From the NCBI GenBank assembly GCA_023920165.1, contig CP089278.1:1302001-1366000 (forward strand): a stretch of DNA of 64,000 bases, read 5' to 3'. The stretch comes from Curvularia clavata (Eukaryota). Positions 1 to 64,000 of this stretch are shown piece after piece (position 1 is the first letter of the stretch; the number at the start of each line of letters is the position of its first letter). The notes beneath the pieces were generated by a model. It was not told the DNA's origin and ran no database searches. It saw only the letters and a program-made list of their open reading frames with translations. The position numbers and the translations under genes were made by a program.

Positions 1-2020
1 ACTCACCTCCACGATTCGCTACGCCTCCAATACGCCCTCTCTCTCCGGCCCAGGAAGTGGCTCCTCGCGGCCCTCCCAGCAACTACGGATCTTTTGACGG
101 CCGTGGCCGCTCACCCGTTCCTTACGAAGATCCAGAGATTGTGCGTCGCCATCTGGTAGGCCACTATGCCTCGCCCAGCAGGTCTCACCGTGGACGGATA
201 GGCGATGACGATGCGCAGTCGACAGGCAGGAGGCTCGAGGAGGACGAGGAAGAGTTTTCAAGTCTGCAGCTCCAGGGTGGTGATATTACGCGACAGATCT
301 ACAGGTGGAGCGAACAGCAGCAGGCCGAGGAGCAGGGCAAGATGCAGCGCAGCAAGAGCTTCCACGGCTCTCGTCGCAAGCCTGAGGACGAGGCACTGGA
401 TATTGACTCCATCCGCCAGCCGGGTGGCTTCCGACGCAACTACATACGCAGAGCCGCGGGTAGCCCTTCACCCGCACCTGGGCCGGCTGGATATGGTACT
501 GTTCAACAGTCTCGTCAACAGCCTCAGGTCTTTACAAGCAATTTCCTCGAGTTCCTGACCCTGTACGGCCACTTCGCTGGTGAATCACTTGAAGAGGACG
601 ACGAGGTACTAGGGCCTGACGAGTATTTCTCGTCTGATGCGTTGGACTCTGCGGTGCAAAGCGAAGACGAAGACCGAGAATACGGCGAGTCCAGTGCTCT
701 GCTCACACCTGGGAAGCGCAGGAGGCGCAAGCCCAAGAAGACGGGCACGGGTTCGCCTACGGGTGCGGCTCTGTTGCTCCTCAAATCTTTTGTTGGTACG
801 GGTGTGCTCTTCCTGCCTCGAGCTTTCCTGAACGGTGGTATGCTCTTTTCCAACCTCGTGCTTCTCGCTGTGGCGGGTCTCTCGTACGCGTGCTTCGTCT
901 TACTCGTCTCCACGCGTCTTGTGGTTGAGCACTCTTTTGGAGACATGGGCTTCCATCTCTACGGAAACTGGATGCGCAACATGATCAACTCGTCTCTTGT
1001 CATCTCGCAGATCGGTTTCTCATCGGCCTACATCGTCTTCGTCTCAGAGAACCTGCAAGCCTTTGTGCTCGCAGTGTCCAACTGCAAGACCTTCATCGAC
1101 ATCAAGTATATGATTATGATGCAAATGGTCATCTTCTTGCCTCTGTCTCTCTACCGCAACATCAACCACATCCAAAAGCTAGCCTTGGTTGCCGATCTCT
1201 TCATTCTCATGGGTCTCGTGTACCTCTACTACTACGATCTCTTCACCATTGTCGATCAAGGCGGCATCTCCGACATTGCCAGTTTCAACGCCAAAGACTG
1301 GACTCTCTTCATCGGCACCGCCATCTTCACCTTTGAAGGCATCGGTCTCATCATTCCCATCCAGACCGGCATGAAGGAGCCAAAGAAGTTCCCCAAGGTA
1401 CTGGGACTCGTCATGATCATCATCACCGTCGTTTTCCTCAGCGCCGGCGCACTTTCCTACGCCGCCTTTGGATCCAAGACCAAGACGGTCGTGCTTCTCA
1501 ATATGCCTCAGGACAACAAGTTTGTCAACGGCGTTCAGTTCATTTACTCGCTCGCCATCTTGCTCTCCACCCCGCTGCAAATCTATCCTGCCATTGAAAT
1601 CACCAGTCAGCAACTCTTCAGCCGAACCGGCAAGTACAATCCGTATGTGAAGTGGAAGAAGAACTTTTTCCGCTTCTTCATGGTGCTTGTGTGTGCTACG
1701 CTTGCCTGGGCTGGTGCTGGCGACTTGGACAAGTTTGTTAGCTTGGTGGGAAGCTTTGCTTGTATCCCGTTGGTCTTTATTTACCCTGTAAGTTTCTTCC
1801 CGAGGAAAACACCAAAGGAGACATGTCATATACTAACGCATTGCCTTCATAGCCCATGCTGCACTACCGAGCTGTTGCGCGTACAACCGTCGCTCGTGCC
1901 TTTGACGTCCTGCTATGTATCGTCGGCGCTATATGCATGGTGTACACGACCACTCTTACCGTCCAGAGCTGGATCCAGGGCGGCGCTCCAAAGGCGCCTG
2001 GATACTGTGATAGCAAGTAA
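1..2020 (+). CDS. Vacuolar amino acid transporter, Avt3/Avt4 family (5' end outside window)
   Basis: Frame open from window start; motifs LQLQGGDITRQIYRW, PGGFRR, NFLEFLTLYGHFAGE, LLKSFVGTGVLFLP, FTFEGIG; intron 1788-1852 (GTAAGT...TACTAAC...TAG); stop TAA 2018-2020. Confidence 0.92.
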
Positions 2021-4453
2021 ATACCCGTCTTTTGCTCTTGATTGTTGATCGAGAGTGTGTTGCTGTTGGTTTTTTGTTATGTTGAACAAAGTTCTTGCAT
2101 CATGTGTGAAGCATTTCAGCGATGGAAATATGTATGTCAATTCGAAACTATAGGATGAGGATACTACAGAGCAAGAGGAGTCAGGACGAAAGAGAGATTT
2201 AGGTATAAGGTTAAATTGGCACGAATTTGTATGTGTATGTATGGACAACTAGAGATAAAGGCTGCGAGGCTGCTTCATCATGCACTTGGTTTGGCCCGGT
2301 GTGGAATGTAAAGACTAGATTGTTGAGTTGGTTTCAGATTCTCTTCTCCTTTTTCTTCGTCGGTGAGAATGAGCGTGTGATGACGATAAGACTCGAATAT
2401 GTAAGGGCGATATCTCAAGCTATCATTTCGTTCACATAGAGTTTTGAACATTCCATGGTTCCCAGCCGAGGGACATACGTAGTGCTAGCTCCCAGGAGAG
2501 AAAAAAAGGCAGGGACCGAATAAGAAAAAAAGAAAAGAAGATACATCCGTGACTAAAAAAACACATACGTATACATTTGATGCCCAGTCTCTTCTAGAAA
2601 CAACCAGTCGCACGAGTACCAGAACTACTAAAGGAGTGTGAACACGAGGATTTCACGAGTCATGAGCGCTGAAATCGGGTTGGAAACGTTTATATCTCCG
2701 AACAAGAATGCAGCCGGTGAGCGCGAGCGAATGGTGGAAGTGGAGTTGGGATACTTTAACGACGCTAAACTTATTTCATGGCGCTAGTAAAAACGGGTGC
2801 CACAAGAGAATACGAAGGGGGGCGGCATGATGGAAGCCAAGGGTTAGCATAGCGAGTTAGTAGCAAGAGAGACACGGAACAGAGGACACGGTAGGGCGTG
2901 CAGGATCGGAAAGGAAGGGAAGGAGTAACAAGGCTGAAAAGCCGCCAAGGCCACAAGATGTTGTGCGGCTGAAGAAGGATGACAAGAATATGCGCCACAT
3001 GTTTTTGTTTGGTTTTCGCCTTGGATGTGGTGAGATGGACAAAATAGACAACAAGCGGTCAAGGACTGTAAGGGAAAGGATGGGTAGATGTGGCCTTTGA
3101 GGAAAAAATCGGCTGTTCCTAGGCAAGGGCAGATCAATTGCCCATCCATGAGATTGAGGGCGGGGATGGCCATCTACGAAGCCCGCCCACCCCGCCCGGC
3201 ACGCCTTCCTGCTCTAGCTAATCTCACATAAACGTGCAGCTCCAGTCAAGGTCGAGCAGCGCTAAAGCGAGAGCAGGAGCAAGATATGCTGGCCAACCCT
3301 TTCAACTGCCTCAGTGTGTTTGCTTGCTGGTGCTGAGCAGGAATATGGGCTACAGCTGCACGTTGAGAGTTGCAGCTGTTGATTCGCTCTGTAGCGGGGT
3401 AAGCCGACTAACGAGTGGCGTGCGTTTCTGGACGTTGTTTGGTTTTTCTGTTGACTTTTTTTTCTCTTGCCTGTGCAGCATGCAGGGCAAAGCAACGAGA
3501 ACAATATGCACGCACAAAGAACCAAACGGCTGGCTGTTTCCCTCACCGTCCTGTCTTTTGACACATGGAGCCAGGCGGGTGGAGAGCTGGAGCGCGCGGG
3601 TGCAGAGCTGCGCCGTTAGCGGGACAACCCACTCGGTTTGTGTGTGTTTTTTTTGTTTTGTTTTTACATTGCTGTGGTGTCTTTGCATATATGTAATATG
3701 TACGTATGCATGCGGTGCCAGCTTGCAACTCGACAAGAAGAAAAAGGATCACTTGTTGATCGACGGGCTGATGAGGCGTCGTGTTTACTTAGCACCGCAT
3801 TGGGAGCTGCAAAACCCGGAACTGCTGACGTAGCCGGTACAAGTCGTGTATAGGGGAGGGGTATTGGCGAACGCCCGCCCTGACTACAGAATTAGCAATA
3901 CCTCCCGTAAGCTCCTGGGAGCATTGGTCATGGACACGAGGGATGGATAGTATCGAATAGAGCATTCTTGGTAGCTCGAGGTGCAAATCATCGAGGCGTG
4001 GAGCTAGTGTTTCTATTTTGGAGGTGCTGCGCCTCGCGGTCCCTGAGCAGCCATTGGGATATTGGGCAATGGATCCAGGAACAGCGACGGGCGAGTGTCC
4101 CACTATTGGCCGCAGCGAGGCTCGCGGAATCCGAGAGACAGGGCCCATGACAGTTGCCAGTGTGCAGGGCTCGTGGCGTATTTTCAGGCGTAGCATCATA
4201 TCGCGGCGTTTGGGGTGGGTGCAGTGCATGGGCGAGACTAGCAAGGTCGAGTGGAGAAGGGCGCCGCTGGGGCATGCTCAGTGCTTGGCTTGAGACGTAT
4301 AAGTCAAACACACCACCGCTCTTTCTCTCCTCTCATACCCGATTCCTCTGCTCTCCTCTCCTCCTCCCCTGCTGTGCTGCCAATTCCCCATCCCCGACAT
4401 CTGCACAATCGCTTTCCGTTCCATAATCGACTCCCTTCTTTCGTTTCTTCGCC

Positions 4454-6825
<2,372 letters not shown>

Positions 6826-7339
6826 GCAAGCGGTTGTATGATTTACATGGCGTTCTCTGGGATAGAGAAGTTATGTACAGTTTGGGTTTGAGCTGGACCC
6901 TGGGATTTATGAATGGAAGCTCTGGACATAGCTTTTGTGTGTATGGCACTGAACTTTACGATATTTAGGATGCGGGGCAATGGGTCTTGGTCCACTTCTG
7001 GTACTAGACGGAATGACAATATCTCTTCATTACTCTGTTTCTTTCTACTTGTGATTGTGCATTGGAATCCGATTGGGTCGTTGAAGCGTTTTTTTTTGGT
7101 GAAGGTCTTGGTCATTGCGCAGCATCTGATATCCCTGTTCCGATGACACCATCGCAAGAAATGGGATCCCTGCTTTCTCGGTTGCGGGGCAGCCTCATGG
7201 GTAGTGCGCCGTTCCTGCATCCTTGAAACCCGCTCTGGCAAGCAGGCTGACAGTACCCAGCCCACTCCGGAGCTACCGACTCATTCACCTCTACGCCTCT
7301 CATCTCCAACACCCACCTGCACATATACGAATATTTACC

Positions 7340-8138
<799 letters not shown>

Positions 8139-9400
8139 GAGGCAGACTACACATGAGGAAATGCGGATAAGGATACAAGGGTAACACTGTGCATGTATAT
8201 CCAAAAGTAAAATGTCATCTGGGTTACGAGTAGGCACATACTCCGGCCCTTGCCTACGATCTTGGGCCTTGTTCTGCGTGCATATTCCTAGTGGGCCCGA
8301 AAACTTAGGGTCACATGCAGCAGACGTGGTGCAATTACAGGCGCTCTTTGTCCATGAACATCCTCGCGTGCCATTGACTCGATACAATGGCACTGCCCCC
8401 AGGTTGTAGATGGCTTGCTGAACTATTTTTCCTGTGTGCTGCTGCCATGTTGATGTCTCTCTCAGGCTGTGTGGCCGTGCTAGCGTGGCTGCAGGCGCAA
8501 ATCGAGCGATGACGCCGTCGGGGCTGGCACAACAAGGCGTGCCTGGTACGTGCTCGCGTGAAGCTGGCTGCGCAATTGTGAGATGTGGCCTTGGGCTGGC
8601 AGTTCCAGACAGTAGTGGATGCAGGGGGATTATGCGACCGTGTTGGCCGTGTCCGAAAGGCGCATTGTCCCAGAAGAGTCGAGTTGAAGAAGGATGGTTG
8701 GCAATCACAGCATTCTCCTTTTCTCTGCTAAGGGCCGCTAGCTTGGCAGCCGGGATCCGCAACCTCACCTTGGAACCTCAGATTCCTGAATAGCCACTCT
8801 CACTCAACACCAGCCCCATCTGTGCGAGACGAGCGCCGAGGACTGGATCGCGCATCCCATCTGCTTACCTTGCCATTCTCTTTTCCCCTTTCCGCCCTTG
8901 TCCGGTCCGCCTGACACGTCTTCACCGCGCGGGTGCGCGTTGTCCCCTACAGCAGCCCTGTTGCAGGCCTGCCGGTGCGTCGAGTACTCTAACTTGTAGC
9001 GCCGCTCCTGCCCACTCTCCGTCTACCACTCGCCGTTACACAAGCATGGAGGGAGCACACGCGTGCTAATACAAAAAGTTGATCGGTACTGAGGTGCGCT
9101 GTCACGGTGTAGCCATCAGAAACTGGGTCTGGATCCCAGGTCCATGACAAGAAAACCAGGCGGCGAAAAAGACAACCGGTGACTACGGCAATCAGCTCCG
9201 TACCGCGAAAACTCATTCATTTCTTCACACCCAGCGTGGGCTGTTGTGGCGGCAATAATAGGAAAACGTGTGGCATTGGGAACAAGAATATAGGACCCAG
9301 GGAACGATGCGCAGCGCCCTAGCCATCTGCTAGAGGACGTTGACTCGACTTCCTCCACTTCTACGGCTACCTCGTCCACCGCCTCCGCCCTTCCTTAACC

Positions 9401-12400
9401 ATGTCGCTTTCTGGTCACAATAATTCTCTCCACGCCCTCACACCTTTGACCAGCTCAGATTCTTCTCCGCCGGGCAAGTTGCCCAGTCCGCGGTCATCCA
9501 AGCTCTCGCATGAGACGATGCACGCGACCTCATCCTCCATACGCGCGGCCCCATCAAGCGCATCCAACAATGTCGCCGATACCATTACACCCATAAGCAC
9601 ACCGCCCGAGACGCGCAGATCCGTCTTCCCAGCCGACGGCGTGCTGGGCCAGCGCTCCACCTACGACGCACAGCTTGACCCAAAGCTTGATAGAAGACAG
9701 AGAGCGAAGGGAACGGCGAAATACAGCACAATACTGGATAAGGTACGTGAAGGTTACATACATATACATACATAGATGTGGTCGCCCTGTGACGCTAAGG
9801 CTAACTTGACTTGTGTTACAGGGCGACTCATCTCCTCCCCCCGACCCGCGTCTGGCCATTGCCGGCTATACCACTGGGAACTATGTCATTAAGACTTCTT
9901 TCACAGGTGCCCCGAAATCCAAGTTGAGGATAGCTCCCTATGTAGCCAAGCCCTACTCTTTCGATCAGCGCATATCATGCGGCCCCGGACCTGCGACCCA
10001 AGTGGTCGTCACAGGATTCGATCCTTTGACCCCGGATGTCCAGCTACGTAGTTTTTTCTCCGCCTACGGCGAAGTAGAGACTGTGCGCAACCAAGTACAC
10101 CCTGACAATGGCAGTCCACTGGGAATATGTTTGATCAAGTTTCGCGACACACCACCCGGCCGTGGTACAACTGGCATGAAAGCAAGTACTTCAGCAAAGC
10201 GTGCTGAACGAGAAGGCACCAACCAGCGCATGGCCCAGAACACGATCAAGGTGCAATCCGATCGCGAAGGTCGGAGATGTTCGAAACTCGTGGATATGGC
10301 GGTGCAACAGAGTCGCAAAGAGGAAGAGAAGCTGCGAGCCAAGTACGCTGCCAAAACCACCAGCGCTGCGACACCCACAGGTCCAGCAAACTTTGACCTG
10401 CCAGCCAATGTTCCCAAGGGACCCTCTGGGAAGGGTGCCCGTCCGATGATAACGATGCCACGAGAACCGCTAACACGAAAGGCTGCGCTTTCCTACCTCA
10501 TCGAACGAGAGCCGATCAAGCCTACGCTGAAGCGAAAGCCTTACATCTTTATCGCGCACGCATATGTCCCTGTCCTCAGCACCACAATCGAGCATCTGAA
10601 GAAGCGCTTAAAGAACTATCGGTGGACTGCAGTACGATGCGACCCGACGGGTTACTATGTGACCTTTGAGGAATCGAAGCGCGGAGAGGACGAGGCTGTT
10701 CGGTGTTATAAGGAGTGCCACATGCAAGCTTTGTTCACGTATGTCATGAATATGGAATGCAATCAATACGGCGACCCCAACTACGAGCGAAGTCCCAGCC
10801 CCGAGCGCGTCATGGCCGAAAAGAAGCGAAAGGCTATAGAGAAGCGGATAGAGGAGGAAGAGGCAGAGGATCTGGAATGGGAAAAGAAGCAGAGGGCAGA
10901 AGCGCTCGATCCTGTGCGGGCTGCGATGGATATCCTCAAACAGGAGCTCATGGAGAAGCTTCTCAGTGACATCAAGACCAAATTGGCTGCGCCCACTATA
11001 CTTGAGCTGCTGGATCCTGACTTACATGTGGAAAAGCGTCGGAAGCTTAACATTCCAGGTCCGCCAAAGAAGGACGACGATGTCCGACCACCAGCATTGC
11101 TTGCTCCAGGTTTCGATGCCTTCGGCGCCGGCACTCCAAGAGGTCGCAATGGGGGCTTTGGAGCCCGTGGAGGCCGCAGAGGTCTCGGTGGTTTCGATCC
11201 AAGCACGAGACGTGGGAAGAAGCCGCCGAAGGTGGTTAATGCGTTTGCCGACGAGCGAAGAAAGGCGTCAGCACCCAAGCCTCGTGTGGCTCGTGGTTTG
11301 CATCGCCAGATGCTGGAGATGTTTGAGCCAGACGAGTCGGATGACGAGAATCGCAGCCAGTTGACACGCGGTACTGAAGAGCAAGAAAGCCGGCCTATCA
11401 GTCGGGCTCCTTCCACAGATATCGAAGATGAAGTAGAAGAGTCTTCGAGAGCTCATCGTGCCAAGCGGCGACGTATTGAAACTGGTTGGGGTGAGGAAAG
11501 CGATGAGGAGATGGATGATTCGCATGCACGAAGTTTGCTTGCCCACTGCATTCACAAAGACCCTGAAAACATGGCAGAAAAAGAACTGGAACAGGTCCTA
11601 GCAATCCTTCCACGCTCATCGCCAATTTGGAAGAAGGCCGACAAAGCACTCAAGGGTTTCAGGAGGCTGAGGAAGATTGAGCAGGAGGCAGATGTAATAT
11701 TTGGCGTGGAAGGAAGCCCGATGGAAAAGACGGAGCCCGAAGTCATTGTCACCCAGGAGGACGAACCAGAAAAGTCTATTGAGACGACCGAACATCCCGA
11801 AACACTCACATCGCTCAAGAAGAAGGCTGCCGCCAAGCCAAAGAGGAAGACTAAGAAGCAACTTCAAGAAGAAGCGAAGGCAGCACAGGCAGAAGTCACA
11901 GAGATTGAGACACCTCCAGAAGAAGAGCCACCTGAAGTCAAGGAGGCCAAGGAGGTTGCCGAAGAAGCGGTGGCGGAGGAGACTACTCCAGAGCAAGATG
12001 AACGAGAACGAGCGTCTTCCGTGTGTTGGAGTGTATCTCATGACATACCTCGCAAGACGGTTGATGACGACTTCAGTGTTGTTATGGACATTGATGGTTG
12101 GCAACATCTGCTCAAAGACGAGGAAGATCTACGTCTCCTCAAGCAGGCCATCGAACCCGTCGCTCCTGCTAGCATTGGAGACGCGCAGACGTGGGCCTGG
12201 AAGCAAAAGTCCATCAAGCACCTCAACCGCAACGGCCAGGAAGGCGTCTCTCGTACCGAGACCAAGATTGAGGGATACTACGTCCCCAACCCGACTGGCT
12301 CAGCTCGTACAGAAGGCATCAAGAAGATTCGCGAGTCAGAGAAGTCGAAGTACCTACCTCATCGTATCCGTGTGCAGAAGGAGCGCGAAGAGCGCCAACG

Positions 12401-13092
12401 CCGTGCCAAGCAAGAAGAGCGAAACACGGTGTCTGTAGAAGGCTTCAAATTCTCAACGAGTGCCAACAAGGCATCAACCGCAAACTCACGTGCCAATCGC
12501 GCCAACAACCGCCGCATGGTCAATGACATCAACATTTCCAAGACTCTGTCTGGAGCTGAAGGCGATGCCCTCCGCTTCAACCAGCTCAAGAAGCGCAAGA
12601 AGCTTGTCAAGTTCGACCGCTCCGCCATCCACAACTGGGGTCTGTACGCCCAGGAGCCCATTGCTGTCAACGACATGATCATCGAGTACGTTGGCGAAAA
12701 GGTGCGGCAGCGCGTGGCCGACTTGCGAGAAGCCAAGTACGACATGCAAGGCGTAGGATCGAGTTACCTCTTCCGAATTGACGAAGACACGGTCATTGAT
12801 GCGACAAAGATGGGTGGCATTGCCCGCTTTATTAATCACTCTTGCACGCCTAATTGCACCGCCAAGATTATCCGTGTCGACAATACTAAACGTATTGTTA
12901 TCTATGCGTTGAGAGACATTCAGTCGGGTATGTTATCCCGATTCTCTTCTTTTTTTTTTAATATGACAATGAAGCTAACAATGAACAGACGAGGAACTCA
13001 CATACGATTACAAATTCGAGCGTGAAATCGACGCTACAGATCGTATCCCTTGTCTCTGTGGTTCAATCGGTTGCAAGGGCTTTCTCAATTAG
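9401..13092 (+). CDS. SET1: Histone H3K4 methyltransferase Set1 (RRM, n-SET, SET, post-SET)
   Basis: [58 protein letters not shown]; introns 9743-9821 and 12928-12988; start codon less certain. Confidence 0.96.
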
Positions 13093-14235
13093 AAGTTTGA
13101 TTTTTCTGGTGGTGTTTAAGAACAAAAAGGGAGAAATATATGCTTGCCACACTCTCACATACGAGCACACTCATACAATCCTCCGACACCTACCTTCTTC
13201 CTTGTCAAAGTCCCCAACAAATGCCTCAACGCAATACGACTTCCCCTGGTCCTCCTCTTCTGGGAATTATACCTCTTTCCTCTTCTTCTACTTTCTTCTT
13301 TTCTTCAACAACTTTGCATACCTGATTCTATGTATTCTTATCTCTCTTCTTTCAGCCCTCTTCTTTCTTCTTTTTCTCTCACCAATTCAAAATTTTCTAG
13401 ATTTATAGCCCGCCCTCTCGTCTGCATGTTCGTGTTTTTTTCTAAAGGCAGGAAACAGGGGTGTTTTTACCTTGAGGCTGGTGGATGCTCTTCGAGGGTG
13501 CTCTTGCTTGGCTTGCGGCCACGAGTAATTTTCTGACGAATGAATGGACGGGTTTGACAAGGTTCTTACTCACTGCCCTTCTCTTTGCAAAAAGCGGGCT
13601 CGGACGAGAAGGACGGAAAGCGGGGTTTGTTTTGCGGCTTGATAATGATGGCAAGGTAGGTGTAATAGTAGAGGGGGGAAAGAGGGATCAAATGTAGGGA
13701 GGGAAGAAGGAGATTCGGTAACATGTGCAGAGCAAGGGGGGAATGCAGAAAAGCTAATGTGAATTTATATTATGTGTCTTGGGCTCAGTTACTTTTGCGT
13801 GTGTTGTGATTTGTAGATTGAAGGAGTGGAATGACGGCAGGAGGGTAAGATACTTATCTCTTGGTCTACCGGCATAAGGAGACAACAGGATGTATGCAGT
13901 ATTTTTTTAAGCAGCGAAGGTGTTAAGAAAGAGAAAAAAGAGTGAATGTGAGGAGGTGAACTGTGTGCATGTCTCCAAGACGTCGTTCCAACAACATAAA
14001 TGCTAAACTCAGGCTAAGGAAGTCTAAAAACTTACATCGAGCTTTGTATCTTTACTAACATAGTTTTATGCAAATAAGATAAATATCACCAACAAGTATG
14101 TAGTCCATATAGAAAAATCTCATGCCACGTGAACATAGAAGATGGGAACGCAACACTTAGTATCGGCAATCACGCATCAATGCAACGAATATACAACATG
14201 GTAAAAAAAAACATGGAGATCTAATATTATCAGGT

Positions 14236-15548
14236 CTAATCGCTATCATCATCATACCTATTCCCCGCCCCCACATCTCCCAGTAAAATATCATCAGGCG
14301 CCGGGCCGCGATGATTCCTCACCCACTCCGTCTCTACACGGAAAAAGATCCAAATCCACCTCCTCAGTACCTCGAGTACCTCCATTGTAAAGATTCCACC
14401 TTCGAGATCATTAAAGTGGTCGAGGTGCACGCTAAGTTTCAAGCTCCATGTGCATCTCAGCAAGGCATCGACGACAACGGCAGCGTAGTAAAACTCTTTT
14501 GCGTGGAACCAGCGGTGGCGACGCAAACCCCAGGGATACTCAGGCGAGTTCCTCACACGGGCATTGGAAAAGAGGGTCAAGTCCCAATCTTTGGCTATGT
14601 CCCAGTAATAGGAATAGCCTGAGTTGACGATAACGGCGACGAGCCACATGCGGTAGAGTGTGGCTTCTGAGACGCCGAAGCTCGAGGGGTCAGGAGAGCG
14701 CTGCAATGCGCTGAGGATGATGACTGGGAACGCAGTCGAATATTTTGCTGCGTTGGCCAAATGGGTGCCACCCCATCCTGTGGCGGGATTGATCTGACCC
14801 GTGCGCTCATTGCCTCTCTTGACGCGATAGTATTCCGTGATACATTGTCTGAGGCGGATCATCGAGGGTATAGCAATTATGAATGGAACCCAGAACGTGC
14901 CGCCGCAGTTGCGATTCGGTGCCGCAGTCGAACGCTGACCAGACGAGAAAAACATGCAAAGCGAAACGAACAAGTCACCCAGGACTTTGGCGTAACTCGT
15001 CAGCGCATCCGCAAGCAGTATGTCTCCGAATTTCCCATCTTGTGCTTCGGCAATGCCGCCCGTGCTGATGCGCTTCAGCGTCGCGAGTGTGCGGGACCGC
15101 CCATTGCGGCTTACGAAGGGAACGGGTGCAACGAAGCCTACGACGAGGACGAGGAGGTAGAGGTTGGGCAGGATTTCCCAGTCTGCGATTGCCCTGGGGT
15201 TCCCGTGGGTGACGGTCCAGAAAAGGAGTAGCGAGAGGGCGAGTGGGATGGAGAGAAAGGTCGCAATGCGGTAGCACGAGAGGTGGTGCGGCGGATGATG
15301 CGGCGAGGAGCGCGACGGGTAGCGGATTAGGGAAGGGACGTCGATTTTTATGAGGGAGAGGTAATGCAGGTTGAGGCCCCATGCCCATATTCCTGTTGGA
15401 GAAGTCGTCAGTCGGGAGAACCATTGGCTATGCAGTTGCTGCCAAAGGGATGCGTACCAAGCACAATGATGATGGCCACGCGGTATGGCAATGGCAAGAT
15501 TCGAGTGAAGCCATCGATTTCAGGCTCGACAGCAGGATCACCGTCCAT
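14236..15548 (-). CDS. ERD1: EXS-family protein Erd1 (ER protein retention / Golgi phosphate transport)
   Basis: MDGDPAVEPEIDGFTRILPLPYR, DILLADALTSYAK, HLANAAKY, YSYYWD...DWDL, EVLRRWIWIFFRVETEW; intron 15393-15457. Confidence 0.92.
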
Positions 15549-16200
15549 ATCTTGATTGCGCGTAGAGTGTTATGGCCGTGGCTGCGTCCCAGCTTCTCTT
15601 CTGCCGAGTATTCATGAAGCTTTACCCAGCGAACAGTCCAATCTAGTAGCAATTCCGTCTTTTTCCCAAGAACCCTCTTGTCGCGTGGGCGCAAAGGGGC
15701 TAGGATAGCCAGTCTCACATGCGATGCAAGGTAGCGTGTCCACTTTCCCCCAATGTTGCTCCAAACTAAAATTATACACCAGCCACGGGGGGTTGAGCCA
15801 CAGCAGCCGTTACGTCAGCGTTGACTTTGGAAGTGTGGCGCAGCCCGCGTTCTGTTTCCTCGGGAGCTTACCCTAATGCAACGCAACCATGACGCGACCA
15901 TCGCGACACCAATACAGCATTTGCTCATTGCGCGCAATTGGATCGTTGAACGGGCTAGACCAAAAGGTCGCCCAGATCGTGACATCAATTCCACCATTTG
16001 CTTTTCTCCACGGCTCTAAAACTGCCTTGTTCCCGCCATAGACGTCAAACTTGAAGCTTTAATATCTCATTTGATCGCTGTTAATATCTTCAAGAACACC
16101 CGCATACATCATCCCTCCTCTACCTCCTCCACGCCCACACACATCCGCGACCGTACACCTGCAATTGTGACTACACAAAAGCGACATCACGCGATCAACC

Positions 16201-16674
16201 ATGTCTCCTCTTTCCGTCCCAAAAATCTTTATGGCTGGTGGTGCCGTCGGCTTCGGCTACTACCTCTACATGCGCCAATACTGGTTCCCCAACCCATACA
16301 AGACGCAGGGAGTGCAGAACATTGAGGACCGCTTCTCCTCCGGCGGCGCCTCATCTACACATACTCCCGCTGTTGCGAGCCAGCGCGGTACGGGTACTTT
16401 TTACGGCCCCCAGACCTAGCTATCTGGAGAGCTCATGTGGTGCAGAGTTTGCTGACGTGCGTTGCAGGTAGCTCGACGGCGAACGATGGAAGGCACGATG
16501 GCCCCAGCAAAGGACCGGATTCAGAGCACTTTAAGAAGAATATCAGTGATCAGCAGAGCGAGGTGAGTTGTTTGTTGGATTCGTGGGTGGACAAAGGCTA
16601 ATGTGCGTTTTGTGTAGCCTGTCTGGCCAAGCAAGTTCTACGAGCAGCAATACAACAATCCCAAGGGCAAATAA
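16201..16674 (+). CDS. Small hypothetical protein (about 110 aa) with N-terminal hydrophobic segment
   Basis: ACC-ATG start; two canonical introns (16388-16467, 16563-16617) join into one frame ending YNNPKGK-stop. Confidence 0.75.
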
Positions 16675-17057
16675 GCATCTTCACCATCGTTCCATCGATA
16701 GGATACATATGAGCAATGGAAATGCGTTGATGGAGAGTGGTGGACATCGTGTGCATGGCATCATTGGCGTTTGACATAAAAAAAGAGGGGTGAGATATAA
16801 TAGCATCCCATGTATACCTCAAAACATATCAGTGGTAGCTGCAAGTCTAGATGCATGGCAGTTTGAAACAATAAAAAAAAGTTAAGATATTCAGGTCTTC
16901 TACCCACGACAACAACTCCGTGTATCTCTATCTTCTAGCCATGCAATTGCTGCTTAGTACCATCCCATAGGAACCATGCTGTCATATAATCGCATGGCTA
17001 CCACGCGTCATATTCCACAGCGATATTATGAACTTGTAGCACCAATCTACGTCATAT

Positions 17058-18075
17058 CTACATCTTGGCATCGACCTTCCGTCTCGCAGCTGTGTTCCTA
17101 CTAGCGTCTAGCACCAGCCCCACGTGATGGCTCAACGCGACCAGCTCGCCTTGGGCATCGTGCACAAACACCTCGAGATCCATCCTCCCATTGGCAACCT
17201 TCTTCATCTCGACCCGGACCCGCAGCCATTTGGCGCCGCCTGGCGGAAGCGACTTTTTGATGTCAAGATTGAGCAGCAAAGTCGGGTACCAGTACGGGCC
17301 AGTCCCTTCGTCCTTGAGCGTCTCGATGAGCTGTGGAAACATGTCTGCGACGAAGCCAATGGACGAGTCGGTAAAGTTGCTGCCGTCAGAGAAGCAGAGC
17401 CACTCGTCGGCGACGTTCCGTGCAGGCTTGCCTGCCCGTGGAAAGTGGAAACTCAGTTTGGTCGTTGCCTTGCGGAATTTGGAAAATGGCATTTCACCAA
17501 ATGGTTTCCAGTTTGGATCTTGGTCGTTTGCCAGCTTGGAGAGGTCGACAGGAGCTATGGGAGGCGAGAAGGTGTACTCGGTGTCGTAACTGACGCCGGA
17601 TTCCGTGTCCATGTTGGAGTTTGTCACGTATGCGACGATTTCTTGTCGACCGTCTTGCTGCATGCTAACATGCACGATGGAGGTCTGGCGGCCGATCTTG
17701 ACATCGTCGACGGTGAAGGTTGCTGGGCCAGCCTGGGTTCGTCGGAGAAATTCCACGTGGAGGGCGATTGTGTGAGGTTGGTTGTGCGCGGCCAGGGTGG
17801 TGCTGAAATGTGCTTTGACTACCTCTAGGAGACTGACATGGTTTGGTCAGCGGCTATGTACGCATGTTGTGCATGCTGCATGCTGGCAAGGTGCCCCTCA
17901 CCATCCGGTAACATATCCGCCGTTTGGAACTGCGTACGTCAGTCAGAACGGCCCGTTGCGATGGATATCTGGGGCGTAACATACCGCTTCCGATGCACCA
18001 ATCATCGTGTAATGTGCAGGAGTAGGTGTTGGAGGAGAGCTTCTCCACCGCAGTGGCTTCTTGCCAACCCGGCAT
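17058..18075 (-). CDS. Hot-dog fold acyl-CoA thioesterase (4HBT_3/TesB-like) with PTS1-like C-terminus AKM
   Basis: DWCIGSVPNGGYV, WYPTLLLNLDIKK, NGRMDLEV; introns 17930-17984 and 17833-17901; ends RRKVDAKM. Confidence 0.88.
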
Positions 18076-18174
18076 ATTGGCAACTTGTCGGTCGCTGGAT
18101 AGGATATCCCTTGGTGTTTATTTCATGAACCAGCGCCAATATCAGTTGTCCTGGACAACAAACGTCGAGGCGGA

Positions 18175-18327
18175 CCTCGGAAAGTGTCCAGCTATCGCTG
18201 CGCTAACGCCGCATGCGGAAGGAACCTCGGCCATGGCATCCCCAGATGTGGGGTGTTCCCCGGCTTAAACATTATCGCCGACACTTGACAGGCTGCCGCC
18301 CTCCGACCATAGGGCGCATGCCCGAGG
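18175..18327. promoter_or_regulatory. Three CCTCGG/CCGAGG (FarA/FarB/Ctf1-type) motifs in a bidirectional promoter
   Basis: CCTCGG 18175-18180 and 18225-18230, CCGAGG 18322-18327, all in an ACCTCGG context, between two divergent genes with PTS1-type ends. Confidence 0.65.
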
Positions 18328-18452
18328 TCCAATGTGGAATGCCACTGTCTCTCTTGTTTTGGCTCCCTTTCCCTTTACACCCTGTATCTTCCGTGACTTT
18401 GTCCTACGGTAAGCTGAGTCGCATATTACACCGTTGAACTTTCATTGCCAAG

Positions 18453-20361
18453 ATGCCTTCCGACAGCCAGTACCCCAGCTTGCCTATTCCCGATGTTGAT
18501 CTTGTGAGTTTCCCGTCTCGGAAATAAGCTCGTATGTCAGCTTGATGTGCTGACCGGCGTGTGTGACGTTTCTAGTGGGCATTTCTATTTGAGAGGAAAG
18601 AAAAGCCATTTGCAGATGACAAAGGTATTCACATGCGACTGGCGTCGTGTTTCTATTGGGTGCCGAGCTGACGGTTATCACAAGTAATCTACTTTGACCC
18701 ATACACCAAGCGGTCCTACACATATGCACAGGTCCGAGAAACAGCCATTACTTTTGGCAAGGGGTTGAAGGCACAATGGGATTGGCAGAAGGGTGACGTC
18801 CTTGCACTGTACACACCAAATTGCATTGACACCCCAGCGATAACATGGGGCTGTCACTGGGCTGGCGGTGTGTTGTCGCCTGCTAACCCAAACTACACGG
18901 TTGAGGAGCTTGCTTTCCAGCTCAAAGACTCTGGTGCAAAGGCTCTGGTAACACAGTTGCCGTTTATCAGAAATGCGCAAGAAGCGGCGAAGAAGGTTGG
19001 CATGCCCGTGGATAGGGTGATTGTAATGGGAGATCAGAAAGATCCTTCATACAAAGTGAAGCATTTTACCAGCATCATCAACACGGCTGGATCCTCCAAG
19101 TGGCGGAGAACCAAGGCGAGCAACCCAGCTGAGGATTTGGCATTCCTGGTGTACAGCTCCGGTACCACAGGTCATCCAAAGGGCGTTATGCTTACCCACC
19201 GAAACATTGTTGCCAACACCTTGATGATCAAGGCCGGCGAGGCCGGAAATCTTAAGCCGACAGGAGGTCCTACAGGCGAAGGAGATAAACTGCTCGCATT
19301 TTTGCCCTTCTTCCACATTTACGGTACGCAAAAGGCGCATGATCAATCTGGAAAGCATATGCTGACATTCACCAGGTCTCACGTGTTTGATCCACCAAAG
19401 CTTGTTCTCTGGCCTCCAACTTGTTGTCATGCCAAAGTTTGATCTCGAAGACTTTTGCAAGTTCATCCAAGAACTCAAAATCACATTCGCATATGTCGTA
19501 CCGCCAATTGTCCTTCTTCTGAGCAAGAGCCCTGTGGTGTCAAAATACGATCTCAGCTCTATTCGTATGATGAACTCTGGTGCTGCGCCGCTTACACGAG
19601 AGCTTGTGGACGCAGTATATAGCAGACTCAAGATTCCTGTAAAGCAAGGATATGGTCTTTCGGAAACGAGTCCTACTACGCATACCCAGCCATGGGAAGA
19701 CTGGAACAAGACGATTGGTTCGGTCGGTAAGCTGCTGCCTTATCAGACAGCTAAATACATGTCTGCAGACGAGAAGGAAATGCCCGTTGGTGAGGTCGGT
19801 GAGCTCTGGATCAAGGGACCAAATGTTTTCAAGGGATACTTGAACAACCCAGAGGGAACCGCACATGCAAAAACAGCCGACGGGTACTTCAAAACTGGAG
19901 ATGTTGGATACCAAGACAAGGATGGCAACTTTTATATCACGGATCGTGTTAAGGAACTCATCAAGTACAAGGGTTTCCAGGTGCCACCGGCGGAGCTTGA
20001 GGGTATTCTGGTCTCTCACCCGAAGATTAAGTATGTTCGCCTCGCAGCTTTGATGTTGGATTTTGCTAACGTGTTTCTCTCTCGTAGCGATGTGGCAGTA
20101 ATTGGAGTCTACAGTAAAGACGACGCAACAGAGCTTCCCAGGGCATACATTGTGCCAAAGGACGGTCTTGGCAAGACCGATGCAGATGCAAAGGAGATTG
20201 TGGATTGGTTGAGCACAAAGGTTGCACACCACAAGCGGCTGAGGGGCGGTGTGAGGTGGGTCGATGAGATACCCAAGTCCGTGAGCGGTAAGATCTTGAG
20301 AAGGGTGTTGAAGGTAAAGGCGCAGGAGGAGGAGGATGCCAAGGCGAAGGCGAAGCTGTAG
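18453..20361 (+). CDS. Peroxisomal 4-coumarate/phenylacetyl-CoA ligase-like AMP-binding enzyme
   Basis: YSSGTTGHPKG, QGYGLSE, TGD, DRVKELIKYKGFQV, PKSVSGKILR; four introns (starting about 18504, 18625, 19324, 20031); C-terminal AKL. Confidence 0.93.
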
Positions 20362-20454
20362 TCTAGCTTTACCTCGAAGTATGAGACATTAATATCACTG
20401 GGATTGAGCTTCTCGCTTCGCGTTACAATATCTATCTCTTCTATCACATTCTCA

Positions 20455-20596
20455 TCTTCTCACTGTCTTCTTACTGTCTTCTCACTGTCTTCTTACTGTC
20501 TTCTCACTGTCTTCTCACTGTCTTCTCACTGTCTTCTCACTGTCTTCTCACTGTCTTCTCACTGTCTTCTCACTGTCTTCTCACTGTCTTCTTACT
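20455..20596. repeat. 11-bp minisatellite (TCTTCTCACTG), about 13 copies
   Basis: Direct tandem copies with occasional C>T variant TCTTCTTACTG. Confidence 0.95.
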
Positions 20597-20600
20597 ACAT

Positions 20601-20707
20601 ATCTTCTTAACAACTGCACTATCTTCTTACCAGCTACACTATCTTCTTACCAGCTACACTACCTTCTTACCAGCTACACTATCTTCTTACCAGCTACACT
20701 ATCTTCT
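20601..20707. repeat. 20-bp minisatellite (ATCTTCTTACCAGCTACACT), about 5 copies
   Basis: Copies at 20621, 20641, 20661, 20681 plus a degenerate copy at 20601 and a partial copy at 20701. Confidence 0.93.
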
Positions 20708-20852
20708 GGACGTGCGTTGTCTACCAGCTACAGCGATTGAACAAATCTGAGCAACATCATAGCGTGATTGTTTCACTATTCCAAGGACCAAACTAGGTTA
20801 TACATTGCTGTGCATCCTCCAGCGATTGCTGTCTAGTCTTCTATCAGCAGCC

Positions 20853-21473
20853 ATGCCGTCCAAACGCAAAGCTGCAAATGACGTCGATGACGACGACGTC
20901 TGCATCCTCAGTACCAAAAAACTGAAACCCGTCGACCCCGTACTATATGGCAAAGACTTTCCATACCAGATCTATACCAAGCTACACTCCAAATTCAACG
21001 TCTTCCCCGAGTTACTACGGAGCAACCTCCAGCAAGCTTACCACCGAGACCTTTACAACAACCAACAGAACCTCATTACCAATACCCCCAGAGCCCCCCA
21101 CCACCAGACATACCAGATCCTCAAAGGCAACCGGATTCGCTCCACATCTCTCAACTTCACCTGTGAACACCTCTCTTCAAACATCCCCTCGCTAGCGCTG
21201 GCCAACGCCGCCCTCATGGAGCACCTTCTCTCTGACAAACAGCCCAACCTATGAGGAGAAGAAGAAGTGACGTTTTCACGCACGGCGACACAAGAGGGGC
21301 TACAGAATCCAGAGTTCCTGGAACTGTATTTAGTGAGGGCAGGGGAGGTGGGATGGGGCCTGGACGATGGAGGCGCCTTATCATTTTATTTTACAAGGGT
21401 GGAGGGGAAGCGCTTGGAGGAGATGGTGTGGTATGTTAGCAGGGGAGAGATTAAAGTTGAAGAGGAGGGTTGA
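20853..21473 (+). pseudogene. Hypothetical gene interrupted by a single in-frame TGA
   Basis: MPSKRKAAND... ORF stops at 21252-21254; the same frame continues GEEEVTFSRTATQEG...KVEEEG to 21473. Confidence 0.5.
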
Positions 21474-21869
21474 GAGGGATTGGAGAAGAGGGATAGGTAT
21501 GAATTTCTTTTGGTCTGATCTGGGAGTTGAGGATAAGGGAGATTGAAAAGTCGCAACACAGGAGTTTAGGTATTGTACTTTTTTGGTCTTTTCATGACAT
21601 TTAGGATGGCTCTCCTACAAATAACAAACCTGGAAAATCAAAAAGAGTCCACCTGCTGAGACAGGCTGTCGACATGGAAATAAAAGAATAGCTGTGACGA
21701 CTACTGCTACTTCTTAAAGTAAAGTTTCAAGTGTAAAGAACACAGCAAATAATAAAATAACTGTCACAACTATAGCTACATTTATGGTAGATCGCCGTTT
21801 TCTAGTTTGACTAGTTGTGGGAGAGAATGGCTAGACAGGTGCCCTCGTATAGGGAAGAAAATTACATCA

Positions 21870-22353
21870 AGGAAATTTAAAGACACTGCGTAGGTTCGAA
21901 AGAGGAATTTAATGTGCTAGCTGTATGGCACTTGTGACACAGTCGACGGCGGCTATCTTGAAAACCTCCTGACAGCCTTCTAGAAATACTGCTTTTGGAG
22001 CATACGACGACAACGGCGTCTGGACCCGGCTTTCCTGGATCTCGAGCAGAGAAAGAAATGAAGTTAGCAGGACTGGAATGAGCTTGATCTTCATCCTCGA
22101 GTGTCCTTGGTCTCCGCCAAAAGCAAAGCTAGGTTGCTAGGAAAAGATGGCAGAGCGGTCACGGAAAAGATTGAGAGCGATTGTAGCGTCATTAATAATA
22201 GCAATAGTTTAGCCCATAGCGGTTATAGAAGAAATAGATGCATATTGTCTTTATGCTCGAACTAGTAGTGGCATTCAAGGACGCCTAACTTGGTCATATC
22301 TTTACATTTCTTGCAATGTGCAGTCCTCCGGACCTAGGTGGCAATGGTAGGAC
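21870..22353 (-). pseudogene. Degenerate cytochrome P450 N-terminal fragment (OrdA/CYP620-like)
   Basis: With two frameshifts reads LPLPPRSGGLHIARNVKDMTKLGVLECHY*FEHKD.YASISSITAMG*TIAIINDATIALNLFRDRSAIFS*QPSFAFGG, colinear with the P450 PPGP..GN..W...YG.I.S....GQ..IIIND...A..L...RSA..SSRP pattern; followed by an intron-like segment with GCTAAC. Confidence 0.75.
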
Positions 22354-22739
22354 ATGTCTGTTCAGCTAGCGCCTCCTTGGGATGTGCAGGACAGGACGGC
22401 GAATCAACGGGAGACCGATACTTGGCGACAGTATGAAATATTCCTTCTACAAATGTGCACACATTTTTACCCAGCGCTTATTGCATCTTTATCGTTGCAT
22501 TCGAATCCCTGATTTTTTTTTCGCTGGAATATTTGCGATGAGAAAAAAGAATTTGTAACATGAAGTATCCAGCACGCGTAGTGTGGTTCGTACTGTCGAT
22601 GGATGAGATGGCTCCAATCAAAGCACGTGCCTGCTTACAGCTAGCGCATCTTGGCACCACCGCACAGCCGAGCCAAAATTACCCTCGCAAATCTACGACC
22701 TTGAACCCATCGACAATCGACAACATCACGACCGTCACG

Positions 22740-23321
22740 ATGCCGAAAGAAGTCAAGCAGAAGTCTGGCCTCATCGTTGGCCTTAACGCCGGCCACAGTA
22801 CGTCTCACCCGCGCACCGCTCTCGACGCCCCGGAACCGCCACAACTGAGATAAAAAAAATCGTTGGATGGACGCTAACATGGCGAACAGAGGTCACCCCC
22901 AGGACTCCCGCTCCCAGGATCTCGAGGAGGAAGGGTTTCCTGTCCAAGCGCACTGCCTTTGTCCGTGAGATCACCAAGGAGGTTGCTGGGTACGTTGTAT
23001 TCTGGAGCTTGCTCAAGCGCAGGACCGCGCAATTACCTTTGTAATGGATTGCTAACGATGGTTGTGTCTATAGTCTTGCCCCTTACGAGAAGCGCATCAT
23101 TGAATTGCTCCGAAACTCCAAGGACAAGCGTGCCCGTCGTCTGGCTAAGAAGAGGGTACGTCTTCCTGCGCCCATGATACGATTCGATTCCGCACCCACT
23201 GCACATAATCTAGAACACACACACACTAACATTGCAATAGCTCGGTACCTTCGGCCGCTCAAAGAGAAAGGTCGACGAGATGACCAAGGTCATCGCCGAG
23301 TCGAGGCGCGCGGGTCACTAA
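22740..23321 (+). CDS. RPL36: 60S ribosomal protein L36 (eL36)
   Basis: [57 protein letters not shown]; three introns. Confidence 0.97.
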
Positions 23322-24096
23322 ACGGTTTCATGATACGCGGTGGATGAAGCAAACACGGCGAACGACCGACCTTCTTTCCGATTCTGTCCTGGGTGTTCGG
23401 TCTCTTTTTCACAAACGGGCGGCTCGACACGATTTCGGAACGTCACAGCATACCATATAAAAAGGATGGCACGATTATCGGAGTAAGGCAAATGGACAGT
23501 GATGGTTCCTGAACGTACCTAGCATGTGTCACTCAAAATCATGAAATGTGACGATTGGTTCACGCCAAAACACCATGTTCCAGTGCCGCCTGGCGTATGC
23601 GTGACTGAGGTGTGACATGGTGGTTATAGTGATATGATGCCGACAATGTTGTCGACGCTGAACTAGCATGGATGTCAAATTCCTACTCTATTGCCCTTAT
23701 CAATGGCAGAGTAAGGGCCGAGAAATGCTTAAATTGAAACGCGCTTTGCTTGGAGACAAGACTGCTCAGGCCTCACACTGCTACTGCATGTATGTGAGGT
23801 CTCGGGCAGAGGCGCGGACATACAGGATTGACAGTGACTCCGATTGTAGACTGACCAAAAGACACGTACTGTTGTCTGTTTCTAAAAGAGAAGCATTTCA
23901 CAAAGATTGTCTGGTTCAATGTCTACTCTATCCACAGAAGCTGTAAACGCTTATAGGGCATTGCTAGTTGGGTTGCATATCTCTATCCGTGGGGTGAAGA
24001 AAGTAAATCATCCATTGAGAGGGAACCAGACTTCAGGCTCAGTTGCCAGCTTCGTCTGGACCTGTTCGTGCATGGTAATTTTGTTTATAGGCATCC

Positions 24097-25259
24097 TCAA
24101 TCATCGCCACCTATCTTCTCAAGCTTTCCCATTTCACGCTTCTCACCTGTCTCGCCGATAAAACGTATACGGTCGATGCGCGTCTTCTCGCTGTCGCCGT
24201 CGGCATCCGCGACGAAAAGCACGACTGAATAAACGTTTTGGAACTTGACAAAGCGGAGCTCCAGCTTGGCGGTCTGTGTCTGCTCGTCCCAGTCCGAGGG
24301 CTTTAGCTCAATGATCTGGGTTGCAGGAATATCTTCTGCTTCCTCGAAGCCTAGGTTGTGCTGGCGGTTGATCCAAACGTGGATTGTCTTTGGTCGAACG
24401 GGAGCTTCGTCGTCATCTTCGTCGTTGCCCGAAACACAAGAGGTGATGTGGATGGTGTGCAGCTTGACATTTGCTGTAAAAGGCACATACAGCATCAGTT
24501 GATTGTCCACGTCGCTCTCAATCCAGTCTTTGCTTCCTTCTGAGCTAGTCGCAGCTCCTTTGCCCTTGTTCAATGATGATGGTGCCGATGTTTCGAAAAG
24601 CGTCCTGACGGTTCCGAAATCGCTGTCTGCGTTGAGCAGATCGAGACCACGCACATCTACAGATTCGGTGACGTCGCTGTATCCGCGTGGTAAGCTGGTG
24701 CCTATCCAAGCTCCGCTGCCACCACTGCTACCGCTTCCACTTGCGAATCCGGTGCCGCCTTTGCCCTCATTCTCGGCCTCGGCGGCAAGTGTCTTGATTG
24801 CCTCGGAGAGTTGTACGGGATTGGAACCAGAGTATTTGCGTATTTGCTGGTTGTTTTTGTAGATGATGAATGTAGGGGTACTGTTTTGTAGGCTTGGTTA
24901 GAAGCCTGTCTCTTGTGTGTTGGCAGGTTGTGTAAATGTGCATACTTTGTGACATTGTAGCTTTGCGCAATCTGTGCTTGCTGCACTGTGCTGACTTTCG
25001 TAAAGGTAACCTTCCCTGGTCTTGAGAGCTGACTGGCTAGCTGGTCATATACCGGCGCGATCGCTTTGCTCGACATGTTTTCCTCATTATAAACTACAAG
25101 AGCCAAATGTCAGTGGACAATCAAAGGTGAGGTGATGTCTTTCGACGTGTATTGCGGTGGCGGCGGCAGTGGCTGCTTACAATTGACCACTACGACGCGT
25201 GAGGATGATAGTAGCGAGCTCAGCTGAGCGGGCGATTTGATTTCTACGGTCTCAGACAT
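24097..25259 (-). CDS. Thioredoxin-fold plus PITH domain protein (Txl1/TXNL1-like) lacking CxxC
   Basis: N-terminal Trx-like segment (KAIAPVY, VTFTKV, TPTFIIYK) and PITH motifs ESDVDNQLMLYVPF, LRFVKFQNV, KTRIDRIRFIGE; introns 25094-25180 and 24881-24945. Confidence 0.9.
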
Positions 25260-25979
25260 GTTTGCGGCTCCTAAAAGAGAGACTGATAGGGTTTGTTGTC
25301 GGTGTCGGTCTAGGAGAGGCGCGACGTGCAGCGCTCTCGAGATTTAGTGGGGGCGGGGTGTTGCTCTTCCGTCACCGACGATCACCGTGGATGCGTTTAG
25401 TGAGTGTAGTCAGGCACCGACACACTACGCGGCAGAGCAACGAAGCTTCCAGAACACCAGTTTGCATTTTCCCGTTACGCGACGACCCTATTGAGTTCCG
25501 GTTTTCTAATCCAGAAGACAGCTGGCCCTTGGATTCGGTGCATCCAAATCGCCTTCCACGTCCTTCCCTACCTTGCCGCCCTCTACATCACTGCTAGCAC
25601 GCGCTTTCGCACCAGCAGCGTCGCCATCTTCTCGAGACTAACGGCACCTGGCACCAAGCCTTTGTAGAATTCACTCGGCAGCTTCTACACATACCCACAC
25701 GCTCACGGGATTGGTAAGCGCCTCTCCTGGCGTTCGTCCCCAACATTGCGTGCGCCTGGACCCTAATCGCCTCTTGATGGCAGGCCAAAGCCATCTTCTC
25801 CTCAGTTTCACCGAAGCAAAGCTCCTGCACTTCGCGACCCTCCTTCTCCTTGTTGAACGAAGCAACTCTACCCGAAGAGCACACCGTTGGGACTGCTGGT
25901 ACCTGCGTATTATTTTCCTCGCAAACGCACCTACTGCTTTCCTTCTCGCACACAACCTCTATAGATTGATTCGAGCATA

Positions 25980-27675
25980 ATGTCGCACGTTGTCGTGTTC
26001 AACTCGCACGCGAGGTCGTTCAAGATCCCCACGACACCTACAAAGTACCTGACCGAGGTGCGGGACGAGGCGTGCCAAAAGTTTGGTGTCAACAAGGACC
26101 AGTTTACGTTGAAGTAAGCAACATTGTGCTTCGAATAGAGCCCTCTCCTAACAAATCTGTAGATATAACAACAAGCCCATCTCTCTCTCCCAGCAAATAC
26201 GCCTTGCAAACCTTCCTCAGGGTGCCCGATTAGAGCTCGTTCAAGCGTCACGATCACCTACTGTCATATCTGTAGCGCTTCAGCTTCCGGCAACAGAGAA
26301 GAATGTACGCCTTACAAATAAGTTCGCAAGCAACACCTCATTATGGGAAATTCTACGTCATTTCGAAAGCAGCCAGGGGGCCAACTACAACTTTACACAG
26401 CGTGGTGTGCCTGAAATGAGTGGCGCATCCGGTGCTGGAAGATTACACTATGAGCAACCTGTTATAACCGTCATGCCGGGTCATAAGGAGCAATCGAGCT
26501 TTGTCGAGCTGCAACAGACGCTCAGTCAACTGGGTTTCGACAATGGATCAGCTTTGCTGAAACTGTCATATAGAAATAGTGGCACTCCGTTAGAAGAAGC
26601 TATGGCGCAAATATCACAGTACTTCAAGCCGAGCGAGCCTTCTGCTGGAGCAGAGGGCGCACATGCTTCAACGACCGACCAATTGGCCTCAATACCGGAC
26701 CCAGCGCAAGCCGCTCCACAGGCCACAGAAACCGTAGCTGGTGAGACTGTGCGCAGTGACGAACCTGACCCAGAACCCATGGAGGTTGAACCAAAATCTG
26801 CTGCTCAGCCTGCACCTGAACCTGAAATCTCAACTGAGAAATACGCAGCCGAGAGCGTTGAGAACACCTCCCCTGCAGCGGCTCTAGCAGCAGCAACATC
26901 AACAGCTTCGTCTGCGCCAGCACAACCTTCTGAATCTTCGCCACAACCTACCAAAGAGTCGTCGCAGCCGACCGAGAAATCTCGCAGTGTCCAAATCTTT
27001 TCTGCACCAACATCGTCGACTCCACAAGCAGCACGAAATGCGTTCAACGAGAGCGACTATCTTCCGACCATTGAACATGCAAAAGCGCATCAGAACGCGC
27101 TCTTGAACAGGACAAAGAACACCCGTCTGCTCTCTGATAAGGAACTCGAAGAGCAAGAAAAAGAACGGCAAGCCAAGATTGCTGCAGCAGCCGAGAAGGG
27201 TGGTTCACTGCGGATACGCATGCCTGATGGTGCACTTATTCAGATGTCCTTTGATAAGAACGATACTGCTGCTGGGCTCTACGACTTTGTGCGCAGTTTC
27301 TTGGAGAGGAAGAATGAACCCTTCCAGCTCAAGAACACGGGTCCTACTGGTCGCCTAGTCCTTGTCCCAAGAGACGACAAGCGTTTGGTACAGGACCTGC
27401 GCTTCTTTAACAACGAACTCGTGACGTTTCAATGGGCGGAGAACGCAAGTGCAGAAGCAAGGGCAAGCCGTCATACACTCGCATCGGAATGGCAAGCAAA
27501 AGCTCAAACACTGAAAGTTGAGGAACCAGTGAAAGAAGACCCAGCTCAGCCACAGACGAACCAGTCTCAAGAAGGTAGTGTTACTGAGGGAAAGAGGAAG
27601 GCGGCTATGAGCAATGAGGAGAAGGAGAGCAAGCTGAAGAATCTGCTCGGCAAAGGACTGTTCAAGAAGAAGTAA
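25980..27675 (+). CDS. TUG/ASPSCR1/Ubx4-like UBL-UBX Cdc48 cofactor
   Basis: N-terminal UBL (KIPTTPTKYLTEV, RLANLPQGARLEL), PTIEHAKAHQ, LLSDKEL, UBX-like LRIRMPDG...LYDFVR; intron 26114-26162. Confidence 0.85.
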
Positions 27676-28193
27676 TGGGGTGTTGCTGAAGACCAGAGAG
27701 GAAATCTTTTGTTATGTTGGGTGCTTTATGCGGCATTTCCTGGGGAGTTTCTTTGATGTTTCCACTACATAGCGAAGAAGCAATGGAATGTTTATGAATG
27801 GCCTAGCCTTCTGGTAGACCAAAATGTATACAATAGTCGTGATGAGAGATAGCTGCGCTAGAATGGTCAGTGTGATCTCAGAGTCATTTGACTCCTGTGC
27901 GGACATTGTGTTATAGACTGGGCTGCAATGGGAGTTGTCTTGGTCATCTTGTAGTAGCAGTGACGTTTACATCACTTGTACTTTCATTCCACGACAAGTT
28001 TGCTATAATTTACAAACGGAACATTGCACGGCCCACTCCTCACTTTCACCGTACGCAAAGCATAAATCGTAGCAAACTTTTCTCTTCTACAGCACCCTCG
28101 ACACTGCTCTCGACTCCACTCCAAAGGTCAATTCGGAGCACGAATCTGACACGGCAGTGCTACAGAAACTAGTGCCAGCCTCTCTCAATCACG

Positions 28194-29420
28194 ATGGTCA
28201 ACACCGTCCCTGTTCAGTCAGAGAAGCCGCAGTTTCCGAAACAGCCTCGCCATCTGCCACCCGATCCAGCTTCGTCAAAAGGTATGCCGACACAGATCAG
28301 ACCCTCCACGCCCCCAGTCACCGAAAAATGGAAGAGCAATGCTACCGAACCAACGAGCCCATACTTTACACCTGCAGAGAACGAAACCTTCATGTTCGCC
28401 ACGCGCCACGCGCTCGAACAGGCACTGGGAAAGGACACCCTGGGCCGCCTCGAAGAGCTGCTGCAAAACGAGAAGAAGCTCACACAAGATTACATTGAGT
28501 ATCTGGAAGAAACCGTCAGGCAAAAGAGCGGCGTGGCATCCCCGATGCTGAACACACTCGTACAGAAAGAAATTGCGCATTGGAAGGCGAAAGCAGAAAG
28601 CCATAGCGAAAGCACCAAGACGGAGTTGGGGCTTTTAAGGGACTGGAACGTGAGAATTAAGGACAAGAAAGACATGTTACAGGAAGAGGTAAAACGTTTG
28701 AGAGAGGAAAACAGCATGTTGAAGGCGGGAACAGAACGACAGAAGGAAACGAAGGAAAATGAAAAGGAACGGGACAAGGAAGAAAACAAGAGGCTACGCA
28801 CACGCAACACCCAACTTGAGGCAGAGAAGGATACATTGAATGCCAACATGCAGATGATGCTCGAAGAATCTGTAGCCTTGAAAGCTGAGATTGAACGGCT
28901 GAAGAATGGTTCTGCGCCAGCACACAAGCAGGAGGAGTCTGACATCGAAATGAAGGACTCCCATGATGAAATCGCTGGCGCCAATAAAAACGCAGCTGCA
29001 ACTCCAGGCAAAAACCATGAGAAGAACGCCAGGAAAAGGGCTAAAGTAAAGAAACTACGGGAGCTTATCATAGTGCAAGAGAACAAACAGTTATCAGCCA
29101 AGCTTGCTGAGGCCGAGTCGCAGTATGCCAATGCACAGGCGGCTACCCTCGCTGCCCACGAAGAACTTGTGAGAAAGCTTCAGGAGAAAATCGAGGAACT
29201 GCAGCGAGAGATACGTTCGAGAGATGAACATGCTGAACGACAGCATCATTCACCTGCTCCCGCGTCTACTCTAATGGCTACTTCTACGGACGCTTTGAAG
29301 AGAAAGGATAAGAAAGATAAGAAGATAAAGGAGAAGAAGAAGCCCAAAGAGGGAAAAAAGAAGAAGGAGAAGGAGAAAAAGACCAAGAAGAAGAAGAAAG
29401 ACGAGGATATGAGTGAATAA
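28194..29420 (+). CDS. Hypothetical coiled-coil protein with Lys-rich C-terminal tail
   Basis: 408-codon intronless ORF rich in E/K/L heptads; no recognisable family. Confidence 0.7.
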   Translation: MVNTVPVQSEKPQFPKQPRHLPPDPASSKGMPTQIRPSTPPVTEKWKSNATEPTSPYFTPAENETFMFATRHALEQALGKDTLGRLEELLQNEKKLTQDYIEYLEETVRQKSGVASPMLNTLVQKEIAHWKAKAESHSESTKTELGLLRDWNVRIKDKKDMLQEEVKRLREENSMLKAGTERQKETKENEKERDKEENKRLRTRNTQLEAEKDTLNANMQMMLEESVALKAEIERLKNGSAPAHKQEESDIEMKDSHDEIAGANKNAAATPGKNHEKNARKRAKVKKLRELIIVQENKQLSAKLAEAESQYANAQAATLAAHEELVRKLQEKIEELQREIRSRDEHAERQHHSPAPASTLMATSTDALKRKDKKDKKIKEKKKPKEGKKKKEKEKKTKKKKKDEDMSE

Positions 29421-29703
29421 TGCTGTTTGGCTGAGAGCTCGGCAATGTCGCTCTTCCTACTAAGGTTCTGAGATTGTTCTTGGTGAGACGGAGGGATATC
29501 TTGGGCTTCGCCAAGTACAGCTCTCGCGACGTGAATCTAGGCTGAAGTCTACGAAATCGAATCAACCGATCTCAGCGCCATGATCAAAGGAGTTCTAGTC
29601 CGACAAGAAGAGCAACAAGGCGATGAGATGGCAAATGGACCAGGAATGGACTGTAGGGTAATAACCTTTAAATCAAAATTTCTTTAAAAAATGTTCCAAG
29701 GTC

Positions 29704-31628
29704 CTATAGCTTAGCTTTGCTGCTGTTCTTGAGACGTGCATGATACCGATCCCTCATCTCGCGCCTCAGCATCTTGCCCGATGGTGTCCTAGGTATCTAG
29801 ACATTTCATTAGCAATCAGACTCCAACCCTCTCGAAATTGACTTACTGAATCGACAACCTCAATGCCACCAGTCAGCCACTTATGCCGACTCAGCCGTTC
29901 CTGGACCCATTCATGAAGCTTTCTTGCTACTTGTTCTTCACCCTGTTTCTTTCCTTCAGCTGTGAGCACGATCCAAGCACGCACAAACAGTGAGCCGTCG
30001 CCACGATTGTTATCAACACCCGCTACACAGGCATCTTGCACCAAGCCTTCTGGGTGATCAAGCAGCGTGTCTTCGACTTCTGTCGCTGCAACCTGAAGAC
30101 CCTTTACTTTAATCATTTCCTTGAGACGGTCCAGATAATGCAGTCGGTCCTGTTCGTCGCGCATGACGAGGTCTCCCGTACGCAGCCACCCGGGCTCAGC
30201 GAACATCTCAGCCGTGGCTTTTGCATCTTTGAAATACCCCGGTGTCACGACGGGGCCGCGCGCCCAGAGCTCGCCTTTCTCACCTTTGGCTACGTCTTTC
30301 AGTGTGTCTGGGTCCACAACCCGTCCTGACATCCCGGGGAGCAGGTACCCGATCATACCAGGAAGTGCAGGCTCCAAGCCAAAGATTCCGGGCGCTGCTG
30401 GACTTGCAATGCTGGCTGCTTCGCTGAGTCCGTAGCCGCTGGGAATCGGCATTGCGGCGCCTTGCGGGAGCTTCTTGGCTAGTTGGTATGCGACGTCTGG
30501 GGGTAGGTAGGCGGCGCCGCTTCCGGCACCAATGACTGAGCTTAGGTCGTATTTCTCCGTCAAAGGGCTTTGGGCGAGCTGACGTACTAGCGGTGGGACG
30601 AGTGGGAGGTGGGTAATCTTGTACTTTTGGATACTTTTGAGCGCGAGCTCGAGATCCCATTTTGGGAGCATGATGCCAGTGTTCTTGAGAAGGTTGACTC
30701 GGAGCATCCAGACAATCATTCCGTATGAATGATACATTGGGATCACGCCTAAGGTGGTGATGGGTTTCAAGGGTTCGTCGCCTGCGAAGCGGGAGGCTTG
30801 GACTGATGTAATAAGCGTTTGCATGCCTGAATGATAGCCATTGCTGTGCGTTATCATCATGGCTTTGGGGAGACCCGATGTCCCTGAGGACTGAAAGAGG
30901 TATGCCATTCGTTTTCCACCCCGGAGTTTGCGTGGCCGTTCAGGAAGTCTTGAGCCTATTCTTACAAGAGACTCGATAGTGGGATATCCAGATACGCTAT
31001 CAAGCTTGGTGTTGTCACTCAGTACAATGATCTTTTTCGGATCTAGCTTCAGTTTCAAAGGAAGATTATCGCCTTCTCCAGATCCCAACTCGATTGCTGC
31101 TTTCAGCACTGGAAGTAACGTTTCGTGGCACATGATACTCGTGATCTGCATTTTTCTGAGTACCCACCACAGCTCGTATGGTGTGCTTGCTGGACTGATA
31201 CCTCCAAATACCAATTCTGATCGGAAACATGCGTGCGCTACCATTGGATAGTGGATATGATTTCGTGAGAACAACGCTAGAATTTCACCATCTTGCGTGT
31301 CATCAACAGGGCTTTTGCCCAGGCCCAGCGGGTTTGGCCCATCGTAACGCAAAACACGTGCTAATGCGCATGTTCGATGGTAGAAGCTGTGTAATGTGAC
31401 AACTTCCTCCGTTACTGCATTGATGATGAGAGGGTAGTCTTCAGGTAGCGGGTTGTTGGGTGGGAAGCAAAGCTCATGGATGTTGAGATCGTCAGGTGTC
31501 GGTGGAAAGGGTCCATACGGTGAAGTGAAGATCGCTTCATTGTGGGGTTGGTACTTGAATGCATGTGGATCTGGAGAGTCGGGGCCTAGGAACCTAGACC
31601 AATGCGGGTTGAAGATGTTGTGTGTCAT
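29704..31628 (-). CDS. Second AMP-binding acyl/aryl-CoA ligase (4CL-like), peroxisomal
   Basis: QSSGTSGLPK, SGYGLSE, LRTGD, DRLKEMIKVKGLQV; intron 29797-29846 gives IPRTPSGKMLRR...SSKAKL-stop. Confidence 0.9.
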
Positions 31629-32556
31629 TGAAGTAAGAGAACACAAGAGACTTGGCTGTCACTTAATTCCTGAGACTTAATAGTTAAGGGTAGTCGCAGG
31701 GCGCGTAGGTACATCTTGCTGGATTTGCGGGTAATAAAGCAGTTCCCTACTAGACTTCCGAGGTGTAATATGCACCCCGCGTTTCTCCACACAGATTTCA
31801 AGGTGGTGTAGCTAAAGAAGACAAGCGAAACCTGCTTGCGCGTATCCTTTTCCAGCTTAAAAAAGTATCGCAACATCAATGAAGCCTAATTAATCTACGT
31901 TACTGGCCTTGCAGATACAATTCAACCAGAAACAGAGACGACACGAATTCATGTGGAGTATCGGCGAAGAGTCGGTCCTATTCGTAAAGAGAACCCGGAC
32001 TTCTTCAACATTCACTATATGCTCGAACACGTGAGTGCAGATACAACTTGGGGGCCATCATAAACTGCATTGGAGCAGAGCGCACCTGGTATTTTGCTGA
32101 CCATTGTGCGATTTCGGATCTCTTCAAATCGATAGTGCTGCCTGGTTTTACGGTGGGTGGCCTGAAACTCCCGGACACCCTCGATTGTCAGCGTTGGTTT
32201 CAGCTGATCAAGCCACCTCAGATTCGACTTCATTTGTGGGGCTGCCGGTCTGTTGACAGATGTACCTCAGTTGTTATGAGAAAAGGGGATGCGCAAACAA
32301 TGAGCTGGCATACGTTTCAGCCCTCGAAGCGTACACTTAAACTCTGGTGGCGGTGAACCTCGCATGCTGTTCTCCTGGGATTGTCGCGATTTAGTCTCAG
32401 CCACAGCCTTCTCTAGATTTTGGCCCCAACTACGCCGTAATCCACATTTCAGCCTTTATAAGCTTTGCGCAGCCTCTTCTCACAACTCTGCCGTTTTCTG
32501 GGCAGTTTTTCTTAACCCATTCTTCATATTATTCGTGGGATGTGTTGACAGTAGTC

Positions 32557-34454
32557 ATGTCTTCCGACTATGCAGAAAGCGACAAAGCACCGGCGAAAAC
32601 AGGCACAATACCGGCGCTTTGGTCTGCAAAACTCATCCCTCATAGTGCAGAATTCCCAGATCCGTACGAGTTGATTGGAGATGCATACGAGCGAATATCA
32701 GTCGCGGATCAGTGGGAGATACAAGACCCGTAAATTTGCAAATCGTTCCACGACGTCGAACGAAATACTAATGCAGCACAGTAAAAGCGAAAAGCTTCCA
32801 TATTTGGCACATATAAAATCACTTTCAACCTCGTGGAAAACACTGCGCCATTTAGCAGACTGGATGCAAGTTGGTACAACACCATTACGATGGAATGAAA
32901 TCAAGAACCACCCTGAAGACCGCGAGAGACGTGCACACAAAACGAATATAACCTTTGTCGAATATCAGCCTGCTGCCGAACCGAAATCAATTCCGATCCA
33001 GACATCTTCCGCACTTCGGGAAACGCTTCAGTCATTATCGCACGAGCCTGGAAAAGAACCTCCGCTTCGTTTGTTCGTTGTAGAAGACCTTTCTCAGCAA
33101 GTTATCAAACAGCTAGGGGAGCGCTTTGACATCGACCCTCACTTCTTCCGTGAACAAATTGACGACTATGTGTGGTACAATACTCGGGATCCTTGGGCAA
33201 TACCGCCCAGCCTCGTCTCCAGCATGAAGCATCGTCAGTGGTTTCGCTTGCGAAACATGCGCCTTCGGTACCACAAAACAGAGGAAGATTATCAAGCCTC
33301 CAGGCTGGAGGCTAATAGTTGGAATGTACTCCGACGCCCCGACAACGACGAAAATCACTGGCACTATCTAGACGGAGAAGGCGCTGTTGTATCTATTATT
33401 CGTACACGCACGACAGTGTGGATTGGAAAAGACAAGAAGTGCGGCTACGGCACGGTCGGTATTGTACTACTCGATCCAACAGTCAGTCAAGGACGGCCAT
33501 TGTGTAAGTTTTTCTTCCCACTGAGACCCCTTGGCCTGACTATAAGTTGTCTGGTGGAAGCTTGTGCTAAACTCAAAAGGGTACGACCGTGATAATTGGT
33601 TGCCGACTCCAAAGATGGAAACAAAAGTCTACCCATCTATAAAATCTTCTGTGTCATGGTTTGAGGATATTGTACAGATGACGACCGCCTTTCCATGGTT
33701 TGAACGATCAGAGGGCCACGAAATCAATGCCCAGGTCCTTGCCAAACCAACCCTCTATACTATCTGTGCAGAATGGCTCGTAGTATGCGACTACGTAAGA
33801 ACACGACTCAGCCAGATAGAATGGGAGCTGGAAAAGCCACACCTGTTCCGTTCCAAAGGCGATGCCATCGACAGTTCTTTGACGCGTCTCCACACCTGGC
33901 GACGACATATACCAGTGTTCAGGAGCATGGTAACAGAGACATTGGAGCATGCGCTTCCAGCCGCAGCACGATTAACGACACCATCATCTTATTCCTCAAC
34001 TGCGCCATCCTCGCCCATGTCCTACACTGGAAGATCTCTTACATCCGACAAGATTGTCATCAACTTCAACAATGCGGATGGCTTCGAGGATATTGTGCCA
34101 GACTTTCGTCGTGTTCTCACCGCTATCAATGAACTTCAAGAGCGGGTTGACCGCCTCACTAGCATCGTCACATCTGAGATCTCTATTGAGGACTCGCGAC
34201 GAGGATTCAAGGAGAGCCATAACATGGCGCGCATTACTTGGCTGGCGACGGTCTTCATCCCGTTGACATTTGTCGCGGGCTTATACAGCATGAACGAAAG
34301 TGTTTCAGCGCTCAAGGAAACATATGGATGGTACTTTTTAACTGCCGTACCCTTCACATTAATTGTCATGGCAATTGGCTGGGTAGTTGGGGGTGGGAGC
34401 TTGATGCCGTGGAGGGAAAAAAAGGGCGTAGGACGTGAGAATAAGGGGAAGTAA
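32557..34454 (+). CDS. CorA-like divalent cation transporter domain protein
   Basis: RLFVVEDLS, FDIDPHFF, C-terminal two-TM module ARITWLATVFIPLTFVAGLYSMN; introns about 32730-32781 and 33504-33579. Confidence 0.8.
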
Positions 34455-34605
34455 TCTTGGGGAAAGCATAACACGTAATCGTAGTACATGTCGGGTCGTT
34501 GCATGTATACGTCCTGTAAATAGATCACGATAAAGCGTGCTTCACAATCTAGTTCGTGGCTTTCTGTGCGACCTTAGTTATTCTATCTTTGATGAGATTC
34601 AGCGT

Positions 34606-36383
34606 CTAGAGTGTAAACCTGAAGCTCGGGTGTCGGTGTCCAAGCCTATCGGCGTCGCTTCGAAGCAATCTATCGTCGCGTTCACCCTTGTCCCTCTTCT
34701 TGTTCTCCCAACCCAAATATATGCATTGGATGGAAGCTAAAATTATTGTGATCACTAGTGCACCAAGGCTGATCGAATGCCCCAATATGTATCTCGGAGC
34801 GTCGCGCTGCAGGTAGATGAAGGTTCCAATAAAAGCGGAGCAGTTTGCAATGGAAATGACTAGGCCGATTCCGACAGCTCTTACATAGTGCGGAGCGAGA
34901 TTGTTCGATGCCCAGCCCTTTATTACCAATTAGCCAGGTTGCAACGAATGAGAATGAAACACTGCTTACCATGAGCATAGGTGAGCCCTGGAAAACACCA
35001 ATCGCGACGAGAAAGGTCCCAGCATACCGCACTGCATTGGTTGTCGCTACAATCAACATGACGTATCCGCAAATTCCAAGGACACAGCCTCCAATGATGA
35101 AGTATCCTCGATTCTTAAGCCTATCGGAAGCGTATGCTGTACCGATGACGGTGAGAAACGCGGCCATGTTCGGCGGCACTGTGAATAGCTGTGCTGTTGT
35201 ACTCTTGTACCCCATACCTGCAATTATGCTAGGAAGAAACAAGGAGAAACTCTATTGTTGCTGGTTAGTGTCACTGAAATGTGTATTGAGCGAAGATAGA
35301 GAAAGGTGCGGCATCAACTTACATATAATGGAACCAGTAAAAAGAACCAGATGAAAGCAGAGAAATATGTCTGTGGAGCTAAGAGAGCCATTTTGACCCA
35401 ATACCAACTGAACTTCTCATCGTCAACATCAACTTCTGTAGATCCGCCGGCGTCGATACGCATACGACGCAACGCCCATTCTTTCTCTTCGTCTGTAAGA
35501 AAACCTGCGGCAGCAGGGGTGTCTGGCATAAAGAAGAAGCATATGATTCCAAAGACGACCGTTGCCGCACCCTCAACTATTCAGCGTGTTAGTATTCCCC
35601 AGCCCGACTTCAAATGTAATCTTCGGCGAAGAAAAAGGCGGCAATCTTACTGAAGAATATCCATGGCCATCGATCATACCCACCCACACGTATCTTTGCC
35701 AGCCCGCTCGCAAGCAACCCTCCAAACGCACCTGACAAGGGAGCTGCACAGTAAAACAGCCCACTTCTAAGCAGCATCTCTCCTCTCCTATAGAACATTG
35801 CTAGATAAATAATGACGCCTCCAAGGATACCTCCCTCGCACAGGCCGAGTAGCAGTCTACACGCAACAAGGCCAGCGAAGTTCTTCACAAACCCCATCAT
35901 AGCGCATACAAGGCCCCAGGAGGTGATTAGTGCGGGTAGATAAACTCCAGCACGGAGCCGTTTGACGAGCAAGTTAGACGGCACATCGACGAGTATGTAG
36001 GGGATGTAGAAGACAAGAAGCGCAATGTTGAACCGCGTGCCGGTTGTTATGGAGAGTTCATCCGTGAGGCCGGCTATACGGGCGTTGCCGATGTTGCTGC
36101 GGTCGATGAAGGAGAAGAGCCTGGTGATGAGATTGTTAGGCAGCGATCAATGTTTTGTGCGAGACGAAGAGAGTGGTAGGTCTTAAGAGAAAAGAAAGTG
36201 CACAGTCGAGTATGAAGGTTGTCTTCCATACCATATCCCAAATAGCCAGGGCAGAATGCGCACGTCAAATTTACGATTGAGTCGCTTGTCAAGCGCTAGA
36301 TCAAAATCTTCATTTATAGCGATGACCTTTTCGATTCGAGTCGTTTCCTGATCCTGCGGTTTTTCTATATCCACTGCGCTCAT
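34606..36383 (-). CDS. MFS transporter, anion:cation symporter (Dal5/Tna1-like) family
   Basis: KFDVRILP, FIDRSNIGNARIAGL, LSGAFGGLLA, WPWIF, AQLFTVPP, HPSFRFTL; about four introns. Confidence 0.92.
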
Positions 36384-36878
36384 GATTCGGGTTCTGATGC
36401 GGTTAAGTTGTCAACTTGGTAGTACAACGTTCAAAGCAACAACGGTGACGATGCACGATTCGGAATGAAAGAAGTTACAAGAGCGCGTTTTGATAATAAT
36501 TGGTCAATTAGAACCATCCAGACTCTAGATTATTATGATAGAAAACAAAAGGCCATGGAGACTCTTATCTCTAACCGGCATTTGTAGGGTAAATCCCCTC
36601 CATCGCATGTATCCCCACAAGGCGGGGAAGAAGGATCGGAAGGATCGCCACGATGCGGGGATATTTGCATAAGACATGCCGAGGGCAAAGCAGCGTTACT
36701 CCGCACCAATCTCATATGAATAAGGCTTTTAGGACAATGGGCATGTAAAGATGACCTTTTCCCCACAAGACAATATGGTGTTGGAGAACAACAAAGCTGA
36801 ATTATTAGTCGAAACAAGTATAGCTAGCTGGTCTGGCTGAACTGGCTAAAGTAACATTCGCGCATAGCCTTGATGTCA

Positions 36879-38225
36879 TTTACTTTGTCATAAACGCCCA
36901 GAAGCCCTTTGCGAGCAAAACGCTTGGCAAGTCGACGACGCGGTAGAAGACCTCTGCTACCACAGTAGTCAGGGGTACGCATATCAAGAAACATAACAGT
37001 CCATTCACTGCGTTGCTCATCCCTGACGCAGCCATGTGCTGATAAGCTTTGATTCCGACAGTGTATATGATGATGGATTGGACAAGGAAGAAACCTATGA
37101 CATGTAAGTAACTATTTGCTGTTGGCTATAGCTGCCGGTAGACTTACTGAAGCTTCTCTTGCCAAGTGCAACGAAGAACCCGCTGGATAGAACCCTACGG
37201 GCCACGTCGAACGTTTCTATCAAGAGCGTAGAGCCAAGAATAATGAGATAGTTGTCGATGCGAGCCATGGGTTGGTTTAAGTCCACGTTCTCGTTGAGCA
37301 AGCCGCCCGTATAAATTCCAGTGTGGCTGTAGAGTTCCTCATGGCGGAGGTCCGTCCTCCATGAGATGAACAGGAAGTGCAGCAAGACACCGGTAAAGAC
37401 CATGACTGCGTACAGCGGCCAAAACGGGATTGTGAGATTTCCCATCTGGAATCCTCGGCGCGAGCGAGCTGAGAATTCCATATTGAGCACAGCATCGGCG
37501 ATGAGAAGGCCAGTGATACTGTACCAGGCCCAGCTCTGCACCCAGAATGCGGCGACGATGAAGGCAAGCATTGCCTTTACGCGCCAGGATAGACGGGTAT
37601 TGGGGACAATGATCATGGTCATGTAGACAGTGTAGCTTTGCTGAAAAAGTACGGAGACAATCCAGAGGGTACCAGATGGGAAGGCACTGTTGGCGGCTTG
37701 GCTGCCATAGTCTTTGTTGAGCCAGAAAATCTCAAACATGGAGTTGAAATAGACCAGGAAGTTACGTAGGGGCATGGGTACACCAGTTGAGATGTTCCCA
37801 GTAGACTCCATAAAATCAGAAATGTAGTCGGTGGATGCCGCGTTGAAGGCAGCTGCCGCAACCGAGTACGCAACGAAGGTCGGGATCCAGAGCCTAATGC
37901 CACGACGAAAGATGCTGGATGCGCCCACCTCCCGTGTCTTGCTGGCGAGGTACGGTAGGCATATCGTTCGTGCGGACAGGAAGATGATCCATCCGTAGAT
38001 CAAAGAAGGATTGCAAAAGAGCACCGAAAACGACTTCCGGAGCCCAACTTGATACGAAGGGCCATCGACATTCTTCGAATCTGGGACGGCCGCCGGGAGA
38101 AATGTCTGGAAGAAAACGAAGAGAAAAGATTGAATAACAAAAAGACCTCGGAGCCCAATAAGGTAGTCCTGGTCCATGGCAATGCCTGTGGCATAAGAGC
38201 TTGGCGATGATGTGAACATGGCCAT
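36879..38225 (-). CDS. Acyltransferase-3 (AT3/OafA/OpgC-like) multi-pass membrane protein
   Basis: DYLIGLRG, FRRGIRL (RxxR), GTLWIVS, LGKRSFSFFLVQ, FYRVVDLPS; one intron about 37095-37147; alternative starts at 38219 or 38177. Confidence 0.8.
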
Positions 38226-39914
38226 AGGAGAGGATAGAAGTCCGGACTTCGTTGTGGGTGTCTCTGAGGCTCTGCTTTCACGAGTAGAGAACCTAATATC
38301 AGAAAAGAATACTTCACACAAAAGGGAGGGGAAATGATCAGCCCCCTTCTCAGCTGTCACAAACACTCGACCAAGGCCAGCATCAAACACGTCGTCCCGA
38401 AAAACACGAAACTTGCACGTCCCTAAACGCTCAATGGGAGACCCGAGATCATCGCCTTGGCCCGCTCAGAAAAAGAAAAGCTTATGCACTTCGGGAGGGT
38501 CCTCCTTTCTTGGCGTGGTGCTTCACACTGCAGGTACCACATTACCTCACGACTCCGGCATGAAAACGTTGTTTGGCTACAGCATAAGCTCCTGAAGAGC
38601 AATCCTTGGCGGGGGGTACGCATACCGATAGTTTACTTCTGCAACACTACGAAACTGTTGGTAAGCGTTGTGTCTAGTGGATGAGTAGCGGCCCTAACCA
38701 GTAAGGGATGAGATAAGGCATCGTGATCTCGCCGATATATCGTGTCGATACACCTGTCAAGTACGCCACGTCCGTTCCGCGGCGGCTCGATATGCATAAG
38801 GTTGTATGTCCTGCCGTGCGCCCGCTCCTTGATCCTTACTCTTTCTCTAGAGCGAGTCGTGGCGTCGGTGGAGAACACGGAGGATATTAGACAAGCATAG
38901 CAGTGTTGACGAAGATCTTCCGTACGTGGCACAAAGACTTGACTAGGGTGATTCAGCTGTCACCGGTCGCCCTGACATATACTAGTGTATACATTTGCGC
39001 CTATTCGACAAATGTGTATCAGTGGAACCCAGCAAGGAATGGGACATGCCGAGCATTACTGTCTCGAGACAAACCCGTAAACACCCTGACTCGCGACAGG
39101 AACAAGGCTGAACAAAGCGCCCAGGGGTTCCCACATGGATTTGTTTGTTTTGGCATCTTGGAAGCGTCCGACTCGACAAGACACGATGCACGAACTTAAA
39201 TTAAGCTTGTGGTCTATGCTGCCAGCCGCCAATGCCATTCGCCCATTCCCGAGGTTCATCCCACACGTTGCGCTACCATGCACAGTGTGGGAACTAAGCG
39301 CATGCTCGGCTGTGTCCGGCTGTGTAGATCGGCCGCGTGTCCACCATGTAATCTCCCGAGAATCTTTAACAGCCTCAACAGTGGCTGGTGATGTAACGAA
39401 GCGGTCAACCATAGTGGGTCTCTGATAGCTTGCCGTTGTGAATTTTGCGCTCAAGAGGATCATCACCATGTAAGGATATAGCCCATCTTCAAGTTTAGTG
39501 ATGATCTGCAAATGTTTCTCTGCGTCTTCACAGCGCCATGCACATCACTATAACCATGCAAGGTTATGAGAAAGCACAACATGCCAAGAGGCATCGGCTG
39601 AAAATTTGAATTTCCAACTGTCGCTGCATCCCGATGTCCGCAACCCAATCGACTGGTTCGGACGACTTATCGTTCATCTCCGTGTCTTGCAATCAGAAAG
39701 TTACTGGGATAGTTACCAAAATAGTTGAATCGGTTTTGAAAAGTATATTATTGATACTATTCGAGTGTGTTCGCAGCTCGCGATCACCCAATCGGCTGCT
39801 AGAGCCGCGTACCTAACTATTTATACCGAGAAAAGAAAAGAAAAAGGCGTTTGATATCCGCCCCCAGATAAGGATATACACATCATGATTACAGGAACAT
39901 CCCAGTTCGTCAAG

Positions 39915-41495
39915 CTACTTCCTGGCTGTTGGATTCCAGGAGCTGTACTTGACAAGCTGGCGTGCATGGCCGTACAGGCCAATGGTAGCGTTAAGGACAA
40001 GGTAAAATGGATACAAGACTGAGAAGAGAATGATCATCCTTCTTGTCACAAACTCGGATTTCACTTGATTGGTGATCCAGAGAGTTGCGATCAAGCAAAT
40101 AATACTGAAACGAGGTTAGCAAGATCCAGGGGTTAGGCAGTGCATATGCATTACGAACCTGATAATGAAAAGCCACTGTGAGACAGGGTACTGGAAATAC
40201 ACCAACTTCCATAGCTCCTCTCCATTGGTTGGGAACTTGACGATAACAAATGATGCGACCAGGCATGTGTATTGTGTGACCAGGTAGTAGGACGACTCGC
40301 GGATCAGCAACAGCGATAGCATTCCGAACCGAGCTGTGAAGCTGCGCTTGGCATGTTCCTCGTGCAGCGGATCCTTGACGCCATTCCAAACCATTTTCAT
40401 GTGACGCATACTGGCCTGAGCCCATCCTTGAGCCCATCGGAGGCGCTGCTTCCAAAAGGCTGCAAAGGTTGTTGGTGCCAACTCATACGAAGTAACGTTG
40501 AGGTCATGGACAGTCCTAGCGCCCTTTGAGAATGCGCGCAACGCCGAATCGATGTCCTCCGTCAACATGCTTTCGTCCATCTTGAGGTCGCGGAGAAGAG
40601 AGGTGCGCCAATATCCATTTGATCCGCAGAAGAGCCCGAAGCCCCACATGGTGGACCGACCAGGATGGGAAACTGCGTAGATCTTATCAAATTCGACGGA
40701 GATCATATTGGTCATGAAAGAATCTTCGGAGTTGAAGACGATGCACCTGCCCTGGACAATGTCGACATTCTCTGCCATGAATCGCTCAGCTGCCCACCTT
40801 GGCGCATTGGGGTGGGGGTAGTGATCGCAATCGTAGATGGCAATAAGGTCCGATCCGGTGTCCAGCGTGAAGAAGTAATTCAGATTGTCCGCCTTCGATG
40901 TGGACCCTGGCACCTTGATGACTCTGGCGTGGGGGAAGTGATTTCGAAGATCAGCGAGTTCCGTCTCCAGCGGCTCGATTGGCTTCGGTGTGTTGTAAAG
41001 GATATTAATTCTGATTCGGTCCGTGGGATAGGCGATCTCTCTGAGCGCGTAATGGGCGCGATCCATGATAATGTCCTGCTCGTTTGGCAAATAGGCGACG
41101 ATGAGGAGGTCCAAGATGGGCAGCTGGCTGTCTGGTGTGGGAAAATGCCACTTCTTCTCTTGCGCTTGAGTCACCACTTCCCTTGCCTCGCGGCAGGGTG
41201 TGATGCTGAAAAAAGCCTCCAACACTGTCGTACCGGCGATGTAAAAGTTGGTGCACATGTATATGAACCAGAAAACGGCAATGAGGCCTTCGCTGCAATA
41301 CATGTACATGCATACCGAAAAGACGTAGTATGAAAGGACCAGGCCGAAAGGCGTCCATTCGGAAATCCATGAAGATGACCGTCCGACGAGTTGGGAGGGA
41401 GCCCAACTGCTCTTGGGAGAAGACTTCTCGTCAACACAAGGCGCAGGAGAAGAAACTTCTCCTACATCAATGACACAGTCCTTGTTGTCAGACAT
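39915..41495 (-). CDS. Processive family-2 glycosyltransferase (membrane glycan synthase)
   Basis: AYLPNE, TSKADNLN, DCD (DxD), TED, QRLRW (QxxRW); N- and C-terminal TM helices; one intron about 40105-40158. Confidence 0.92.
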
Positions 41496-42787
41496 CTTGT
41501 AAAGAGTGAAGGATGTGACAGTAACGATTGGAGGAAGGGCCAAAGCAAACGAAGGTGACTACTGTAGCAAAACTCAAAGGAGTGAAGAGATGGCACCGAA
41601 CATATATCGGAATTCCAAAGCCCTGGGTTACTGACTACGCGAGGAAAAGGGTGTGGCGGACAGCCAACGTCTGCCCAGAAAAAACATGATGACCTTGCGT
41701 ACTGGTTCATTTCGACTGTGCAATGACGCTCAGGAGAGCTGGCCTTGGCCCCATCTCACCATTATGCCCATGATCGGCACTGTTATCAACAATGCCCGAC
41801 CCTAATCATGGGAGAAAGGCGGGTTAACCCGGTGGTGCTCAGAGGTCCATGCTCTTCTGGAGTATTCCCACATGTACAGGCATGTAGAGTTTTCTCGATT
41901 TGGGCCCTGAACTAGCGTTCTGCGTACGCAGCAGCCAATGGCATACTTTTTCTTCGTCATGATTCTGCCCATATTTTCGATATGCTTGTTGCATGCAGTA
42001 TGGGGCGGGTCCAAGAGTCAATGCTGTGAGGCTAGGCAAAGTAGCACTAGTAGTTTGTGGGCCGAATTATGTCCTAGTATACCGTATATTGGTGTGACCG
42101 AGTGTGCAGAAGCTGAGATATCCGCCGTGGCTCTAGGTAATCCGGACGACAACGCATCTTCTCCTGTAGCAGGGCATGTGCAGTGGAGCAGTGGAGCATG
42201 TGTCACGGACCTCATATCCCGGAGCAAGCTGGAACAAGCCAAAAATCATGCATGTGGCGAAGATCACTTGAGGAATTGGGGGTCACTAAGTTAACCATCA
42301 GGATCATCACAGCCAGCGTGGGATGAAGAAGGAGGAAGGCCGTGTTAGCGTAGGCGCACGGCCCGCTGCGGTGCACGTCTCCTGGCGCTCTGTTCAGCCC
42401 CCTCCGCCTCTTGCGACAGCGACACAGACCCATGCAACAACATTTGCCATTGTCCCAATCGTCATGACCCTGCCAAGGAAAAGCCTGCAGAGCTTTTTGG
42501 ATCTTGTTGCACAGTGCACGGCTGAAGCGCCGGCGATGACCTCAAGGGGCGGGCCAAGTCACATAGGCAGCGGATAGGGGAGCCATCGCGCCCTACTGCC
42601 ATCTGCTTATGAGGCTACAAGCATGACTGCGGCTCCTCCCCATCCGAAAAGCATTGTTGCACGTTTTTCCTAAGCTCCTTAGATTAGCCGTACCTGCCGA
42701 GTGGCATGCGGTAGACAAATACCACCTTTTCAACTTGAACAAACGGTTTCGCTCTGCCTTCCCTCGTTTGGTCACTCGCTTATCCTC

Positions 42788-45700
42788 ATGATTTACTCGT
42801 CTCTACTGGGGCTTGCCTTGGTGCATATCCTGCCTGCCCTTGCAGACGTCTCCCGTGGGACAGACAACTGTACTTGCGGATTCTATGACGGTCAAACCAA
42901 GCAACTCTATACCGACTCCATCATTGTCTACTTCAATGAGACAACAGGACTACCCTTCGACTTTATTGCCGAAGATTTCGAGCAACACTATGCCAAAGAT
43001 TGGGTACGGACTACACACACGTCACATACATGGGACTCGCCAACTAATTTTGTTTAGAATGCAGTTTACCGTGAGGGTGCGTCTCCGGACAACCTGCGGC
43101 ACGACAATGGCCAGCCTCTTCAGCTTGTAGTACAGCCAACAACAAAAGACCACCTTGTAAACGGTGCCAGTCTTCGGACCAAGAGGCGTGACATCCAGCA
43201 TGGCTCCTTTCGTACCCTGATCAAGCCTGCAAGCTGGGATGCTGGAGGCACAGCGGCTTCCATGATGTGGAAATACAACGAAACAGAAGTGACAGAGCTC
43301 AGTGTCATGAATGGTCACCGCCCAAACCAGCCTTGGGTTGGTACCTTTGTGAACAACGAGTTTACAACTCGTAACCTGGGAATGAACTTCAGTCAGCTCC
43401 TCAATGGCACGGCCGCCAATAGAAACTACACCACCCTAGGCGGTGGACTTCGCAACGGCAGTGTCAACCCATGGGACTTCACAGAATACCGCATCGACTG
43501 GACTGCAGACGACATCACTTTCTATATTGGTGGCAATCTGACCCGCCGGGTTCAGCACAAGAAAAACAAGGGCATGCCGTCAGTCCCTTCAGCAATGTTC
43601 TTCAAGCACTGGTCGACCGGTAACCGTTATTCGATGCAGGGACCTCCTCGAGGAAGAGAGGCGGTTGCTGAAATTGGATGGGTCCGCATGTTCTTCAATT
43701 CGTCGACGATGAGCGAAGACTCTCGTGAGGACTTTGTTGCACGCTGTCCCCTGACCGATGCCTGCTCTACTGACGATTTTGAGCTGCGTGGCTCTACACC
43801 GCACGGCGACGAGGCTACAAAACAGTGGAAGCAGGACGGGCATCGAGACATCAAACGCATGCCGGCACTCTGGATATCTGTCTCGTGTCTTGCCATCTCG
43901 ACTTTCCTCCTTATTCACACGCTCATTCGACGTCTGGGGCCTAAGATTGGTAAACGCGCTCCTGAACCAAGCCCAGTATCACCACCACCACCAACAGCAC
44001 AAGTTGGTCAGGGCCCCTATGGTGAAAGCACATTCACAGTAGAATCTGTGGAGGTCTTTTCACGTCCTCAGACGGGTCAGAAATCGCCATCTGTAAAGCG
44101 CCACTCGGTAGACGACCTGACGATCGAGAGGCTTGACAAAAAGCCCAGTTCATCAACACTTGGAGGTTCCACGCCTAAAGTTGGCCTGTCTCGTGGCAAT
44201 TCCGTCATGTTCGATAGCCGCATGACAACGCCTTATGCAAGCAACTTCAACCCCAGTCGCGAAGACGTTACCAGCCCGACACTCAATGTTCCAGGCTCGT
44301 CTGCTCATCACGATTCGATGCTTACCTTAGCCGACCCACGAGCTCAGCTCTCACCACGCCCAGACAAGATCACCATGGAGACCGTCACTGAGTCCGCTCT
44401 GCCAGCTCCCCGCATGCGCCCTCAACCCCCACCGGCGCGAACCCGTATCGATTATCTTGCGGGACTGACGGCGCTATGCTCCCTCGTTGTTACCATTATG
44501 CATTTCGGTCTTACCTTTGTTCCCGCCATGGTTCAACCGGGTGTGGATGCGCACAATGATTCTGAACCCTGGGCGCAAAGGATCATCGGACCCTTCCTGC
44601 TCAACCAGATGTGGCTCGGTGTGTTCTTCACTACCTCCGTCCGTTTCCTGACTGCAGGGTACCTGCGCAAGGGCAAGATGGATGAAATCGCCAAGGCAGC
44701 CGTACGTCGAACACCGCGTCTCATGATTCCCGTCGCTGCAGTCGCGCTGCTCGAGTACTTCTTCATTGATGTTGGTGCCACCAAGTTCCTTCAGTACATC
44801 CCCAGTCTCACTTGGTCAACTTGGCCGTACGTGACTCGATATCAGAATTTCGGCCAGTACATCTCTGAGGTGCTGGAGCTCATGTTCCTCATCCCCAACG
44901 CTGCACCGCAAATTACTCTTCATTACTGCACTGGTGTGCTCTGGACCATCGCCGTACAGCTTCAGGGTTCATGGCTTGTACTCCTCGGTGCCCTTGTTGT
45001 CTATGAGATCAAGACGCCATGGAAGCGCATGTGCTACTACACGTTCTGTCTCGTAAACCACTGGTACGCTCATTCCTGGGGCACGTATCTCTGGTTCGGT
45101 CTGCTGCTTACCGATCTCGATGTGACATATAACTGGAAGAAGTATCTCTCCAACCGACCAGTTGCTTACTACGCTACATTGATCTTCTTCTGGGGTTGTG
45201 TGGCAGCCGGTTTCGCAGCCAACATCGTCCCCAACTGGGTCCACACAACCTTCAACTTTAGCACTTCAGAGCGAAACATCCACCCAGATCCCGTGACTGG
45301 CGAACCAATTCTCAACACTGATGATGCCGGCTACCCAATCTACTACACTCCACGTCTTAACGGTCTCCTATTTGCCGGCGGCATGCAAGCCGTTGTCGAG
45401 CTCTCCGCAGCCGTCCAGTGGGTTCTCTCGACGCCGCCCTTCCTCATCCTCTTCCCCCATGTCTTCACCATCTACCTCATCCACGGCCTCGTCTTCTGGA
45501 CTTATGGCTCCTGGCTCATGGTATTCCTCGCCGACCGAGGCTTCACCTACGGCATCAACGTCGCCATTGTCGGCGTAACTTCGTACGGCGTCCTCTTCGC
45601 CTGCCTCCCCATCGTCACACCCGTAATCGAGGCCCTCGGCAAAGACATGACCGCGCTGGTCTGGATGACCGCAACCAACAAATCACCTCCGCGCCGCCGC

Positions 45701-46033
45701 ACCCTGTACCCGTACCCCGACGACCTCTTCACGAGCCGCATGCCAAATGAGAAAGAAGATGAGAAAAACTCAAACGGTAGCACTACATCCGACGACGTCG
45801 AAAAGGGTCTCGCCCAGCGCCAAAGCGGCAGCAGCGACGACGACGACTCGCTGCGCCCTCCCAGCAACGCCAGCTCCAAAGGAAAAGACAAGGGCAAGGG
45901 CAAGGCTCCCGTTGAAATCGGCGTGTATGGCATGCATGCTTTCGCCTCTGCATCCTCCTTCAACGACGACACCGACTCGCAGGCGAACAGGAGTCGAGCT
46001 GCGAGTCCTATGGTAAGCCGTTTCAGCGGCTAG
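42788..46033 (+). CDS. Signal peptide, GH16-like domain, TM/linker and acyltransferase-3 domain fusion
   Basis: MIYSSLLGLALVHILPALA signal; CTCGFY, IQHGSFRT, FTEYRIDW...ITFYIGG, KHWSTGN (fungal GH16-like); RIDYLAGL, RRTPRL, GVLWTIAVQLQGS, IYLIHG (AT3); intron 43004-43057. Confidence 0.88.
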
Positions 46034-47018
46034 AGTTTCCTTCTTGTTTCTTTTTTTTTAAACTACTTTGCTTGTTTATTCTCCAAATCATGGATGTGCG
46101 AAGAGTGTCAGCCTCACTCTCTTTATTTTGTATGTGTTGAATGGAAGGAAAAGAGAGACAGATGGAGGGGTTAGAAGAAATTATGGACTGAGGCAGAATT
46201 TTCTCAGGGCGTTCTTCCTTTTTTTTTTTGGATAGGTCGATTAATATGATCTTTTGTGCCCTCTCTAAGATACGTGCATATCTCCACAAGTGACTTTGGT
46301 GAAGTGAGATGCACAAGGCTGGCGGTGAGGGAAAATGAGGCTGTCAAGGTGGTGTCTTTTCAGTCTCTTCCCCAGTCCGCCGTTTCGCCGTCTGTTCATT
46401 GCAAGAACTCGTTTTGTTTCTTTTTTTATCGTAATTTGCTCCTTCCCCCTTTCATCGCATTGCCTTTTTCCCGATCATGCCGTTTATATTTCATTTTCCT
46501 CTGGTCTTTTCTTTTTCTGTTTCTTACGTTTTGTTGTAATCCTCCTAAGTTTAACGGATGCTGGGCTGACCAGGTTGTCGATCACCCTATAAATATGTGC
46601 CGTGACCGTGTCACTTTTTCCCTTTTCTTTTGACTGATTATATATGTGAGGGTTTCGTCGTACGCACGCTTGAAACCTGGATTTTGAAACGTTGTGTTTC
46701 TTCGCACGAGTGGAGGTGTAGGGCATGACACTGGAAGTCTTCTTTTTTGATCGTGTGTTCTATGCGTTGGTGTGAAAGGGAGAGAAGGGGACATGCAATT
46801 TTTTTATTCTCCTTTCTTGACCCAGATAGGTTATGGCATTTTCTTGCTGTTGTGTGTTGCGCCACTGAGGCCATTTGCGATTGCGCGCTCACTCTATAGT
46901 AATCGTGTGAGGCCGTTTGTCATGCTGGCAGTGCCACTCGCATATAGAGACGGTCTGGGCTATTTCATTATGCATAAATACTGCGACATTTCTGCATACT
47001 TCCATCAAGAAATCGTCT

Positions 47019-47227
47019 GCCTCCGTGGTCGGGTGGGCTCCTAGCAGGAGCACTGGGTGGGTACCAAAAAAAACGAAGCATCAAAGTACTAACGAGGCCA
47101 TAGGAGTTAACCAGTGACATAATAGAGACATTATACTGATATATTGTAGGAACTAACCCACTCAGTGTCCCATACAAAATAAGGGTTGCTACGCTAGGAG
47201 GGCGGCCGTTCGAATCCGGACGGTTGC
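47019..47227 (+). ncRNA. Candidate tRNA-derived / Pol III structured element
   Basis: A-box-like TGGTCGGGTGG 47026-47036, B-box-like GTTCGAATCC 47208-47217, nested complementary segments, T-runs about 40-50 nt downstream; cloverleaf incomplete. Confidence 0.35.
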
Positions 47228-47689
47228 TGGAGTAACAACTGCGGATGGACGGCGATTGCTTGATTTTTGCATACTTTTTAGCATATGAAAGCGAAGATGA
47301 ATTAATACAGCTAGCAATAGGACAATTGACTATATCATGATGCCAGCATCAACAAGCGAGTCCTTGAAGTGATTCTAGGATTCGATAAGATGATACTCTT
47401 CCAGACAATATATTGCCTGACTACGGAGAAAGAAGATATAACGTCGCGGAAACAGGCAAACGGTATCTTTTTGACGTGATCCGATTCAAATTCGAGCAAC
47501 CACAGAAACCAATAGAAACGTGAAAAAAAGGCCGCCGCGTATTTATCTGACGCTATTAAAGCACATCACTCGCCGTAGCTCTGATTAATAAGAAGAGCCG
47601 GTATCCTTTTTGCCTTGCCGCCTCATAGTCACAAGAATAGGAAAACGTCATCTATCTAGAAATAATCAAACAACAACACGAAGACTAAT

Positions 47690-49225
47690 TTACTCGACAA
47701 TCTCGAGCTCGGCCGTCCGGTGCTTGGCAAAAGTATCTTTGTGCTCGTCCCATATGCGCATCAGCTCGTCCACGTACTGTTGATGGACTTGGTTGATGTA
47801 GTCGTTATCCGGATGTTGGTCCTGAATCACTCTGATTGGACGTCCGACCACAATGTTGATGGGCCTGCGGTAGGGCATCATACCGACATCGTAGTTGAAA
47901 ACACCACGCGCGTGGAAGATCGGGACGGTGAAGCCTAGGAACTTCTTGACCAGCATCTGGAATTGATGGATATAAGGATGTGACTCGGTATCGACTTGGT
48001 CGTAGATGTCATTTTCGCCAAACGCGAGAACAGGAACAAGGTCGGCACCGGTACGGATGGCCATCTTCACAAAGCCTTTGCGGCGCCGAAGAACAAGCCT
48101 GATGACGCCGGGACGGGCATCAAGAGATTCGCTGGCGCCACCAACGACAATGGTGATGGCGCGACCCATTCCCTCGCCATTCTGGCCACCTTTAGACAGG
48201 ATGTTCTCGCAAGACTCGCGTGATACAGAAGCCATGCCGAGACGGAGGGCATACTCGCGGTAGATTGGGTAACGAAAGTTTGAATCGAGCGTCAACAGGG
48301 CGTTTGTGATGCCTGGAAACAGCTGGGAGAAGCCGAGAGCTTCCGTGGCGAAGGCAGCAAAGGCGCCGTGTGAGATGATGCCATGCGGATGGTAACCGAA
48401 AATGTACTTCCTCGTTGGCTCCAACTCCTGCGAGCGGTGCAGACGAGCGGGGAAATATGATGCAAAGAGCGACCATACGGGTAGTCGTCGAAACCATTCG
48501 CTCCGGAGAGAAAGCTCTCCTGATGTTCCAGCATTGGAGAAGAGAACGTAGACGGTATATGGGAGAAGGATGGGCCAGAGCAGTGGTATACTGCAGAGGA
48601 AGAAGAAGATGGCGAGACTTCCGACAATGCTGAGCGTATGCATGAGCACGGCGAGGGTCTGGAGACGGCGTTGTAGGGGCACGTTCATGGGAGCAAATCG
48701 TATCCTATAGCTTTTGTCAGTACATTATATTGGCAATTAAGCATACATGTCGACTCACTTGCTCTTGGACCATCCTGCGCCGGCCTGCCGTCCCGTCGTG
48801 AGCTCTGAATTTCTACGCTTGCGGTCGACTCTTCTGTCTTTCTCGGGTAGCTCAACATCCTGTGACGGTTTCACACTGGTTAGCGCATCGCCATTGCCAT
48901 TTATGTGACTCTCAAACATGTCTTTGGGCGGGCTGTTGTCTTGCGTGTGGTTGGAGGATCTGCGAGAGCTGCGCGACGACACACGGCGATGGCCTCTTGC
49001 AGTCGGGCTTTTAGGAGACCCGTCCTGGCCCACGCCTTCATGCGACGTCTTTTCCTCGTCCGAGGTGGGATGTATGCCATTGGTCTTTACCTCGTCGGTG
49101 GTGCCATTAGCATGTGATTGTGGGCCCGACTCGAGAGCCTCTTCGGCAGCGTCCGCATACGTCTTGGGGGGCAGATTGTGCTCGGCGCGCTCCTCAGGCA
49201 CCGAGGGCTCGGGGTTCAACGACAT
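47690..49225 (-). CDS. DGA1: Diacylglycerol O-acyltransferase, DGAT2 family
   Basis: YFP, GYHPHG, VVGGASE, RKGFVKMA, VPVLAFGEND, VVGRPI; intron 48705-48758. Confidence 0.96.
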
Positions 49226-49869
49226 GGCTGGCAATGGACAGGCGTAGGGGCGGGTTGGATGAGCAGTGGATTCAGAGCGAGGTTGTCAGGACGTGTCTGG
49301 GTTTTGTTGGGGTGACATAGCGCGCATTACAGCTTCCTGACATTCCGCGTGAATGACGTTTGTCTGTGGCGGCAGGAGCCCCAGTCTGCCGCCACGCCTA
49401 ATACGGACCGCCGGCAGCGTCGATCACCGACTACACGCGCGCCATCACATGCCAGACCAGACTATTCGGGGGAATTTGATAAGACAAGAAATGTACCTGG
49501 ATTGTGGACGAATGAGGCGCACGACTTATGCATTTGTTTCATAATAAACGTGCGCATACTTCTTGAAATGTCGTGCAGTGCTAGCATGTATGTGTGGCGC
49601 GTGCCTACGTACCGAGGCTTCAGCCTTATCCACGACTTCGCCACTTCTTGATTCGCCAATATCAAGACATGTTCTTACAACAATGACTCTCTCCTTCTTC
49701 AGGCAGCTATCTGCTGATAGAGTCTTTCCACCAGACCAATATTTCATCAACTCATTTTTTCTTATATCCTGTAACTCTCCTTCCTGCGTGTAAATCTGGC
49801 AACGCCACCGTGTAGAGTAGACAGTAAACGAAGAGCAAAGAGAAGGAAAAGACAAGAACCCACAAGATA

Positions 49870-51108
49870 ATGTCCCTCCAAGCCACTGCAGCCCATTCAT
49901 CCCGTATCACAAAACCCAGGCGGAAGAGCGCAGTCGCCGCACTAGGGCTAAAACGGAAGACTCCATCTTCATCCACCGCAACCCCAAAACGACTGTCTCT
50001 ACCATCTGAAACATCAACCCCATACGACGATGAAGAACCGCTCGACGATACTGGCGTCATAACCTCTCTCACCAGCGACCTCAACTTCCGCGATGTACCC
50101 CAATACATGGAGTACATCCGCTCCACCATGTTCAGTCCCATGCCCTCATCAAAAACCGGCATGAACTCCACCCGGATAGCAGAAGTGCTGAATTTCCGAC
50201 GGAGGCTACCACCTTTCGTAACAATAGCGCATATAGAGGCACTAAGCACATCTCCAACACGGACTGAGCGGGAGATAGCCGAACTTTCCAAAGCAGGTAT
50301 CTTGCGGCGAGTCACGATACCGCATCGAGGTGTTGGTGCTGCAGCGGTGGGCGACGGCGTGGCTTCTGTAAGGGAGTGGCAGAGTCTGATGCAAGCGCAT
50401 GACGAGGTGCCTGAAGACTTGAAAGGTATTATCGTCCACTTTCCCCCCTTGCAGCAAACCAAAAAACACCAAAGCTAACTTTCACCGGCAGCGAAATACA
50501 TAGCCGCACTAACCACCAACCCAACCTCCTCCAGCATCCCAGGCACCACCTTCACACCCCCTGAACTCGCCATCCTTGTCTCGACCGGCTTCCTGACCTC
50601 TTCCTCCCCGCTTCTCGCCTCCCTCTCAACCGCCTCTCTAGCAGGCCCTTCACTCGTCACCCAGCACCCCTCCGGCACGCCCTCCGCCGCCGCTGCTTCG
50701 AAAGCCTCAACCCAGCACATCCACGGCGGCGCCCCTCTCTCCTCGCACCACCCCTCCCCTAGCACCCCTTACACCCTCTCCCTCCCCAACATGGGTCTCT
50801 ACCTCAAACTCCTCCTCTCTGCGCGCAACCACTTGCTCTCTCTCTTGAAGAAAACCAGACATAACGAAATGCCGCTAAGTGTGCTGCAGGAGCGCTGGGA
50901 TGGCGGCGTGGTGAGTGAGGGGGACGAGAGGGCGGAAAGAAAAGGGCTACGGGGCGAATTTAAAGGTGTATTGCCGGGACGGACGAGGAAGTGGAAAGCT
51001 TTTTATGGGATGAGGTGTGACTGGGTGGTGAGGGAGTGTGTGGGTGCGGGCCTAGTGGAGGTGTTTGAGACGGGGAGTGTGGGAAGGGGGGTTAGGGTTG
51101 TGAGGTGA
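49870..51108 (+). CDS. STK19-like winged-helix protein
   Basis: GMNSTRIAEVLNFRR.LPP, SPTRTEREIAEL..AGILRR, ERWDGG, PGRTRKWK.FYG, ECVGAGLVEVFETGSVG; intron about 50426-50491. Confidence 0.8.
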
Positions 51109-53841
51109 GGTGAGGTGAGGTTATGGATTGTGGGTTTTTTGGGAAGACTTGAAAGTATCTTTTTTGGGAAGTGGTTGGAAGCATTCTTAGGGAAACTGGT
51201 GTTCAGGGCTATTTTCTTTTCAACGTAAATGTTCTTTGGACGTTCGGGGTCAACAAAAAAATAGTTATATTTACCTGAGCAAGGTAATGCTGCATGTTAT
51301 CCATGAAGATGGAGGTTCTCACTATTCCTACCTACCCTGCTAGGTAGGATGCGTTTGTTTCAGCCATTATGATAGACTACATCAAGAGGATTTTGTTTCT
51401 TAGATAGACAATGTGATGATTGTCTGGTATGTCTACGTTCGTCTTTGCATCACTTATGCCTGAAGCCAAGCTCACCCTCTCTCACGTAAATCACACTTAC
51501 AAAGCAAACTAGATAGAGGGGAAGTGGTCCTTCATCAGCATCCAACAACCTACCTATGTCACTCACCAGTAGCTGCCTAATGACACCATAAACATGCCGT
51601 CTTCTACCATGAACCCAGTAACTACATAGCTCACCGCAAACTGTGCTGACAAACCCTAGGGTGGGTGTTTCGTACTCGGTGCCGCGATACGAGGTGCCAA
51701 AATGCGACGACTACGGCACTCTACATAGCAACATGACATAACAGGACCACTCTTCGTCCAAGCTCTCCCCACCGGCACGTCGACACTCAACAAGCCCGGG
51801 GCCCAGAGCATGATCTAGAAGGCCAGCGTGTAAAAGAAAAAGAGGCCTCCAAGCGCGGTAGCATGGCCGTGAAGAGGAGGATAACTATCGACCCGGGAGA
51901 TCTAGATGGGTCTGGGCCCAAGCCTTGGTCGGGGCGGATCCTGTTTGTGTGTTTTTTTTTGCTTTGGGCTATACTATATTTCCTCTGCTTTTGCATCCGT
52001 GTCCGAAGAAGAGTCAGAAGGTCCGCGGAGGCTTTGGTGTGTTGCTGTAAGTGGTTAATTAATCGCTCACAGTCAGATCCAGATGACTGTCGCATGCGAG
52101 TAGGGGAGAGTATTGAAACAGTCTCCATATCGTGGGTCGTTATCGGCGGTAGCATGTAAATATAGGGTTGAGAGATTTCGATGCCGACCGGAAATGTGGA
52201 TAGTATGATGCATACTACAAATGCACTGGGTCAACCCTGCCTAGCTCATTTCCTCCTAACGCTGCATGAGAGAAGAGTGTCGGCGCCGCGTATCTGGGTG
52301 GTCCCGCAGCCCGTTTCAGCAGCGGAAATGCCCCCAGGTGATGATGCGTGTGTTCCGCTTAAGCTTGGCTGGGGGCAGTTAAGGAGGGGTTTAGGCAAGT
52401 AGCCTGAAGTCAAAGGCGAGCGAGGCGCGCTCTCGACCTATGGGCAGTTTGCCGGTTTGATACAAGCCGTCGCCCATGTAATAGTCATGTTGCGCAAGGT
52501 CCCTCGAGGCTTCTTGGGTGGCTGGAAAGAGGAGATGTAGACAAGGGGCCTGAAGCTAGCAAGGCCCAGGCCGTTGCCAAGGAATCCAGATCTGCGCCCG
52601 ATGCTGCTGTTAAGAGCAAGGGTTTCCATGTCGTCATTGCAGCTGGATGGTGCAAAGGGACGAGACGGACGACGTCAATATTCTGTTGTTACTATGGAAG
52701 ACGTCGTCCACATTTTGGCGGCTGCCTGAGACTGACCAAGATGGTGGACACAGACTTGGGACGGAAAAGTGCAACCGAGTAGCTTCGGTGCTACGTACGA
52801 GCAAGTCACTTGAATAGGTCCGCGGATCGGTCATGTTGCGCAGCTTGTGAAATGTGTACAGTACATTGTGCGCATGCCTCGTTGTGCTTGCCGATGAGAG
52901 ATTCGAAGACGCACCAAAGAGTCGGGTACATGTCCAGCGTCGATTCTTGTAAGACGTGTGATCAGAATGCGTATCCGAGTAAACCCGTGAAGTGGGTCCA
53001 TTTGGTGTAGAGATCGAGCACAAGGGCTGAGGGAGATGTGGACGATGGTGGCTTTGGGGTCTAGACGCTGCAGGGACGGCTTTACTGACAGCGCCCTGTA
53101 GGGCGGCTCTTTACGTAGGCAGTTGCGGTGAGGACATGGCGGGTTATGGAGCAGCAGGTTTGATGTGTTGGAGGCTGTTCTGACGCGGTACTGCCAACGT
53201 TTGACAAGTGCGAGACCATGCACCCGGCGGCTGGGAGGGAGCATGTACAGTAGAGGATGAGCGAGTCCATGTGTTTGTCATCAGGGGGGGAAGGTTAGAG
53301 GTACAAGTCAAGATAAGTGAGAAAAAGAAGCAAACATGGCGGGATGATTGGCCGAGTGCCTGGCCACGGGGGGGGTTTTGACAGGCAGCGATCAACAGAG
53401 CTGACGAGGGGCGCGCACATCATTGCCCGTGTAGGCCGTGGTTCACGATTGCTCGGCGATCATGTGCGGGATAGGAAGGGACGGAGATGGCTGGTGCGAC
53501 GACACACGCACCACTCGAGGTTGAAACACGCACAACGTTGACAGAGGTAGGGAATAGCACCATGTAACGTTACGCGGACGTGGGCCTGGCAAAGCCAGCA
53601 AACACTGGCAACGCAAGCAGGGCGCTGGTTGGACATGGGACCGGGGCTGGATTGGGCTGATGGTAGGGCTAGCGCGGGGAAATAACGACAGCGAAGGGCC
53701 GAGCATGCCGCGCCGAGGCCTGGGCCGGCCTGCGAAGATGACACGTTCATGCTCAGCAGCCATGCAACGAGGGCAAAGTGAAGCGGAGGATGCATCGAGT
53801 GCACTGCTATGTCGGGCGTGGTGAGGGCGAAAGCAAGCAAG

Positions 53842-54120
53842 TCAGCCAGCCAGCCAGCCAGCCAGCCAGCTGGCCGGTCAGTAGAAAAGAAGAAACCAGT
53901 CTGGTCAGGCAGGCAGGCAGGCAGGCAGGCAGGCTGGTGGCAGCAGTAGCAAACGCGCCCTAGAGGTTCGGCTTCGGACGATCGTCGATCTGGCGTCGGG
54001 TGTAAGACGAGGCGCCAAGGCAGACGAGGCAGATGCAGGAGCGGTTCTTGCTGTGAGTGAGTGAGTACGTACGTGCATGTATGTATGTATGGATGGATGT
54101 ATGGGTGGATGTATGTACAT
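53842..54120. repeat. Cluster of tetranucleotide microsatellites (CAGC)n, (AGGC)n, (TGAG)n, (TGTA/TGGA)n
   Basis: Runs at about 53843-53870, 53907-53935 and 54054-54118. Confidence 0.85.
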
Positions 54121-55150
54121 GGCAGACAAGCCGGCGCCCAAGGATGCTGTGCAGCTGAAGGGGCGGGCTGACGTCAAGCAAGCCAAGGGCAGTGAGGGAG
54201 GGTATGTAGGCACATGGTTAGTATACGCAGCAGCGTGTTTTGTCAGAATGGTTTCGGCGACCAGACCCAGCCACAAATAGAAGAGGCCATGACGGCGCCG
54301 GCCCCAAGAAAAGGCATCCAAAAGAACGGGCAGATGGAAAAGTTTAATTCGCATGTTGTGCGGCGTTGAGGGCGGGCGGTGGTTGCAGAGGGGCCAGAGC
54401 GGAAGGGGCTAGCCGGGGTAGCGCTGCAAATCGTGCAGGAGCGACGGGCAGCCGAGAGCGTCTAGACTGTTCCAGCAGCCGCGCCCCACTGTGCCGCTGA
54501 GCCAGGCCTGCCAGGTCCCCTTGGACGTCGTCCGCCGTGAGCCTCTTTGGGCGCCTCAGAGGGGGCGGGCGGCCGCCTTTATCCTCTGCTGTACAGTAAT
54601 GCTCGTCGACAGTACTAGCCACGGCCACCATCGCTAGCACACTACATTCCATACTAGTACCACCACCACGACGACGCCGCCACCGATAGCTGACCCAGTG
54701 CGGGCCTCGAGCACCCAAGCACCCTCGCAAAGCCACTGCTCCGGGTCGCGTTCTAGATTGCCGCCCGCCGGCTGCCCTCCAAACCGCCCAGCCAAACCAA
54801 CCATATCGCGCCTGCCCTGCTGCTCCTGCTGCTCCTGCCTACTGTCCTGTCCTGCTCTGCTCTGCTCCTGCCGTACTCCATCCTCGCGCCTTCCCTCTCC
54901 ACTCCTGCCCATTTGCCCATTTGCCCATTTGCCCGCCCTGCCTCGCACTTGCATTCTGCTGCAGCACACCCTAACCACCCCGTTACTAATCCCCTTCTGA
55001 ATGCTCTTGCTGCAGCCCTCTGCTTCTGCACATCCCTCGCTGTCCGCCCTCTCGTGTGCCGCCTTATCCACTTCTGACTGCGTCTGACCAATACCCCGGC
55101 ACCCACCCTGGAGGCCCGTTCCCTCGACTGTCTGAATGGATTTCTGAGCC

Positions 55151-57897
55151 ATGGCGGAACCTACCACCATCCCACCTGATATAATCGAGCGGCGGTCCCT
55201 CTGCTTCTCCCGCCCCATACCCGGAATGGTCGTTCAACACGGCGACGCCAGCTTCAAGGACGAACTGTCGCGCATCTTCGACCCCGTGGAGAGCAACGCC
55301 GCCGAGCAGCTCGTCCTCCTCAAGGAATCCCTCCGCCAGGCCGACACCGATACCTTCTGGGCCCAGCTCACCCAAGGTCTCGCCAAGATTGCCGACGCCC
55401 AGTATGCCTTTGTCTCCAAGCGCATCCTCGTCGACGACAAGAACGTCGCTGTCGAGCTGCCCCCAATTGGAGAACCTGGAGCCTGCCTCATGGGCGAGGC
55501 CTTTTACATCAACGATGACCACGGCAACGGACCCGGCCACCTGAGGAACTTCAAGTACCACGCCTACCAGTGCCCGTGTGCCTACATGAAGCACGACAAG
55601 GTCTTCATCATCCCCGAACGTCTCAACGACTTCATCCTCAACAATCCAAACGAACTCATTATTCCCGGCGAGGCCTACCTGGGCATTCCGCTCTTTGCCC
55701 AGGGCAAGTGTTTTGCCCACTTCGGCGTCATGTGGGGGAAAGAGGGGGCCGAGCGACGTCAGTTGAGTTGGGGGTTTTTGGAGATGATGATGCACAGCCT
55801 CGAGGACATGATCTTGGAACGCGTACTCGAGGGCAGCGAATTCGCCAGCTCAGCGCAACCCGTCGACGCCCAAGTCCCCAAGATTGTGCCCCACAAGGCT
55901 GTCTCCGTTGCTCAGTCACTCAAGCCTTATGCTAGGAGCCTATCGCATGAACTGAGGACACCCATGCAGGGCGTGGTTGGCATGCTCGACGTCATGATGG
56001 CAAACGTAAAGGAGGCATCCGAGAGTTTCCAGCTAGACTCACGCACACGCGAGATCCTCCACACGCTCAAGGAGAACATAGAAGCAGTCCAAGGTCAGTG
56101 ACGAATCTGGTGACCTGGCTGCCCCTGAGCAGACTCGAACACTCGTTATTGATTCGATTTTGGAACCATACTAACTGTATTGTAGACAGCTCAAGACGCG
56201 CCGTTGAGGCAGCAGACAATGTCGTTCATGCTTACGACATGAACATGGGAGTTCCCGAAACTCCACTGTCTCCACTAGACAAGACGCCTGACCAATGGAA
56301 TACCTTTTGGCGAGAAATGCGACCTGACCTGATGATTACCGGCAATGGCATGCATGCGCCCCTTCGCGGAGTAAAGAGAAGGAGACAGGAGGTTTCTTGG
56401 GCAGACTACAACTCCAAGGCGCGAGTCGCCAAGCAGGCTCGCCAGCGCATTCGGAATACCCTCTCTGAAGAACCCGTCGCCCGTCACACAAAATCGTGTC
56501 CCCCGAATCCAAGTCCTACGGAAATCAACCAACTAGACAGCGCCTGCTCGCACGGAACCTCGCTCGGCAAATGCGACTCGACCACATCCCCCATCTTCGC
56601 CTCAGAACACTCGACGGTACCAGGACTGCGGCATACAAATATAAGAGAAGTTTTACAGTACGTTATCAATGATGCCCTCAAAGTAGGAGGACGGCCGGAT
56701 TCTGCCGTTGCAGAAGCAACCGAAACAGGCGAGCGTATTGAAGTGCGCACGCGTAGCTCCAACGGAGACGCGCACATAAAATGGATAGAGTGGACTGTTT
56801 CTCCGGATGTGCCAGAAACCATTCTGATCGATGAACGAGACCTCGCCAAGATGGTGTCCTGCCTTGCTTTGAACGCCATCAAATTTACTCAGGACGGATC
56901 TATTACGCTCAAAGCCACACTCAGTGCAAAGGGCCGCTACGTTGTTATCAACATCAAGGACACTGGTTCTGGAATCCCAGCCGCCTTTTTGCCCAATCTT
57001 TTCAAACCTTTTTCAAGAGAAGACGATTCTTTGACACGACAGAGTGAGGGTCTGGGTCTTGGTCTAATGGTCGCCAAGGGCATTGCCAGGAAGCTCGGTG
57101 GCGATCTCTTCTGCCTTCGTTCCCATGTCTCGGGACCAGCCAGGGGATCCGAGTTTGAAATGCGTGTTCCACTTACTCCAGGCGAGATTTGCAGTCGTCC
57201 GGCAACGCCCTTCGGATCACCAACCCCCTCAATCAAATCTCGCATGTCTCTCGACCCGGAGGTGCCCCAGCTGGACCTGAGCCATGGTCCCGTTACTCCT
57301 CCTTTAAACTCCGATACCTTCAAAAGCGACCGCGAGCGACAGGCGCCAATCACGCCTGCCATCACCGTCGAGGACACAAGTTCGCCATCCAACCTTGGCC
57401 TTCCTACCCCTCGTCGCACATCGTCACCCTCGCGGCCTCAACCTGTTAGTGTCTTGTCCTCGGAAAAGGAAGTGGCTCCATCCAATCTCGGCAACCAGCT
57501 TCCTCTCAACATTCTCGTTGTAGATGACAATGCTATCAACAGGCGGGTTCTGGTCAGCATGCTCAACAGACTGGGCTACAAGAACATCACCACAGCCTTC
57601 AACGGCAATGACGCCGTGGAGACTGTCCGTCGCAATGCGCTCGGATCTCCGTCTGAAGTGTTTGATGTTGTTCTCATGGACCTGTGGATGCCGTTGCTCG
57701 ATGGCTTCCAAGCTACCGAGGTAATTCTGTCCATGCCAGAGCTAGCGACCAAGCCTACGATCCTCGCCGTCAGCGCAGACATTACCGACTCCGCTCTCGA
57801 CAAGGCAGTCAAGAGCGGCATGAAGGGATTCGTCACCAAGCCCTTTGTCACTCGCGACATTGCTCGATTGCTTCGAGCATATTGCAAAATTCAGTAA
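55151..57897 (+). CDS. Hybrid sensor histidine kinase (GAF-like, HisKA, HATPase_c, receiver)
   Basis: H-box SHELRTP, NAIKFT, DTGSGI, GLGLGL, receiver VVDDN...LMDLWMPLLDG...KP; intron 56094-56185. Confidence 0.94.
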
Positions 57898-58954
57898 AGT
57901 AGTACATTTTTATTTTTGGTGTGACGACTCCGTCGCACGACTCTCTTCAGGACGATGACGACGTCATTCATATACAGTCTGCATAGCCATGACACGGAAC
58001 GGCATGACTGGGTTGGGGCAAGGTATATTATGAGCATGAAAGCATTTAAGGAAGCCTTTGAGTAGCTTCTTGTACGGCGTTTTGGCGAACGGAATATTTT
58101 TGGGCGGTTGGGCGGGCTACAATACCCTTGATGAATTGCATTTTAGGAAATGACCTCGGAATCTGGTCTGTAGTAGTATTCACACATAATACGAAATATT
58201 GTACGAAGTGCAAGAATTTGAGTCCTTCCCCACTTTGGCTTTACTGATTGGTCATCGGGCTGCCGAGGAAACATACCGATAAGAACGGCATCTTGAGCCG
58301 CAAACATCAAACCGATGATGTCGAGAGAGTGGGGCTTGGCTCTGTATCGTGGGGCAGGATGGAACATGCCGAATTCCGCGAGATGTCTCGGAATGCGACC
58401 GCTCTCCCTGCGAACAAGCTGCGGATGGTGCAGAGTTGCATTTCTAGCAGCCACAAGTGTCCGAGTCGGCTGCATGGCACAAAAAGAAGCATGGAAGTTG
58501 ACATCCGGGCGAATAAGGGGCTGCTGCTCGGAACGTGGCACCGGTGAAAAGTGGCTAAGTGTGGCTAGTGGGTGGCGCATGCGGGTCAGTCTAGAGGACA
58601 GATTTCTTGGGGCGCGCCGATGTCGAGACAAGTGCTGTTGCGCCGCCTTACTGCCGTCTCCGTCGCGGACAATCGTAGAACCTTCCTTCTGATTCCTTCT
58701 TTGATTTCATTCTCGTACCTGGGAATACGGTCATTCCTTCTTCGCCAGTAATCGCCGGAACGGCACAGGGTGCAGACGAGGTCTACTCTTACGTCAGAGA
58801 CACAGAGACACCCAGTCGGTACTTTAATAGGTCAGAGATATTTCTCAGACGAAATACATCCCTGCGCGAGCAACACCACTGCGCGACAGCCGGGCGCCAA
58901 ACGAGCCAATTCGCAGTCCGCCGAGAGAGACTCCGCTAGGAAAAGAGTCTGGGC

Positions 58955-61900
58955 ATGGAGAATGCATACACAAAAACGCCCGCTGAGGCGTTGAGGCACT
59001 TTCAAGTCGACGAGCACAAGGGTCTTAGCGCACAGCAGGTCCAGAGCGCAAGGGAAAAGCATGGCAAGAATGGTACGTGAGGACTCGTCGAGACGCGGTG
59101 CGCGAAGACGGCCCATCTGAGGCTGGGCGTCGACCAAATCTCAGGGACCAGTAGCTAACGTGAGAGAACAGCACTGCCAGAAGACCCGCCAACGCCCATT
59201 TGGGAGCTCATTCTCGAGCAATTCAAAGACCAACTGGTCATCATCCTCCTAGGATCAGCAGCGGTATCTTTCGTACTCGCCCTTTTCGAGGAGGAAGAAG
59301 GATGGACGGCCTTTGTAGATCCCGCAGTTGTAAGGACATTCGCCACTAGAGAGACGCGTTACCGGTACTAACACTGCTTCCAGATCCTTACCATTCTTAT
59401 CCTCAACGCCGTTGTCGGAGTCTCGCAAGAGACTAGCGCCGAGAAAGCCATTGCCGCTCTCCAGGAATACTCTGCCAACGAGGCCAAGGTCATACGCGAC
59501 GGACACATTGCACGCATCAAAGCAGATGAACTGGTTCCTGGAGATATTATTTCGGTCACCATTGGTGACAGGATACCTGCCGACTGCAGGCTCCTTTCCA
59601 TCCAGAGTAACAGCTTCAACGTCGATCAGTCCATCCTGACAGGAGAAAGTGAGAGCGTGTCCAAGGATATCAAGGTCGTCAAGGATGAGAATGCTGTCAA
59701 GCAGGATCAGGTCAACATGCTTTTCTCGGGTACTACGGTCGTCACGGGCCACGCAACCGCACTCGTTGTTTTGACTGGAGGCAACACGGCTATTGGAGAC
59801 ATTCACGAGAGCATTACGGCCCAGATCTCGCAGCCTACCCCGCTCAAGGAGAAGCTCAACGATTTCGGTGACCAGCTTGCAAAGGTAATTACTGCTATCT
59901 GCATTCTCGTGTGGGTTATCAACATTGGCAACTTTAACGACCCGTCTCACGGAAGCTTCGCCAAGGGTGCTATCTACTACCTCAAGATTGCTGTTTCGCT
60001 CGGTGTGGCTGCTATCCCTGAGGGTCTTGCCGTTGTCATTACCACATGCCTAGCTCTTGGAACGCGCAAGATGGCTGCTAGAAATGCCGTGGTTCGAAGT
60101 CTGCCTTCTGTCGAGACGCTTGGAAGCTGCAGTGTCATCTGCTCTGACAAGACCGGTACTCTTACTACCAACCAGATGAGCGTCAACAAGATGGTCTTCA
60201 TCAACGAGAGCGGTAGTGGACTCGAGGAATTTGACGTTGAGGGTACTAGCTTTGCGCCCGAAGGTCAGATCACGCTCAATGGTAAGCCCATGGACAACCT
60301 TGCTGCGAAATTCGACACTGTGCGCCAGATCTGCGAGGTGAGTGCGCTTTGTAACGAGGCGGCTCTTGCCTATGACGCGAAGAATGGTAGCTACAGCCTG
60401 GTTGGTGAGCCTACTGAAGGTGCGCTCCGCGTCCTCGCGGAGAAGGTTGGCACCCCTGACGCTGCCCACAACGCGACCCGTGCCAGCACTTCGCCTGAAG
60501 GACGTATCGACTTTGCAACCAAGCACTACGAAAGCCATTACACTCGTTTGGCAACTTACGAATTCTCACGTGATCGCAAGAGTATGTCCGTCCTGGTCAA
60601 GAAAGGCGACTCGCAGAAACTTCTCGTCAAGGGTGCTCCGGAGTCTATTCTCGACCGTTGCACAAGTGTTATTGTCGGCAAGGATGGCAAGAAGACCACT
60701 ATGAGCAAGCAACTGGCCGATCTCATCAACAAGGAAATTGTCGAATACGGTAACCGTGGTCTGCGTGTCATTGCCGTGGCGTCGGTTGACAACATTGCCT
60801 CCCACCCGCTTGTTTCCAAGGCCAAGACTACCAAGGAGTACAGCCAGCTTGAACAGAACATGACTCTCATCGGCCTTGTTGGCATGTTGGACCCTCCTCG
60901 CCCTGAAGTCCGTGCTTCAATCGCAAAGTGCCGCTCCGCTGGAATCCGTGTCGTGGTCATTACCGGAGACAACCAGAACACCGCTGAGTCTATCTGTCGT
61001 GACATTGGCGTCTTTGGTGCCAACGAAGATCTCACTGGCAAGTCGTTCACTGGTCGCCAATTCGATGACCTCTCTGAATCTGAGAAGATGGAGGCTGCCA
61101 AGAATGCCAGCCTCTTTTCCCGCACTGAGCCTACTCACAAGTCCAAACTCGTCGATCTGCTCCAACAGGCTGGTGAAGTTGTTGCCATGACTGGCGACGG
61201 TGTCAACGATGCGCCTGCTCTGAAGAAGGCTGACATTGGTGTTGCCATGGGATCAGGAACTGATGTAGCCAAGCTCGCCGCCGACATGGTTCTCGTAGAC
61301 GACAACTTTGCTACCATTGAGGGTGCCGTCGAGGAAGGCCGTTCGATCTACAACAACACCCAGCAGTTCATCCGCTACCTCATTTCTTCCAACATTGGCG
61401 AGGTCGTCTCCATTTTCCTCACTGCCGCTATGGGTATGCCCGAGGCCTTGATTCCCGTTCAACTCCTCTGGGTCAACCTGGTCACTGATGGTCTCCCCGC
61501 TACCGCCTTGTCCTTCAACCCTGCCGACCACGACATCATGAAGCGCCAGCCCCGTAAGCGCGATGAACCTCTCATTAGTGGATGGCTCTTCTTCCGCTAC
61601 ATGGTCATTGGAACTTATGTTGGCGCCGCAACGGTTGCTGGTTACGCTTGGTGGTTCATGTTCAACAGCGAGGGTCCCCAAATCTCCTTTTACCAGCTCC
61701 GTCACTTCCACCGCTGCTCCACTCAATTCCCTGAAATCGGCTGCGAGATGTTCAGCAACTCGTCTGCCCAGGCTGCATCCACTGTCAGCTTGAGCATCCT
61801 GGTCGTGATTGAGATGCTCAACGCTATGAACGCATTGAGTAGCTCAGAGAGTCTGTTGACGCTGCCGCTCTGGAAGAACATGATCCTCGTCTACGCTATC

Positions 61901-62187
61901 TGTCTGTCCATGGCTCTCCACTTCGCCCTCCTATACGTTCCTTTCCTCCAGGGTCTCTTCAGTGTCATCCCGCTCAACGGTAATGAGTGGAAGGCCGTTA
62001 TGGTGATTAGCGCGCCTATCATGTAAGTTTTTCAGAATTAACCCTCTGAAATGTGTGGTTTGCTAATGATTTATTCAGTATCATTGACGAGATCCTTAAA
62101 TTTGTTGAGCGCAGCTTCTTCATTCAAAAGGGCAACGAGAAGTTGCCTGCTATCGGAACACAGAATGGAAGGCCAAAGAAGGATTAG
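58955..62187 (+). CDS. SERCA-type (P2A) ER Ca2+-ATPase
   Basis: [51 protein letters not shown]; introns 59073-59171, 59330-59383, 62023-62078. Confidence 0.97.
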
Positions 62188-62764
62188 GTGACTGCCGCCT
62201 TTTTCTCCTTCCGCCTCTTCCAGATTTGTGTCTTCACTGCATTTTGACTCGCTACCCTGTGTTCGTAAGATAGATCGAGGGAGGGAGGGAGGGATGAGCT
62301 AAGTATCATATATCACTGTCATTTTGCAGAAGAGTAAGGCGGAGAGGAGGGGGGAAAGTGAAGTTTTGGTCGTGCATGGAGTGGCTGTTCTGTCAAAGTT
62401 TGTTGCGTTGGGAATTTCCCACGCATTCAGCAGATCAGATAGATTGGTTAGACTCGTTAGAAATTTGTGTATTTATGTGTACAAAAATATAAGAATGAAA
62501 ATCTTATAAACCAAAAAGAGGATTGCTTGTTGTATAGCGTTAGTGATGAAGGATGAGAGGGACGCGAAGCACTGGCAGTAAACATGGCCCGAGCATCCAC
62601 CTTCACCTTCATCCTCACTGCCGTGTTTGGTGCTGCCACGTTTTGATTCGTCAGCGATTGTTTGCTTGGCTCCAACTGCTTGTTTGCTTGCTCTCCTCCT
62701 CACGGTGATTTGCGCCTACCATCACATCCGGACATCATCTAGCATACACATTTCAACCGCTGCC

Positions 62765-64000
62765 ATGCCTCCTTTTGGACTCTATCCGATTCCACGACAT
62801 CACCTCTACGAGCAGAGTCCACGCTCAGAGCGCCGGACATTCAACAGCATGGACTTCGCCGATGAGGAGTCGCCACCAAACAAAGACAAAGTCAAGACCG
62901 CTGGGGCGCGAGCACAGCGAAAACAAGAGAAACGAGAGCGCAAAGAAAAGAAAAGGCAGGCAAGCGAGTCTCTCGAAGCACAAAAGCCGAAAGATCTTAA
63001 GCAGGGAGAGAAGAAACAGCGGCTGCCGCCTGTTGATTCGAAGCCGACAGCGTTAGTGAAGGGCAGTTCTCGCAAGGAGAAAGACGAGGCTATACAGAGC
63101 ACGCCCGCAACTGCGAAGAAGCGTAAGAGGGAGCGTGATGCGCATATTGACACTCAAAATACCGCCGACAAAGATGTCAACATTAACAAGTTGCTGATCG
63201 ACCCGAATTTCTTGTCGGGTTTGAAGGCAGCTATGGGTAACTTGGGCGCCGTCTTCAATGAAACCGCAAAAAGCACCGAGCCTTTGACTGAGCCTCCACC
63301 TAAGAAGAGAGGAAGGCCAGTGGGCTGGCGCAAGAGTGCTGTAGTAGAGCAAACAACAGCTAACGCTGCAAACACCGAAGAAGCTGCCAACTTCACTACT
63401 GGCGAAGTCAAATCAAAGGCACGCGCATCTGAGAAAGATGTAGCCGCCTTTTCAACCCCAAAGAAATCACTCCAGAATTCAGTTCTCGTCCCAGAGAACA
63501 CGCCAGACTTACTGTATAGCGTGAAGAAAACGCCTGTTCCGCTTCCCAAACAGACAAGTCATAAGACCATTGGTAGCATGAGTGAGCCACCTCGAGGCAA
63601 GACCAAGGGTCTCCGTCCAGAACCCGAAGTTCTTGTGACAGAGACACCTCCCTCACGTTTTTGCCAGACACCTGCCACGACACCTCGTCAGCCACCCATC
63701 CCGTTCAGTCTCGCAAGGACCTCGAACCCGCCCAGTACACAAGCCAAGCGGACGAAGGGACCTACGATTGACATTTCGCCCCCCGAGTTACCGAACTTGA
63801 TACCAAACAATGTTAAAAAAACCGAAAAGTACATCATCGGTAGTCAAGGCTCAGTCAATCCCCTGTCCAGCAGCCAAGCCGACGCCTTCACCTCTTCAAC
63901 ACTCATGAGCTACAAGCAAAAGCTCAACGACACACCCAAACCGCGACCCCGTCGTCGCAGCCGCGCCGGCTCCGTATCCGCCAGCTCCATTTCCAGCGGC
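62765..64000 (+). CDS. Hypothetical Lys/Pro/Ser-rich nuclear protein with AT-hook-like motif (3' end outside window)
   Basis: Frame appears open from ATG 62765 (or 62849) to window end; KKRKRE NLS-like and PPKKRGRPVGWRK. Confidence 0.7.
   Translation, partial: MPPFGLYPIPRHHLYEQSPRSERRTFNSMDFADEESPPNKDKVKTAGARAQRKQEKRERKEKKRQASESLEAQKPKDLKQGEKKQRLPPVDSKPTALVKGSSRKEKDEAIQSTPATAKKRKRERDAHIDTQNTADKDVNINKLLIDPNFLSGLKAAMGNLGAVFNETAKSTEPLTEPPPKKRGRPVGWRKSAVVEQTTANAANTEEAANFTTGEVKSKARASEKDVAAFSTPKKSLQNSVLVPENTPDLLYSVKKTPVPLPKQTSHKTIGSMSEPPRGKTKGLRPEPEVLVTETPPSRFCQTPATTPRQPPIPFSLARTSNPPSTQAKRTKGPTIDISPPELPNLIPNNVKKTEKYIIGSQGSVNPLSSSQADAFTSSTLMSYKQKLNDTPKPRPRRRSRAGSVSASSISSG

What the first reader, a model, noticed from the sequence alone, without database searches (positions are those of the whole stretch)
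36879..46033. Putative fungal O-acylated polysaccharide cluster: AT3 + processive GT2 + GH16-like::AT3 fusion
Seen: three adjacent genes, a stand-alone AT3 (minus), a GT2 with complete DxD/TED/QxxRW motifs (minus) and a divergent GH16-like::AT3 fusion (plus) sharing a 1.3-kb intergenic region with the GT2. Known: processive GT2s polymerise and translocate beta-glycans, and AT3 proteins (OafA, OatA, OpgC, IcaC) acylate surface glycans. Synthase + acyltransferase + glycan-binding/hydrolase is the logic of bacterial ica and opg loci. Inference: this is an operon-like fungal system for a decorated cell-wall or matrix glycan. I do not recognise it as chitin synthase, Fks, Cps1 or the galactosaminogalactan cluster.
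Basis: partly seen in the sequence, partly recalled or inferred. Interest (0 to 1): 0.9.

Follow-up and report, generated by a model that had tools for sequence, protein, structure and literature searches.

The report
Conserved fungal glycan synthase–acyltransferase gene trio
Three neighbouring genes for a sugar-chain synthase, a membrane acyltransferase fused to a glucanase-like outer domain, and a histidine-less acyltransferase-like protein stay linked across many fungi and probably build a still unknown modified cell-surface polysaccharide.

Summary
The window is Curvularia clavata. It carries three spliced, transcribed genes:
- an AT3-fold membrane protein (430 aa, minus strand);
- a BcsA/PgaC-like processive GT2 (508 aa, minus) with DCD, TED and QRLRW;
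- a divergent 1063-aa protein: signal peptide, GH16 domain, TM helix, disordered linker, AT3 domain.

The trio is a conserved cluster. Accession numbers or locus tags are consecutive in at least 12 named species. All three genes occur in 15 of 15 distinct metagenome loci with enough flank, in three gene orders.

Bacterial relatives of the GT2 have an AT3 gene on the same strand in 59 of 80 loci, within 1.5 kb in 58.

The fusion's AT3 domain keeps its two histidines and RxxR. The stand-alone protein has lost both histidines.

The GT2 is not the Tft1 mixed-linkage glucan synthase and probably not Cps1/ZtGT2. It may be the uncharacterised "Cps2" paralogue.

Best reading: a synthase-dependent, probably O-acylated wall or matrix glycan system. 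The product, the acyl group and any protein contacts are all inferred. Four literature searches found no paper describing the cluster.

The parts
36880..37094 (-). Gene A (stand-alone AT3-fold protein), exon 2 with stop TAA at 36880-36882
   Evidence: Sequence read. The intron 37095-37147 is spliced in an RNA contig of run X22.
37148..38225 (-). Gene A, exon 1 (ATG at 38225). The protein is a multi-pass membrane protein of 430 aa. It keeps the LRG arginine and the RRxxR motif. It has V/F in place of the TM1 histidine and Q in place of the last-helix histidine.
   Evidence: BLASTP to the fusion's C-terminal domain gives 2e-10. 16 of 40 orthologues hit PF01757. The model of orthologue P0241 (pLDDT 81) matches HGSNAT 8jkv at Z 16.4 and GWT1 8xik at Z 10.7.
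39915..40104 (-). GT2 synthase, exon 2 (last TM region, stop TAG at 39915-39917)
   Evidence: The intron 40105-40158 is spliced in contigs of X5 and X22.
40159..41495 (-). GT2 synthase, exon 1. DCD lies at 40824-40832, TED at 40554-40562 and QRLRW at 40434-40448. An FCGS motif is also present.
   Evidence: Pfam PF13632 1.2e-21. PDB sequence hits are to BcsA only, 1.7e-9 to 2e-8. NCBIfam CelA 77 bits and PgaC_IcaA 63 bits are both far below their cut-offs. Invariant motifs are listed.
41496..42787 (.). 1292-bp divergent intergenic region between the GT2 and fusion start codons
   Evidence: Coordinates. A promoter function is inferred and was not tested.
42788..43003 (+). Fusion gene, exon 1: signal peptide and start of the GH16 domain
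   Evidence: The intron 43004-43057 is spliced in X1, X3 and X22.
43058..43741 (+). Fusion, rest of the GH16 beta-sandwich (to about aa 300). The ExExxE motif E147-T-E149-V-T-E152 lies at 43280-43297.
   Evidence: PF00722 33.2 bits. Foldseek gives 1.2e-10 to Bacillus lichenase 3o5s. VIA gives Z 19.8 to 3i4i and Z 17.9 to Crh5 6ibu. Motif conservation among 108 orthologues: E 83 and D 23; E 92 and Q 16; E 104. 9 N-x-S/T sequons fall in aa 22-340 against 0 in the linker.
43859..43936 (+). Fusion, single TM helix (aa 340-365)
   Evidence: Helix in the model and in the hydropathy scan.
43937..44449 (+). Fusion, disordered P/S/T-rich linker (aa 366-536), inferred to be cytosolic
   Evidence: pLDDT below 50, poor conservation, composition.
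44450..45676 (+). Fusion, AT3 domain (aa 537-945). H554 lies at 44501-44503, R623 and R626 in between, and H881 at 45482-45484.
   Evidence: PF01757 25.7 bits, below the cut-off of 31, over profile positions 3-319 of 326. 48 of the 120 listed orthologues carry precomputed PF01757 (hand count). H554 is kept in 107 of 108, R623 and R626 in 108 of 108, H881 in 107 of 108.
45677..46033 (+). Fusion, disordered S/D/K-rich C-terminal tail and stop codon

Best explanation
The locus encodes a three-part, synthase-dependent system for a modified cell-wall or extracellular-matrix glycan.

Step 1. The GT2 is a plasma-membrane processive synthase of the BcsA/PgaC type. It would polymerise a beta-linked glycan from a UDP-sugar and push it through its own channel. 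The fold class and catalytic motifs are shown. The sugar and the linkage are unknown.

Step 2. The fusion protein places a glycosylated GH16 beta-sandwich outside the cell and a 10-helix AT3 domain in the membrane. The AT3 domain, with its conserved histidines and RxxR, would carry an acyl group from a cytosolic acyl-CoA to the outer face. The GH16 domain would hold the nascent chain as acceptor, and might also cut or transglycosylate it into the wall. It would thus play the part that the SGNH domain plays in bacterial AT3-SGNH enzymes. All of this step is inferred.

Step 3. Gene A has the same acyltransferase fold but has lost both histidines. It most likely acts as a non-catalytic or differently catalytic partner of the synthase or of the fusion. 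This step is inferred.
For: Domains and motifs.

Linkage in named genomes:
- Consecutive accessions in Bipolaris sorokiniana (EMD62079/80/81) and B. maydis (KAJ5022776/77/78).
- Near-consecutive accessions in B. oryzae, B. victoriae and B. zeicola.
- Macrophomina MPH_08204/05, Neofusicoccum GME26121/22, N. ribis SLS56_012156/57 and Diplodia SLS55_007606/07 (all).
- Coniothyrium glycines ACN47E_002427/28/29, Neocucurbitaria cava N0V83_004904/05 and Sarea resinae M1819_002080/81.

Linkage in metagenomes: the 80 loci fall into 56 groups at 97% nt identity or more. 15 of the 15 groups with at least 6 kb upstream and 4 kb downstream carry all three genes. 27 of the 28 groups with at least 6 kb of flank in total carry at least one partner. 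Three gene orders occur, in 14, 5 and 1 of the 20 groups that show all three.

Flanks: the window's other neighbours (MFS, DGAT2, CorA-like, AMP-binding) recur only in the closest loci L001-L008, apart from one MFS match in L034.

Bacteria: an AT3 relative lies on the same strand in 59 of 80 loci. In 58 it is within 1.5 kb, 51 downstream and 7 upstream. Pfam confirms PF01757 at 76-108 bits in 5 of the 14 loci examined.

Transcription: spliced RNA contigs for all three genes in run X22.

Topology hints: signal peptide, 9 sequons in the GH16 part and none in the linker.
Against: - No chemistry is shown: product, donor sugar, acyl group and localisation are all inferred.
- The window's own AT3 domain scores below Pfam's cut-off.
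- The position of the canonical R-X10-H arginine is V or T in the fusion.
- Both AT3-like families have Q where I recall canonical AT3 proteins have a conserved E.
- The GH16 catalytic motif is a variant, ExExxE, and its middle residue is Q in 16 of 108 orthologues.
- Fungal and bacterial AT3 partners are barely alike (best BLASTP 0.002), so common descent of the pair is not shown.
- 21 of the 80 bacterial loci show no AT3, and many of the 59 are Streptomyces species, so they are not independent.
- In a Capnodiales-like lineage the GT2 relative has lost every catalytic motif yet still sits beside a GH16::AT3 homologue. There the link cannot rest on GT2 catalysis.
- Contigs cannot rank expression, so co-regulation is untested.
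Confidence: 0.55

Rival explanations
1. The GT2 is the 'Cps2' paralogue of the known Cps1/ZtGT2 family. The locus would then be a named but uncharacterised member of a published family, with the two AT3-fold genes as so far unnoticed neighbours. This concerns identity and is compatible with the mechanism above.
For: King et al. 2017, S1 Table (supplement searched): Cochliobolus heterostrophus and Botrytis cinerea each have 2 proteins similar to ZtGT2 at 1e-5 but only 1 at 1e-60. Aspergillus nidulans and Sclerotinia sclerotiorum have 1. PMC9500679 section 3.1 (read) describes a less conserved Cps2, lost in 14 of 39 species. No Aspergillus species and no Sordariomycete is among the 120 best GT2 hits; Paecilomyces is the only Eurotiales genus there.
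Against: No Cps1 or Cps2 sequence could be obtained, so no direct comparison was made. No Zymoseptoria or other Mycosphaerellales sequence is among the best 120 hits for any of the three genes, although Z. tritici is said to have the paralogue. Sclerotinia borealis has a member (P0101), while S. sclerotiorum is said to lack Cps2.
Confidence: 0.35
2. The synthase makes a plain beta-glucan, for example mixed-linkage or cellulose-like. The GH16 domain cross-links or trims it in the wall as Crh enzymes do. The AT3-fold parts do not acylate the glycan and serve as membrane anchors, channels or regulators.
For: The FCGS, TED and QRxRW motifs align to BcsA, and CelA is the best NCBIfam model for the fungal protein. 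The GH16 model's top fold matches are lichenases and laminarinases, and the best sequence match in the PDB is the Crh transglycosylase Crf1, 4.8e-5. Gene A has lost both histidines. The preprint 10.64898/2026.09.17.752320 (sections 17, 19 and passages read) says that the mixed-linkage glucan synthase of Pyrenophora teres is unknown.
Against: The fusion's AT3 domain is the best conserved part of that protein and keeps H554, R623, R626 and H881 in 107-108 of 108 orthologues. That argues for catalysis. GH16 fold matches within about 2 Z units are tied and give no specificity.
Confidence: 0.15
3. The cluster makes a short, acylated oligosaccharide signal of the Nod-factor type (NodC-like GT2 plus acyltransferases) and not a wall polymer.
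For: Several database records name the GT2 'N-acetylglucosaminyltransferase-like'. From recall, NodX is an AT3 protein. PgaC_IcaA is the second-best NCBIfam model.
Against: No NodC, chitin synthase or hyaluronan synthase chain reached E<=0.01 (sequence search) or 0.001 (profile search) in the PDB. The C-terminal TM region conserved to the last residue fits a translocating synthase. An extracellular GH16 domain fits a polymer better.
Confidence: 0.05
4. The three genes are neighbours through inherited local synteny or a shared promoter only, with no common pathway.
For: Fungal gene order is often conserved among relatives. The flanking genes are also shared with the closest loci.
Against: Linkage survives three different gene orders and GT2 identities from 87% down to 52%, while the flanks change. 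The GT2-AT3 pairing recurs in Actinomycetota and Cyanobacteria.
Confidence: 0.05

Closest known systems
Staphylococcal icaADBC / E. coli pgaABCD (PNAG synthesis; IcaA or PgaC GT2 with the AT3-like IcaC)
   Same: A processive GT2 encoded next to an AT3-fold membrane protein. PgaC_IcaA is the best NCBIfam model for the bacterial relatives (73-99 bits) and the second best for the fungal GT2 (63 bits).
   Different: All scores are far below the equivalog cut-off of 422 bits. No CE4 deacetylase turned up among the 36 long ORFs of the window scanned; a small IcaD/PgaD-like partner was not looked for. A GH16 domain and a second AT3-fold gene are added. That IcaC belongs to AT3 is recalled, not tested here.
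Bacterial AT3-SGNH O-acetyltransferases (OafA, OafB, OatA)
   Same: A membrane AT3 domain fused to an extracytoplasmic domain that would handle the glycan acceptor. The TM1 histidine and RxxR are conserved in the fusion.
   Different: The outer domain is GH16, not SGNH. It lies N-terminal to the AT3 domain, behind a signal peptide and an extra TM helix with a 170-aa disordered linker. The R-X10-H arginine position is V or T. The defining motifs are recalled from the OafA literature.
Cps1 / CPS-1 / CpsA / ZtGT2 / MoGT2 fungal GT2 family
   Same: A fungal, non-chitin-synthase GT2 with DxD and QxxRW. It is absent from yeasts and its product is unknown (PMC5653360 passages, PMC9500679 section 3.1).
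   Different: DxD to QxxRW spans 128 residues here and 145 in MoGT2 (D156, Q301; PMC6731526 section read). None of the 150 best representatives has the longer spacing. This protein has two N-terminal hydrophobic helices and a C-terminus conserved to the end. BcCps1 is described with one N-terminal TM helix and a disordered C-terminal end. No Aspergillus or Sordariomycete is among the best 120 hits.
Tft1 / CelA fungal mixed-linkage glucan synthase (AfTFT1)
   Same: A fungal BcsA/Csl-like GT2 that makes a wall beta-glucan.
   Different: AfTFT1 has a switch motif at residues 548-558, while this protein has only 508 residues. Fragments of that motif occur in none of the 594 proteins fetched up to that point. 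The AfTFT1-like lineage is said to be 70-96% identical to AfTFT1, yet no Aspergillus appears among the best 120 hits.
Crh/Crf GH16 transglycosylases and bacterial GH16 lichenases and laminarinases
   Same: GH16 beta-jelly-roll fold (Z 17.9-19.8). Crf1 is the best PDB sequence hit. Acidic residues sit on the motif strand.
   Different: The motif is ExExxE, not ExDxE or ExDxxE. Sequence identity is 14-17%. The domain is tethered to an AT3 domain.
HGSNAT and GWT1 (eukaryotic transmembrane acyl-CoA-dependent acyltransferases)
   Same: The fold of gene A's orthologue: Z 16.4 and 15.4 (290-293 residues aligned) and Z 10.7, against 5.2 for the next row.
   Different: About 10% identity. Gene A lacks the TM1 histidine that is conserved in its fusion paralogue.

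Membership tests
Processive membrane GT2 synthases (BcsA/PgaC type; Pfam PF13632/PF13641) | GT2 domain above Pfam's gathering score | tested here: met
   PF13632 77.9 bits and PF13641 52.9 bits against a cut-off of 27.
Processive membrane GT2 synthases (BcsA/PgaC type; Pfam PF13632/PF13641) | DxD, TED and QxxRW catalytic motifs, plus an FFCGS-like acceptor motif | tested here: met
   DCD 222-224, TED 312-314 and QRLRW 350-354, invariant in 41 of 41 aligned orthologues. FCGS aligns to FFCGS of E. coli BcsA.
Processive membrane GT2 synthases (BcsA/PgaC type; Pfam PF13632/PF13641) | TM helices around the GT domain that form a translocation channel | tested here: inconclusive
   Conserved hydrophobic stretches lie before and after the GT domain. 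No structure of the GT2 was predicted.
Cellulose synthase BcsA (TIGR03030) or PNAG synthase PgaC/IcaA (TIGR03937), as equivalogs | Score above NCBIfam's curated cut-off | tested here: not met
   77 bits against 699 and 62.8 bits against 422.
Tft1/CelA mixed-linkage glucan synthase lineage | AfTFT1 switch motif at residues 548-558 and at least 70% identity to AfTFT1 (preprint 10.64898/2026.09.17.752320) | tested here: not met
   The protein has 508 aa. The motif fragments are absent from all 594 proteins fetched up to that point. Identity to AfTFT1 itself could not be measured because no sequence was at hand.
Cps1/ZtGT2 family | Orthology to ZtGT2, MoGT2 or BcCps1 in a tree | not testable with these tools
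   No Cps1 sequence could be fetched. The supplement of PMC9500679 could not be read. Three cluster look-ups gave no anchor name.
Cps1/ZtGT2 family | Spacing of DxD to QxxRW as in MoGT2 (D156 to Q301, 145 residues) and the described topology | tested here: not met
   The spacing is 128 here. Wherever both motifs are found among the 150 best representatives, a DxD lies 127-131 residues before QxxRW, and none has the 145 spacing. The topology differs from the description read.
Acyltransferase 3 (AT3, PF01757) | Pfam match above the gathering score | tested here: inconclusive
   The window's fusion scores 25.7 bits against 31 and gene A has no hit. However, 48 of the 120 listed fusion orthologues and 3 of the 120 gene A orthologues carry precomputed PF01757 (hand counts). 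16 of 40 gene A orthologues hit it at E<=0.01.
Acyltransferase 3 (AT3, PF01757) | Multi-helix transmembrane acyltransferase fold | tested here: met
   Gene A orthologue P0241 matches HGSNAT at Z 16.4 and 15.4 and GWT1 at Z 10.7, with the next row at 5.2. The fusion's AT3 domain was not fold-searched on its own, because GH16 matches filled the lists.
Acyltransferase 3 (AT3, PF01757) | Conserved TM1 histidine and last-helix histidine (features recalled from the OafA literature) | tested here: met
   For the fusion, H554 and H881 are each kept in 107 of 108 orthologues. For gene A this is NOT met: V/F and Q stand at the aligned positions.
Acyltransferase 3 (AT3, PF01757) | Arginine ten residues before the TM1 histidine (R-X10-H, recalled) and RxxR after TM3 | tested here: inconclusive
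   RxxR is kept in both families. R623 and R626 are present in 108 of 108 fusion orthologues, and R116, R117 and R120 are invariant in gene A. The R-X10-H arginine is V (77) or T (29) in the fusion and is present in gene A.
Glycoside hydrolase family 16 | Pfam match above the cut-off and beta-jelly-roll fold | tested here: met
   PF00722 33.2 bits against 22. Foldseek 1.2e-10 with TM 0.73 to 3o5s. Z 19.8, rmsd 2.7 over 202 residues to 3i4i.
Glycoside hydrolase family 16 | Catalytic ExDx(x)E motif | tested here: inconclusive
   The variant E147-x-E149-x-x-E152 is found. Among 108 orthologues the counts are E 83 and D 23; E 92 and Q 16; E 104. Its place in the active-site strand was not checked residue by residue.

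The most novel reading that the evidence does not exclude
The trio is the missing machinery for a fungal O-acylated beta-glucan that no known synthase explains. One candidate is the mixed-linkage glucan reported in Pyrenophora, which appears to lack a Tft1-type enzyme. Another is a partly O-acetylated beta-1,6-glucan of the pustulan or lasiodiplodan type made by a PgaC-like enzyme. The GH16::AT3 protein would be the first eukaryotic counterpart of bacterial AT3-SGNH glycan acyltransferases. The GT2-AT3 module itself would be an ancient unit shared with Actinomycetota and Cyanobacteria. It would be held together by physical contact, which would explain why a lineage with a catalytically dead GT2 still keeps the GH16::AT3 gene beside it.
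Probability: 0.2. Interest if true: 0.85.

Novelty: new variant of a known kind. Interest (0 to 1): 0.72.

Why it matters
Fungal walls and matrices are drug targets and the surface that plant and animal immune systems read. Yet few fungal polysaccharide synthases are known beyond chitin synthases, Fks, Ags, Tft1 and the enigmatic Cps1. From recall, no AT3-type acyltransferase has been tied to a wall glycan of filamentous ascomycetes; only the Cas1 type is known, in Cryptococcus.

This trio offers three things:
- a concrete and testable candidate pathway in many crop pathogens (Bipolaris, Alternaria, Pyrenophora, Macrophomina, Diplodia) and in lichen fungi;
- a new domain architecture, GH16-TM-linker-AT3;
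- an uncharacterised GT2-AT3 operon in Streptomyces and filamentous cyanobacteria that could be studied in parallel.

Tried and rejected
- Whole genome: none is held for this window.
- Earlier findings: a look-up by sequence returned nothing.
- Anchoring the GT2 to Cps1 or Cps2: the supplement of PMC9500679 is unreadable. Three cluster look-ups gave no Cps, Bcin or ZtGT2 name. The Atlas gave only generic cluster names. A literature search for the three Botrytis gene ids found only PMC9500679.
- Complex prediction of the GT2 with gene A: the job was not folded. There is no result either way and I did not pursue it by another tool.
- Foldseek of the gene A model against the PDB gave no match at E<=0.001. 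VIA-align then found HGSNAT and GWT1.
- A PDB profile search with the gene A family found nothing at E<=10.
- NCBIfam gave nothing for gene A, the fusion or the bacterial AT3 proteins.
- Two long ORFs in L085 and L113 first looked like GT2::AT3 fusions. The GT2 and AT3 matches lie in different reading frames, so I read them as adjacent genes.
- An AMP-binding gene beside the bacterial pair occurs in only 10 of 80 loci, so I rejected it as a core part.
- Depth from RNA contigs cannot rank or correlate expression.


Full report
**What is there**

The window is from Curvularia clavata. The fusion gene's product is 100% identical to the public protein yc1106_07066, 1063 aa.

I read three gene models from the sequence:
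- Gene A, minus strand: 38225..37148 plus 37094..36880, 430 aa.
- GT2, minus strand: 41495..40159 plus 40104..39915, 508 aa.
- Fusion, plus strand: 42788..43003 plus 43058..46033, 1063 aa.

The GT2 and fusion start codons are 1292 bp apart and the genes diverge.

Assembled RNA contigs of four public runs carry exactly the three predicted introns. The fusion intron appears in X1, X3 and X22, the GT2 intron in X5 and X22, and the gene A intron in X22 only. So all three genes are transcribed and spliced, and all three appear in one run (X22). Contigs cannot give expression levels.

The public annotation fuses the GT2, gene A and the next MFS transporter into one 1408-aa model. That model is an artefact, because each gene has its own stop codon and its orthologues are separate genes.

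**Domains**

The GT2 passes Pfam (PF13632 77.9 bits). It has DCD, TED and QRLRW, invariant in 41 of 41 aligned orthologues. Its FCGS motif aligns to FFCGS of E. coli BcsA. In the PDB only BcsA chains match by sequence. NCBIfam ranks CelA at 77 bits and then PgaC_IcaA at 63 bits, both far below their cut-offs.

The fusion's N-terminal part passes PF00722 (33.2 bits). Its model has a GH16 jelly-roll: Foldseek 1.2e-10 to Bacillus lichenase, and Z 19.8 to 3i4i. Laminarinases, carrageenases and the fungal Crh5 lie within about 2 Z units, so the fold gives no specificity.

After the GH16 part, the model shows one TM helix, a disordered linker of about 170 aa, a helical membrane domain and a disordered tail. 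That membrane domain matches PF01757 over nearly the whole profile, but at 25.7 bits, under the cut-off of 31. 48 of the 120 listed orthologues carry a precomputed PF01757 hit (hand count).

Gene A has no Pfam hit of its own. It is a paralogue of that domain (2e-10, 23% identity over 354 residues). 16 of 40 orthologues hit PF01757. The model of its Bipolaris maydis orthologue (pLDDT 81, pTM 0.83) matches the acetyl-CoA-dependent HGSNAT at Z 16.4 and 15.4 and GWT1 at Z 10.7. The next row scores 5.2.

**Conserved residues**

I aligned the 108 fusion orthologues of at least 900 aa, out of 120 listed. The AT3 domain is the best conserved part. H554 and H881 are each kept in 107 of 108, and R623 and R626 in 108 of 108. 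The position where, from recall, bacterial AT3 proteins have the R-X10-H arginine is V or T.

The GH16 motif reads E147-T-E149-V-T-E152. The counts are E 83 and D 23; E 92 and Q 16; E 104.

For gene A I aligned the 61 of 120 listed orthologues that are 420-470 aa long. This family keeps the LRG arginine and RRxxR, but has V/F at the TM1 histidine position and Q at the last-helix histidine position. It is therefore unlikely to work as a canonical AT3 enzyme.

The GH16 part holds 9 N-x-S/T sequons and the linker none. That fits a GH16 domain outside the cell and a linker inside.

**Linkage in fungi**

Accessions or locus tags are consecutive or nearly so in:
- Bipolaris sorokiniana, B. maydis, B. 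oryzae, B. victoriae and B. zeicola;
- Macrophomina phaseolina, Neofusicoccum parvum, N. ribis and Diplodia seriata;
- Coniothyrium glycines, where all three are consecutive;
- Neocucurbitaria cava and Sarea resinae.

In Plenodomus lindquistii and Neocucurbitaria sp. VM-36 the fusion and gene A tags are two steps apart.

At least 36 of the 120 listed GT2 hits share their longest-contig length with a listed fusion hit, 12 of them on contigs under 100 kb (hand count).

A scan of metagenome contigs gave real DNA context. The 80 loci fall into 56 groups at 97% nt identity or more. All 15 groups with at least 6 kb upstream and 4 kb downstream carry all three genes. 27 of the 28 groups with at least 6 kb of flank in total carry at least one partner. 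The exception, L078, is a GT2 only 35% identical.

Among the 20 groups that show all three genes, three orders occur:
- the window's order, in 14 groups;
- gene A moved between the fusion and the GT2, in 5 groups;
- the fusion downstream of the GT2, in 1 group.

The window's other neighbours recur only in the closest loci, L001-L008, apart from one MFS match in L034. This pattern argues for selection on the linkage itself.

**Bacterial relatives**

A scan of one genome per prokaryote species found 552 relatives, of which the best 80 were kept. They are mostly Streptomyces and other Actinomycetota, plus filamentous Cyanobacteria.

In 59 of the 80 loci an AT3 relative lies on the same strand. 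In 58 it is within 1.5 kb, 51 downstream and 7 upstream. Pfam confirmed PF01757 at 76-108 bits in 5 of the 14 loci examined.

These bacterial GT2s score best on PgaC_IcaA (73-99 bits, below the cut-off). In Streptomyces they carry an N-terminal receiver domain. They seem uncharacterised.

Two cautions apply. Fungal and bacterial AT3 partners are hardly alike (best 0.002). The Streptomyces loci are not independent of one another.

**Which known fungal GT2 is it?**

It is not Tft1/CelA. AfTFT1 has a switch motif at residues 548-558, and its lineage is said to be 70-96% identical to it (preprint sections 17 and 19 and passages). This protein has 508 aa, the motif fragments are absent from all 594 proteins fetched up to that point, and no Aspergillus is among the best 120 hits.

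It is probably not Cps1/ZtGT2:
- MoGT2 has 145 residues from DxD to QxxRW. Here there are 128, and none of the 150 best representatives has the longer spacing.
- The topology described for BcCps1 differs.
- The taxa differ.

It may be the second, weaker ZtGT2-like protein that King et al. counted in Cochliobolus and Botrytis (S1 Table). The Botrytis paper calls this Cps2. It is uncharacterised, never seen expressed in Botrytis, and no homokaryotic deletion mutant could be isolated. I could not fetch any Cps sequence, so this stays open.

**Mechanism**

My best reading, at confidence 0.55, is a synthase-dependent pathway:
- The GT2 polymerises and exports a beta-glycan.
- The fusion's AT3 domain passes an acyl group from cytosolic acyl-CoA to the chain, which is held outside by the GH16 domain. 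That domain may also cut or transglycosylate the chain.
- Gene A is a histidine-less partner.

Shown here: domains, motifs, conservation, linkage and transcription. Inferred: topology, product, acyl donor, contacts, and any role in the wall.

The rivals are set out in the Rival explanations section.

**An unexpected relative**

Seven full-length relatives, 29-37% identical, have lost the UDP-binding, DxD, TED and QxxRW motifs. Named ones come from Teratosphaeria nubilosa and Neophaeotheca triangularis. Two records labelled Quercus suber belong with them; I take these to be fungal contaminants.

In N. triangularis, and in one of the Quercus suber records, a long gene model joins the dead GT2 to a GH16::AT3 homologue (41% identity over 991 residues). 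So the neighbourhood persists without GT2 catalysis. This fits physical coupling, or an independent role for the fusion protein.

**Novelty**

Four full-text searches found no paper describing this trio, a GH16::AT3 protein, or a function for Cps2. They cover open-access papers and bioRxiv only.

The supplements of PMC9500679 and of the bioRxiv preprint could not be seen. They may already place the Pleosporales GT2 in a tree. In particular, the preprint's 'entry 66' from Pyrenophora teres may be the orthologue of this gene.

I rate it a new variant of a known kind: synthase plus AT3 glycan modification, here in fungi and with a new fusion architecture.

Noticed in passing
window 36800-39720, plus strand (joints 37104-37166 and 38657-38717): RNA contigs carry GT..AG introns on the plus strand across gene A and the gene A-GT2 spacer: the first joint in X1 and X3, the second in X1 only. 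This is a spliced antisense transcript. In these two runs no sense-spliced gene A contig was seen.
   Followed up: partly
window 34609-41495: The public C. clavata annotation (USP79791.1, 1408 aa) merges the GT2, gene A and the adjacent MFS transporter into one chimeric protein.
   Followed up: yes
proteins P0555, P0577, P0515, P0528, P0531, P0448, P0467; P0597 and P0513: A sister group of full-length GT2 relatives has lost all catalytic motifs. In Neophaeotheca triangularis, and in a record labelled Quercus suber, the gene model continues into a GH16::AT3 homologue.
   Followed up: partly
loci L081-L160, e.g. L083:5578-8629 and L108:4825-8432: An uncharacterised GT2-AT3 gene pair occurs in Streptomyces, other Actinomycetota and filamentous Cyanobacteria. 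The Streptomyces GT2 has an N-terminal response-regulator receiver domain. An AMP-binding enzyme gene lies nearby in 10 of 80 loci.
   Followed up: partly
L113:3303-5003 (minus): A GH30 glycoside hydrolase gene lies just upstream of the GT2-AT3 pair in an Actinomycetota MAG. From recall, GH30 includes beta-1,6-glucanases.
   Followed up: no
window 5038-6822, 17061-17846, 18672-20358, 29769-31658, 47693-48724: Other sugar- or acyl-related genes lie in the window: a GlcN-6-P synthase-like gene (GATase plus SIS), an acyl-CoA thioesterase, two AMP-binding enzymes and a DGAT2. The three of these that I tested (the AMP-binding gene at 29769-31658, the DGAT2, plus the MFS and CorA-like neighbours) stay near the trio only in the closest relatives.
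   Followed up: partly
window 45835: All four RNA runs lack 3 bases present in the window. This is an in-frame length polymorphism in the fusion's disordered tail.
   Followed up: no

What the first reader, a model, noticed from the sequence alone, without database searches (positions are those of the whole stretch)
38115..44503. The two AT3 domains each keep only half of the conserved R-X10-H motif
Seen: the stand-alone AT3 reads GL-R-GLFVIQSFLF-V (Arg kept, His position is Val; 38115-38150). The fusion reads GL-T-ALCSLVVTIM-H (Arg position is Thr, His kept; 44468-44503). The spacing is exactly 10 residues in both, and both keep RxxR (RGIR, RTPR). Known: R/K-X10-H in TM1 is a conserved functional motif of OafA/OafB-type AT3 domains. 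Inference: reciprocal degeneration suggests a heteromeric or division-of-labour acyltransferase, or repurposing as scaffold/transporter subunits of the synthase.
Basis: partly seen in the sequence, partly recalled or inferred. Interest (0 to 1): 0.75.

Follow-up and report, generated by a model that had tools for sequence, protein, structure and literature searches.

The report
Complementary half-degenerate fungal acyltransferase pair
Two related membrane acyltransferase-like proteins that flank a sugar-polymer synthase in many fungi have lost opposite halves of the family's usual active site, at different times, which points to one working enzyme with a rebuilt donor pocket plus one long-lived non-catalytic partner rather than a shared active site.

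Summary
Aligned to OafB and OacB, the stand-alone protein (A) has Arg at R14 and Val at H25; the fusion (B) has Thr and His. This is conserved: His in 0 of 213 A sequences read; no Arg in 165 derived-B sequences, His in 158 of 166. The split runs through the whole channel: A also lacks the outer-face TM9 Tyr/His but keeps cytosolic basic residues; derived B keeps outer-face His/Tyr/His but lost TM1 Asp/Arg and TM9 Gly/Ser. But the losses were not reciprocal in time. Smut fungi have His-less A beside B proteins with the complete D-x-x-R-X10-H motif, and the tree puts Arg loss on one later branch, where B gained a Lys/Arg at the OafB R338 site. Both residues sit on one helix and act on one CoA, so a shared site is unlikely. 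Best reading: B is the catalytic acyltransferase of a conserved GT2/pseudo-GH16/AT3 glycan module; A is an old pseudo-enzyme partner. No activity or binding was tested. The scan noted this gene trio before on other DNA (e1-7646597, e1-7641740).

The parts
36880..38225 (-). Gene A: stand-alone AT3/TmAT-fold protein, 430 aa; exon 1 38225-37148, intron 37147-37095, exon 2 37094-36880
   Evidence: intron joined in a contig of run X22; fold of orthologue P0001
38115..38150 (-). A TM1: R26 kept, His position V37; the Asp of DxxR is I23 (38159)
37893..37904 (-). A RxxR (R108-G-I-R111)
37078..37163 (-). A TM9 across the intron: G355-K-R357-S358 kept; OafB Y292 site is F362, OafB H295 site is Q365
37323..37337 (-). 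A outer-loop E297-x3-H301, shared with B (E810/H814), not aligned in canonical AT3 references
39915..41495 (-). Processive-type GT2 synthase, 508 aa, intron 40158-40105; D, DxD, TED and QRLRW motifs present
   Evidence: intron joined in runs X5 and X22
42788..46033 (+). Gene B: signal peptide, GH16-like domain, TM anchor, linker, AT3 domain; 1063 aa; intron 43004-43057
   Evidence: identical to P0121; intron joined in runs X1 and X22
42848..43800 (+). GH16-like domain without the ExDxE catalytic motif (approximate limits)
   Evidence: PF00722 hit; ExDxE/ExDxxE in 0 of 109 orthologues
43859..43915 (+). Single TM helix (aa 340-358) between GH16-like domain and linker
   Evidence: hydropathy
44468..44503 (+). 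B TM1: Arg position T543, H554 kept; the Asp of DxxR is A540 (44459)
44708..44719 (+). B RxxR (R623-T-P-R626)
45452..45484 (+). B TM9: F871-P-H-V874 replaces G-[KR]-x-S; Y878 and H881 kept
45641..45643 (+). B K934, at the OafB R338 column; candidate compensating basic residue

Best explanation
The three genes form a conserved fungal module for making and acylating a cell-surface beta-glycan. The GT2 polymerises it (inferred from intact motifs). B is the catalytic acyltransferase: its non-catalytic GH16-like domain holds the glycan on the outer face and its His554/Tyr742/Tyr878/His881 face does the chemistry (residues shown, activity inferred). In the lineage of this fungus B's cytosolic donor pocket was rebuilt once: TM1 Asp/Arg and TM9 Gly/Ser were lost, a Lys/Arg appeared at the OafB R338 site and a Gln at the usual TM4/5 Glu site (shown); it still takes an acyl donor by itself, possibly a changed one (inferred). 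A is an older pseudo-acyltransferase that lost the outer-face catalytic residues before smuts and ascomycetes parted, kept the CoA-phosphate arginines (shown), and serves as a non-catalytic acyl-CoA-binding scaffold or regulator of the module (inferred). The half-and-half look is the sum of two separate events.
For: Site table and OafB mapping. A: TM1 His 0/213; TM9 His 0/54 spliced ascomycete models and 0/51 smut; TM9 Tyr 1/54 and 1/52; Trp where B has invariant Tyr742 (215 of 217 read); R14, R71, R74 sites kept. B: TM9 His 119/119, 49/49, 11/11; Tyr742 120/120, 56/56, 11/13. Smut B complete (R 13/13, H 12/13) plus two unplaced complete B (P0294, P0331). Tree without motif columns: A 100/100, B 100/100, Arg-less B 100/100 nested beside P0294; one change of Arg. 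His-less A and complete B five locus tags apart on a contig of the same length in Thecaphora frezii. K/R934 in 25 of 34 Arg-less B versus 0 of 12 Arg-bearing B; Q706 in 120/120 and 51/58 versus 0/13. Trio in 15 of 15 loci of 20 kb or more, in two gene orders; flanking genes not conserved. All three genes spliced in run X22.
Against: The TM1 Arg is essential where tested (OafA R14A 0.07% of wild type, PMC7448272; TmaT R27A, bioRxiv 2026.07.31.741936), so Arg-less B may not work alone; K934 is absent in 9 of 34 and all the B changes fall on one branch, so compensation is one event and cannot be tested statistically. 8 of 50 Arg-less B representatives also lost the TM1 His, and the Tilletia B next to A has Asn there. 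Both families lost the conserved TM4/5 Glu. TmAT enzymes can work without this His (HGSNAT has Asn; GWT1 lacks the Asp and HGSNAT's catalytic His; PMC12423673), so A need not be dead. Linkage of A and complete B in smuts is shown only by locus tags; in Sporisorium and Violaceomyces the hits lie on different contigs. No glycan, donor or activity is known.
Confidence: 0.45

Rival explanations
1. Obligate division of labour in the filamentous ascomycetes: once the His-less, CoA-binding A sat beside B, B lost its own CoA grip and now needs A to capture acyl-CoA and pass it (or the acyl group) on. A ratchet, not a simultaneous split.
For: The losses sort by side of the membrane. Ascomycete A has a near-invariant extra Arg357 at the TM9 mouth (119/119, 38/40) that smut A lacks (0/52). 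TM1 Arg is essential in other AT3s. A and B are together in 15 of 15 long loci.
Against: R and H act on the two ends of one CoA inside one channel (TmaT structure), and both are on TM1, so no helix swap rebuilds the motif. B retains RxxR, R601, and gained K934. I saw no hand-over between TmAT domains in the papers read.
Confidence: 0.17
2. Two independent transferases with different donors or acceptor sites, like GumF and GumG; A uses a different catalytic residue (for example the outer-loop E297/H301 pair or Tyr198).
For: A is conserved across ascomycetes and smuts (34-78% identity in 12 loci), keeps the CoA arginines, and has E297/H301/R322 at 119/119. HGSNAT and GWT1 work without the TM1 His. 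GumF/GumG acetylate different mannoses.
Against: A lost four outer-face residues together (TM1 His, the Tyr742 site, TM9 Tyr, TM9 His); GumG loses activity when His40 or His297 is changed. The ExxxH pair is shared with B, which keeps its two His, so it may be structural or bind the acceptor. Its distance to the channel could not be measured here.
Confidence: 0.22
3. Neither domain transfers acyl groups in this lineage; A, B and the dead GH16-like domain are scaffold, export or regulatory subunits of the GT2.
For: GH16-like domain lacks ExDxE throughout. Both lost DxxR Asp and the TM4/5 Glu in this lineage; 8 of 50 Arg-less B lack the TM1 His. An AT3 can be a stable partner of a glycosyltransferase (TmaT-AftD), although there it is catalytic.
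Against: B keeps H554 (158/166), Y742, Y878 and H881 almost without exception, which a pure scaffold would not need; smut B is a complete AT3.
Confidence: 0.13

Closest known systems
Bacterial AT3 O-acetyltransferases OafA/OafB, OacB, GumG (PF01757)
   Same: Ten-helix layout, RxxR, TM2 Ser, TM6 Gly, TM10 acidic residue; B keeps both His; A keeps R14/R71/R74 sites.
   Different: There R-X10-H is called absolutely conserved and essential (PMC9833829, PMC7448272). Here each protein lacks half, plus DxxR Asp and the TM4/5 Glu; both have Arg after the TM2 Ser and an extra outer-loop ExxxH.
HGSNAT and GWT1/PIG-W (TmAT superfamily)
   Same: Best structural matches: A Z 15.8 (rmsd 4.7, 296 aligned) and B Z 15.5 (rmsd 4.7, 294) to 8jkv; GWT1 8xik Z 10.7 and 10.2; next rows Z 5.4 and 5.6.
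   Different: 8-10% identity; these are single active enzymes. They show that the TM1 His or Asp can be absent in an active TmAT (PMC12423673).
Xanthan GumF/GumG; staphylococcal icaADBC (recalled, also named in the earlier scan notes)
   Same: AT3 proteins encoded beside a polysaccharide synthase; two AT3s in one cluster (Gum).
   Different: GumG keeps K-X10-H (Lys29-His40); no pseudo-GH16 fusion; bacterial.
Mycobacterial TmaT-AftD complex
   Same: An AT3 bound to a glycosyltransferase, with acetyl-CoA held by four Arg and His38 above the acetyl group.
   Different: One complete AT3 whose catalytic residues are required; no binding between the fungal proteins has been shown.
Aspergillus Tft1 mixed-linkage glucan synthase and other fungal GT2s
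   Same: Fungal GT2 beta-glycan synthase class.
   Different: Orthology not tested; the preprint on Tft1 has no hit for acyltransferase, GH16 or synteny.

Membership tests
TmAT superfamily / AT3 | Ten-TM TmAT fold | tested here: met
   Models pLDDT 86.3 (P0001, 84% identical stand-in for A) and 80.5 (B domain); top three matches HGSNAT, HGSNAT, GWT1. Foldseek alone found nothing at E<=0.001 for B.
AT3 (PF01757) | Profile match | tested here: inconclusive
   Window proteins no hit at E<=0.1; 24 of 74 A-family members hit, best 5.1e-08; 49 of 120 B hits carry it precomputed.
AT3 (PF01757) | TM1 Arg/Lys of DxxR-X10-H, in A | tested here: met
   R26; R/K in 210 of 211. Asp is I23; Glu in 52 of 52 smut A.
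AT3 (PF01757) | TM1 His, in A | tested here: not met
   V37; His in 0 of 213.
AT3 (PF01757) | TM1 Asp and Arg, in B of this lineage | tested here: not met
   A540, T543; basic in 0 of 165. Met in smut B: R 13 of 13, D 9 of 13.
AT3 (PF01757) | TM1 His, in B | tested here: met
   H554; 158 of 166 derived, 12 of 13 smut.
AT3 (PF01757) | TM3 RxxR, both proteins | tested here: met
AT3 (PF01757) | TM2 FxxxxG | tested here: not met
   B keeps Phe (F596), Gly is V600; A has I81 and A85; both have Arg at the next position.
AT3 (PF01757) | TM9 SxxxY and second His | tested here: not met
   Complete in neither: A keeps Ser, has F362/Q365; B has V874, keeps Y878/H881.
AT3 (PF01757) | Acyl-CoA-dependent transfer to a sugar | not testable with these tools
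   needs assay
GH16 hydrolase/transglycosylase | ExDxE or ExDxxE catalytic motif | tested here: not met
   0 of 109 orthologues; also absent in the 36 diverse B printed, smuts included.
Processive GT2 synthase | D, DxD, D, QxxRW | tested here: met
   YDCDH 221, LTEDID 311, QRLRW 350, aligned to BcsA.
Tft1 mixed-linkage glucan synthases | Orthology to AfTFT1 and lichenase-sensitive product | not tested
   sequence not fetched

The most novel reading that the evidence does not exclude
In filamentous ascomycetes the pair is an obligate two-subunit TmAT acyltransferase built by a ratchet: an ancient pseudo-enzyme holds the acyl-CoA-binding half and the fusion protein the catalytic half, together acylating an undescribed GT2-made wall glycan.
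Probability: 0.17. Interest if true: 0.85.

Novelty: new variant of a known kind. Interest (0 to 1): 0.55.

Why it matters
The R-X10-H motif is described as absolutely conserved and essential in AT3 enzymes. Here two widespread fungal subfamilies break it in opposite ways, and nature supplies the controls: a complete B in smuts, a rebuilt B in ascomycetes, and a His-less A in both. That gives a candidate pseudo-enzyme subfamily of the TmAT fold, a natural test of which residues hold CoA and which do the chemistry, and a handle on a probable acylated wall polymer found from Pleosporales to lichen fungi, Talaromyces and smuts.

Tried and rejected
Sequence search of PDB with A found nothing; NCBIfam gave no hit for either AT3; Foldseek gave nothing at E<=0.001 for B. 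Rejected: frame or annotation artefact (introns seen in contigs; B model equals P0121); misregistration; a lineage-specific accident; a second, complete family copy in this genome (only the two window genes match; one GT2 match; these searches are lower bounds); simultaneous reciprocal loss after a recent duplication. The OafB K279 site does not follow the switch: basic in 37 of 48 derived-B representatives. OafB Y194 maps to W741 or Y742 depending on method, so that equivalence is uncertain by one residue. Raw TM9 counts for ascomycete A include intron read-through; I used the 54 of 120 spliced models. Neighbouring AMP-binding, CorA-like, MFS and DGAT genes recur in only 3-4 of 28 long loci and are not part of the module. 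Paper searches found no description of this pair or motif split; the library omits most subscription papers, and unread supplements (alignments of PMC7448272, PMC12423673, PMC2824669; bioRxiv supplements closed) may list these subfamilies.
Full report
Setting. The window is from a Pleosporales fungus (nearest named hits Bipolaris, Curvularia, Alternaria). Three genes matter: A, a stand-alone membrane protein of 430 aa (38225-36880, minus); a GT2 of 508 aa (41495-39915, minus); and B, 1063 aa (42788-46033, plus), with signal peptide, GH16-like domain, one TM helix, a linker and a ten-helix domain. Each has one intron, and each intron is joined in contigs of public runs; run X22 shows all three (these runs are not on record as RNA, but the joints have canonical ends). 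B equals P0121 letter for letter.

Observation. The two stretches read as reported. A and B are paralogues (23% identity over 353 columns). Neither hits PF01757 itself, but orthologues do (24 of 74; 49 of 120), and both models match HGSNAT (Z 15.8 and 15.5) and GWT1 (Z 10.7 and 10.2) far above the next rows (A was folded as P0001). With OacB and OafB fetched from phage records, OacB D44/R47/H58 fall on A I23/R26/V37 and B A540/T543/H554, and OafB R14/H25 do the same in three alignment methods. Across all ids gathered: A has His in 0 of 213 read and R/K in 210 of 211; derived B has no basic residue in 165 read and His in 158 of 166. Ids without a readable TM1 were dropped (18-20 of 231 A, 16-17 of 182 B). 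The best-hit sets are mostly close Dothideomycetes, so the 50%-cluster representatives carry the weight: A His 0 of 44, B Arg 0 of 50. The 'derived B' group excludes 15 representatives that I first noticed by their Arg; the tree below tests that split on 19 B sequences without the motif columns.

The split is wider than TM1. On the outer side A lacks the TM1 His, has Phe at OafB Y292 (Tyr in 1 of 54 spliced models, 1 of 52 smut), Gln/Ser at OafB H295 (His in 0 of 54, 0 of 51), and Trp where B has Tyr742 (near OafB Y194, register uncertain by one). B keeps all four. On the cytosolic side A keeps R14, R71, R74, TM9 G-[KR]-R-S and a TM10 Arg; derived B has Ala for the DxxR Asp, no TM1 Arg, F-P-H-[IV] in TM9 and Pro in TM10. 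Both keep RxxR, both have a new Arg after the TM2 Ser, both lost the TM4/5 Glu, and both share an outer-loop E-x3-H.

History. Twelve or so long B proteins carry the whole motif, for example RIDYLDGMRG...H; those with names are smuts (Acaromyces, Thecaphora, Jaminaea, Violaceomyces, Sporisorium, Meira, Tilletia). Smuts also have A, always His-less (0 of 52). In Thecaphora frezii A and complete B are five locus tags apart on a contig of the same length; in Tilletia controversa A and a B with Asn at the His site have adjacent accessions; in Sporisorium and Violaceomyces the hits are on different contigs. An IQ-TREE tree of 42 of the 98 aligned domains, with 15 motif columns removed, gives A (ascomycete + smut) 100/100, B 100/100, and Arg-less B 100/100 beside the complete, unnamed P0294 (100/98). 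Arg changes once. Holding ascomycete A and Arg-less B together is rejected (p-AU 0.00016) (FastTree on all 98 agrees). A+B as sisters is only 84/78, and outgroup branches are long. So A lost its catalytic face first, beside a complete B; B lost its Arg later. On that later branch B gained K/R at the OafB R338 column (25 of 34 against 0 of 12) and Gln706. R338 is one of four modelled ligands of the CoA 3'-phosphate (PMC9833829), so compensation within B is plausible, but it is one event and unmodelled.

Module. Of 51 metagenome loci with the GT2, 24 hold A and B, 8 only A, 3 only B, 16 neither (all under 4.9 kb); all 15 loci of 20 kb or more hold both, in two gene orders, many being near-copies. 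Named B relatives reach Eurotiomycetes, Leotiomycetes and lichen fungi (class names recalled). Flanking genes do not travel with the trio. The GT2 has its catalytic motifs; the GH16-like domain never has ExDxE. The product is unknown.

Mechanism. Published work places R14 at the CoA 3'-phosphate and H25 about 19 A away at the thioester of the same molecule, both essential (PMC7448272, passages with part of Table 1; PMC9833829, passages and section 9). A TmaT-AftD structure shows this directly (bioRxiv 2026.07.31.741936, passages and section 9). Two subunits therefore cannot pool the motif into one site. In GumG both His40 and His297 are needed (bioRxiv 2026.06.22.733816, passages and section 27 part 1); that His297 is the helix-9 His is my inference, in line with the second conserved His of PMC2824669 (passages). 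A lacks both, hence pseudo-enzyme. Against this, HGSNAT has Asn at the TM1 His site and GWT1 lacks the Asp and HGSNAT's His, yet both work (PMC12423673, parts 1-3 of 7). Against a self-sufficient B: the Arg is essential elsewhere, and 8 of 50 Arg-less representatives lost the TM1 His too. I put B catalytic with A non-catalytic at 0.45, two independent enzymes at 0.22, obligate hand-over at 0.17, both scaffolds at 0.13. Binding between the proteins is untested.

Known or new. Both work like TmAT/AT3 proteins by fold, but each fails defining motif tests, so neither is filed as a canonical AT3 enzyme. Nine paper searches found no account of this pair; the Ustilago A orthologue UMAG_04358 had no hit. 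Other papers seen only in passages or part: PMC9558356, bioRxiv 2026.10.29.762955, bioRxiv 2026.09.17.752320 (part 1 of 5 and passages), PMC4059230, PMC8892547, PMC6490947. No supplements were read. Two earlier scan notes describe the same trio in other genomes; their summaries do not mention the motif split, and they are not independent support.

Verdict. Real, conserved and broader than reported; sequential rather than reciprocal; a new variant of AT3 glycan-acylation modules with a candidate pseudo-enzyme subunit. Interest 0.55.

Noticed in passing
window 36769-38657 (+): A contig of run X1 spans the whole of gene A with two plus-strand GT..AG joints (37104-37166, 38657-38717): a likely spliced antisense transcript.
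   Followed up: no
window 42848-43800: The GH16-like domain lacks the catalytic motif in all orthologues examined, smuts included, yet keeps invariant Cys, RxD and HWSxG residues.
   Followed up: partly
P0244, P0250, P0256, P0261, P0267, P0273, P0312, P0371: Arg-less B proteins that also lost the TM1 His; the six read there keep the TM9 His. Their partners were not examined.
   Followed up: partly
P0366 / P0339: In Tilletia controversa the B-type protein next to A has Asn at both the Asp and His sites, so that pair has no TM1 His.
   Followed up: no
P0411: The Ustilago maydis A orthologue UMAG_04358 is numbered next to UMAG_04357, a GH30 beta-1,6-glucanase-like gene whose deletion did not affect virulence.
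   Followed up: partly
P0364: A chytrid (Terramyces) protein with two tandem AT3 repeats, the first complete, the second without a recognisable TM1 motif; shares the TM2 Ser-x-Arg of this family. May be a gene-model fusion.
   Followed up: no
L020, L025-L027, L033, L034: Alternative gene order with A on the same side of the GT2 as B; the trio stays together.
   Followed up: no
window 37095-37147 and L005-L053: The intron of A sits at the start of TM9 in many related loci; unspliced gene calls give false TM9 sequences.
   Followed up: yes

Follow-up and report, generated by a model that had tools for sequence, protein, structure and literature searches.

A GH16-like domain devoid of catalytic glutamates, fused to an AT3-type acyltransferase and encoded beside a processive GT2 synthase in Curvularia clavata, is a probable glycan-binding pseudo-enzyme

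Introduction

In the BcsA-BcsB complex, the nascent chain is guided by the carbohydrate-binding domains of BcsB, a subunit with a single membrane pass. In fission yeast, the TM-anchored, GH16 domain-containing protein Ghs2 is reported to act with the glucan synthase Bgs3 where the polymer exits the membrane (PMC13612389). Insect beta-1,3-glucan recognition proteins (GNBPs) carry a GH16-like domain without catalytic glutamates and are read as binding proteins (PMC6403176). As for AT3 acyltransferases, a His residue in the first transmembrane helix (TMH1) and an RXXR motif are described as essential (PMC7448272). The fusions named in the accessible text of a review of AT3 proteins are with SGNH and alanine-racemase domains, the term "glycoside hydrolase" being absent from that text, and characterised eukaryotic members are, according to the same text, almost none (PMC9558356).

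Some minor polymers of fungal walls and extracellular matrices have yet to be assigned genes or a chemistry. The window analysed here, a stretch of 64,000 nucleotides of contig CP089278.1 of Curvularia clavata, contains a gene in which a sequence-only reading had recognised a GH16-like domain fused to an AT3-type region, the former being proposed to be a pseudo-enzyme. Literature searches returned nothing on a fusion of this kind and no paper with both PF01757 and PF00722.

Results

The fusion gene (42788..46033, + strand) has a single intron of 54 nt and encodes a product of 1063 aa that is identical to P0003 of Curvularia clavata. Exon 1 (42788..43003, aa 1-72), supported by this identity and by spliced contigs, encodes a signal-peptide-like N-terminus (aa 1-20), the first GH16-like strands, a conserved C28-x-C30-G-F motif and the N50 sequon. 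The intron (43004..43057, GT..AG) ends with an in-frame TAG and is followed by exon 2 (43058..46033), which covers aa 73-1063 and the stop codon. RNA-type contigs from runs X3 and X21, belonging to two studies, skip the intron exactly, and record 16 of X3 is a spliced fusion transcript contig spanning 42463..46207. Spliced RNA-type contigs were likewise found for the GT2 gene and for the stand-alone AT3-like gene described below; all three neighbouring genes are transcribed.

The GH16-like beta-jelly-roll domain (aa 21-330, 42848..43831, intron inside the range) is delineated by the PF00722 match, the predicted model, Foldseek and VIA. It is followed by a single TM helix (aa 337-365, 43850..43936) with a basic stretch, RRLGPKIGKR, behind it, by a disordered linker rich in Ser, Pro and Thr (aa 369-531, 43946..44434, pLDDT <50, S+P+T = 38%), by the AT3-type acyltransferase domain (aa 535-950, 44444..45691) and by a disordered acidic and Ser-rich C-terminal tail (aa 951-1063, 45692..46030), all on the + strand. 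The GH16-like domain had been placed outside the cytoplasm, which agrees with the signal-peptide-like N-terminus, with the nine N-glycosylation sequons of the domain versus none in the linker, and with the basic residues just past the TM helix; the linker would thus be cytosolic. Four of the nine sequons are retained in 33-35 of 35 orthologues.

The homology of the N-terminal domain with GH16 is borne out both by profile and by fold. The PF00722 match passes the curated threshold (33.2 bits versus a cut-off of 22, E 4.5e-8) and recurs in 35/35 orthologues, with scores of 26-33 bits in the fusion family versus 65-78 bits in the canonical relatives. The predicted model (pLDDT 72-94 across the domain) is a beta-jelly-roll, for which Foldseek returned Bacillus 1,3-1,4-glucanases (1u0a_A, E 1.5e-10, TM 0.73) and VIA gave a Z of 19.4 to the lichenase 3i4i_A (rmsd 2.6, 202 residues aligned). 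When the family profile was compared with PDB sequences, the best match was the chitin-acting Crh5/Crf1 (E 1.3e-5), in an alignment that covers only the region past the catalytic strand and from which the register cannot be fixed. A word-based search for shorter relatives yielded 26 matches resembling cut pieces of the fusion family and no stand-alone enzyme, the canonical relatives being recovered only by a full HMMER scan. As one element of an overall explanation that we hold to be rather probable, the domain would descend from the lichenase/Crh-type branch of GH16, which is non-bulged and reads E-x-D-x-E.

The pseudo-enzyme proposal depends on the register of the catalytic strand. The letters and position on which it had been built are correct, W143-K-Y-N-E-T-E-V-T-E-L-S-V155 being encoded at 43268..43306, and the fungal GH16 motif set against it differs little from the sequences of the nearest relatives (YKNDTSEIDMETL, DDTQEIDIEVIG). 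The flanking motifs said to persist are all present: GSFR (121-124), EYRIDW (215-220) and HWSTGN (256-261). Aligning the family with the five nearest canonical fungal GH16s by hhalign (probability 99.9, E 4.8e-34, 259 columns, gapless in the motif) places V150/T151/E152/L153/S154 on E/I/D/M/E, and hmmalign gives the identical register for 4/5 canonical rows. The canonical fungal EIDIE aligns in turn with the EIDIE of the Bacillus lichenases at an E of about 1e-19. Both methods hence agree with the earlier assignment of the nucleophile Glu to V150 (43289..43291) and of the acid/base Glu to S154 (43301..43303), with E152 (43295..43297) at the Asp position between them.

On this register, the E-x-D-x(x)-E arrangement of catalytic residues on one strand is absent, and the former catalytic strand V150-T-E-L-S-V-M-N157 (43289..43312), which is a strand in the model over residues 150-157, reads V150-T-E152-L-S154. 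With this stretch in place of the Glu pair, the canonical retaining mechanism is no longer possible. The loss extends to the whole family. Among 224 family rows, the nucleophile column holds Glu in three, with Ser (60), Val (58), Thr (39) and others in the remainder, and the acid/base column holds no Glu at all (S 107, D 56, N 50, G 6, A 4, F 1); Asp occupies the latter in 52 of 104 representatives. The middle position 152 is Glu in 141/224 rows and Gln, Ser, Asn or Thr in 64/224, position 149 is Glu or Gln in 194/224 (Gln in 61), and the commonest triad among the representatives is S-E-D (16/104). A well-supported register, the disappearance of both catalytic glutamates family-wide (3/224 and 0/224) and the conservation of the domain together uphold the pseudo-enzyme reading.

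The glutamates of the nearby E-T-E-V-T-E stretch, whose superposition on the catalytic positions would have spoken for an intact enzyme, were checked as substitutes, and only E152 falls on a catalytic-motif position, that of the middle Asp. The model assigns residues 145-149, and with them E147 and E149, to the loop that precedes the strand; E147 is variable and sits inside a conserved N-x-T sequon, N146-E-T148 (43277..43285), directly before the strand, the Asn of which is found in 219/224 family rows, and E149, in the loop, is either Glu or Gln in the family.

Two other registers were considered. An ExDxxE reading (E149/T151/S154), suggested by a weak phmmer match to the carrageenase 9ijc (E 0.13), was rejected because the nearest relatives have a non-bulged EIDxE and the motif is gapless in hhalign. 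An E147-x-E149-x-x-E152 reading was rejected because both E147 and E149 are in the loop, E147 is in the sequon and variable, and no alignment supports it.

The signature columns of GH16 are otherwise retained at 86-100%: D117 (100%), G121 (99%), F123 (96%), R124 (88%), E215 (86%), R217 (91%), D219 (94%), W220 (99%), H256 and W257 (94% each), G267-P-P (99-100%), F285-N286 (98-100%) and C302 (100%). Compared with P0003, 34 orthologues are on average 58% identical in the GH16-like domain, 68% in the AT3 domain, 30% in the linker and 19% in the tail. The GH16-like domain is therefore conserved on a par with the membrane parts, which argues for a maintained pseudo-enzyme and not for a decaying remnant; indeed, since the jelly roll and most signature residues are under purifying selection, the domain should still work. 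In a tree rooted on canonical GH16s, the three Glu-bearing members sit four nodes inside the family (supports 0.84-0.96), and one of the clades of the fusion family includes the Basidiomycota fungus Meira. Within the same overall explanation, the loss of both glutamates is probably old and would predate the radiation of the fusion family.

For the fused C-terminal part, the AT3 likeness that had been proposed is borne out at the level of the family. In this protein the region itself scores 20.5 bits against PF01757, under the cut-off of 31 (E 2.8e-4, profile positions 3-319 of 326), and among the orthologues 17/35 match at E <= 0.01, the best at 7e-9, with 46.7 bits for the relative P0241. The model shows helices over 537-945 in a ten-helix transmembrane acyltransferase fold, and VIA matched it to HGSNAT, in 8jkv_A (Z 16.1, 287 aligned, model 534..930) and in 8tu9_B (Z 14.9), the HGSNAT and AT3 folds being reported as linked (PMC12423673). 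H554, within the first helix (537-559), is found in 35/35 orthologues, as is R623, and R626 in 33/35, the R623-x-x-R626 pair standing at the start of the third helix. These residues were matched to H25/R69/R72 of OafA by their position in the helices and not by residue-level alignment, and the R/K-X10-H spacing is not kept in the fusion (T543). No region of the protein is better conserved than AT3, whose key residues are kept. By Pfam, no SGNH or other additional family was found in the protein or its orthologues, and the C-terminal 113 aa are disordered.

Divergent to the fusion gene, on the - strand, lies a gene for a processive GT2 membrane synthase of BcsA/PgaC-like type (39915..41495, exons 41495..40159 and 40104..39915), whose intron is spliced out of contigs from X1, X3 and X21. 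Its DCD, TED and QRLRW motifs are intact, and it matches PF13632 (1.1e-21), BcsA in the PDB and the CelA and PgaC models, but falls far under every equivalog cut-off. Further along the same strand, a large ORF (37095..38462), supported by RNA contigs, encodes a stand-alone paralogue of the AT3-like domain of the fusion, without the His; this gene has an intron (37093..37145) and then a further 3' exon. More widely, the flanking genes encode an AMP-binding enzyme, CorA, an MFS protein, DAGAT, Stk19 and a hybrid kinase, with no evident link to the trio.

The locus tags of the fusion and the GT2 are consecutive in three species (N0V83_004904/05, ACN47E_002428/29 and M1819_002080/81), and ten fusion/GT2 protein pairs share an equal longest-contig size of 40 kb or less. 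Judged in this way, from locus-tag numbering and equal contig sizes and not from the DNA itself, these data indicate that the fusion gene is paired with a processive GT2 across fungal classes. No Aspergillus or Sordariomycete name appears among the 120 GT2 matches listed, which argues weakly against orthology with Tft1 or Cps1. The portions available of PMC5653360, PMC9500679, PMC4344333 and 10.64898/2026.09.17.752320 hold no neighbour information for GT2 genes of the Cps1/ZtGT2, Cps2 or Tft1 type.

Discussion

From its sequence and predicted fold, the GH16-like domain is a pseudo-enzyme and most likely a non-hydrolytic glycan-binding module, which would hold the product of the GT2 for O-acylation by the AT3 domain. 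The conservation of the domain, its TM tether to AT3 and the pairing with a GT2 together suggest a mechanism involving a synthase, a holder and an acyltransferase. The GT2 would extrude a polymer, presumably beta-linked; the cleft of the disabled GH16 would hold the extruded chain at the membrane surface; and the chain would be acylated by the AT3 domain, which would pass an acyl group (probably acetyl, donated by acyl-CoA) through the membrane to it. The fusion and the GT2 might be in contact.

A bolder version of this mechanism may be entertained, and we do so tentatively, as doubtful. The disabled GH16 would be the chain-holding subunit, a BcsB-like guide from the pore of the synthase to that of AT3, in an ancient and undescribed fungal machine composed of the BcsA/PgaC-like GT2, the GH16-like::AT3 fusion and the His-less AT3-like paralogue and making an O-acylated beta-glycan, extracellular or of the outer wall. 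The families of which it would be built are distributed in Ascomycota plus at least one Basidiomycota lineage.

Against glycan binding stands the observation, drawn from chained alignments, that the SSFFTY preceding the motif in lichenases is S-M-M-W-K-Y here, so that the sugar platform of the lichenases is not kept letter for letter. Furthermore, a glycan on the conserved site N146, which stands at the top of the strand, might fill or cover the cleft. The partial loss of this aromatic platform, the many conserved N-glycan sites and the conserved adjacency of three membrane-protein genes would fit a protein-protein or scaffold module that docks on either the GT2 or the stand-alone AT3-like protein, or that is needed only for folding or trafficking of the fusion. 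We nevertheless regard such a role as unlikely, the residues kept being the GH16 signature residues common to active relatives, whose retention would be pointless on a surface that served for docking only.

Non-canonical chemistry is conceivable because E152 is present in most family rows (141/224), an Asp at 154 in half of the representatives (52/104) and E/Q149 in 194/224. A domain still enzymatic, trimming or transglycosylating the GT2 product, might use E152 together with E149 in this lineage or with an Asp at the acid/base column in other lineages, or might rely on substrate-assisted catalysis on an N-acetylhexosamine polymer without an enzyme nucleophile. E152 does stand on the cleft-facing Asp position, S-E-D is the commonest representative triad and E/Q149 is specific to the family; moreover, the GT2 is similar to both PgaC and BcsA, and the best PDB sequence match of the family profile is the chitin-acting Crh5/Crf1. 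However, no acidic pair is kept family-wide: residue 154 is Ser here and Asn in 50/224, residue 152 is replaced by Gln, Ser, Asn or Thr in 64/224, and residue 149 is Gln in 61 and lies in the loop before the strand. No GH16 is known to us to function without the E...E pair, and an active enzyme of this sort strikes us as decidedly improbable.

Last, the sensor role that the sequence-only reading had offered, elaborated here into one in which the disabled GH16 would read the state of a wall polymer and signal through the cytosolic linker with AT3 as regulated output or relic, is very hard to credit, since apart from the long disordered Ser/Pro/Thr-rich linker of a single-pass ectodomain arrangement nothing favours it, this linker is the least conserved region except for the tail and has no Pfam signalling domain, AT3 is the most conserved part with its key residues, and the pairing with a synthase suits biosynthesis better.

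A glycan-holding pseudo-enzyme within a biosynthetic protein would clearly exemplify the conversion of a glycoside hydrolase fold into a presumed lectin. The association of a disabled glucanase, an acyltransferase and a synthase points to an undescribed fungal route to decorating a surface sugar polymer, and the fusion bears on how AT3 enzymes without an SGNH partner find their acceptor. This conserved, expressed gene group offers a concrete entry point to a putative acylated fungal surface glycan. Many of its carriers are plant pathogens (Bipolaris, Alternaria, Pyrenophora, Plenodomus and Botrytis relatives), so that, speculatively, the product may play a part in growth on surfaces or in recognition by the host.

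When compared with the canonical fungal GH16s P0285 (Microthyrium), P0286 (Cunninghamella), P0287 (Umbelopsis), P0267 (Basidiobolus) and P0290, which carry C-x-C-G-F ... E-I-D-x-E, the fusion has in common with them the jelly roll and the CxCGF, RxDIxxGSFR, EYRxDW, HW..G..GPP and FNSS..C..C motifs. The canonical proteins are short, with EIDxE and hydrophobic C-termini, whereas the fusion reads V-T-E-L-S and is TM-tethered to AT3. Among enzymes of known structure, the Bacillus 1,3-1,4-beta-glucanases (1gbg, 1mac, 1u0a and 3i4i), that is the lichenases, are the best structural matches to the domain. GNBPs are likewise GH16 homologues without catalytic residues, but they are soluble animal immune receptors of laminarinase type, while the fusion is fungal, membrane-tethered, of lichenase/Crh type and fused to an acyltransferase.

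The AT3-SGNH proteins OafA, OafB and OatA resemble the fusion in joining AT3 to an extracytoplasmic carbohydrate-facing domain and in having the TMH1 His and RXXR. The analogy in position that had been drawn with OatA and OafA nonetheless holds for sidedness only. In these proteins a C-terminal SGNH transferase lies past the 11th helix, while the disabled GH16 is N-terminal, has its own TM helix and a cytosolic linker of ~165 aa, differs in fold and has no recognisable transferase active site. In the icaADBC and pgaABCD systems (IcaA with IcaC), a processive GT2 is encoded beside AT3-type membrane proteins, as here, but these are bacterial; BcsA-BcsB, bacterial as well, would be comparable through the guiding role of BcsB. 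Ghs2, as far as it is described, is put forward as an active branching enzyme that partners a beta-1,3-glucan synthase without AT3 fusion, unlike the disabled GH16 of this locus. The fusion is akin to two known kinds of protein, the pseudo-GH16 lectins and the two-domain AT3 acyltransferases.

Catalytic glutamates of the GH16-like domain

The N-terminal domain of the fusion matches PF00722 above the cut-off (E 4.5e-8), its best Foldseek matches in the PDB are Bacillus 1,3-1,4-beta-glucanases (1u0a_A, E 1.5e-10, TM 0.73), and an independent all-against-representatives structural search returned the lichenase 3i4i_A (Z 19.4, rmsd 2.6, 202 aligned) and Crh5 (Z 18.2). In GH16 enzymes, the EIDxE motif supplies the nucleophile and the acid/base together with an assisting Asp. 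To fix the register, close relatives still bearing this motif were sought by a full HMMER scan with the domain profile, which gave 610 representatives at E <= 0.001, 331 at <= 1e-10 and 124 at <= 1e-30; short proteins with an intact EIDxE are the lowest rows among the best 150 of the 610 matches. The five nearest canonical fungal GH16s, four of them from Microthyrium, Cunninghamella, Umbelopsis and Basidiobolus, match PF00722 with 65-78 bits and have in common with the fusion family (the relatives sharing the GH16-like domain) the elements CxCGF, RxDIxxGSFR, EYRxDW, HW..G..GPP and FNSS..C..C. Profile-profile alignment of the family with these five (probability 99.9, E 4.8e-34, 259 columns, motif ungapped) places V150-T-E152-L-S154 on E-I-D-M-E, and hmmalign gives the same register in four of the five canonical rows, the fifth being offset by two. 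Both agree with the sequence-only reading, which had put Val at the nucleophile and Ser at the acid/base position. Furthermore, the canonical EIDIE aligns to the EIDIE of Bacillus lichenase (E about 1e-19). Two other registers were dropped, namely ExDxxE, which came from a weak match (E 0.13), and E147/E149/E152, since the model puts residues 145-149 in a loop and E147 is a variable position of a sequon.

Inspection of the 224 family rows that span the motif, the five canonical rows being excluded, indicates that the absence of both catalytic Glu residues, from which the domain had been called a pseudo-enzyme, is family-wide. The nucleophile column holds Glu in only three rows (P0134, P0188 and P0197), the others being mainly Ser (60), Val (58), Thr (39), Ile (12) or Ala (11), while the acid/base column holds none (S 107, D 56, N 50, G 6, A 4, F 1); the middle column is Glu in 141 rows and Asp in 11, the rest being Gln, Ser, Asn or Thr. 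Columns invariant in the canonical five are nevertheless retained at 86-100% in the family (D117, G121, F123, R124, E215, R217, D219, W220, H256, W257, GPP, FN and C302), so the flanking GH16 motifs do persist as first read and the loss is selective for the catalytic residues. In a quick FastTree tree of 98 of the 156 candidate rows (>= 200 match columns), with the canonical five serving as the root, the three proteins that have Glu lie within the main clade, four nodes down (supports 0.84-0.96), and a second, divergent clade has a member from the basidiomycete Meira miltonrushii. Support is weak (0.67) for the node that joins the entire family; with this reservation on the root, the loss of Glu is probably old and probably single, and was followed by long maintenance.

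Immediately ahead of the former catalytic strand lies an N146-E-T148 sequon (43277..43285), present in 35 of 35 orthologues and whose Asn is found in 219 of the 224 family rows. The adjacent E/Q149 is conserved and family-specific. A glycan at N146 could shield or fill the cleft.

Gene structure and architecture of the fusion

The fusion gene lies on the plus strand and comprises an exon of 72 codons (ATG at 42788, through 43003), a 54-nt GT..AG intron (43004..43057) and a single long second exon (43058..46033, stop codon 46031..46033). The spliced product of 1063 residues is identical to P0003, an uncharacterised C. clavata 'GH16 domain-containing protein'. Assembled contigs from two public runs of two studies (X3 and X21) skip exactly this intron, one spliced contig spanning 42463..46207; the RNA label of these runs is a guess, and the transcript evidence consists of the splice joints. 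The gene is therefore transcribed and spliced as modelled. A contig of another run (X1, 42978..46300) keeps the intron, in contrast to those of X3 and X21, and reflects either genomic DNA in the run or retained-intron transcripts. In contigs of three runs, three bases at 45835 are missing, in frame, from the Ser/Asp-rich tail, and the 3' UTR differs slightly from the window at 46060..46219; these are probably strain differences.

The full-length structure predicted from a 35-sequence alignment (mean pLDDT 66, pTM 0.53) presents a signal-peptide-like N-terminal helix (aa 2-13), a confident all-beta domain (aa 21-330, block mean pLDDT 72-94), one long helix (aa 337-365), a disordered linker (aa 369-531), a helix bundle (aa 537-945) and a disordered tail (aa 951-1063). 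Nine N-x-S/T sequons occur in the beta domain, N50, N146, N182 and N286 being retained in 33-35 of 35 orthologues, versus none in the 169-residue linker, and RRLGPKIGKR directly follows the long helix. Because of this distribution and of the basic stretch, we infer that the beta domain faces the outside or the lumen and the linker the cytosol, in line with the extracytoplasmic location first proposed. Mean identity of 34 orthologues to the Curvularia protein is 58% in this domain, 68% in the helical domain, 30% in the linker and 19% in the tail.

Some relatives differ in length. P0129, 450 aa long and located on a 22.9-kb contig, consists of the GH16-like domain and the TM helix plus a short tail and lacks the AT3 part; it represents either a gene model cut short or an unfused form that occurs naturally. 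Two others are unusually long. The N-terminus of P0117 (1459 aa, Recurvomyces) aligns like the neighbouring GT2, which suggests a merged model of the adjacent GT2/fusion pair; P0212 (1423 aa) is recorded for an oak, Quercus suber, and probably stems from fungal contamination.

The AT3-type domain

The C-terminal region matches PF01757 weakly (E 2.8e-4, 20.5 bits versus a cut-off of 31) but over nearly the whole profile (positions 3-319 of 326), and 17 of the 35 orthologues match at E <= 0.01. Among the matches listed, 36 of 120 carry precomputed annotations for both GH16 and AT3 families. Structural alignment to HGSNAT (Z 16.1 and 14.9) covers 534..930, and HGSNAT and AT3 folds are united in the account of PMC12423673. 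H554 in the first helix and R623 are found in 35 of 35 sequences and R626 in 33; judged by their places in the helices, they correspond to the His of TMH1 and the RXXR motif described as essential from OafA mutagenesis (PMC7448272). Unlike in OafA-type AT3 proteins, the R/K-X10-H spacing is not kept.

Neighbouring genes

Divergent from the fusion, a GT2 gene (41495..39915, minus strand) has an intron (40105..40158) skipped in contigs of three runs. Its product matches PF13632 (1.1e-21) and, by profile, bacterial BcsA in the PDB (6e-11), matches to the CelA and PgaC/IcaA models being far below their cut-offs; it retains intact DCD, TED and QRLRW motifs. Its conservation across 30 orthologues (mean column identity 62%) exceeds that of the fusion. 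Locus tags of the two orthologues are adjacent in Neocucurbitaria cava, Coniothyrium glycines and Sarea resinae, and ten further protein pairs have matching longest-contig sizes (<= 40 kb), which would place each on one contig.

Downstream of the GT2 gene, a stand-alone paralogue of the helical domain (37095..38462, minus strand, intron 37093..37145) is related to it by BLASTP (E 1e-10, 23% identity, 396 residues) and gave no match in the Pfam search. RNA-type contigs from two runs show it spliced. It retains R-G-I-R, has Val at the position of H554, and might act as an accessory subunit or be another pseudo-enzyme. An AMP-binding (acyl-activating) enzyme (29766..31655, minus), a DAGAT-family acyltransferase (47690..48721, minus) and a hybrid histidine kinase (55951..57894, plus) flank the locus.

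Possible function and comparison with known systems

A conserved, apparently outward-facing jelly roll of the lichenase type, devoid of the two catalytic Glu residues, is thus tethered to an AT3-type domain with its key residues, beside a processive GT2 whose motifs are intact, and the genes are expressed. We favour, with moderate confidence, a non-hydrolytic glycan binder that would hold the putative GT2 product at the membrane surface, where the AT3 pore would deliver an acyl group to the held chain. By analogy, the domain might position the acceptor, a part played elsewhere by SGNH domains or BcsB-type guide subunits. Some features count against this reading or leave it open. Part of the lichenase aromatic platform is not kept letter for letter, a conserved glycan site lies directly ahead of the former catalytic strand, and acidic residues are still found at 152, and at 154 in half of the representatives. 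Of the other readings, docking or scaffolding appears unlikely, residual non-canonical catalysis is rather improbable, and a sensor role is very hard to credit.

Pseudo-GH16 binding proteins are reported in insects (PMC6403176), two-domain AT3 enzymes with SGNH or alanine-racemase partners (PMC9558356), and, in a recent description, a TM-anchored GH16 protein of fission yeast that acts with glucan synthase (PMC13612389). No dead GH16 domain that precedes an AT3 in one protein, with a GT2 as conserved neighbour, was found in the literature searched, and the existing database annotation of fusion-family proteins is generic. SGNH domains catalyse the transfer as well as positioning the acceptor, whereas only positioning is proposed here for the GH16-like domain.
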